DNA of 64,000 bases, taken from Podarcis muralis (taxonomy: Eukaryota). How positions within the stretch are numbered: position 1 is the stretch's first letter; every line of letters starts with the position of its first letter. The stretch spans positions 81,530,001 to 81,594,000 of the forward strand of contig NC_135656.1 in the NCBI RefSeq assembly GCF_964188315.1, written 5' to 3'. Below, piece by piece: positions 1-64,000 of the stretch. The notes below the pieces were generated by a model that was given only the letters and a program-made list of their open reading frames with translations, searched no databases and was not told where the DNA came from. The position numbers and the translations under genes were made by a program.

Positions 1-511
1 AGCTGAAAGTCACACACACTGGGACAAACAATACCAATGTCTGGCATTACTAAGACATTTCAATAATATTTGGCATGTTAAAGTGCTTCACATACAGCAA
101 CCATTCTTTCATTATCGACATGGGTGTGGATTTCCGTTCTCGTGCTTTAAAACTGTACCTATGATAAAGTAGCAGATACAATAAAGGAAGTATTTGCATT
201 GATAAAATACAGTAGACGGCAAGAGCTATGTTTGGACAAAGTGACTGTAGCTTATCCCATATATTGCCCAGAGGTTATATATCCTTAAAAAGTACAATTT
301 CTTTATAAGCCAAGGGAAAAGCAGATGAAGGTGTTTTTGTTAAAAACATTGGGGGGGGGGCAAATTTATTAAGCTTTCTTTCTTTCTTTTGCCAAAGTTG
401 TTGAGCTTTCTTTAGTTTTGCTCAGAGTTTGTTTTTTTGCAAAATTGCAAAGAAATTGGGTGTTTTTGAGCTATTTTTGAAGGAAATGGGCAAAAATGAC
501 ACTGTCAACAT

Positions 512-623
512 CGGTTGCCATATGCTTTGATTTTCACGGACATTTAGCCGATTTCTGCCTGGACACTGCTTTTGGCTGCAGTATTCCAAGCATGTCTGCA
601 AATTTCCAGACGTATGGCAACCC
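512..623. mobile_element. Small hAT-type MITE
   Basis: Inverted termini GGTTGCCATA (513-522) and TATGGCAACC (613-622). No clear TSD. Confidence 0.5.
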
Positions 624-624
624 G

Positions 625-744
625 GCAGAGTCTAGATGTTTCTGAACTACAACTGCCATCATTCCTGACTGCTGGCTATGCTGACTGGGGCTGATGGGAA
701 CTGCAGTCCAACAGTATCTAAAGAGCCACAGGTTCCCTATCCTG
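625..744. mobile_element. Degenerate palindromic hAT MITE, left end lost
   Basis: Contains ACTACAACT.CCATCAT...GATGGGAACTG.AGTCC, the core shared with the MITEs at 10605, 14912 and 57707. Ends in ...TCCCTATCCTG. Confidence 0.5.
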
Positions 745-775
745 ATCCAGCAGTTGCAAAAATGAATGTGTAGAT

Positions 776-1768
776 CAGTGTTTCCCAACCGGTGTTCCGC
801 GGCACACTAGTGTGCCACGAGACGTTGCCTGGTGTGCCGCGGGAAAAATTAAAAAATTCGAAAGATATCCGGAGAGGCGGCCTTCAGGCGAGTTTTAATT
901 TTAATTTTCCTTCTCCCACTTAATGCCCCACGCTCGCCCGAGCAGCTTGCAGTCCTCAGTAACCACAGCGACCCGAGGGAGGGGAGGGAACAGGGAAGTC
1001 GAGGGCGGCGGCGAGCCGCGATGACGTCAGTGGGCCGCGCCGCCTCGCCCTGGCACGGTGTGAGAGCCCCGGCTAGTGGCGCGAGCTTCAGAATAAGTGG
1101 GATCTGCGTGCGCGAGACCGAGATCGCGGGTAAGGAGCTCAGCCCTGGGCAGGAGGAAGCGGGGCCGCGCGTGCGGGCCACATCCCCACAGAGAGCGAGT
1201 CTCCCCCGGCCCACCACTCCGGGCAGGTCCACTCGCATGAGGGGGCGGCGATGGCGACGGCCGGCAGCTTGCCTGCAATGCCATCCCTCGAGCAGGCGAG
1301 GAGCCCGGAGGCTACCAGATGCGAGTCCTCTTTCCCACCCTGCTCGGGAGTCCAGAGCACTTGGTCGCATTCAGGATCTAGAGTGGGGAAGCGGGGCTTG
1401 TGTCTGGGCTGGACACATTGGGCTGCCTGTGCCGCTCGACCTGCGGGGAGAAATCAGGGTGGGAGTCACGACCGTGAGGCAGGGCTGCCAAGTGTGGCAG
1501 AAGAGGACACGGCCGTCGCACCTGTCCTTAGGTAGGAGCTTCTTCCGTGTCGACCTGCTGCCCTAAAGTCTTGGCTTTTTTCTTGGCTTTTTGGCGGTTG
1601 GCACAGAAGGAAGGCAAGGGGGAGGGGAAAAATTGAAACTTACACTTTCGTGCGTCCCTCCCGGCGTGACACTGCGCGCTGACGTCACGGGGCTGTAATG
1701 GTGGTGTGCCTCGAGAATTTTTTCATGAAACAAGTGTGCCTTTGCCCAAAAAAGGTTGGGAAACACTG
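776..1768. mobile_element. Non-autonomous hAT (Charlie/Buster-like) DNA transposon, 993 bp, GC- and CpG-rich interior
   Basis: Perfect 15-bp TIR CAGTGTTTCCCAACC / GGTTGGGAAACACTG. Perfect 8-bp TSD GTGTAGAT (768-775 and 1769-1776). Subterminal GTGTGCC/GGCACAC motifs. No recognisable transposase. Confidence 0.92.
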
Positions 1769-1771
1769 GTG

Positions 1772-1813
1772 TAGATGACCCTTGGGGTCCCAACTCTACA
1801 ATTCTATGATTCT
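1772..1813 (+). mobile_element. CR1 LINE / CR1-tailed SINE 3' terminus
   Basis: TAGATGACCCTTGGGGTCCCAACTCTACAATTCTATGATTCT is the typical CR1-type 3' end with the ATTCTRTG repeat. Confidence 0.6.
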
Positions 1814-4800
1814 CTGTTATAGAACAATTACATGCTATTGCATTAGCAAGAAGATACAGAAAATAGAACTGTGGAAAGAGAGCCTGTAGCAAGGTTTCAT
1901 TATGTTATGCTCTCCAACCGATAGACAAAAAATAATTCTGAAACAAGCTAGAACAAAATAGAAATGAACCCATGTGCTAAAGCAAAGAACCAAAAGATAA
2001 CTGAATGGTTCTGCTTTTTAAATCTCTTACATCAGCGTGGTCTCATCTGCCTGAAAGTCATACAATCAAATCTTTCCATATTGCTAGAAATGATTTTTAG
2101 AAAGCCATTTTGGCAATTTCCCTATCAAAAGTCTGGATTGCCTAATTTGAAGAGTAGCAGAAGGGCAATGAGCTTATTTCAGTCACATTAAAACTGAATT
2201 GGCATTGAATTAATCGTAACAATTCTGACACCTGTCACCATACAGTTTTACAAAACAGGCATGACTTATTCCAAGGCAAATTGAGAGGAGGACATAATAT
2301 AGTTCCTTCTTTCAAATACTGGCGTGTAATAGTCCTTTCACAAACACCAGTTGGAATACTAGATGTGTGGCAGAATGAAAACTGTAGTTCCAGGCACCAG
2401 ACACTTATCTTAGGTACTAAGACTACATTTCAGCTTTTGTGACATTTGTGACTTAAGACATATGGATTTAAACACAATCCATCTGACTTTTCTGTTGTGG
2501 TCACATATCTTTCCTAAGTAGGTACAAGTCTTAGAAGTTAAAAGTATATAACACAATAAAGTGTAGTCAAGTAATGAATACACTATGCTCATGCTAAAAG
2601 TATTTGCCTCAGTCCCAAATACTAAACGTGGTAATTACACGGAAGGATATGAGAACAAAAAAAGAAAGAAGTGGGCTAAAATATATAATTAACACTTTGA
2701 AAACAGAGCTGCTTGGAGACAGTATAGACCAAGGACCTAAATGTATACAGGCAATATAAGATGTGAAGCCTGCATTTCTTTTTTATGACAGGAAATTATT
2801 AAACAGACAATTTTCTGTAATAATTATTTAATACATATTTAAACTATTAGAGCAGATAAGTTGCCTAATAGGAAAAAAAGTAGAACTACTAATTCCCCCA
2901 ATACTTGATATGCTAGTAATACAACGTGTGCTTTTAATTCTTCCTTGTGCTTATTTCGATTGGGCCGCAATCCTAAACAACCTTCGTTTTGATGTAAATC
3001 ACATTCAATTCTATGTGAATTACTTCTAGGTCAGTATGGTTACAGTTAGAATGTTAGCTTAAGTGCACAATGCAGGTGTATGATTTCTTCTTTTCAGGAA
3101 ACAACAGAAATAAAGAAGTTTCAATTCTGTGTTGTTTCTATCCAGGTTTTATTTCATTTTATTTAATAGCAGAAAGCAGCAGAACTTGTTTTCAATACTG
3201 AAACAAGTTTTCATCAAGTTGTTATTGCGAAAGCATCAGTCTTCTACATTAACACAGCACTGCAGATGAGAAGCCAATATAGGGAAATATCAAGCGTTAG
3301 CCATGCATTATGCACATGCTTAAACATTTCCCATTAATAGCATCAATGTACAATGTGATCCTGGGTTATTTTCCGGCTATCAAGCCAGTTCAGATGCAAC
3401 AGGAAGCTTTGGCTTAACACAAGCCAGGATCTTTGCAGCAATGTGCAATATGAGGGAGAAAATATGTTAAGGAGCAGCTTGCTGCAGAAATACACTCAAG
3501 AAAGTCTTAAGCGCATGCGTGCACAATTGGCCCCTTTGGGGCCTATTTACTTATTAATATCATCATTGTCACCATCATACTTAATTACAGATCACCTTTC
3601 AGGTTACAAATCCTCCCTGGGATCTAATTCTACACATCTGACACTAATGTAATACAATTTGTGAGAATGAGGAATGCCCCTAATCCCCAGAGCAACAATA
3701 ATGACAGTGGTGGCGGTTGGGGGTGTTCGGGTTATGGGTAATTTGCATGCTGGGACCTCCTATGTCTGTAATTAAAAGAAAAACTAAAGATACAGCTGCA
3801 TGGAAAATTTATCTCAATACTAAATTATATGTGCCATAGTTTGAACAGAAACAGAAAATAAAATTGAGAAACAGGTTCAATTTAAGGTGTCCAACATTAA
3901 ATAACATTCCACTTGTATAACATACATGAGGGAAAGATGGGTAGAACTGACATTGATGTCTCTGCCAACTCCATGTATACATATAAAGGAATTTCCTCAG
4001 GGAATCATTAAATGCTGGTTTTCTTCAAAGCTTACAGAAACAGGACTGACCCTAACATTAGGCAGAGTGAGATCACTGCCTCAAGCTGCAGACATTGGCG
4101 GGAGGTGGAGGGCAATGCCAAAGAGCTGGTAGACTGTGCTGTGTAAGCCAGGGAGCATATACTCCACCCTCTCTAGCCTGCTGCTTTCAGCAACAGTAGT
4201 GGATATTGTCAGCTTCAAATTCTTCCTCACCTCAGGCAGCAAACTTATTATTAGTCGTACAGTATTAGTATTATTTTCTTTGCCCTTCACTCTAAGGTCC
4301 CCCAATTAAATATTTAAAACTATTAAAATATCAAATAGTTTAAATTTAATATTTTTAAAAAAGTAAAACAGTTTTAAACAACTTACAATCACAAAAGTAA
4401 GGGGCTCCTCAAGGGGACACCTCAAGTGTCAGAAGCTATGGTAAACAGGCTTAAGGTTCACCTAGTGTACTGTTCCTGTTCTGGTGGGCATAGCCTGTGA
4501 GTAAGCCACAAGCCTTAGTAGCCCAAGAAGGCTAGGCCTCACACACAGGACTTCCAAGCTATGGCCAAGGAAGGGAACCATGTAAAGGGTCAGGCACAAG
4601 AAACCACTCTCAGCCCAAAACATAATCAGGGGCACCATCCGAAGGTGATCAGTACCTGATGAAATCTCCAGGGATGAGTACCTGATAAGATCTGATCTAG
4701 GCAAAGTAAGTCAAGGAGATCTATGTCAGGAAGTGAGAGACATACAATGTCCCCAGCAACACATCAAGGAGGCCCACAGAAGGGGCTGACATAGCCTGTC

Positions 4801-6352
4801 CTCCCAGGTCATACTCAAATTCAGCTACCAATGTCTTTTGTTTATTTGACTACAATGTTGTGATGACATACTTACCAACTGCACTGGAAAAACCAGGACA
4901 TCCCGACAAATGAAACAGAAAAGATTGCTAGCTATGTTAATTTTTATGTACTTCCGCTATCGTAAGATTTCAAAGTTACGTTTTTGGTTCCTAGTCCTTC
5001 TATGAAGTAGTGAGCTAATGAGTTAGCAAAGATTGCCAAATGCTAGCTTTGTCTGTGGCTGATATATTGTGGACACCTGTGATCTTGGAGTGACTGGAAC
5101 ATGTCTAGGGTAAAATGCTCTCCAGCAGTTTTTGGCCAATTCCATTTACATTTTTTGGCTGACCATCCGAACAGTTAAAAAAGACATTTGAGAAACACAC
5201 GAGTAACTCTGAACAATCCTTCAAGAAAATGTATTTATAGTTTTTAAGCTAATTATTACAAAGAGAATTACGTCATTGTATAGATTTCATTTAGCAGCAT
5301 TTATCTTTAAATTCTCAAAAGGAATTCTAGCTAGACATTTTATTTTGTCAACTGCTAATGAACCACTGATTTGGTTTGAGTACAGTCCTAATGTGAGCGT
5401 ACACAATCTTAAAATACAAATTAGGACGATTAAATACTTAAAAAGCGATGTATAGGTTTGCCAAACAATTAGAATTTTAAACATTCATGAACTGCTTGCT
5501 TTGCAGCTAGCTTGGTTTCTTTGCATTTGCTACAAACCTACTTTGACAAACTTTGCTAAATCTTAAAATATGTTCAGATAGAACAACTTTAAGAGTTCCC
5601 TTTAGTTCTGCACCAGAATGTTGTTTCATATCCACCAACATGCAAATGGGCTCCTGAACATATCATGTTGGCCACAAAAACCGCAACACATTAAACCACA
5701 CCAATTCAATGGAGGCTAGGCTCAAGACATGTTTTGACTTTCTCCAAAAACTCAGAATGGCTCTTTTATTGACGCATAGCTACAATATATGTGATTTATG
5801 TCCCCTTTCAATCTGCTCTCTTCAGGCATATTCTCTAAGCTGGGTCTCTGCTTTCTTCATTATATCCTTCCATTGGTTAAATGAACAGACCAAAAGCTGA
5901 CAGGCACAAGATTTAAGGAGTCTTAAATATGCCATTTTAAATACTGTCCTCCAAACACATTGGAGTCTATTAGACCTCCCCAGTGAATGCTTCCGAGGAG
6001 ATTTTAGCATTTTGCAGTTATTACAGTGTTTTCTGTATATGATGCAGGAGCTAAAAACAGAATTTCATTTAATCTGAATAAATTTAAATAGTGAGTTTTG
6101 GCACAAGCACTTTTTTAGCCCCTTATGCTAATAAGGCTTCAATTTGCATAGTTCAGTCCTAAGCATGTTTTCATGTGTGTAATTAGAATTCCAGGCTAGG
6201 CACACTTTTCCTTAAAGCAAATTCCACTGAATCAAGTGGAATCTCCTTCCAAGTAATCATGCTTAGGATCTGGCTGCTAAGGCTTTTGCTTCCTTTGCAG
6301 CTTCCCTCAACTGCTAAACAATTTCAGCAGTAGCATTAACAACACCTGCAGT

Positions 6353-6540
6353 CATAGCTGTCAATCTTCCCTTTTTTGGCGGGAAATTCCCTTATTCCAG
6401 CGCCGTTTCCCCCTGCTTCCCGCTGCTATCCCGGATTGTTAGATATCCCGTAGACTATCCCCGGGACAGGTGAGGCTGCTGATCCCTTATTTTCAAGGCT
6501 GCTGATCCCTTATTTTCAAATCTGAAAGTTGACAGCTATG
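6353..6540. mobile_element. hAT-type MITE (Tip100/Blackjack-like), with an internal 23-bp tandem duplication
   Basis: Termini CATAGCTGTCAA / TTGACAGCTATG. TSD CCTGCAGT / CCTGCAGC (7 of 8). GGCTGCTGATCCCTTATTTTCAA occurs twice (6474-6519). A second family member lies at 57292. Confidence 0.85.
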
Positions 6541-6689
6541 CCTGCAGCATGGAATGACTTCGCTGCTATATCCACTCACTTTTCACGGCCTGCTGTCCTA
6601 CAACTTGCAACAACGTCCAACGGGCATTAGACAGAAGTGACTTGGGTTACAATCCCTGCACGTGCACAGTTGTGAAGCTAGGGCCAGTC

Positions 6690-6800
6690 CATATTTCTCA
6701 GCCTAGCCTACCTGAAAGGTTTGTTGCTAGGATGAAATAGGGATAAGGTAGCCCATGTATGCTGTCCTGAGTTCCTTTGAGGAAGGACAAATTAAAAATA
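6690..6800 (+). mobile_element. Old SINE 3' remnant (Squam3/MIR-like)
   Basis: CTCAGCCTAGCCTACCT...GTTTGTTG...GGATGAAATAGG resembles the body and 3' part of the SINE at 7381-7673. Confidence 0.4.
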
Positions 6801-7380
6801 TGAGGCAGGATGCAACATCATGCTATTAAGATAGTTTCTTCAACGCAAACATTTCTGCTTCCCAGGTGGAACAATCTCCCTACTCTTCCCCTCACCTGTT
6901 GTTCTGGGGTTTTCCCCAATGCCATAGAGTGGATGTGGGAGAAGTATTGGGGGTGCACAGCAGGAGGACAAGGGAATGGGGAGAAAGCCCCATTCTGCTA
7001 GTGGGAGTCTTTACACCAGCTACTGTTAGCACATCGGTTTAATTGAATCCAGCCCATCATAGATACATAATGTGATGTATCCTACGAGGTCATGCCATTA
7101 GTGTAATGACTTTTGCCTGTACAACAGGACTTCCTCTCTCTGATGTTTACCCTTATGTTCCCCAAGCCTCTGGAGCAGATTTGGGGGGACCGGGGCAGGG
7201 GAGAGAGGAAGTTCCATCACACAGACATAAGCCCTTCCACTAATATGTAACCCAAGCAATAGACCTTTTTATCCATTTGCAGAAAAAAAACTTTAAACAA
7301 CAAATGCTAATGTAAGGCCTGCAGCTGAGGACCATATGCACCCTGAGATTTCTTTATTTTAAGTAATTGCCACAGCATGT

Positions 7381-7673
7381 GAAGAAGAAGAAGAAGAAGA
7401 GGAGGAGGAGGAGGAGGAGGAGGAGGAGGAGGAGGAGGAGTTTGGATTTGATATCCCGCTTTATCACTACCCGAAGGAGTCTCAAAGCAGCTAACATTCT
7501 CCTTTCCCTTCCTCCCCCACAACAAACACTCTGTGAGGTGAATGGGGCTGAGAGACTTCAAGAAGTGTGACTAGCCCAAGGTTACCCAGCAGCTGCATGT
7601 GGAGGAGCGGGGAAGCGAACCCGGTTCACCAGATTACGAGTCTACCGCTCTAAACCACTACACCACACCGGCT
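7381..7673 (-). mobile_element. tRNA-derived SINE, Squam3-like, full length with (CCT)n(CTT)n tail
   Basis: Minus strand starts AGCCGGTGTGGTGTAGTGGTT (A box), then GGGTTCGCTTCCC (B box), the body, and a trinucleotide tail at 7381-7440. Confidence 0.85.
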
Positions 7674-8542
7674 ATTGTGGAGCTATTGGGAAGCATAAAC
7701 CAAATAAGGGATGAGAAATAACTATGCTATGAGCACACAGAAAGAGCACTACATGCTCTTTTCTATGGAGCAATTTCCACTACTGAACAGAAAACTCAGA
7801 TTTTAAATTTACTCATTTAAATAAGTTTATTTAAATAAACTCAGAAGAGTTTAACCTTCAACATTCTTTGAAAATGTCACATGGAAACATTACCTTCTTC
7901 ACCTGAAGAAGGAAGCTTGAGGAGTCAACCAGATTGTTTAGAATGCTTTATCGTTATCTATGTCTGAAGCAAACCTGGATATATTTGAGTTTTGGCAATT
8001 CAATCTCAGTATGCGTCTGTGATACATTACACATTCTGATGCAATCAGTGCCCTTGGCATTAATCCAATCCCAACAGAGCTCTATGAGACAATTTGTTAT
8101 ATTGGGTTAATCCACAAAGTTTAATAGCATTGACTATCTGAATCTTAGGAGTATTTAAAATATATATATATATATATCATACTATATGCGATAAACATAT
8201 GAAGCAAAGCATAATACAGAAAGCATACCATAGAAAGCAGTGTTGTCTTCTAAGGCTGATAAGACAACATACAGTCAGAGCTTCTTACCTTTATAGTTTG
8301 AACAGGATTTCTCTGCACCCTACACTCCCACATGTTTTCTGTCAGTAAGGGTCATAACACCCAGTATATGAACAGAGGGCAGGTCATTCTGGAGGATAAT
8401 GTTTGGGTGAGGATAGAACAAAGTGATCTGTTTTTCACCAATTCACTCTCTGTTTCTCCATATAAACTGCCATATTTCAGCATAGCTATTTCTTCTGGTC
8501 CATAATTTCCCTGTGCTTATTACATCATTATTTAAGGCTAGT

Positions 8543-8644
8543 GTAGATTTGGAAAAGGTTCAGAAAAAGGCAACCAAAATGATCAAGGGTGTGGAGTGAC
8601 TGCCCTATGAGGAAAAGCTACATTTGTGGCTTTTTTTGTTTAGA
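8543..8644 (+). mobile_element. CR1 LINE ORF2 fragment
   Basis: Translates DLEKVQKKATKMIKGVE*LPYEEKL, matching the CR1 C-terminal motif LE.VQ.RAT.MI.GLE.L.YEERL. Confidence 0.7.
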
Positions 8645-8977
8645 CTTTCTTCTATGGTCAGCTACCTCGATCACAATAGGGTTGTTGTTTCTAAATGCAC
8701 AAAAATAAGGGCATTGGAGGGGGAAATCCAGAATATTTGTCTTCCTAAATGCCTTCAGGGTTAGAAGGACTACTTTTCCTAGTTATAACTTTTCTTCACT
8801 GTGATTTGAAGCATAATCCTATACATGTCTTCTCAGGAGTTAACGCCATTTAGTTCATTGAACATTACTCCAAGGAAAGAGAGTATAGGTTTGCAGTCTG
8901 AAAGCCTCTATTTTCTTCCAAATAAAGATGCACCATTCCATTTCAATAGTAATTCCCACAATTTAACATCAGAGATA

Positions 8978-9210
8978 CAGTCAAACCTCGTTTCCTGAAT
9001 GCCTCTGTTTTGGAATGTTTCGGCTCCTGAACGCCAAAAACCCGGAAGTAACTGCTCCGGCTTTCAAACAATTTTAGGAAGCCAAACGGTTTCCGAGATG
9101 TATTTTTCATTCCCCCCCCCCCCATTGACTTTTGATCCTCGGTTTTTGAACTTTTCGGAAGCCGAATAATCTTCCAGAACGGATTAAGTTCGAAAACCAA
9201 GGTTCCACTG
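8978..9210. mobile_element. Tigger/pogo-like MITE
   Basis: TA-flanked on both sides. Imperfect TIRs CAGTCAAACCTCG and CCAAGGTTCCACTG. Confidence 0.72.
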
Positions 9211-10604
9211 TATTGAAATTCAATATTATCCAAACCCATTGAAATATCTCTGTAAAGTAGTATCCAACCAGACTAGAGCATGGGTTTAGGCCACATTTTT
9301 TAAATTAAGCAGGCTTTGATCCAGTCATAGGCTAGATAGGGAGGTCTGCTTGGCAACCCCTTGTACACTGGCTTGAGTTCCATGATATAAATATCCCAAG
9401 GTGGGATATAAATGTACTAATGAATTTAAAAGGCACACAATATAACTCTTTACAATACACACAACCCAGCTGTTATAAGCTTTACAAAGAACTGACTGGG
9501 AAACATCCCAATCTAGCTGATTTGTAAGGCATTTATATATTTAGAAATGGCTTGATTTGAGCCTCTTCCCCTTATTACAAAAAATGGTGGTCTGTCTTTT
9601 TTCTTGCCTAGCATATAACTAGAAAGTATAATGAAATGAACATATAGATCACAGGAAAATACATGATTCTTTTTTGCTACAGACTCTCGGTCACATTTCT
9701 TGAGGTGCATCAGCAACAAACATGATTCATAAAAATAATCCAATACATTCAAATAGAACAAAATCATATTAAAATTGAAACCAATGAAAGTGTTCTGAGA
9801 CCTATTTACATGTTAACAGTTGTCACTATTTGTGTCTCTTAATACGTTCCAAATAAATGTTGTATGAAGTGAAGATCCTACGTTATTTCTGTGAAAAGCA
9901 ATTGTAATTTGTTTCAGCAAAGGCCAAGCCAACCCAATGGCAGGGGCATTGATCAATTTGTTTCATTCAGCACAGCAGTGTTTGCAAGAGTAGCATTCCA
10001 GGCCATGGACCTAATTAGGCCCACCAGGCCATTTTGACCATGCCATGCCCTCTTGCCAGTCACCTGGCACCATATAAGATGTCAGGTGTGAACAGGTAAA
10101 AGGTAGCTTGGGTGGGCTAAATGGGCTGCTGAAGCACCTTCGATCAGTTGATCAACAAGGTTTCAGAAGTACTGCATACATGGCTTCTGAAATGCCAATG
10201 ATCAACTGAGCTGCGCTGATGAAGCACCAAAAATCAGCTGATTGCTTGCACTTCAAACTGCAAGCCCTTTGCAAATAACTCTAGGCAGTGCTTTGAAGTC
10301 TTGATGACCAGCTGATAGATGGGGCTTCCAAGCATGGTGTAGGGCTCTTTGCAAGGGCACAATCACCTGACAATTGGGGCTTCAAAGTGCCACATCACCT
10401 GACATCATCAGTCAAATGTTGTCTATTGGGAGTACGAGACATGGCCTGTCAGCTGGATGTGGTTCCCCACCCCTGCCCTATAGGGTCAAATGAGAGGAAC
10501 TAAAGGAGCACACACTAAGACATATTGGGGACAGATCAAATCCCCTTTATCCCTTTATCTGTTGATAGCCCCATCCTTGTGCTGTATTATTGGTCATGCT
10601 ATAG

Positions 10605-10725
10605 CAGGCATAGGCAAACTTTGGGACTACAACTCCCATGATCCCTAGCTAACAGGACCAGTGGTCAGGGATGATGGGAATTGTAGTCCCAAAACATCTG
10701 GAGGGCCGAGGTTTGCTTATGCCTG
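10605..10725. mobile_element. Palindromic hAT MITE with a deletion in its left arm
   Basis: TIR CAGGCATAGGCAAAC / GTTTGCTTATGCCTG. Perfect TSD TGCTATAG. Lacks the CGGCCCTCCAGATGTT segment present in the 14912 copy. Confidence 0.9.
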
Positions 10726-11744
10726 TGCTATAGCATAGCAAAATGTTGGAAAATGACTTTTAAAATCCATCTGTATTTGCCCCCAAGCAAGAGGTGCAGA
10801 AAGAGAAAAGAGGGAAGTTATCTGACATAAGTTGAACATATCTCTATTACCTAGAAAATAAAGAGAATAGTGTTCGAGTCCATGCCACTCAGCTGTGGCT
10901 ACAGAGAATCCAGAAATCGATTTGTAAAAGTAAGAGAAGGGTGTTGATGGACCTACTGGGCGTACAATGTTTGGGTACAATGTCTCCTATCCAGCTGACT
11001 GACCTGAGGCACATGGGCATCATGACTGGAACCCAGGTACTTGGCACCATTGTCTGTGATGAAGTCAGCATCACAAATGGATGATATGTTCATGCTCTGG
11101 GGCTGTTTCCTATGTCTATAGACCTGTGGGAAGAAGCTGTAATGATTAGGCGCATGAGGTCAGAACTATAGGAAGATCAGGGAAGGGAAGAAGCAACAGT
11201 TTTGCACCCTGTTGCTTAAGGGGTAGAAAGCTACACCATACAATCCATGATTCAAGGAAAAGAATCATAACATTGATATGTTTGGAGGGATCCAATACAA
11301 TGCTTACATGGCATGCTCATCTATGAATGACTGAATTCTGAAGGACAAGCTGGTTACTTGCAAAGGGTTGGGTGAGACTGGTATGACTGGCATGGCTAGG
11401 GATGTTTTCCTACTTTGCAAGTAACAGTAACAAAAATCAAGGCTGATACTGTCACACAGTGGGGAACATCCAATAAAGGCTCATTCTAAAGCATCTCTTT
11501 TTCTCATCTACTTTCCCCAGGGTTTCTACAGGAGGAAAAGGTTTGACAATGCATTCCTACTACACACAACACAGCTTTGGCATCTAGGTTATCTGATTAT
11601 GCTTCTCTTTCCTTAATGCATGGACCTAACCATTAGAAACTTAATAGTGACAGAAAAGGATTGCCCCAGCTAAAATAGTTTACCGTAGTCTGTTGGTTGT
11701 TGTATATGCATATTTAAACATGCATTCATTCATTCATTCATTCC

Positions 11745-11940
11745 ATTTTTTTATTATTCCACCTTTATTTCAAGGCGTTCAGGAAGGCACACCTATCTAT
11801 TTTATCGCCCCACCAACCATGAAAGATAGGTAAGGTTGAGAGATGGTGGCTGGCGCAAGGTAACCCAGTGAGCTCCTTGCCTGAGTGGTGATTTGAATTT
11901 GATCCAAATAATATGTTCCAACCACGACCCCACACTCCAT
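11745..11940 (-). mobile_element. Diverged SINE (Squam3/MIR-like)
   Basis: GGTTGAGAGA...GGCTGGCGCAAGGT.ACCCAGTGAGCT...TTTGAA resembles the younger SINE at 7381-7673. Confidence 0.5.
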
Positions 11941-12694
11941 TATAGGATGTATTCTATGGCAATTTTTCCTTATCAGTAAAAAGGAATGCAATTTAATAAT
12001 TATTTTCAGATAAAACATATATTTAGAACATACAACCTAGCATTCCTACAAGTTGCACTTCAGAACAGAAGCAAATTATAGTTCAGTTTCTGCTGAGATC
12101 CATTTGTAACTTCCAGATAACCTTGCAGAAAGCTAACAAGCAACTATAACACAGCATCTGAATAAGGAGGTACAGTAGATATGGGTTTTAATATATATAT
12201 ATATTTTAATGAGATTCTAGCACTCATGTCATGATAAAAGTGGCATGGGCGCCAGCACAAAATGGCTGCCATGTGCAGCAAAGAGAAGAAGAGGTGACGA
12301 TACTCCATAGCGATAAGTACCATCCCAAAAGAAGCACTGAATACAACAATATACAAAATGGGAACTAAACATAAAGGGTTAGTAGGATTCAAGAGAAGGA
12401 ACATGTCTCAGTATGATGCTTTCTGCTGTTGTGTAATCAGTTAAGTGGTAGCCTCGATGGAAAAAGGGAAACAGGACATGACCGAAGAACATATTAAACA
12501 AGCTGAACCGACATGCAACTGAATACTAAACACCAATAAAATACTAGTAAGGCAATATATATCCTTACCCTACCTTTCTTTCCAGCTGTCACAGGCAGGC
12601 TTGGTTTAAAGACTTAGTTTCATGTTAGAAGAAAGCAGGGAAAATAACTGCAAATCCCCATAAAGAATGATAAGGGAAAAAAGTGTTTTCCAAC

Positions 12695-12842
12695 CTGTTG
12701 TTTTAACTGATGGACTAATCTGTCTTTTTCTCTTTTCAAAGCCATCACTTCTTCTTGAGTTTTCTTTTTCTTTGAAGCAGACAGTTCAAGCAAGGCAATA
12801 TTTGCATCTTTTTCACTGATGGCAGCAAGGAGTGCTTCCTGT
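12695..12842 (-). CDS. ERC2: Internal coding exon of ERC2 (ELKS/RAB6-interacting/CAST family member 2), C-terminal coiled-coil region
   Basis: The minus strand reads ...aatcttaccag|A CAG GAA GCA CTC...CAA CAG|gttgga. It is 148 nt: 1 nt plus 49 codons, QEALLAAISEKDANIALLELSASKKKKTQEEVMALKREKDRLVHQLKQQ. This matches the ERC2 peptide as I recall it (SASKKKK, EVMAL, LVHQL). ERC1 has SSSKKK, EVAAL and LVQQL instead. Confidence 0.97.
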
Positions 12843-14911
12843 CTGGTAAGATTAAAAAATAATAATGAAAACGTATGTTTTTTTTAATTGAATATTTTAG
12901 TGCCTCTGAAGCAAAAGAGGCAACATTAATATATTAGGCATCATGAATGCATGTCTTATTCTGCATACAATGCACCCGCCCAAATTTCCTAGGTTCAATT
13001 CTATGTGCTGCTTATGATCAATTTTGAACCTGTTTGATTCAGGCAATAGCCCAGACTTCAATGACTGCAACATAAATCTAAGGAACTCAAAGAGTCCAAA
13101 TATTGCTAATTTTCATAGTGTGTTTAGAACTGCACACTGCAAAGACTGCCACAATTAAATTGCAGAAAGGTTCATTACAGTTCATTACTTGGAATGTGAA
13201 GACAGTAAAGGATATTGGGGTGTCTAAAAGAGTTCCAAAATCTCATGTGTCAAGCTTTTTTTGTTCAATCTGACCAATCAACAACTCAAATATCTAAACA
13301 TGATGGAACCTAATAAATTTAACACCTGATGATACAACATTTAAGCATATGATGGTACCATATGTCTTCTCTGTATAAAAGCTAAAATTAAATTAAACTG
13401 TCATGTGTACAGCATTCAGGCAAATTATTTTTATTTTTATTATTATTATTAGCCTTGTTCCATGACATTCCACAGTAGCTTGGATGAAACTGATAGAAAC
13501 AAATTGAAACAAGATATTTAGAGCAGTTGTGGGGTCAGGATAACACTGAAACTGGGGACTTCATCATACAGAAATGACTAAACCCACCCATGGCGTGTGA
13601 TCCTATTGGTCTTCAACCTGGTCTGTCAGGACCCAAAACCAAGTCACAGCCTCATCTAAGGTGGGTCACGACAGCAGCACTACCACCATCCAAAAAGTGG
13701 TTAAAAAAGAAAAAAATAAGAAATGGGACTAAAAAGGCTGAAAACTACCATGATATTATAGTGTCAGTTCAAAAGCAGTTTATGTCTCCTCATCCAGTTA
13801 ACTACCACTATCAGGTCCTGCTGGTCCTGGGCTATATATTTTAAAGTGGATATAACTACATGTCTCCTCAATAACGAAATTAGTACCTATATTTTGTAAA
13901 ACTAATAATAAAGAATGCACATATTTTTATCATAAATATATAAAAAAATCTGAACATGTGAAATATTTCATAATTAAGTGGGCACAAAATGTAAGAGAAA
14001 AATATTGATGGGACTATGAGGGAAAATATGGCAATGTCACAGATTCTTGTTACAGAACAGCAAAGTGGTTAGTTTACAAAGAAATATACAGAGGCTACCC
14101 AGCAAACCCATATTGCCTGGACCACTCAGTTTGTTTCTTTAATAGTGATTAGTGGTGGAGTCCTGTGCAGGTCTCTGGAGGCCTTTGTGCACAAGTATCA
14201 GTGGGCTCTTTGTCCCCTCCCTTTCTTCCTCAAACCACATCCCTTCTCCCTATTGACTTCACCCCTTTAAAGTAAAATAAATATTGTGGGGCTTATTACC
14301 CTTCCACAGTGGAAAGGGTAACTTCTCTCGGATTTAACCTTCCACCTGAATTCAAAACGAATATACTCCCAGTCCTTCTCATGCCCTCCTCTCCCCTTAA
14401 TTCTGCCCACAAATAAATCAACTCCACTTGAGGGGAAATAATGAAATTCTCACATTTTCTGAGCCTATCAACTCTCGGTAGAAGGAGCCCACATGCTCAT
14501 TTGAACAATGAAATAGGAGGTAAAGGAGAAAACCCCTTAAAAGAAAATTTATATTTAACACACAGTGATGGAATCTCTTTAGCATTGTAAATTATTAAGC
14601 AGAAAATTAGGCAGAAGCATTATACAGGAGATGGCTGCTCTGGAAGACATATATATTAAACATTCCATGTAGCAAAAGTATCCCTCAAATGATGTTTATT
14701 ATCCTGGGATAGCAGCAGTGAAACAGAACTCTTCAGTGGGGCAAAAGGGCATAAAGGAACTCTATCTATCTAAATTCCCCGTCATAGAAGAGGAAGGAAA
14801 ACTTCAATCAAACCAAAGCAAGCCCCATTTGGGGGTATGTTTCCAATGGGCAGGTAGGGGCTTCCCGCTATGGGATAATCAAAAAGGTATGACCTTCTGG
14901 GTGTGTTAGAC

Positions 14912-15047
14912 CAGGCATAGGCAAACTCGGCCCTCCATATGTTTTGGGACTACATCTCCCATCATCCCTGACCACTGGTCCTGTCAGCTAGGGATGATGG
15001 GAGTTGTAGTCCCAAAACATCTGGAGGGCCGAGTTTGCCTATGCCTG
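14912..15047. mobile_element. Complete palindromic hAT MITE, 136 bp
   Basis: TIR CAGGCATAGGCAAACTCGGCCCTCCA. Perfect TSD TGTTAGAC (14904-14911, 15048-15055). Arms of about 58 bp are near-perfect inverted repeats. Confidence 0.93.
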
Positions 15048-18000
15048 TGTTAGACCCTCAAGTGGAACAGGGTTGAAGGGAATGGCTGGGCTGATGTAGA
15101 CTGGGTGCTTCAAATCTGCTACAGATGGTCAGATGAAGGTGATTATCAGGACAAGGGTGCTTGGGAGAGTGACTTGGAGAAGCGCAAGTTGTCACTGATC
15201 AATGAGTCCAAAAACCAACATGGCTGCCCCTCAGGCACTAATTTGATACTGAAAGAGAATGCGAATGCACATACGCATACATTCTAAATTCATTTAGTAC
15301 ACATATAAGAAATACGGTATGTGAAGAAGTGTGCTTCTGTGTAAGAACAAGCACATACATGTGTGTTCAAGAGATTCACAGTCTAAACAATGTCAAAAAG
15401 AGTATATTTTAATTTGTAGAAGTGGAATGAATAAAACATACACACAAAAATGGTTTTAGCTACACTAAAAAAAATCCTGTTAAGAATTAAACACTAGCAA
15501 ATGCTCTCTTTTGATTGCTGTTTAACAGATTAACCATTTTAAGAAGTCTCCTAGAAATCTTTCTTTAAAAAATTGCCTTGCCACATCACAGTCTATTTAA
15601 AAGGGAATAACGTAAACACTTCTGTTTCACTCCCTCACCTACATTAGTCAGAGAACAATATTCTCAGCTTTATTAATAGGAACTGTCCATAACTGTTAGA
15701 AAAGCAGATAAATGAAGTGATATAAAATTACGATTTCATATGTTAACAAATACGAAAGCAAGAGCAACCAGTACTGTAATTCTTACATCCATTATTATGG
15801 AATGCATTTTGTGTAAGGACACAAAAGTGCAATTAAAACACTGTAATTGAAAATGTTTGAACTAACAATATACACCCCACTCTTCATGTTCCAATCATAA
15901 CTGAATGGAAAAGAAACCGCTCAATCAACTTGTCTCTATAATTGTTGTTTTCTTTCCCTTCTGACCCCAAGTATTCAACTTTAAGTTCAGTAGGAGGTAA
16001 TGTCAGAGAGACAGTGATGAGAGATCCTATTTGAAACAACTTCTTTCTTTCACCCCAAAAAGAAAAGAAAAAAAGTATGTTCAAATGTGCTATTAATCCA
16101 CAATGGTTGCACAAGTACCTTTAAGGAAATACACAAAGGAACATTACAGTTAAAATATTTAATCCTTGCAGCCATACCTGAATTAGTGGCTGGTATTTAT
16201 AATTTGCGTAAGAGCCTAATACATAATGACTTCACAGATGACAGTCCAAAATTCTAGATTTATGTGAAGAAGTTGACCAATATGAGCTGCAGGCTGCATT
16301 CAGGTGTGGGGTGCATTGTGCTAGCTTTTGTGGTCATAGTGCTAGCACTTCTGTTCCAATTTCCAATGTTACTTTTACACAGCAGTACCTGTTGCAGTAT
16401 GGAACTGTGGCTTTATTTGTCGAGATAATGCCATGTTGAGCTAAATTGCATTAGCACTAGTGGGGATGATGTGATGTGTAAAAGCAACATGCATGTTTCC
16501 ACTCCTGCCCCCTTTCCACACATGCATCCTTCAGTTCCCTCATGATTAAAAGTGCAGGCTTTTAAATAGGCAATAGAAAGTGAAATATGCTGGGAGACCT
16601 TTCAGCGACTGACAGCATTAAATGTGTTGGGAAAAAGTGAGTTGAATGTTTAAAACCTTCTTCCGTTCTAATCATGGCACTGAGGACCAAAGTAGGTATG
16701 ATATTAACTGCATGATTTCAAGTAATTTGTCTTCTTTTATAAACTTAAATAGCAGCTGGGATTGAGACTGTGGCACATGGGGAAGTGGTTAACCCTTTCC
16801 TCTCAAATCATGGCCCCCATGAAAACTGTCCTGCAAACCTCTTAGAGGGCAGCACCAATGGACCCTTTCGTTCAGGACCTGATAGCAATTTCAGGGTTGG
16901 GAAGATTTTCATCAGGACTACAACACCCACTGAGCCATTGAGGAAAAAACACACACACCCTTGTATATTTTCCTTGTAGAAAGAAAAGAGTTTGTGGGGT
17001 GAGAAGTGAACAGAAAAAATAACACAAGATGAAAGGCTGAAACACTTCTTCACCTGCCAGTCTTTATTCCAGATTGCCGACTGCCACATATGCTAAGTGG
17101 TATACAAATTGTTGAAATAAATAAATCAAAACAGAAGCGTTACATGCAACTGTGTGTCACATGTAATTTGACCTGTTATGAAAGTAGTACTAGCTCTTTA
17201 TACTTCAAGAAATGTCCAATCAACTGACCCATATACACCTGACAAATTTGCTCTTCAAATTCTGTCCCCTATGCATGCGCACCAATTCCTGGGGGCCAAG
17301 GCTCAATGTTATTTTTTAAAAGAGGGCTGTGGTTTCCCCCATTGGTTAGGGAAACACAGAGCTAGGTGCGGAGTGACAGCAGGACATAGCATAACATTGT
17401 GTATGTGATGTCAGGACGTCATGTCGGCCCCTCCTCAATGTTTTTTAGAAGATGGCGCCTCTGCCCCTATGTGATCATCAAATCATTCACACAAAGTAGC
17501 CAGATAGACACTGAAGACTATAATTTAAAATGGTTGTATTCTGCTTTAGGTTCATATGAATCCAGATAAGAACACATAATTTATTTATTTATTTATTTAT
17601 TCATCATTGTGTATGGCAATCATGAAAGCACTTGAATTTTGCACTTAACTGTATATTGCAAGCACTTTTCATAAAACATTTTAAATCTCAGTATCTCTGT
17701 TTAAATTTAAAACTTCAGAACCAAACCCTTCCCTGTGTGGACAGCCATTTTGAATTTTGTAGAGATGCAATATAAGTTTAACTGCTTCAACCTAGTGGAT
17801 GCTAAAAAAAAAAATTAACAACACAAAGGATCAGAAATACTGGAGTGTGAATCCCATTGCATGTGAATACAAAGGTTTTGTTTGTGTGGAACACAGCTCT
17901 GCTCAAAGTCCAGCTAAGCCAAACAGGATGAACCAATACTATAGGCAATCTGTCATTGTCAGGCTACTTGTCTTTCACCATTGTATTTTGTATGCATAAA

Positions 18001-18913
18001 GGACCAAGATAAAAGTTGTTTGTAGAAAGTATGGTTTGATCCCTTGAGCATAGTATTCAACCCATTTTGAAGCTAACTTAAATTTATAAGCCTTGCGTAG
18101 AAAACTATTGTTGTTTTTCTAACCAACATTTTTAAAATAACTCAAAATCAAAGTGTAAGAATCTTCTAAAATATATTATTGTAGAATGCAAGCCTAATAT
18201 TGATGTTCCATAAAGCTTTGAGTTACATATATGACAGGATTATCCTTGTGAACAAACCAAATACTGACTACCTTTGTCCAGAAACTAAATTACTTTCCAG
18301 GATGGAAATGTCAAACAGACCACAACAAAAGAAAGCCAAGGACTATATAGATGAGGAATAGGTAAAGTGTCTTCACTTCTTCCCAGAATGACTTCTTTCT
18401 GTTGAACTCAGGGCCTTTCTGCACTGCACCTTTTATAGTGATATAGTTGCTGGGGGGTTTTCAGATTTTTTGGGCGTGCCACCACATGACATTGTCATTA
18501 TTCAGCTACTACAGATGACACATTTTAAGACAAAACTTTTATTTTGTCCATAATCAAAAGACAAGGAACTAATAAAGCCATGCTGAAATTATAAAATAAA
18601 TAACAACATAATATTCAGTATTTTAAGAACCTATTAAGAATTGTCAAAGAGAAAAAACTTGTTCTGATTCAGAAAAATGTCAGTCAGAATCTAACAGTGC
18701 TGTTGTCTGAAGAAGTAGAGAGTCATAGGCAGAAACTCCACATCACGCTTTTCAGAATCTTATGTTAATTACTTATGATATGATATGATATTTAAAGCAC
18801 ATCACGGTTCAAATTTCCTGATAATATGCTGTACAGATTTCCTAATTATTCATCAGAACTTGCTTTGCTGAGCTGCAGCATGAAAGTTTTTCCAAGCCAG
18901 CATGAAAGTTCCC

Positions 18914-19400
18914 TGTCAGCGCAGGTGGCATCAGATGCCCCACCCTATAATTTTGGTCCTGCCAGGATGAGTGGGCAGGGTGTGCCTAATACCTTGCTAT
19001 GAAGCATTTTGGTCACCATATTCTAGGCCAGGGAGGAAATTGCCTGCAGACAAAATGAGGGATGTCTGGAGGTTTCACCTACCTCACAGTAACTGTCACA
19101 ACTTGTTGGTGGGAAAGTATCAAGGTACCCAGGGAAAGGGGTCCAGGGAAATATTTCTGCCTGAATGTCACAGAACTTCCCAAATGACCTCCTGGAAGAT
19201 TTGCCCAGATTTGATTCAGGTCATAGAGTGATCCTTAAATCCAGGATTGACTCTGAAAGCTCAATCAACCAGCAGACGGGCAAGTTGATTCAGAATCCAT
19301 ATCCAGTGCCTATGCCAAAGCCTACTTGCATCTGCAATTAATAAAACTGTGGCCATTTTGATCCCAAAACACTATCTTGTCTTCATTTCTACCTATCACA
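18914..19400 (+). mobile_element. Solo LTR (Gypsy or ERV1-like), 487 bp
   Basis: Begins TGTCAG and ends ATCACA. 4-bp TSD TCCC (18910-18913, 19401-19404). AATAAA at 19340-19345, followed by a U5-like T/C-rich stretch. Confidence 0.75.
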
Positions 19401-21350
19401 TCCCTCGGGTTTACTGAGCCCGGGCGCACAAAAAGCCCTTAAAGCCAAACAACTGGCCAGATTTGAAATACCTTTGTGTCTCAGAGTGATGAGGTACTAA
19501 TATGGGTGCTACTGAAACAAAATCACTATCAAGTGTACTTCTTGGCCTAACTGTCCTAGTTTAATTTAAAAGATAAATAGTGTCAAAAAGGCAACAGATC
19601 TAAAGGAAGAACATTGCTGGGAGGTGAGGAAAATATGGAACAGATCCAAGTTATTTCAAGAATCAAGGAGAGGAGGAGTTCAGACAACAGTCCACAAATA
19701 TTTCCTTAATTAGTACTTTAAAGATAGGCATGAAAAGAGTCAGATACCAGATCCATGTTGACTAATTATGACTTCCTTGTTAAAGGAGTGGCTGCAGGCA
19801 TTTCCAGGAGCATGCAAGTCATATGATTCAAATTTGAGTAGGGCAGCTTACTCATTGATCTTCTTTGGTGGGTAAATGTTTCCCAAATTTGTTACAGACT
19901 AAGAAAGCAGCTTTTACAAAAGGCAGATGTAAAGATTTTTGGGGGAAGGGGGGTGTTGATCACAAACCAAGATGAGTGATTAGAATGGTGCTAGTTTCAA
20001 GTAGACCAAAATAGGCACAAGGAAATGGGTCTTCCTGAACTGTAACTGTGAAAAATATGCTATGCTTGCACAGTAGACTAAGCCCATCTATTAATACTTT
20101 CTACTGGCTAATTTGGTTGTGTAGTCGAGTACAAAGACAACAAGAAACTATTTATGATGCTCTTACAGATAGACTGTCTAATAGACATAACAATTAGTTG
20201 TTTCAGTTAGAAACTACATATGCTTAACCTTCCTGTCCATAGTATCAGGAAGAAATATAAAGGAAACTTGCAAAGGCTGCATATTGCAAAGAAATATTTT
20301 TGTGTCTGAAAATTCATGGAATTCTGTCCCTCCCCCCCATCTGAATTTTGCTCTTACCTATTCAGAGTGCTGAAAAAGATTGCAGTCGTAACTTAAGACT
20401 GAAGATGCAATAAAAATAAAATTGCTTTTTTTAAAAGAAAAAGGTTCCACTTTTGGCAGCTGAAACTAAAAGGTATGCATGGAATGAATTTGCTATCAAT
20501 CATAAAATATTATTTACTGTATGCCTCAGCACGAAAAGAGAAGACATTCTCTTTCACCACGCAGAGTGGCTAGGGCAACCAGTCACACGGGCAGGGTATA
20601 AGTAATAAATTGTTATTATTATTCAGTTTACAATTAGGCCTTATTGAAACAATAAACCTAATAAACATCGCCAAATACTGGATTAAACTAAAATCACCAA
20701 AATTGTGTTTTGCAAAAGAATTTAGCCCAAAACTATCCAGCTCGTGGTGGGAGAATCATGGCAGATTTGAGACTTGTTTATCATGGAGAGTCTTCTCAGC
20801 ATTGAGTGGTGAGCAGGTGAGCAGAGATAGCAGTTTCTATCTGTAATAGCCCAAAGGAAAGAGTGATGATAAGAACAGCACCTATAGATTCAAGGAAGGG
20901 CTGGTTTCACAATTATGTGAAGAGCTTTAATGAGTGATAAATTGCTTTACTGTTTTGTGTCTGGTTTTCTTGTCAAACATGCAAGCAAATGATATGGATA
21001 CAAAGTTCATATGTTCATAATTCAGATCCAATATACCTGAAACCCACATTTTCTAGGAATGCCAACCCTATAACAACAGCCTTCAGAACTGTAGCAATGA
21101 ATGTATAACTTTCATGTCAAACTACAACTCAGTTTATGAATGACCCCATTGTTCTCCAAACAAATTGATAATACAGCATGTAAGGAAAGCGGGGGACTGC
21201 TGGTGGGGGTAAATAGAGACAAATTAAAGTTCAAATGTACATAGGTTCTCTTGCAGCTGAAGGAATGGACCAGTTCCAGCCTTGAGTTATGGCTATCTCT
21301 AATTCTGAAGTTTAATATGCTTTCTTGACTCAGATAAGGTTATCTGAAAT

Positions 21351-21400
21351 GGACTAGATGACCCTCGGGACACCTTCCAACTCTACAATTCTATGATTCT
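21351..21400 (+). mobile_element. CR1-type 3' terminus
   Basis: GGACTAGATGACCCTCGGGACACCTTCCAACTCTACAATTCTATGATTCT. Confidence 0.65.
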
Positions 21401-22139
21401 AACCTGTTTGTAAATGTACTGTGCCAACATGGGCTGGGAAATGCTAGCCACCTGCACTGAATATGGAGACAGGTGTGAATGAAGCAAAAACTCATTAACT
21501 GAGCTGCAGCTGAACCTGGAATCACATGACCAATCTTCAAGGCTGGTTATATGAATAACCTAGGAATATAAACAAGAGTGGTTGTTTTTTTGGCATCCTT
21601 ATGGCAAAAGTAATGGAGGAGACAAGATATTTCTCCCTAAGTTGAGCAGGCAACCTTTAAAACACTCCAATGTTCCCAAAACAAAACAAGGGGTGTTCCA
21701 AAAACATCTAAGCTTAATGGAAGAAACTGGAACGAATTCTAGCAACAGCACAAAGGTGATTGTGAACAAACAGAGCACGTGCAAAAGTGCAATATTAACA
21801 AAAATAAGGCAGGCTGACCCATACACGGGTAAAGAACTGGAAAGAGGATCATACTTCAGAGAAAGAATAGAAAGTGTATTAGAAAAGGATACGAAATATG
21901 GAGTCCGTAGTGATAACTAAAATATCCAAGGCTGAACACTTACTGTGGGATAGCTTAGCCTCCTGTAGCACTTTGCCAATTGGTAAGGCAAATCTTACTA
22001 CATATCAAATGCCAATGTCTGATGAAATATGTTAGAGTATTGTTGCCTATAGCCATCCGTGTATATTTGCAAAAATTTAGAGGAAGTACCTTAGAATGTA
22101 AGTGAGAAGTGGGGTCCTTTTCCCAAATGAATAATCAAA

Positions 22140-22440
22140 TTTATTTAATTAATTTATATCTTGCCCTTCATCACAAGATCTCAAGGCAGACCACAGAATA
22201 AAATACAAGAGAAAAATATGGGTAAATAATTAAAACGAAAACAACAAAACAATAGCTCCTCCTTTCCAAGGACACATTTAAAAGATTGTAGAACATTAAT
22301 CAGCCAAAGGAACATTTTTTACTAGCACCTAAAATATATATAATGAAGGTGCCAGGAGAAGTTCCCTGGAGAAAGAATTCCACAAAAGGGGAAGTCACTA
22401 CAGAAAAGGCCCATTCTCACATTGTCACCCTCCAGACCTC
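22140..22440 (-). mobile_element. L2 LINE 3' fragment
   Basis: Clearly similar to 50296-50600 (TGCCCTTCATC..AAGATC, ACACATTTAAAAG, AATCAGCCAAAG, GCCT/ACCTAAA, CCCTGGA.A.AGAATTCC), which is contiguous with L2 ORF2. Confidence 0.68.
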
Positions 22441-23377
22441 ACGTTCTTTAAGTCCACCACAAATAAGCCATTTAGGCAGAGCCTCCTGAGTGCATGTACT
22501 CCCTCCTGAGTGGGAGAAAACAGAGAACTATTGCCACATGGGGCCCACAGATCGCATTATTTAACTCTCGGTTGCCCTTTTAACATGGCAATAATAAGTA
22601 AGAGAGAACGCCTGAGGAGCGTCAGACCAAAACCATTCAAAAGCTTCTAGGTCAAAACTTATTCCTTGAATTCACTACATACTATACAAACACTGTATAA
22701 TATACTCCCAGTGGCCATATCCTATTACATTGCAGAGAAACTGGATTCTGCATCTCCTGGAGCTTCTGTGCAGCCATCAGTAGTAGCCACACGTAGAGAG
22801 ATTATTATTATTTTTAAGTCAATATTAGGCTTCGCAGTTTTGTTGAACTTTCTCTTTAACATGCCATAGAAGAATGATTCTTCACTATTGAATTGTTTGA
22901 CTGGAAAAAGTGATAAAGCTGTATGGTAACTAAATAAGGCACACCCTTCTCCATATATAATATATAACTCTGGGGGCTATTCTCTCTTGAATGTGTACAG
23001 GTGCAAATAAATGCTTGAGATGAATGAAAGGTTCCTGAAAGCTTATAGGGCAGCACCCCTCCCATTGAAGTTATACCTGAGGCTGTGCAGCATGAGCCCT
23101 GGTGAGGCATTACTGGCACTCCAGCCTCAATAAGGAAAGACAAAGGAGGGAGATTGGATCTCTCCCTCTTTAATGTGCTGCTAGAAGAAAAGAGCCTGGT
23201 GGCCTTTGAGGTGGATTTCTCCCCCAAGGGCTACTGCAATGATTGAAAGGGAAGGAGGAGGCAATTTAGGGAGCAGGGTGTGTGGAGAGCAGAAAGATGA
23301 TTGCGGTTGGTTGGTGCACATACATTCCATTTTGTTCCTTATGTTTTGTATACTCATAAAATATATAAACAGTAATA

Positions 23378-23378
<1 letters not shown>

Positions 23379-23408
<30 letters not shown>
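23379..23408. repeat. (CA)n microsatellite
   Basis: Direct reading. Confidence 0.97.
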
Positions 23409-23411
<3 letters not shown>

Positions 23412-24125
23412 CTTATATAATATGTTTTTGTTTCTACCCAGTCCAAAAAAGAAGTTTGTAAAGCTGGTGGCTGAAGCCTGGTTGACACAATATCATACAC
23501 CAAAGAGCTGAAAGCAGGGCAGACGTAGATTTAGGGCAGCACAACCGGTTCCCCCACACATGGCGCGGGGACAAGGGGGCGCCTTCCTGGGCTTTGGGAA
23601 GGAGGCATGAGGGCTCTGACAGGGTCCTAGAGGCCTCCTTCCCCAAGCCTAGCTAGTGCTTGCCTAGCTTTTGGACAGAGGTAGGAGGACTCTAAGACCC
23701 TGCCCAAGCCTCACAGCTCCCTCCCAAAGTCTGGCACCATCCTTACCTCTCTTTGGGAAGGCACCACAAAGATTGGGGGTGGGGCATTGTCAAATTTTGG
23801 CCTCACCCAGGGCATCATTATTACCAAGGTCTGCCCCTGAACAGGGATCCATGTAATTATCTCTTTTAATTAACATTCTGACAAAATGAATTAAATTTTA
23901 ACTATTTTAAGTGTGTGCTTTTTTTCCAGCTAGTGCAATCTGCCAGACTGCAGATCCAGTCACTGACTGTAGCCAGATGCTGTCTTTCAATTTTTTGCTA
24001 CCTACGTTCTTGCTGCTGTGAAGGTGACTATTTTGCAAAACTCGGGCCATGCAAAGCTTGCCTCTTCTTTCAGCTAAGCTTTATGAGTCCCTGAAACTCC
24101 GTTTCTGAGCTCAGTAAGCTTAACC

Positions 24126-24130
<5 letters not shown>

Positions 24131-24172
<42 letters not shown>
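24131..24172. repeat. (TG)n microsatellite
   Basis: Direct reading. Confidence 0.97.
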
Positions 24173-24177
<5 letters not shown>

Positions 24178-35689: not shown

Positions 35690-38334
35690 GTTTTCAAAGG
35701 GTGCCTAAGGAAGTATTATTCATCATATTCCACTGCAAGCATCATATTCCACTACAAGTTAAAAATGGATTGATATTAAACATTGAGCAGGGGGACAGTA
35801 ACATAGACATGTTGCCTTGGTACACTGGTGAAGCTTCTGTCTTGGACTGCACATCTTAGTTGCATGTGTTTGAACACCTGTACCCGAAACAACCCCACAA
35901 ATTGTCCTATGGATACTGAAAGAACTCCTGAGGGACCTGAGGGACCAGTGCTGGTCAGGTCCAGCCCCACCACAGACATGCCCAGTGGCCACACACCCCT
36001 GCTGTCCATTCATTTGGCCAGATTGTGAAGTGGCTCTACACATGTACGCATGTGCTGCTCCTGCACAGGAGAGGGAAGCTATTTCAATGCATGTGATGTG
36101 CCTTTTGTGGGACTCAAAAAGGACAGGTTACCTGGCCTTAGGACAAAACTAAACAATGCATCCGTTTGCCTTCTCATTCTACAAAATGCAAATGAAGGAG
36201 GAGAAAGGGCACAGTTGTGCAGAGGAGCATTTTGTGTGGAGGAAAAAAGCGGCATAAGGGATTGTGGCTGGTGTGTAGGCTCATGTAAATGTCTACAGAA
36301 AAGCAGTGGCTACATTGCATCACAGTGGGCTTTATAGGCCTAATAAAGGCACCTCAGTTTGGGTCTCCATCTATTAGGGGAAAATATACTGAACACTGTA
36401 GTATCTCAAGATTGAACCTGTACTTAATATGATTGACTGAGGTTAGAAACATTATGACTTTGCAACAGCTGTGGGGAATGAGGTCATTCCTGCTTTCCAA
36501 ATAGAACAGAATGTCTCCCGATAGAGCAATCGGCCTGCTTTCCCCCAGGAAGTAGAAAACTCCTCTAATTAAGATGTATCTTAGGCACACTTGAAAGAAA
36601 AACACTTCCTAGGTGTTTCAAAGATAAAGAAATGTAACGTATTTCAGATGGTCAACCCTAGCCCAGTGAGGAGGTGCTTGTTTCTGCTGAAGGGGAATTC
36701 ATGCTAAAAATGCAGCTGATGAGCCTCTGAAGGAACCTCTGACACACAAATGAAAAAGCAATATGGAATATAAGCAAATGAATTCTCAGCATTAAGTTTT
36801 CTGCTGACTCTTTATCTTAAACATCCAGTTGTGTCACACTCAATTTTCCACTGGGCAAGGTCACTGGATAGTTAAGGGATGTGTCACAATGCACAGCTAG
36901 GTTGTTACATGACCTAAGGTGGGTTGCAGCAAAGAGAAGTCAGATGGGGTCATTCTGTAATGAAATCCTGTCAGATTGACATTATATGGCATCTCTTAAA
37001 AATAATGTGGTATCCTTCTGGAGTTGTTGCATGAGTTGAAAGTGGAGGACACTGCCTGAAATGTGGGGTTCTGCAGGGTTCTATCTTATATTCCATGCTA
37101 CTCAACATCTACATGAAACATCTGAGTGTGGTTATCCGGAGTTTTGGTGCACTATCATAAGTTTGCTGATGATATGCAATTCTTATTTCTCCTTTACATT
37201 GCAAGTAGGTGTGGTAGTGGACCACCCGCTGCCCAGCCATGGTAATGGACTGCATGGCGACCAACAAAATTAAGCTCAGTTCAGATAAAACAGAGACAGT
37301 GCCAATAGGTATGTTCCTCAGTTAGGGTGGGTGAGGCGCAACCTGTTAGATGGAGTTATAATCCCCCTGAAACAGAACAGTTTGGGTGTACTCTTACTTC
37401 CCATTGCCATTGGAGGCACAAGTGTCCTTTGTGGCACAAAGTGCTTCTTTATCAGCTTAGGCTGGTGGTCTGCTGCAATTGTACCTGGATAACTTAATAC
37501 TGCAGTTTCTAAGTGGTGTACCGTTGGACTACAAGAGGGATACCTAAAGAATATAGCATAAAATCAGTTGAAATTAAACAAAAACTCAGAGGAAGGTACC
37601 TAAAATGCCTGCTGAAATTTAAAAAAGAATTCACCAAGTTCCAGAGGCTCAGCATGAACACTAAAGTAAGGACACAAGAAACAAGCTGGAAGGCTACAAG
37701 TAAAGGTTAGTGTACCTCTTTATAGCCAGAGGAATTCTTATCAATAAATGAGATAAGATGTCTACTCTAGCTGGAAATGTTACAGTATGAAAAGAGAAGA
37801 TCAAAGTCCATTCTGTGTGCTAACAAAAAATGAACTGTGACACATATTTGGAAAAAGTCCTGAGCATATATAAGAAGGCAGGGTCTTACTTGCTGGTTAT
37901 TTCTCCACTGATGAAGATATAGCGTTGCAATTTATTTTTCATAAGGCTTAGCCCCTAAGTTGTACTGTAAGGTCATCGTTTCACTGAATGAAGCTTCCCT
38001 GGGGAAATATTATTTTAACTCCAGTTTGTCAGGCTTTCCTTTTTCAGTCATCAATATATAATCATTTACAAAGATAGATTTGCTAGCAGTGGAAGAAAAT
38101 AACAATTTTGTTACATAAGAGCCTGAAGTATCACTCTGAACATGATCGTGTAGCTATTTCATGAATGACGAATGACTGCAGTCTTCACAATCTGTTCAGT
38201 GTTTTTAAAGCATGAACACTGGATTTGTCTTTTTCTTTCATTCTTTAAAAGCTGAAACATTTACACAACATAGTGAAATGAGTAACGGTAGAAGTGAAAT
38301 TAACTTTCCATACCTATATATTCATACCATATAG

Positions 38335-38458
38335 CAGGCGGTTGGGGAACCTCTGGCCCTGCACATATTGTTGGTCCCTCACTAGTGGCCTTGTTGTCTG
38401 GGGCTGATGAGAGCTGGAGCACAACAACATCTGGAGTACCACAGGTTTCCCATCACTG
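38335..38458. mobile_element. Older palindromic hAT MITE
   Basis: Termini CAGGCGGTTGGGGAACC / GGTTTCCCATCACTG. TSD CCATATAG / ACATATAG (7 of 8). Confidence 0.7.
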
Positions 38459-41079
38459 ACATATAGCAATATATTTTCTTTCACTTGGAAGGTCCTAACT
38501 GTAGCTACCTATACATAACCAAACCTGAGAGGAAGGCTTGTGACCTTAGAAAGCAGATTTGCTCCTATTGGTAGCAGCCACTGTATGGATGCAGAGACAC
38601 CCAGAGCACAACGCTTCTCTGTCACAGATCTGTGTTTCCACCCTTCTCTTCTCTTGCCATGAGCTAAATCTCCTCCTTGCTGCCTCCTTAAGACTACTAG
38701 GCTCCCCAAGCCAACTGTCTAATGGGATCCATCTGATATAAACAATGAGCAAGTGGGAGAAGGAATGGCAAGATGACTACAAAGATTATTCCATTTGATG
38801 CTCACACTTGTACAATACGGATCTAGCCCAAGTGAAAGCAAAAGTGTCTCCTTCCAACAAGGAACAGAGTAGGAGGAGGGAGAAAGCAAGCAAATATAGG
38901 GGCAAGGTCATGCCAGTCATTTACACTGCAAGGTGATGCACAGCCATTTTGCGGCATTCAGAAGGAGGAATCCAGTGAATCACTGGTTTACACAGATATG
39001 GCTTCTGGATTTCGGCTGATATGGATTCTACAATGACTCAAGAATCAAAACACAATCTATTTGTTCCTGTACCTAACCACATTTTAACAAAGGGGCATAA
39101 AAAGCCATTATTGATAGTCGTTCTATAATGTTGGTACTTGCTTTTCTGGGAAAATAGTCGAATCCCAAGCACAGCTTTATTGGAAGCAAGATGTGACTGT
39201 TAGGATAAAATTTACATATGAGGCATAAACACTACTAGAAAATAGGAGACCAGAGCTGGGTACAAGTTAGGTGGCTATGCAGCTAAGCTGACATGAATAA
39301 ATGAATGTGCAGGATTACAGAAGGAAAAATGGTAGCTGGTGTCAATACGCTGATGCTTAAGTTGAAGGCCAGAGGCATCAAGTCCAAACAATTTGCAGTT
39401 TTAGTAAGAATTACTTTAGTTTGCATTCCTAGTCAAATATGGGCAGTGGAGTTTAAGGTTCCACTTGTGCTCTGATCTCAAATATGCAATAATGGAAACA
39501 ATCTGAGACATAATTTTGTCAGTCAGCAACAAGCTTTGTAAGAGCTTTCTCCTCTGAAGCCTGTACAATAAATCTAACATCAGCCAGAAACAGCTTAAGA
39601 GATTGCCCAGGAACTAAAATGCAACATGTATAAACTAATGCAAGTAACAACTCATGTTCAGTTTTTGCTTACAATTTAATACTGCTTCTAGACCAGACAT
39701 AGGAAAGATCAATAAATTAATAGAACAAAAAGTGTCCTGTATTCCCCCCCCCCCTTAGCGCAGCACTGCACTTTTTCTCGAGATCCTCGCCCACGATTGT
39801 GTATCTTACATATCCATGTAAATGGAAGACATAAAATACATGTCAAACATACAAAAGAGTAAGTTATTAAGTAGGAATAGACACTAAATTTTACTGGAAG
39901 TCAACAGATAAACATACTGTTTCTACCACTGTCTAAGTACACAATGCATAATTCAAAGGAATTAAAGTTTACATCTTTTTGCCATATCTTTCCCCCATGG
40001 CAGCCACACGTATTAATGCTTGATATTGTTACCAAGTTATGTAAACTCTACAAAAACTTTTTACAAAATAAAATAAAAATTAATTGAGTTTGACTAGCTT
40101 CCAAAAGAAAAATAATTAAATTTAGATTTGATACTATAACTAGGATTTTTTTCTGTCGTAGTTTATGTTCTAATGATACTATCCATTTAAGCCTATTTAC
40201 TGTTACTCAGGTATAACCTAGTAATGTCACAGGCTCCTGTGAACTTCTCTTACTGAAGATCTGAAGGCATTTTATCTGGAGTATGATGTAAAGAGTAACT
40301 TATATATGTTGCGAATGATAACTTGCCAGTTTCTCAGAGCCCTGATCAAACTAGTAACAGGAGGAGTAGAGCATTCTGCAGATACTGGGCATTAAGCTGA
40401 TTCAATAGAGTAAGCACCTTACAAGTGTACAGGCAGTGATTTGCGAAAGAATATTGCAGTACAGCATCCCTCTTGTGCTGTTATTTTAAAAATTCTTCCT
40501 TATCACAAATTTTGAAATGCAGTATCAATTTTTTCATCATTTTGCTTCTTAGACCACCCCTTAATTCTTCAACTTCTTGGCACTACAGAAAATATTGCTA
40601 GCAGTAATCAGAACGTTCATTGCCTGTTTAGGGTTCATTGCCTGTTTTGCCATAGTATTGAGCTTCTCCATGTGACTGGAAACCTGATGCAAGAGATTAC
40701 ATGTGTAGGATCCCAAAATCCAGGTTAGAAAGAGTCTGCCTCTGACCTTCTGTTCCTAAGTACAGAACAACCACAAAGTGACAGAATCCTTCATAACATG
40801 AATATGATCCATTTAGAGAAGTCGAGAAACGCACCAATGAGAATTCCTCCTGATTTAAAAACTTCAAAGTCCAGCATCAGATAAAATAAATATTTAAAAC
40901 ATTTGCCTATCACCCTTCCTCCAATAAACTCTTTATTCATGAGCTCTTCAATATGGAGACCACCAAAGGCTCATATATTTAATGAGCATGTGAGTTTTGC
41001 CTGCACAAGACTAATGCCCTTCAATATTTTTTTATGATGTTTCTATGATGCAATGGCTTATTTTGTGGATTTTATCAAG

Positions 41080-41081
<2 letters not shown>

Positions 41082-41125
<44 letters not shown>
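41082..41125. repeat. (TA)n microsatellite
   Basis: Direct reading. Confidence 0.97.
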
Positions 41126-41127
<2 letters not shown>

Positions 41128-44100
41128 GGACCCTTAGAATGCTTTTACCTTTCATTGGGGGCATGTGCCAGGAGAGTGCTAAAAGCTTCTGATCTCTCTT
41201 CTGTAGAAACATCAGCTCTCTTCCTCAAGTATCTAGGGTGTAGGGTGACTCCAACTATTTTTTATTATTATTAAATAGCCCCTTCAGCATCCTGAGAATA
41301 CCACTTAGATGGAAAGGAAGGGAGGTCAGAATCTGAGTTCTTTTGAACTGATTGATTTCCCAAATGAGCACTGGAATATTTAGTACCTATTTCCCTGGTG
41401 CTTAAATATGAGATTTGGCAATTTATTTCTGATTCTTCATCATCATCATTATCTACTGCTTACAATGTGGTAATGTTTGCTTCTCCCAGGATTACTCTTA
41501 GAAACATTCAGAAACTTCAAGTAATAAAACCCTCATCCAGGCCTTTACAAAGAGTGACATTATTGGACTCTGGGTTATTATTCTTTTCCTGCTGCCCTGG
41601 AACATTGCCCATTTTTCTAAAAGGTCATGCAACTTTCTCTTGTACATATATATCCTGACGGTTTTAAAATATTACCTCAGATGTTACATTTCTGCTAGAC
41701 ATGTTGACAGCCAAAGAGAACAATTATTTGCAGATTCACAATTAAATTTTGCATTTCTCCCCCTTTCCTAAGCTGAAAAACAATGCTTTCTTTGCAGAGG
41801 TATGCCAGAAACTCCCCTGTATGTTTTTACCAACATTTACAAACATATTACTTTTCAAGAAACCCGTTCTGACAAGGCACTTGTAAAAATCTAAAAAATA
41901 AAGATATTTTTATTCCTACATCTCCTGGCTGGCATAAGGCAAGAGTGGTCAAGCTGCTTGGTGCTTGGACACATTTGCAAACAGGATAAGCTGTCACAGG
42001 CTCTACATACCAAACACACAACACAACACAACCTATTTTGCTGGCCATGACAAGAGTGCTTCTTTTAAGTCTAATTTTTTTGGGGGGGAAGGGGGCACCA
42101 GCGAAGGTCTCTCTGGGCACAAGTGTACCCATGGGCACCACAATGGTGACCCCAAGTAAGAGATTCAGAGCAGTGCTCTTTACATGGCTCCCAATCGATA
42201 TTGTTACAAGTTCAACTCTTAATCAACCAAATCTAATTTTTTAAAAGGCATTTGTTTAAAAAGAAAAAAAGAAAATTCCTGTTCGTGGTTTATTTGTATG
42301 TTTTCAACTGCCAATATTATTTCACTTATAATGAAACTGTGCAGGAATCCATTTATAAATATTACATAGAATTTTGCTTTTGTGTATGCTAAGCTTAAAA
42401 TGTCATGAAATACTTGCTCCTTCGAGCAGCTTATTCTCAGACTAGGCTATCTGATTTTGCTAGTCACAATATGGTCTAATAATACCAGTTTCACTGATGT
42501 GTTAGCTGAATTTAGCAGTGATAACTGAAACCTCTAAAATATTGGAATTCAGATTGTGTTGTGGACCCAGTAGTTGCAGAGCTTTAGGACAGTCTAGCAA
42601 TCTCTTCTTGAACATGAAAATTATATATAATGAGTAGTTTCCTGAGTGGAAGATTGGTTGACAGAGCTATTTCTCCATTATAAGAAGTTATTTTAGTGAA
42701 TTATATAAGTGAAATATAATTGCTAAAAAATAGAAACCATACAGCATGCTGTGGTAGTTTGTTTACTTACATATTATACATATAATCCAACTAAAGTCAG
42801 GCATTTTTACACTCCATTGATTTCACCAGGAGTTGTGCTTAACTTTCTCACTTGGAAACAACAGGACCAAAACATGCCTGAATTTGGCAGTTGTGTCCGA
42901 TGTCAGCATCATGCATTATGCAAACCCTTTATCTTATCATTCACCTTTATATGTGATAATCCTCACACTAATGTGCTCTCTAGATGTGTGAGTAGGTCAC
43001 GGAAACAAATGTCTGGCTTTCATAAAGTTCCATAGCTACAACAATTTTGCCTTTGTTGTTGGTATCATTTAAGATGATTCGTTTGAGCCGCAAGATTTAT
43101 ACAAAGAATGCAGCTGAACTGTGAAAACTGGGGAGGTGGGAGGGGGAGGAGAAAATAAACAGGAAACTTAAACACAGCCATATGGTCTAACTGAATCTTT
43201 TAACTTGCTCATAAATAAACGGTTGGAATAACTTCCTTTGCTTATTAGCTAATTAAGCCCTTCTAGCATGGACTACAATGGCCATAATAAAGCTGTTTTG
43301 CCATAACCTCCAGGCTTCTTCCATTAAGACTCCTGCTCCACACCATCTTACTATAAGGTATGCAACCTCTTTGCCAGCGTCTGTGAAACTCCACCTCCAA
43401 ATGACAAAAGCTGCAAGGGAAACAAAAACTAACTCTTCAATTTTAAACTCAGTGTTTAGAATAGAGAAGATAAGGGGTTTTCTTCTTACACAAATAACCA
43501 AATATAGTCATTTGTCTGTATCATCTCCAATTAAGTATAATTACTTCTACCAGTTTTCATCATTGCACAAGATGCAGAGTAAACACTGCTAATTGTTCTA
43601 TTAAGATCTACCTTTGAGAGAGGGCTTTGCCATTTCTCCGTTCTTTCTTCCTCTTCCCTTTTCTACGTAGTTTGTTTTTTATTGTGCTGTATGATGAAAC
43701 GTTTCAATAAAATTTATGGGGGTGGGTGGGATCCATATGTCGTGGGAAGAAAACTACCATCAATCCCAGCCAGCATGTGCAAGGTTCAGAGTTGTGGGAA
43801 TTGTAGTTCCACAGCATCCAGAGGGCATCACATTGGTTGCTCTTAACATGCAGATTGTTATCAACTGCCAAGGTGGAACTAGCAAGACACTGAAAATCCA
43901 GGGTTGGTTACTTGATCCAAAGATGGTTTACCAGGTAACTTGCCCTGGTATTATGATTAATTACCAACCCTTCATCCTAAGGTCCCAGTGCAATTTCTAC
44001 TCAGAAGTCACTACCGCCTGGTAGGTGTGCATACGGGGCTGCATCCAAAGAATTTAGATATCCAAAAATTCACTTTATCATGAAAATATTGGCTGAAAAG

Positions 44101-46112
44101 CCTCACTTCACAGAAGTATGTTTATCCCCTGTAACAGTGCCACAAAATGTTCAAATCAGCAATTAACGTCCGGATCCTGAGACGTTTGTGAATGACAGAT
44201 TAATTTGTAAATGAATGTGGAAATTTTGTGCACAGGGAAGTTCCAAGTGTTTATCAGAGCCCCCATTCACTGCTTCATTAAGATACAGAAACGTACAACA
44301 CAGTATATTACACATACAATAGAAGGTACACATTTTTGTGTGTAAGATTTTAGAGGCACCGCTTCAAAAGAAGATACCAGTATCAAGTCACTTCGGAAAA
44401 TTTGATTAGAAGTCTACACATGTAAAACCAGTGGGGGAAAACATTCCAGTTTTGTGTATTTTGCTCCCACATTTTCATTTTTGTTACATCCCTGCTCCCA
44501 AAGAGGAGAAGCGGGGAAAGAGGAGGAAATTGGCTTCATTGTGCCATTATAATTAATGTTTGTTTATATCACAGACTTATGTCACTATATGAAACACCTC
44601 TCCCAGCACAGCGCTGCATCTTAGCAAATTTAAACCAGCTAATTTTGGTGGGGTGGGGGTTGTATTTGTTTTTTTTAAAAAAATTATTCCATACATTTAA
44701 TATAGACACATTTGAAGTGTTTTCAAATAAACACTACTCAGGGCAGGAACTGCCAAAGGCACATATTTTTCTTTCAATGTTCCCGGGAAGTGGTTTGTTA
44801 GGCTATTGTTCTCAATGAAAAACTCATGTGTTTGTTCAGCACAATATGGGTCGTTGCTTTGAGTGAAAGATTCCCTTGACATGGCAAAACCTTCAATTGA
44901 AACAAGTCTTTGCCAAGTATATTTTAACCAGATGCAGCACAGCTTTGATTAGCGGCCACTGGATTCCATGTCGGACAGATAATGATGGTTTTGCTTCCCT
45001 TTAGTGAGGAAACATCCCCAGCTTTTAATCAAGAAATACACATACCTATGAAGAGATACGCACAGAGCGCACCAAACAACTAATTTAAAACTGCAGTTCA
45101 TGTCAACTTGCCTGACCTCTGACTGTTTAATCTTAACAGGACATATGCAATATCAACTAAAAATAAGCGTAATAAAATATTTATTTTGGCAGATACAGTA
45201 TAGACATTGTAGAGGGACATGTGGTGCGTGGAAATTTTCTACCACACATATAGAGAGCAGAGAGGGCTCCAAATGAATTCCTGATTTCCCTCTTGTGGGA
45301 AAGCATCTATTGGATAATGATAATATTAAAATGGCAAAGACACGTGCCATTTTGGAATGCTGTTCCAGTTCTTCTGATTTGTGCCTGGGGGGACATGGGG
45401 AAGCTTGCCATTTATTGCATATAAGAGGGAATCAGAGTCGGCATGTAGCAGTAGAATTGCAGCAGAGTATTTCTTATTGACATTTCTGTACATGATCACT
45501 AGATCTATATAAAAACTAAGCATTTTAATTTTTATAATTCTCACATATAATTCTGGTAGCGTCATTATTATAACCCTACAAACAGTGGCTATGATTCCGT
45601 TCAAATTAAGCAACGGTATGCTTTGCATTTCAACAGACAAGGAAAATCATCACGCATCCCACAGAGACCAAGTGCCGTTTTAGAAGTTTAATTTTAGCTG
45701 AGATTGCTCCAATTGCTTTCAAATGGCTGAATCTAGAATGCAGTCCTGTCATCAGGAGCATCCCCTGGGCAGAGTGCCACTCAAGGAATGCTCTCACCAA
45801 TGGAAGGACTGAGGCAACGTCTGCAGATTTCCCTCCACCCCTTGCAGCCCTCAGTGCCACCCATTACACAGTTCTATGTAGCAAAGGACTTCAGCAGCAG
45901 CAGCAGCAGCAGGAGATATTGGCACCTCCCTCCCTCCATCAGCAGGATCACTTTGCTGGATCAAACAACCCTTTTATGGATGAAATGAGTCTTTCCAACA
46001 TTAGAATGCCAAGTCTGACTCTGTCCCATGGTGTTTTGCCCTCTACAGTAAAATGGAACCAAAGGGGGGGAAGTGAGCACAGAGAGAAATCTTGTTAGAG
46101 AAATCTTAAGTA

Positions 46113-46338
46113 CAGTGGTACCTCGGGTTACATACGCTTCAGGTTACAGACTCTGCTAACCTAGAAATAGTACCTCAGGTTAAGAACTTTGCTTCAGGAT
46201 GAGAACAGAAATCGTGCTCCGGTGGGGCGGTGGCAGCTGGAGGCCCCATTAGCTAAAGTGGTGCTTCAGGTTAAGAACAGTTTCAGGCTAAGAATGGACC
46301 TCTGGAACAAATTAAGTACTTAACCCGAGGTACCACTG
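46113..46338. mobile_element. Tigger/pogo-like MITE, 226 bp
   Basis: TA on both sides. Perfect TIR CAGTGGTACCTCGGGTTA / TAACCCGAGGTACCACTG. Subterminal TCAGGTTAAGAAC repeats. Confidence 0.92.
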
Positions 46339-48546
46339 TATTTAAACATCAATTCTGAAAACCATTGAGGCGCAATTGATGTGTAAGGGTTTAGTTCTGG
46401 GAATCAGAGATGGTCTGGCAACTTAACTATACATTTTTCGGAGAAAGCTAAGGAGGCATCTCTTTAGCCTGGCCTTTGACACCTGAGATGTATATTTTAT
46501 ATTGCTCTAACCACCTTGGGACCTTAGGATGAAGGACAGATAAAAAAATTAAGAAATAAATAATATATTTTACCAAAAGCCAGTAGGTGTATAGTGATTA
46601 GAGCCCAGGAAGATCTTTGTTCAAATCTGTATTCAGTCATGAATATCACTAGGTGACTCTGCGCCAGCTTCACCTATGGATAAAATGCAGGCGGAGAGGA
46701 CTATGTAAGCCTCCTTGAGCTTCTTGTCATAAGTAAATTGAGAAAACCACCATGAATACAGCATTTCCCCTCTAATCACATGCCAAACCTCTAAACAGCT
46801 TTATGAACATGAGGGGAATTAAAAAGCAATTTGAGAATTTTGTAGGGCCAGCTTCTGTAAAAGTGACTGTGGAAAACAATTGAATGCACAAAGGACTCTG
46901 GATCAGGGCTATACAAGAGAATTACACTCAACAATTGAAGGAAGAATACTATATTTTCTATATATACTTATCTTTTTTGAATAGTAAATACACACATTCT
47001 TTCCATGGGAATACATGGCTTTCTCTGTATTAAATAAAAAATTAAATAAAAAGGACCCAAGTCAATCAAAGTTAAATAATCGTTCAAGTTGGTTTGATTT
47101 CTATGGCACAGATTTTAAGCATATTGGTGGATTTCTCTTTTAAAAACATCCGCATGACAAGAGAACAAAAGGATTAACTCACATATGAGTCAACAGCATA
47201 AGGCTAATAGTAATATTTCTACTTGCAATTGTGGTGAACAGGAAAATTGAAAATGTGTCGCTTTAGATTCCCCACTATTTTATTGAAAAGCAAGGCAGGG
47301 AAATATGAACTGAATTGTCACTGTTCCAGACAAAAAGAAGGAATCTCTAGTTACAAGTATGGACTTTACCACCAGGAAAACAGGTGTAAGAAGTAAAGGC
47401 GGTAATGCAGTTCGTTCAAAGTCATATTGTTCTAAACGAAAAAGAGCTCTTTGGATTGTTTACTTAGCAAAATGAAAAGATCTATGCTTTGAGTGCGGCT
47501 TTTTTCCATGTTCACATTATGTATGTTTGGGTCTGTCATGGAAATGCAAACTGTAGCTGCAGTGCAGACAATAACAAACATGACCAGTCTCCTAAAACGT
47601 CTGGGAAGTGAGATCTATGATTAGGTGAGAGGCAGTCACAGGCAACCCAGCCTTGAAAGGGATGGAGCTTGTGCTGATGGAAAATCGAGGATCAGAGGCA
47701 TAGTCGGTAAACAGATAAAAGTAAAAGATAAAATACAACTGCCACAAAGTTTAATTAATTTCAACTTCATATATTTCTCTGAAAAAAAGGTTGCACATTC
47801 CTTTGAATGGGTGGGGACTAATTAAACCAGAAACAAATTAGGGCCATTGTTCAATGGGGCTTATTTTTAAAAAGATACCTCAATGTTACTAAAAGGCTAT
47901 AAAAAAAAGGTGCACAATACATAAATAGTTAATATTTTGTGCCAATGACTAATTTAAATAGGGCTCTGGTGTTACATCACTGGGAGATCTTGAAGCAGAG
48001 ACAACTTATATCTTGGCCAATTTCTGCTGAAGGAAACTTCACTTGCAGTATTATACATTTGTCAATGATGTAAAAGTTTACTTTGGTCATGGGTTGGTAA
48101 CCCAATAAATATATTTACTGCAAGAGTATTAATCTACAGAACCTTTCAGAGAACATGTGCTATGCACTATGCTTAAAGAACTCCTCTGCTAGGCTCCTGG
48201 TTTGTATTTTCATTGGTTAATTATCACAATCATTATTAATATAAAGTTTTCACTGAATTGATACCCCGCCTTTGGACTGTGAAGGCATAATTTAGAAATG
48301 GTGATTTTATTCCAGCTGAAGTACAAGAAACCATTGAACAAATTAGATAGATACTAGTAACTGCAGTTCTGCTGATGAAAGGAACTTTTTCAAACCTGTA
48401 TCTGCCACTGAATGTGCAATCAGTAGGAAGACAAAACCTAAAAAATGGGATGGAATTCAACATTGTGTTCCTCCAATTGTTCTGTTTGCATAAGCATTTA
48501 GCTTGTGTTGGAATGATGCCCCCCTTTGTGTTGTTCTAGGGGTTCT

Positions 48547-48547
<1 letters not shown>

Positions 48548-48592
<45 letters not shown>
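48548..48592. repeat. (CA)n microsatellite
   Basis: Direct reading. Confidence 0.97.
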
Positions 48593-48593
<1 letters not shown>

Positions 48594-50295
48594 AATTTCA
48601 TGGAGTGCAGAGGACGGGGACACACCACTGCGCAATGGAAGTCCTTGTGCCTGGCTTCTGCTGACGGAGCTGCTTAGGTGAATGCCATCTATATGAAGCT
48701 GACTTGTGCTCCAGAAATAAACATTAAAGCAGGGGTTGTAAACTTGTGGCCCTCTGTACTACAACTTCCATCAGTCCCAGCCAGCAAAACCAAAGCTTAA
48801 GGATGATGGCAGTTGTAGAATCTACCCACCCCTACATTAGAATCTAATGTGAGATATGACAGTCTATTCATAATCCAATTAGCAACTTGGTTTTCAATCC
48901 TTCCCCTCACTTCCTCAAAGAAAATCCCATTGAATTCAATAGGGCTGACTTCTGAGTAGATATGGATAGGACTTTGCAAGTCTCTAAGGCAAAATAGCAG
49001 GTTATGGAGCTCTCATTTCCTTAGACCACTCCCATCAATACACTCATGTATGGATACCCTATTTTCATTTGCCACACAAATCGCATTCACAGGGACTATT
49101 TGTTCAGACCTTCTCAAGAATCAATGACCTTCTTCCCATTTCTATATATGACCGTCTGTATAATCTCCAAAAGAAGGGCTGTTGGAGAACTCTCATGTGC
49201 AAAGCAGGTATAATCCACTCATGGGATTCACCCCTCTTCTACAATATCCTGAGGCAAACAGCTAATGCTGTCACAGAGGATTATACAGCTTTTGCTTTAT
49301 TTTGGGGTTACTGGAAAGCCGAGGATGTTGGTGCCCCAGTCACTCCAGTTCACAAGCTGCCGATACTTGTAGCAGAATTAAGCACAATTGAACCTCAGTG
49401 TAAACTAGACCACCTTTTGCATTAGCCCCTGAGACCATCTGACCTTCAAGGCCAGAACTGTCCTGAGACCGTATGACCTGCAAAGTCAGAACTGTCCAGC
49501 ACAATGCTATGCAGTGCTGGGTTGGCTATGATCCCCAAGGAAAACATTCTCTCTGGGAACGGAAATGGCTCTTGTCCTGTGCCCCAAGGATAAAGAGACA
49601 TCAGTCTTGTTAAATCACTGTGGGAAGAGAGTTCTATAATCACGCACCCTGCACTAAGAATATCCTGCAACCAGATGTGTAAATCAAGGGCTTGCACCAG
49701 CAAACCAGATGATGCCAATTGCTGAGATAGTACAGTTCTGCCTTTGTTGCTTGAATAGAGCTATTGTCTCATTCAGTGATTGCTGTCAGTTTATTAATGC
49801 AACTTTGTGTTTCTTAGTACGAAGCCTAGGCTTGCTCTTCTAAAACTGCTAGGGAAGTGGGGAAATGGTTTTAATTAATTTGATTGTGATGTTAGTGCAC
49901 ATCTACAAGTAATATAAAGATGTCATACACAAGGGTTGGAAAACACAGGAGGGGGTTGTTTTTACAAGTAACTGTTTGGCATGTGGCAACTACTGAAAGG
50001 GGAGCATCATGTTCAGGCGTTCAGCCAACATGTTTCGAACAACCAGGGGAGTGTACAAGATCATTTTGCAGTCTGGTTCCCTCCCTGGGGCAGCAAAATT
50101 TGGTTGAAGAAAGGTGATCATTTGAACAACTGGCCAAGGAGAAACCACTAGCATACCTGTCCACTGTTTTGCAATCTGAAGCCTTATGGACATGTGGGTG
50201 GTAGTTTGGCACCTATCCATGTGGTTCTGTGAGAATAAATAAAGGGATTAAGTCTGTACTCAATCAGCCTGGGAGACTCAAGTCAAGGCAAACAC

Positions 50296-51168
50296 TTAAT
50301 TATTATTTAGTAAATTTGTACACTGCCCTTCATCCAAAGATCACAGGGCAGTTCACAGCATAAAAATACAAAATGACAATACAAAATAAAACAAAGACAA
50401 ACCAATAACCCCACCTCCCACAAACACATTTAAAAGGCTATAGAAAGCTAATCAGCCAAAGCCTAGTTGAGAGGCACATTTTTGCCTGGTGCCTAAATAT
50501 GTATAATGAAAGTGGCAGGTGAGCCTCCCTGGAAAGAGAATTCCTCAAACTGCAGAAATGGCCTGTTCTCGTGTTGCCAGACTCCAGACCTCTCATGGAG
50601 GAAGCACACAAAGAAGAGCCTCAGATTATGATTGCAGAGTCCAGGTTGGTTCATATGGGGAGGGGTGGTCCTTTAGACATTGTAGTCCTGAGCCATTTAA
50701 GGCTTTGTAGGTCAATAACAGCACTTTGAATTGGGACTGGAAATTAATCAGCAGCCAATGCAGTAGGGCCAGGATTGGTGTAATATGCTCAAAACCTTTT
50801 GTCCTGGGTGAGCAACCTGGCCACCATTCTGCACTGACTGAAGTTTCCAAACTCTCTTCAGTGGCAGCCTTACATATAATGTGTTGAAGGAATCTAACAC
50901 AGAGGTTTGATACCAGAGAACAGAGGACAGAAGAAGTTTGTCTGTCCCTGTACACATATGGGTACAGCTGAGCCACCAGCTGAAGCTGATGTAAGGCACT
51001 CACCGCCACTCAGGCACCTGAGCCTCCAGCAACAGCAAAGTATCCAGAAGTACCCCCAAGCTATGTACTCGCTCCTTCAAAGGGAGTGTAACCCCATCAA
51101 GAGCAGGCAACATCCCATCCGGTCTAGGGAACCACCCACTAACAGCAAGCAGTTCTGCCAACTCCGCT
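50296..51168 (-). mobile_element. L2 LINE 3' portion, degenerate ORF2 C-terminus plus 3' UTR
   Basis: Frameshifted minus-strand peptides DGVTLPLKERVHSLGVLLD, SALHQLQLVAQLYPY, LPLKRVWKLQSVQN and EHITPILALLHWL...QFKVLLLTYKALNG are canonical L2 ORF2 motifs. Confidence 0.88.
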
Positions 51169-51593
51169 AAGAGAAATGCTAAAACAGAAGCCTATAGAAA
51201 TGCAACACACTGTTGAAATATACCGGCATCTTAAGTTAACAAGTCTTTTTGCCAAGTACTTTTCAGCAACTGCTGTTAACTAGTCATTGTCTTGGAAAGG
51301 CATTTTGGAATTAAAAGGGAGGGGAGATGCACCTGAAACAAAACAGAGAATAACTAACCAAAGTGAGGCAAAGCACCTCCAGATTTAGAATTTCAGCGTT
51401 AGAAAAAAAAGATATAGCAAAAATGGACAAGCAGTATTGTGTTAAAAAAAGGCAATCAATGATAAGGGAGTCAGTTATTATCAAAATATTATAACAATGA
51501 ACCAGAACTAGAACTGGAATGAATTGAGGCTGTTAAGAATGAGAGTGGAAGTGTGCTGCTGCTTGTTTGCAATGTCTGCCTCTGTGCCACATA

Positions 51594-52112
51594 CCGTATT
51601 TTTCGCCCTAAAGGACGCACCGGCCCATAGGACGCACCTAGATTTTGGGGGGGGGGGAATAAAGGGGAAAAAGAAGTCGCGCCGGGTTCCCACAGCTTGC
51701 GGAGAGCTGCGCGAAGCCCGTTCTGGGAGCATGCGGGGCTGGGGGAGGGGGAAGCCCGCCGCCTGCCTCCAAACCAGGTTGGGAGACGGCGGGCTTGCGC
51801 GCTGCGCCTCCCCGCTGTCCCCCGAGCTTGCGGGGCTGGCGGCGGGGAGAAGCACGCTTCTCCCCGCCGCCAGCCTCCAAACCACGTCGGGAGACAGCAG
51901 GATGGTGCGCTGCGCCTCCCTGCTGTCCCCTGAGCTTGTGGGGCTGGAGGTGGGGCTCTCCTGAAGCCTGGAGAATGAGAGGGGTCGGTGTGCACCAACC
52001 CCCTTGCTCTCCAGGCTTCAGCGAAAGCCTGCATTCGCCCCATGGGACGCATACACATTTCCCCTTCATTTTTGAAGGGGGAAAAGTGTGTCCTATAGGG
52101 TGAAAAATACGG
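51594..52112. mobile_element. Tc1/mariner-superfamily (Tc2/pogo-like) non-autonomous element, 519 bp, GC-rich internal repeats
   Basis: TA on both sides. TIR CCGTATTTTTCGCCCTAAAGGACGCAC / GTGTGTCCTATAGGGTGAAAAATACGG. Internal repeat of about 100-107 bp at 51732-51960. Confidence 0.85.
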
Positions 52113-52823
52113 TACCTATACAACAATCTCTGTCAAATCATTTCCCCAGAATAGTGATATAGGAGGCACAAAGCTTTGGTTTTCCTGAACCAGGATTCAG
52201 AATCAAATCAAGCTCCAAATCAGAATGTGAACCAAATATTACAGGTGGCTCACGCACCCAGTTTATTGGGAGACAAGATATTCCAGAAAGCATTTCCCTA
52301 GATCATTTCTTTAGATGACAGAAATTTCCCAAATTGGTTTTTTTTAAACTACAAAAACTTCTCAAAAGTATCCAGAAGTCTAAATGTGGCCTGTAAATCA
52401 CTGGCTACTCACTTGTGATCTTTGGGAACTCATGTATATTGTACAAAAGTTCACTAATCACAGTCATCCTGACTAAACCCTCAGCATTTTAAGTTGAATA
52501 GTTGAAGCCACTTTGGGGGCTGCCTTGTGTGGTGTGAGATTCTGTAGTATAGTAGAGTACACAGATTGTCTGCTGCAGTTCTACCTGGATTTACTGGAGC
52601 TGAGAGCCCACAGCTGTATAATCTGGGCTGTGCTGAGTGGAGAGAATGTGAGTTGCTACATACTTTCATTTAGGTGGAAGTAACCTTTTCCTAAATAGCA
52701 CAAACTATGAGCAAAGGAACAATGCTCCAACCCAGCAGCCCAGATTTTCACCCCACATAATAGCAATATTTTCTACCTCATAACATTGACCTGAAGATAA
52801 ACTGGTTACTACTTTTCAAAGTT

Positions 52824-53181
52824 GCGGGACGCGGGTGGCGCTGTGGGTAAAACCGCAGTGCCTAGGACTTGCCGATCACATGGTCGGCGGTTCGAATCCC
52901 CGCGGCGGGGTGCGCTCATGTCGTTCGGTCCCAGCGCCTGCCAACCTAGCAGTTCGAAAGCACCCCCGTGTGCAAGTAGATAAATAGGGACCGCTTACCA
53001 GCGGGAAGGTAAACGGCGTTCCGTGTGCTGCGCTGGCTCGCCAGAAGCAGCTTGTCACGCTGGCCACGTGACCCGGAAGTGTCTGCGGACAGCGCTGGCT
53101 CCCAGCCTGTAGAGTGAGATGAGCGCACAACCCTAGAGTCTGGCAAGACTGGCCCGTACGGGCAGGGGTACCTTTACCTTT
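52824..53181 (+). mobile_element. Sauria SINE (Squam1), full length and young
   Basis: GGGACGCGGGTGGCGCTGTGG head, GGTTCGAATCC B box and (ACCTTT)n tail. Perfect 14-bp TSD TACTTTTCAAAGTT (52810-52823, 53182-53195). Confidence 0.95.
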
Positions 53182-55154
53182 TACTTTTCAAAGTTATTTT
53201 TCAAGTCATCATCTTAAGGAGAAGGTACAAATGCTTCCAACTGGCTACTCACTTCCAGGTCCCAGCAAGGTCAAACAGCTAAAGATGGGAGGATTAACAA
53301 TTACCCCCAAAGGGTTATGTAAATAATGAAGGTTGTCTTCATTCCATTAGTTGCTGTCACAGTTGTCCTATGACACCAGGAATGTGATATGCATAAGTAT
53401 CTCATAGTGTTCTTTCTCTAACTTTGGATGGCATGCCAGCTGCAACAATACTTAGAGAAGAGTTGATCTGGCTTCATTACTTAATGACCAAGTAATACAA
53501 GGATGGTCAAAAACTTAACTCTCATCAGCCCCTGCCTACATGGCCAAAGGTCAAGGATGTTGGGAGTTGTAGTTTAGAAATATCAGGAGGGTGCAGAGTG
53601 GACTACACCTGAACCAATGACATAAGGAAAACAAGACTGTCTTTGAAACCCATTCAAAAACTTGAAATGGAGCAAAACATGGTCCCCGGATTGTTAACTG
53701 ATACTGACCGATGCAAACATTATTCCAATGTTAAAATAGTTGATGTTTGGTGGATTTCTTTTAATACGTTCATCTGGATTCCAGACATTTACCATATTCT
53801 ACTTTTCCAATGGATGTGGTATTTCTATAATTATAAACTTGATGCTATCCTCCATTTATCTGAAGACATTGATTTATTTGTATGCCCGTTTAAACCATAC
53901 TTTATACCTTTTCTAATGATGAAAACACAAAGGGCCACATGCAAAGAACAGAAATAAATGGGTGAGGTGGGGTGGGGTGGGGTGGGCAGAGTGAGATGGT
54001 GAGGGGAAGCTCATTTCTAAAATATTGCCAACTTCAAAATCATTATTTTCTCACAACATTGATTTCAAAATATCTTCTTGAATACAGGAGAAAAGAAAAA
54101 AGCTCAATAGGCTTTCTTGATTTTAGTATTATAGGAACACTCTGACGCCAAATACACTTGGGAAATTCTTAGCAATTCTTAGCAATTTCCTAGGATATGT
54201 GTCAAATGCCAATAGAATAAAATGAATGACTATATTGTTTACAACACTTAGCAAACACTGTACAAGAATTAAACTAAAGTACAACTTGTCCAAGAGGGCT
54301 TAATCCATGAAAGACATAGGAAACCAGCTTAATTTGTCAAGATGGCAGCCATTAGCTCTGAAAGGTTATGCAAATAGAGAAGATGGATGATAAAGTGCAG
54401 GCCACCCCCATTGTGTCAAACATAAATAAACTCTGTACAAAACTGACAGGTAGCTAATTTGTTTTGCAGGGAAGACAGGTAATGGGACACCTCTGTACGC
54501 CACAAGAGACTACATCATGCCTTAATGCAAGTAGCTTTAGATAAAAGTTAGTATTTGGGGGGAAATTAATTATCTGCCATGGTCATAAATAGCTGTTTAG
54601 TACTAAATTGAAACTCAGTTGAAATGCTGGCCTTTTTGAATATTAACAATGCTTCAGAATATGGACTTGCAATGCAACAGGTAAAACTGAGCAATTTTAG
54701 CTAATATATCTGTGACATAAGAAGCTAGCAGAAAACAATGATGCCTTTTCTAACGTTCATGGAGACTTTATAAGGAATCCTTTATTCTAAAAATAATAGT
54801 AATACAGAAAACTATAACAAAAAAATTCAGGTAACTCTTTTCCACTTCCAGTAGCAGCATGAAAGACAACAAACAATCCATGAGAAAAAGCTGCACTGTG
54901 CTATCACTGCATCTCCAGGCAAGAAGAGCCTCACCTATTGAATTTCTGCCTATCATATCAAAGGGCTAATAGCATTGTCAGAGAAAAACACTATGTGAAA
55001 CAGGCAAAAAGCAGATAGAATCAAATTCTGGGCTGTGTTGTGATGTCCTAATAAGTAAATCACTTGGGCATAATTTAAAGCCAAAAGAACAGGAGGGGGC
55101 AATTTTTAACAGGCAACATAATGGGGCTTCAGAAGAATCAGGGATAGAAATATA

Positions 55155-55155
<1 letters not shown>

Positions 55156-55198
<43 letters not shown>
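55156..55198. repeat. (AC)n microsatellite
   Basis: Direct reading. Confidence 0.97.
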
Positions 55199-55200
<2 letters not shown>

Positions 55201-55683
55201 GTTTGTTGTTTAGACTAAAACCCCCACTCAGCCAACAAGTACCATGTCCCACTGCTGTAAGTACTATTGAAACCTATGGAACAAAGCTGGTTCTAAGCCT
55301 GGGCACAAAATGTAATCATACCTTTCCTGATTTAAGTTGACTTAACCTTGGCTTCTTCAGTCTGAATAGACTCAATTACCTCTCCAGGGCAGCTAAAGCC
55401 ATGCAAGTATATTGAATCATAATGCAACAATGAAAACGACTACAAATTCATCATGCTGTCCCTGAACCAGCAAAACAGCTAAGTATATGGTTAATTCTGA
55501 AGTTCCCAAAGATAGGAAACTATGTGCGCTCTTGCTGCACCTTGCTTCGTGCCCTGAATGCGAGCTTTCTAAGGATATCTGCCTCCCCAGTATTGGAAAC
55601 AGCAAGCTGTAAAACATGGGAATTTGGTATGATCCAGCGGGCCTTTTTATGGCCATATGTGTTACTGCAGAATGATATACTTA

Positions 55684-56033
55684 GGTAAGGGTAAAGGGGA
55701 CCCCTGACCATTAGGTCCAGTCGTGGCCGACTCTGGGGTTGTGGCGCTCATCTCGCTTTATTGGCCGAGGGAGCCGGCGTACAGCTTCCAGGTCATGTGG
55801 CCAGCATGAATAAGCCGCTTCTGGTGAACCAGAGCAGTGCACGGAAACGCCGTTTACCTTCCCGCTGGAGCGGTACCTATTTATCTACTTGCACTTTGAT
55901 GTGCTTTTGAACTGCTAGGTTGGCAGGAGCAGGGACCGAGCAACGGGAGCTCACCCCGTTGCGGGGATTTGAACCGCCAACCTTCTGATAGGCAAGTCCT
56001 AGGCTCTGTGGTTTAACCCACAACGCCACCCGC
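55684..56033 (-). mobile_element. Sauria SINE (Squam1)
   Basis: The reverse complement reads GCGGGTGGCGTTGTGGGTTAAACCACAGAGCCTAGGACTTGCC ... TAATGGTCAGGGGTCCCCTTTACCCTTACC. Confidence 0.93.
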
Positions 56034-57291
56034 ATAACAAATGACAACAGCTGGAGGAGGGGAAATACAGATTACACTGAAAAGGTGGCCACCCTCTTAT
56101 TTTCCTACTTGAAAGAAGGTGATCACTCCAGCCCATTGTACTGGCTACCCACTACAATGTGAATACAAGACAGCCACAATGGTCTGGGTAAAGTTAGGAA
56201 AACATGGCTGGTGTGTTGGAAAACAATTGAACAACATCGAGGTGACACCACAGCAGGAAGCCCTAAAGCCAAGGAAGGAAGAGAAAGAGTAATGAAATAA
56301 TAATTCTTCTACTGAGCACTGCTAACTCACACCTCTTCTCCTTCAGGAAAGATGCGGAAATTCAACCTGATTAATCATTTCACAAAGTCATTAAAATGAG
56401 CAGAGAATAAAGCAGGTTGCCAATTGCCTCCTATGAACTTTTGTCGACTAGTACTTCCCAAAATGCTGGCCAGCAAGGCCAGGAAAGGATATGGTACCAC
56501 AGGAAATGTGTCTCTGAAGTTTCCCTAATGAGGAAGGGGCTTACTAGGTTCTTGCTGCTATTATGTTCAATTGTAATTTTATGAGCTGATACACTTGTGG
56601 GAAGAAAAGAGACAGACACTCTTCTGGCAGATTAGTTAGCCCTTTAAGGGGTCTGCTGTTAATTTTGATTATTCATCTGCACATCTGTCTTTGCCCAACT
56701 GTGACATGAATACAACTCCTTACCGCTAACTCCATTTAATCAGAAGCTTGTCTCCAAAGAAATCTGTCAGCTTGTTTGACCTCTTAACAGATCTGCATCT
56801 AGAGTTACAATCTAGTTCAAAGTCAGATCTCACATTTCCAACAGCTTGGATAAAGGGAGAACTTTGGCTTCCACCTATCTGGGCCTGATAGCTTCTGACC
56901 CCCTCCCTGGCCACCCCCAGTCACCACCTACTGATAGCTTGCATTTTTGAAATGGCATTTTGAGCTGCAAGACTGACAATTGCTCCAGAACTCGGGATAC
57001 AACCAAAGAAAATAAATGCATTACATAGATACCAAAAAGTCACCCTCTCTTCAGATATTTAACAGTTCATTGTATCATAATAATTTCCCTCCTTTCTTGT
57101 ATTGCTTGACTATCTCCCAGAGAAATGTAAGCTGAAACATTTGAACATTCATCTCAGGCTATTCATTCACTTGATATGTTCTCTGAAAGTTTTAAAGCGG
57201 GGTATTACACAGTTCAGTTAAACCTCAAAATTAACTTATTTTAAGCAGTAATTACCTCTTTTTGAGTGATCTGCAGTTGAGCTGTCAGGAG

Positions 57292-57509
57292 CATAGCTGT
57301 CAACCTTCCCTTTTTTTTGCGGGTAATTCCCTTATTACAGCGCCGTTTCCCACTATACCGGATTGTTAGATATCCCATAGACTGTCTCCGGGACAGGTGA
57401 GGCTGCTGATCCCTTATTTTCAAATCCAAAAGTTGACAGCTATGCCGCTGGTCCCTTATTTTCGAGGCTGCTGATCCCTTATTTTCAAATCTGAAAGTTG
57501 ACAGCTATG
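57292..57509. mobile_element. hAT-type MITE of the 6353 family, with two right ends
   Basis: Left TIR CATAGCTGTCAAC. Right TIR GTTGACAGCTATG ends at 57444 and again at 57509. Outer flanks GTCAGGAG / GTCGGGAA (6 of 8). Confidence 0.85.
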
Positions 57510-57706
57510 GTCGGGAACTGTTTATCAGAAGGTGGGGGTAGTGAGACTAAACAGGTATTTGTCCCACTCCTGTGGCAGCGAGGTAAATATTAAGATTAGT
57601 TAAGGTAACAGGTGAGCACACAGGCACCTTTGGAGGCGAAGAGGGCTTCTGGAGGCCAGCTGCTCTGGGTTGTGGGCCCTGATCCTGAATATGAAATGTT
57701 CTTGAG

Positions 57707-57866
57707 CAGGCATCCCGAAACTCGGCCCTCCAGATGTTTTAGGACTACAATTCCTGATCAAGGTGTCCCCCCTGCCAGGTAAGTATGGGACTACTGGTCC
57801 TGTTAGCTAGGGATGATGGGAGCTGTAGTCCCAAATTATCTGGAGGGCCGAGTTTGGGGATTCCTG
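57707..57866. mobile_element. Palindromic hAT MITE related to 10605/14912, interrupted by a U1 fragment
   Basis: Termini CAGGCATCCCGAAACTCGGCCCTCCAGA / TCTGGAGGGCCGAGTTTGGGGATTCCTG. TSD TTCTTGAG / TTCCTGAG (7 of 8). Confidence 0.88.
57753..57786 (-). pseudogene. 3'-truncated U1 snRNA fragment, nt 1-34
   Basis: Minus strand reads ATACTTACCTGGCAGGGGGGACACCTTGATCAGG. Human U1 as recalled is ATACTTACCTGGCAGGGGAGATACCATGATCACG: 30 of 34 identical, ungapped, first 18 nt identical. No U1 promoter, Sm site or 3' box is present. Confidence 0.85.
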
Positions 57867-60041
57867 TTCCTGAGGCTCATTTGATGCACCAGCCTGGAAT
57901 TTTAGGGCCCAGGTAGGAAGGCCACCCTATTCACCATAAGGTGGGGCCGGGGCTTTGGGCCTATGCATTGCCATGTACTTTGGAAAGAGGAGGGTTTGGC
58001 TTGCCATGGTTGAAATTAAGTTAGCTTCCTGCTCTTCTCATTTCTCCTCTAAGTATTAAAAATAAAATGCCACCCAAGTTCAACCCTTCATTAGTGTTTC
58101 ACCTCCTGGGTCCAGTCACAAAAGTACTTTGGATCTGCTGATGTCTGAATGGAACATTTTAAAAATAAGTCAGTGGGAATCAGCCTGGGCTAATACACAC
58201 CAGGCTGTTTTGCATACTTTAATATTGAAAGTCACTTCATCTGCTGATACAACACCACCCCAGAAAAGTATATAAAGATGGGGTCCTAAAACAGTGTTAT
58301 TAAACTATTCATTCAGTTCTACTGAAATGTGTGTAAATGTGAAAGCTGTTAAAAAGGGATTAATTGTTGTCCACGCTACTAAGATATTAGTGTAAAATGA
58401 CCTCAAGGTTTAAAAGCACCATATGAAGGGGAGAACAGTAATCTTGCTCTGCTGCTCCTAATGAATAACAAATGGGCCTTCACAATTTATTTAGTTCAAT
58501 ACAAGCTGACATTACAACTCATTCTGCTGGGTCTTTTTTCTTCTTCTTCTAAACTCTGTGGTAATGCATCATCTTGCCTGGCTGTATGTCATCTTCTAGA
58601 AGGTCAACAAAGGTATGTGCCCCCCCCCCCATGTTTAAGTTATGAAAAACTTTGACAAAGCCTGGACTAGCCTGCTCTGTTTTATTCTTGCTGACATCTT
58701 TGACTCACATTCTTCTAATGGAGCATCTAACATTTTTTATAAATAAGTCTTTTTACCTGATAAATAAATTTAAAAACCCCCACACAAAAATATATACTGG
58801 GTATTTTTGTGCCTTAAAATACAGTATCTTCAACCTGGATGTTTAAATGAGCATTATAAAGCATACTGCTATTTATTGTCATTTCAAAGGTACTTAGAAA
58901 TATGTATTATGTTGCTGTGGACAATTAGCCTTTTATCCAATTTTACTTGATAGTTTAAACTCTCCCACCCTAAGGTTTTAATTATCCCTCTCAGCCAGCC
59001 CTCTTAGGCCTCGGTTCATGCAGCTGGCAATCTGCCTCAGTGATGTTATAACCTTGTTAACGTAACAAAAGAGGAGTTTACTTAAAACTGTACTGACTAT
59101 GGACTTAAGCCAAATTTACTTGAAAGAGGAAAGAGACTGTCAAAAATCCTACAGTAAACATAGGAAAGCAGTTCTTTCATAACCTTCACCTTAATTCATA
59201 TAGACAAGTAATTTACATGTAAGTGGATTCATATGGTCTGGAAGGGGGCCTCCCCCTAGAGCCGGACTGCTTCATGTCCCCTCCCCATCCTGCACTCTCT
59301 TTTCAGAGAATTGCAAGGTTTACCAGAAGACAGAGCATCTGCAGGGTTTGAATCACAACAAATTATAAGGTAAACATTTATAAAACTAGTCAGCATCAAT
59401 ATGAACAGAATGAATTTCACCAAGCCATTTCCAAATCCAGGCAGCCCTCTTGTCAAAACCATTGTTTACATTCAGTAAAGACTTCTATGTCGAGAGTGTA
59501 AAGTTGCATTACTCTAATGAAGTAATGGTTACATTACCCTAAAATGTAAGTGGCTTGTCAAATTCTGATATCCCCCATTCATTTAATGACCACATTACAG
59601 TCAGAATTTCCTAAATCTGTTTAATTAAAATCATTTTTTTAGGTTATACACCAATAGAACCTTATGTTAAGTTAGACTAAACAAAATATCGCTGGACGAA
59701 TATGGAAATCTTCATGGAGCTGGGACCCTAAGCACACTAATGTGAAAGTGAATTCTACTGAATTTTCAAGTATGCTCTTCTCAGATCATGATATAAAAAG
59801 TAGGAAAGACAGGTGTGCAAACTCATTGCAACTATGAATGAAACTTTGACCTACACAGATATTTTCAAGGGATATTTGTTTACTTAAAAGTGTTTCTAGA
59901 ATGCTTAATGTTTTAAAATCTGTTAAGTGATATCTAAAAATAAAAAGTGTCATAAAAACAAAGATACAACATAAAACTGGTATGAGCAGTATTATAAACT
60001 TGTTATTCAGTTATAGCAAGGTCTAATACATGGAGCAAGGA

Positions 60042-60083
60042 ATGAAATCTAAATGAGAAACTATGAAATCTAAATGAGAAACT
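60042..60083. repeat. 21-bp exact tandem duplication
   Basis: ATGAAATCTAAATGAGAAACT occurs twice. Confidence 0.95.
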
Positions 60084-60606
60084 CACAATGGAAGCATTCA
60101 AAATGCAAATTTACCAAGTTCAAACCTATCAAATACTCTGAATATTGAATGGCCTCAAGCCATCCATGCTGATCTGTGGCAATGCCTCTGTTAGGCCCTA
60201 GATGTTGAGCTGCCAGGAAGGAAACCTAACTTTCCTTGGCTTCCAATATACCTAATATGGTGGCATGTAGGATATAGGCTAGCTGAAACTCATTAAAAGT
60301 CACAAGGGATATTTTAAGCAGGGAAGGCAGATTAGGCATTGCTAACCAAGAGGTTGTTCCATGGAAATATGGGGTGGGTGGGTGGAGGAAAATGATTTTA
60401 TACATACAGTTTTAAGGGATAAATATCATCTATCAGATGTATTCCAATGGCAATATCTGCAGCTACAACATCTTGCAATAACAATGTTTGGATCAGACCA
60501 GAAAATATTTAGAATCTATTGAATTCCATTATGTTTGTGTAGAAAAGGACTGTCTAACACAGTTGTTTGTTGGTGATGTAATAAGAATAATTCCTCTTTG
60601 AAAAGT

Positions 60607-60935
60607 ATGTTCTTACAGTGTCCTAGTTTTGGGAGAAAGTCTTGAACTGTATAAATTTGACTGTAGGAAAAATACCAAAATTTTCAGAGGAAAATATTCT
60701 TTTGAATGATATACCTATTATATGGAAGTTGACAACTGGACAATGCAAATGGGTTCTATGTGCCCTAGGGCCAAAAGACTGGAATTGATGAACTGGAAGG
60801 ACAAAAATATGCTCCCCTTTAATCAATGGATTGAAGACATGACAGAACTTGCAACATATGAGTGGATTTTTTTTATAGATGAAGACATTGTTTGGATAAA
60901 TATATTGATATTTGGAACAAGTTTATACTGAATAT
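60607..60935 (+). mobile_element. L1/Tx1-clade LINE ORF2 C-terminal remnant
   Basis: Frameshifted peptides MFLQCP..FWEKV, AKRLELMNWKD..LP...WIEDMTELATYE and LDKYIDIWNKF match the pattern I recall for non-mammalian L1 ORF2 ends. Confidence 0.65.
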
Positions 60936-61904
60936 AGTAGGTTATTAATAATCATATATGTATTAGCAAACTTTAATGGAGTTTAAATAATCATCAGTAA
61001 ATAGGCAGTAAATTCACTGTGTTCACAAAACATACTCTTTAAAAAGTGGAACACTTGGTTGGTTTTTTACAACCTGCAGTGTGGTTTCATTTAATTGTAG
61101 AATCCATGCTGAGAGCATAGAGAGTCATATGCCAAATTAAATACAAACAAAACAGCAGGATGTTGATACAACTGTGACTTCCACGGGAAGTAGTTAGGAT
61201 GGTAATGTGACCTTCTTGGAACTTGGGCTGAAATTCTCCTGCAATTCCTGTTTCTGCCCAATAGAACTGTAACACAGCATGTCTTAACTAACGTTTTTGA
61301 TACCAACTTGCTGGCACCGTAAATATGAGAAGAATTCAAATGAAGGTCTTGTTCTTGATGGTCAGAACATTCCTATAGTCATATTATGCCAGGACTGAAG
61401 ATAAGCTGCCCCTACACCAGTGGAACAGAAGCCATATCCAATGTATGCTCTGTTTGGGAGGGGAAAGGAGGAGAGGGGGAAATGTCATAAAATGAGATAC
61501 ATACCCCCACACCTCTGGGAACAGTGTCCACCAACCAGAAACTATGCTTGTGGCCATGCCCATAAGCGGCGCACACACAGAGGTAATCAATTAACTCACA
61601 ATGATGGGGACATCATGGAGCTCCCCCCACCCCCCATTCTGGACATGAGGAATACAGGCTCTGCAGGAGGAGCCCTAGTCCAAAAGAACACCTCATGTTT
61701 TACATGCTGCAGGTAACAGATTTGAATCCAGGGTACACCTCCAGGAAAGGGAGAAGGGCATCCTCACCTTAAACACAACTGAGCCACTGCGGGCCCAGGG
61801 GCAGTGAAACCATGGGCAGAAGGCCCTAAGGCTGGTATAATTGCAATAAACACAGGGCAGCCATTCCTTCTGAGTAGACACAATTAGGATTGCCCTGGTG
61901 AAGA

Positions 61905-62240
61905 TTTAAGTCTTGAATATTGCACATGGAATGTCAAAGGGCTGAAAGTCTTTGCATGTTTTATAGAGGAGATAAAAGTTTTAATCTACAACATGATACA
62001 CAGCCCGGAAGTTTAACCAACAAAATTATTGCAAAATGGGTATTGTAATCTTGCAACAAATATTTGAAATGGTTTTGTGCAGTGCATAATCCCAATGTGT
62101 GCATGTGTTATGGAAAACCCTGAGGAAATAAAAGAGGTATTCTGCCAGGGCTGATCTTAGCCAAAATCTACCTTTATTTAAGATCATTGGAAACATGCTT
62201 TCGCAAAGTTTTATTAACTGAGGAAATAGTAATGATCAAA
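61905..62240 (+). mobile_element. Possible L1-clade endonuclease (ORF2 N-terminus) remnant
   Basis: CTWNVKGL, followed in order by degenerate KMGIVIL, VHNPN and IIGN. These resemble the APE motifs WNV.GL, K.RGVAIL, YAPN and IGGDFN. Confidence 0.4.
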
Positions 62241-62992
62241 ATGATTAAATAGGATCATATTTATATTGAAATGAGGCCAGCAAGGGAATGTGTGGGCCTC
62301 CATCTCTGATACAATACGAGTACAAATGGTTCAAAAGACAGAAGCGACAGTGAGGGAGTAGATGACTGGAAAGCAAAGTTAAGCTTCTGTTTTCAGGGAT
62401 ATCTTTCTCTCTCCCTTTTTGGAGGCTGGCTGAATTATACCCTTGTCTACTGAAACCCTCTTAGTTTAATTCCCACAGGCCTCAGTGACACCTAGGGCAG
62501 CGCTGATCAACTGCAGGCTCCTACATCGCTAATCTCAGCCAGCAAACTGATTATGATTTTAGCAGATGTTACAAAATAGAATGGGTCCGTTTTCCCCTTC
62601 TTTAAATAGGAAATGCTGCATGTTTCAGACAAGCTAAAGAGACTCAATTCACTTGAGTGAAATTAAATTTTTGCCTTGTGACTTGGTTTTGCATAAGATG
62701 TTTGTATATGAAGAGTAAGAGACAGGCTCACGGAAATAGTGCAAGGGTTTTAAATGAATGCGGTTCCCTCCTTTTGTGATCTCTCTGCGCCAGCACATAA
62801 CATATTCAGAATATCCTTGATCTCTTTGGCTAAAAGAGAGGCCCTCTTTCTTCTCTTATCAAGCATGAATCAGCTCTTCCATGCCTTCTTCTGTGAGTGG
62901 GGTGGCTGCCTTTCTACTCAGTTCTTTTTTCACAGCTGCAGTAGTAGTATCATGGTAAATACCAGTCTCAATCTAGCATAGGTTCTCCACTT

Positions 62993-63342
62993 GCGGGTGG
63001 CGCTGTGGGTTAAACCACAGAGCCTAGGACTTGCTGATCAGAAGGTTGGAGGTTCAAATCCCCACGACAGAGTGAGCTCCTGTTGCTCGGTCCCAGCTCC
63101 TGCCAACCTAGCAGTTCAAAAGCACATCAAAGTGCAAATAGATAAATACGTACCCCTCCAGCGGGAAGGTAAATGGCGTTTCCATGCGCTGCTCTGGTTC
63201 ACCAGAAGCGGCTTAGTCATGCTGGCCACATGACCTGGAAGCTGTACACCGGCTCCCTCGGCCAATAAAGCGAGATGAGCGCCACAACCCCAGAGTCGGT
63301 CACGACTAGACCTAATGGTCAGGGGTCCCTTTACCTTTACCT
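62993..63342 (+). mobile_element. Sauria SINE (Squam1)
   Basis: GCGGGTGGCGCTGTGGGTTAAACCACAGAGCCTAGGACTTGC head and TAATGGTCAGGGGTCCCTTTACCTTTACCT tail. Same subtype as 55684-56033. Confidence 0.93.
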
Positions 63343-64000
63343 AACTTTAACTGGGTTGGGCTACTTGTAATTGATTTTTATCAGCATTGCGTTGTTGTTG
63401 GTTAATCAGAGGGACTGGCCACAGCACAAGATAGAAGCCTTGGGTATTGGCCATGATCTAGAGCAGAATCCACAGTGCGTGTAATTTCCCAAATTCATAG
63501 AATTGGCTTGACCTTGCTCTTGTTGGGTGAGTAATGGATGACTGTGTGACCATTACAGCCCACTAGATCATGACAGTTGAGTGAGCTGGTCTTGGGCATA
63601 ATTCAGTTATAGCTCTTTTAAGCAATTATAGCAATTTTAAGCAAATTATGTATTTGAGCCAGTCCACACCAGCTATCATCTCAGTCCTAAAAGCATGCAT
63701 AAGCATGTTCTCTTGATTTGATTTTTATTTGGAACTGGGGAAGATTTTGCTTAGTATTTCCAAGAGTTCTCAGGCCAGCATATGCATCAGTATCTTTTCC
63801 AGGTCAATAGACTTTGTTGGAGGGAATCAGAAATGCACCTTATCTTAATTCATTCTTATTATTTATTCCATTTCACCATAAGGTCCCAGGACAAGTCACA
63901 GCAAGTAATCTCTTGCCAGCTCACATTTCCAGACACAATTGAGACTCTGAGCCAAAGAGAAAGTGTGGTTAACAGAGTGGGGCAGGTTGGTCCTCTCTGG

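What the first reader, a model, noticed from the sequence alone, without database searches (positions are those of the whole stretch)
57753..57786. 5' end of U1 snRNA captured inside a MITE hairpin, without TSD or poly(A)
Seen: U1 nt 1-34, starting exactly at the U1 5' end and stopping in the stem-loop I loop, sits in the left arm of a palindromic MITE. It replaces roughly 10 nt (CATCATCCCT) found in sister copies. GGACTAC occurs on both sides but 4 nt away from the left junction, so it is not a clean TSD. The MITE itself has a 7 of 8 TSD. Established: 3'-truncated snRNA retrocopies are known in mammals, and RNA-derived fragments can be patched into double-strand breaks. Inference: repair of a break at the hairpin using U1-derived cDNA. 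On the ERC2 strand the intron RNA reads AUACUUACCUG, complementary to 5' splice sites, while the antisense strand gains a perfect CAG|GTAAGTAT donor. If other copies carry it, this is a DNA transposon spreading a U1 mimic and portable splice donor.
Basis: partly seen in the sequence, partly recalled or inferred. Interest (0 to 1): 0.75.

Follow-up and report, generated by a model that had tools for sequence, protein, structure and literature searches.

The report
U1 RNA fragment patched into transposon
The first 36 bases of the U1 splicing RNA really are embedded in a small hairpin transposon in an intron of a lizard ERC-family gene, most likely an accidental RNA-copied repair patch of a known kind and not a working device.

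Summary
Window 57751-57786 (minus strand) is U1 snRNA nt 1-36: Rfam U1, 28.8 bits, E 5e-6, cut in the stem-loop I loop. It lies in the left arm of a 160-nt palindromic MITE (57707-57866) with an 8-bp TSD that matches 7 of 8.

Alignment with three sister copies shows that 34 nt replace the family's CATCATCCCT. These 34 nt are 32 nt of U1 plus GG. TTCC at the other junction is shared by the MITE and U1 nt 33-36. The second GGACTAC is native MITE sequence, not a TSD.

The polarity fits one mechanism. A DNA 3' end ...AATTCC paired with GGAA in the single-stranded U1 loop. A reverse transcriptase extended it to the RNA's 5' end, and the product was rejoined with a 10-bp loss. These are the published hallmarks of 3'-truncated ("tailless") snRNA retrocopies and of endonuclease-independent, break-repair retro-insertions.

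Genome copy number and antisense splicing are therefore untested. The "mobile U1 mimic / portable donor" idea stays unsupported and is judged unlikely.

Earlier notes of this scan report tailless U2 and 7SK retrocopies on other DNA of this genome.

The parts
57751..57786 (-). U1 snRNA nt 1-36: 5' single-stranded end, helix H strand, 5' half and loop of stem-loop I. Nt 33-36 (57751-57754) overlap the MITE sequence TTCC.
   Evidence: Rfam RF00003 truncated match, 28.8 bits, E 5e-6, model positions 1-36. Exact 18-mer is unique in the window.
57755..57788 (+). The 34 nt absent from sister copies: complement of U1 nt 32-1 plus two extra bases GG (57787-57788). They replace the family's CATCATCCCT.
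   Evidence: Alignment A1 with three sister copies. Pairwise alignments.
57707..57866 (.). Palindromic non-coding MITE, 160 nt (136-nt family length minus 10 plus 34). It has its own subfamily termini on both arms.
   Evidence: Inverted repeat I1. 84-89 % identity to sister copies. DNA hairpin MFE -46.3 against -70.9 kcal/mol for the intact sister.
57699..57706 (.). Left target-site duplication TTCTTGAG
   Evidence: Read directly. 7 of 8 match with the right copy. The sister copies have perfect 8-bp TSDs.
57867..57874 (.). Right target-site duplication TTCCTGAG
   Evidence: Read directly.
57776..57786 (+). Consensus 5' splice-site string CAG|GTAAGTAT, the complement of U1 nt 1-11. It lies on the strand antisense to the host gene. 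No evidence of use.
   Evidence: Sequence. Gene strand from the exon at 12695-12842.
12695..12842 (-). Coding exon of the host ERC/CAST-family gene, with AG acceptor and GT donor. It fixes the gene's strand. The U1-MITE lies about 45 kb upstream of it in gene orientation.
   Evidence: Pfam PF10174 Cast, E 1.3e-28, profile positions 710-760. PDB ERC1 8ij9_C, E 7e-19. Splice sites read.

Best explanation
This is a one-off RNA-templated patch. Within an already inserted hAT-like palindromic MITE, a free plus-strand DNA 3' end ...GGACTACAATTCC paired through its last four bases with GGAA (nt 33-36) in the single-stranded loop of stem-loop I of a U1 snRNA. A reverse-transcribing polymerase extended it along the RNA and ran off at the RNA's 5' end (...AAGTAT). 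That polymerase was a LINE ORF2-type RT, with a repair polymerase such as Pol theta as the alternative. Two extra bases (GG) were added, and the end was rejoined to the other side of the break with loss of 10 nt (CATCATCCCT).

The result is a tailless, TSD-less U1 retro-fragment. It is most likely inert and sits in sense orientation in an intron of an ERC-family gene.

Shown: the U1 identity, the boundaries, the 10-nt replacement, the 4-nt overlap, the lack of poly(A) and TSD, and the gene strand.

Inferred: the RNA template rather than a DNA template, the enzyme, the single-locus status and the lack of function. What made the free 3' end is left open: a break at the hairpin, a LINE endonuclease nick, or interrupted gap repair after MITE excision.
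For: - U1 nt 1-36 with truncation in the stem-loop I loop.
- The insertion boundaries are defined independently by alignment to sister MITE copies. They coincide with U1 nt 1 (plus 2 nt) and with a 4-nt U1/MITE overlap.
- The polarity is self-consistent. The microhomology lies at the end where cDNA synthesis must start, and the extra bases lie where it must stop.
- Doucet et al. 2015 (PMC4476161) report that 3'-truncated snRNA pseudogenes begin at nt 1, are truncated in single-stranded purine-rich segments and show complementarity at the 3' junction.
- Sen et al. 2007 (PMC1920257) report endonuclease-independent retro-insertions without TSDs. In their set, 18 of 21 had target deletions, and they describe junction microhomology, filler bases and co-opted cellular RNAs.
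- No other U1-like piece and no second copy of this MITE subfamily exists in the 64 kb. The three other family copies lack the piece.
- Unchecked notes of this scan report tailless U2 and 7SK retrocopies elsewhere in this genome. An RT able to do this therefore seems to be active in the lineage.
Against: - Single-locus status rests on priors.
- The pre-insertion state is inferred from paralogous copies of a different subfamily (84-89 % identity). The exact deleted bases, and the status of GG, could therefore be subfamily features.
- The species' own U1 genes were not available. An exact identity, and the gene's upstream bases, could not be compared.
- 70-100 % of published tailless snRNA retrocopies have TSDs. 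This one does not.
- The nick site ACAATTCC/CATC does not resemble the L1 TTTT/A site.
Confidence: 0.6

Rival explanations
1. The same capture chemistry, but it happened in a master copy. On this reading the U1-bearing element is a multicopy MITE subfamily that spread by transposition, scattering a U1 5' end on one strand and a consensus splice donor on the other.
For: - The copy has intact termini and a TSD, and it belongs to a subfamily (termini TCCCGAAAC/TCCCCAAAC on both arms) not otherwise seen in the window. The insert could therefore be a subfamily trait.
- Lizard hAT (hobo) non-autonomous elements are reported to capture extraneous DNA and amplify it (PMC3014272).
- An unchecked note of this scan reports a loaded hAT element at 10-20 copies in this genome.
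Against: - The insert breaks the palindrome on one arm only, whereas the subfamily's diagnostic changes are symmetrical.
- The hairpin is much weakened, at -46 against -71 kcal/mol.
- The arms are only 84 % complementary and the TSD is degraded. This looks like an old lone copy, not a member of a recent burst.
- None of the other family copies in the window carries the piece.
- There is no direct count either way.
Confidence: 0.15
2. DNA-templated filler. During break repair or abortive gap repair after MITE excision, a 3' end invaded a U1 gene or pseudogene by microhomology, copied about 36 nt of DNA, and re-annealed through TTCC/GGAA. On this reading the start at +1 is a coincidence of microhomology (CC) with the gene's -2/-1.
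For: - Filler DNA and interrupted gap repair are the classical source of internal rearrangements in hAT-type elements (PMC3014272).
- Two unexplained bases lie just upstream of U1 nt 1. They could be U1-gene flank.
Against: - The homology starts at the mature RNA's first base and stops in a single-stranded RNA loop. Both features are expected for an RNA template and unexplained for DNA.
- The pattern matches published RNA-derived tailless snRNA copies (PMC4476161).
Confidence: 0.1
3. Classical endonuclease-dependent TPRT by template choice. This would be an ordinary tailless U1 retropseudogene in which second-strand cleavage fell upstream and gave a 10-bp target deletion instead of a TSD. It shares the RNA-templated core of the best explanation and differs only in what made the nick.
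For: - Start at nt 1, truncation in a purine-rich single-stranded loop and 3'-junction complementarity, exactly as in Doucet et al. 2015.
- Up to 30 % of the copies in that study lack TSDs.
- Unchecked notes report tailless U2 and 7SK copies with 11-17-bp TSDs in this genome.
Against: - No TSD.
- The nick site ACAATTCC/CATC is unlike TTTT/A.
- The reported tailless copies elsewhere in this genome do have TSDs.
Confidence: 0.2
4. The piece has been put to use. Either it is an intronic RNA segment that masks 5' splice sites of the host pre-mRNA, or it is a U1-binding donor for an antisense transcript.
For: Only the sequence itself. On the gene strand there are 11 nt complementary to the consensus 5' splice site, and on the other strand a perfect CAG|GTAAGTAT.
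Against: - No Sm site, no complete stem-loop I and no promoter elements, so it is far below the U1 gathering score (28.8 against 69.5 bits).
- It lies deep in a long intron, about 45 kb from the next exon found.
- No conservation or expression data could be obtained.
Confidence: 0.03

Closest known systems
3'-truncated ('tailless') snRNA retropseudogenes: Denison and Weiner class III, Group III of Doucet et al. 2015 (PMC4476161)
   Same: It begins at snRNA nt 1 and is truncated in a single-stranded purine-rich segment (here the stem-loop I loop). It has short complementarity between target DNA and RNA at the 3' junction (4 nt) and no poly(A).
   Different: It has no TSD but a 10-bp target deletion. 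The nick site is unlike the L1 consensus. It is only 36 nt long, and it is in a lizard and inside a MITE.
Endonuclease-independent (non-classical) LINE-RT insertions at DNA breaks: Sen et al. 2007 (PMC1920257)
   Same: No TSD, a small target deletion, a 3'-truncated insert without an A-tail, junction microhomology, a few filler bases, and cellular RNAs that can be co-opted.
   Different: The insert holds no LINE sequence at all, only the snRNA piece. No ancestral empty site has been verified.
Filler-DNA capture by hAT-type non-autonomous elements through interrupted gap repair, for example the lizard hobo elements of Novick et al. 2011 (PMC3014272)
   Same: Foreign sequence sits between intact transposon ends with a TSD, together with a small internal deletion.
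   Different: The cargo is 32-36 nt and looks RNA-derived. Amplification of the loaded element is not shown.
SINEU, the U1/U2-headed SINEs of crocodilians that insert into a Mariner MITE: Kojima 2015 (PMC4494074)
   Same: A U1 5' sequence is found inside a DNA-transposon-derived repeat in a sauropsid.
   Different: Here there is no SINE body, no poly(A) tail and no second copy in the window. SINEU was reported in crocodilians only.

Membership tests
U1 spliceosomal RNA gene (Rfam RF00003) | Full-length RNA of about 164 nt reaching the family's gathering score (69.5 bits), with stem-loops I-IV and an Sm site | tested here: not met
   Only model positions 1-36 are matched, at 28.8 bits. There is no hit at gathering threshold in the whole window.
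Tailless 3'-truncated snRNA retropseudogene | Starts at nt 1 of the mature snRNA | tested here: met
   Model position 1 aligns to 57786. The MITE sequence resumes 2 nt beyond it.
Tailless 3'-truncated snRNA retropseudogene | Truncation in a single-stranded, purine-rich RNA segment, with complementarity to the target at the 3' junction | tested here: met
   The match ends in the loop columns of stem-loop I (GAUCAGGAA). TTCC is shared with the MITE family sequence.
Tailless 3'-truncated snRNA retropseudogene | Flanking target-site duplication (present in 70-100 % of published cases) | tested here: not met
   The flanking GGACTAC pair is native MITE sequence. Ten bases of the target are lost instead.
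Tailless 3'-truncated snRNA retropseudogene | LINE-endonuclease-like first-strand cleavage site (TTTT/A type) | tested here: not met
   The inferred nick context is ACAATTCC/CATC. The site preferences of this lizard's LINEs are unknown.
Endonuclease-independent RT-mediated break repair (NCLI type) | No TSD, a target deletion, a 3'-truncated insert without an A-tail, and junction microhomology or filler bases | tested here: met
   All four features are read from alignment A1. The hallmarks are as listed in PMC1920257.
Endonuclease-independent RT-mediated break repair (NCLI type) | Ancestral empty site verified in an outgroup or another allele | not testable with these tools
Paralogous MITE copies were used as a proxy.
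hAT-like palindromic MITE | Terminal inverted repeats, 8-bp TSD, no coding capacity, multiple copies | tested here: met
   Arms. 8-bp TSDs in three copies. 136-160 nt long. Four copies in the window. Superfamily assignment rests on TSD length only.
SINEU (U1/U2-headed SINE) | snRNA-derived head followed by a SINE body and a poly(A) tail, present as a repeat family | tested here: not met
   The MITE sequence resumes directly after U1 nt 36. There is no A-tail and only one U1-like site in the window.

The most novel reading that the evidence does not exclude
The U1 5' end was captured by a master MITE that then transposed. The lizard genome would then hold a subfamily of cut-and-paste elements that scatter a perfect consensus splice donor on one strand and a splice-site-complementary RNA segment on the other, through introns, with measurable effects on splicing or premature-termination control.
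Probability: 0.05. Interest if true: 0.65.

Novelty: new member of a known kind. Interest (0 to 1): 0.22.

Why it matters
As it stands, this is a clean single-locus example, in a reptile, of a small nuclear RNA being copied into a DNA break. Both junctions can be read: priming by 4-nt microhomology in an RNA loop, and run-off at the RNA's 5' end. It adds to the evidence that tailless snRNA retro-fragments are not confined to mammals, and that they can arise without a target-site duplication. It would become more interesting only if the loaded MITE turned out to be multicopy, because that would be a DNA transposon distributing ready-made U1 binding sites.

Tried and rejected
1. Rfam scan of 55000-60500 at E up to 10 found no U1, because internal truncated matches are not scored. 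A scan with the stretch ending at the truncation point found it.
2. The TSD reading of the GGACTAC pair is rejected. The left copy continues with AATTCC, which is family sequence, and the right copy is the family's own centre (GACCACTGG in the sisters).
3. Self-priming of U1, as proposed for U3 pseudogenes, was considered and dropped. From my own knowledge of the U1 sequence, its 3' end could pair only near nt 12-18, which would give about 12 nt and not 36. This was not tested with a tool.
4. The SINEU or other repeat-consensus reading is rejected for lack of a SINE body, an A-tail or a second copy.
For openness: one whole-window Rfam scan and local folding and scripts did include it.
6. Findings look-ups for 'U1 snRNA MITE' and 'ERC2' were blank.
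7. A search for a second copy of this MITE subfamily in the window found none.
8. Tandem Repeats Finder on 56800-58600 returned nothing.
9. Comparison with the species' own U1 genes was not possible. The figures of 30/34 identity to human U1 and 34/36 to chicken U1 rest on sequences recalled from memory and are not used as evidence.

Full report
**What is there**

The plus strand at 57751-57786 is the reverse complement of the first 36 nt of U1 snRNA. A broad Rfam scan of 55000-60500 did not report it, because Infernal scores truncated matches only at the ends of a stretch. With the stretch starting at 57751, RF00003 (U1) matches 57786-57751 on the minus strand to model positions 1-36 of 166. 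The score is 28.8 bits, with E 5e-6 for the 150 nt searched. Every conserved consensus position is matched. On the model's structure line the match ends inside the loop of stem-loop I. The score is far below the gathering score of 69.5 bits, so this is a fragment and not a gene. The exact 18-mer ATACTTACCTGGCAGGGG occurs once in the window. No U1 gene or other U1-like piece is present in the 64 kb.

**The carrier**

The fragment lies in a palindromic element whose arms are 57704-57754 and 57819-57869.
- The element proper is 57707-57866.
- It is flanked by TTCTTGAG (57699-57706) and TTCCTGAG (57867-57874), a 7-of-8 target-site duplication.
- The same family occurs at 14912-15047 (136 nt, perfect 8-bp TSD TGTTAGAC, nearly perfect hairpin) and at 10604-10727 (TSD TGCTATAG, with a 17-nt deletion in one arm). 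A decayed copy lies near 600-760.
- The 8-bp TSD suggests a hAT-type MITE. No transposase link was tested.
- The U1-bearing copy is 84-89 % identical to these sisters. It has different subterminal bases on both arms (TCCCGAAAC / TCCCCAAAC against TAGGCAAAC), so it belongs to another subfamily. No second member of that subfamily is in the window.

**The junctions**

In alignment A1 and the pairwise alignments, the sisters read ...GGACTACAATTCC-CATCATCCCT-GACCACTGGTCC.... This copy reads ...GGACTACAATTCC-[34 nt]-GACTACTGGTCC....
- The 34 nt (57755-57788) are the complement of U1 nt 32-1 followed by GG.
- TTCC (57751-57754) belongs both to the MITE and to U1 (nt 33-36, GGAA).
- The element length is 160 = 136 - 10 + 34.
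The left copy and the AATTCC after it are family sequence, and the right copy is the family's centre.
- The insert removes ten bases that pair in the hairpin. The predicted single-strand DNA hairpin drops from -70.9 kcal/mol in the intact sister to -46.3 kcal/mol here.

**How it most likely arose**

The polarity of the junctions fits a single mechanism.
1. U1 cDNA is the plus strand, so synthesis must have started at TTCC and ended at ...AAGTAT.
2. The overlap lies exactly at the start. A plus-strand 3' end ...AATTCC can pair with GGAA in the single-stranded loop of stem-loop I.
3. The homology stops exactly at the first base of the mature RNA, where a polymerase copying RNA would run off.
4. 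The two unexplained bases lie at that run-off end.

A DNA template would explain neither the stop at +1 nor the start in an RNA loop. This is inference from the anatomy, not a demonstration.

The pattern matches the published description of 3'-truncated snRNA pseudogenes. Those have truncations clustered in single-stranded purine-rich segments, complementarity to the target at the 3' junction, and no poly(A). It is explained there as LINE-1 RT 'template choice' (PMC4476161, section read). In that study 70-100 % of such copies had TSDs. This one instead has a 10-bp target deletion, and the nick context ACAATTCC/CATC is unlike TTTT/A.

These deviations are the hallmarks of endonuclease-independent retro-insertions at pre-existing breaks. 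In Sen et al. 2007 these show no TSD, target deletions (18 of 21 loci), junction microhomology, filler bases and occasional co-opted cellular RNAs (PMC1920257).

Three things could have made the free 3' end, and one locus cannot separate them:
- a LINE endonuclease nick with an upstream second cut;
- interrupted gap repair after excision of the MITE. This is the classical source of deletion-plus-filler derivatives of hAT elements, and lizard hobo elements are reported to incorporate filler DNA (PMC3014272).

**Context**

A 148-nt exon with AG and GT boundaries at 12695-12842 on the minus strand encodes QEALLAAISEKDANIALLELSASKKKKTQEEVMALKREKDRLVHQLKQQ.
- It matches Pfam Cast (PF10174), E 1.3e-28, profile positions 710-760.
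- It matches the solved ERC1 fragment 8ij9_C with four differences.
- From memory, those differences are the ERC2 residues. The paralogue was not tested further.
- The window's T/A skew of -0.036 on the plus strand agrees with minus-strand transcription.

The gene therefore runs on the minus strand.

**Function**

Nothing supports a function.
- The piece lacks the 3' half of stem-loop I, the Sm site, stem-loops II-IV and any snRNA promoter. It therefore cannot assemble a U1 snRNP.
- On the gene strand it is merely 11 nt complementary to 5' splice sites, deep in a long intron.
- The donor on the other strand matters only if that strand is transcribed.

**What could not be done**

- One whole-window Rfam scan and local folding and scripts did include it.

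As a result, three things are untested: the number of loci carrying the two MITE-U1 junctions, presence or absence in other individuals or species, and antisense splicing at 57778/57779. The species' own U1 genes were also out of reach.

**Leads from this scan**

These are unchecked AI notes. The same lizard genome is reported to hold:
- a tailless U2 copy of 32-36 nt with an 11-bp TSD;
- a tailless 7SK copy (nt 1-52) with a 17-bp TSD;
- U2 pieces at LINE junctions;
- hAT elements loaded with host DNA, one of them estimated at 10-20 copies;
- a tRNA gene captured in a hAT MITE with no sign of spread.

They make both halves of the story plausible, RT copying of small RNAs and hAT capture. They do not decide between a local event and a spreading subfamily.

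**Verdict**

An RNA-derived U1 patch is the best reading (0.6). The hairpin as the cause of the break is unproven. The 'mobile U1 mimic / portable donor' idea is untested and unlikely, at about 0.15 for multicopy and about 0.05 for multicopy with an effect. It is a new member of a known kind, tailless snRNA retro-fragments or RT-mediated break repair. Interest is low to moderate.

Noticed in passing
window 12695-12842 (-): Coding exon of an ERC/CAST-family gene (Pfam Cast positions 710-760) with AG/GT boundaries. It differs from solved ERC1 at four positions, so it is probably ERC2.
   Followed up: partly
window 35629-35687 (-): Partial tRNA match (Rfam RF00005, 35.8 bits, model positions 8-63). 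It is probably the head of a tRNA-derived SINE and not a gene.
   Followed up: no
window 10604-10727: Sister MITE copy with a 17-nt deletion in one arm (TCGGCCCTCCAGATGTT missing). It is a second example of internal damage in this palindromic family.
   Followed up: partly
window 57399-57510: A 46-nt segment (gaggctgctgatcccttattttcaaatc...gacagctatg) occurs twice, 65 nt apart, just upstream of the MITE. Tandem Repeats Finder did not report it.
   Followed up: no
window 7357-7567: Long purine/pyrimidine low-complexity tract, with poly-A and GAA-type runs that give poly-K/R/E ORFs in several frames.
   Followed up: no
window 55140-55250: (GT)n microsatellite. It produced a spurious weak SCARNA7 hit in the Rfam E-value scan.
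   Followed up: no
window 57723-57850 (+): The MITE hairpin gives weak sub-threshold matches to the miRNA precursor families mir-1460 and mir-5408 (21-22 bits). This suggests those families derive from related palindromic repeats.
   Followed up: no
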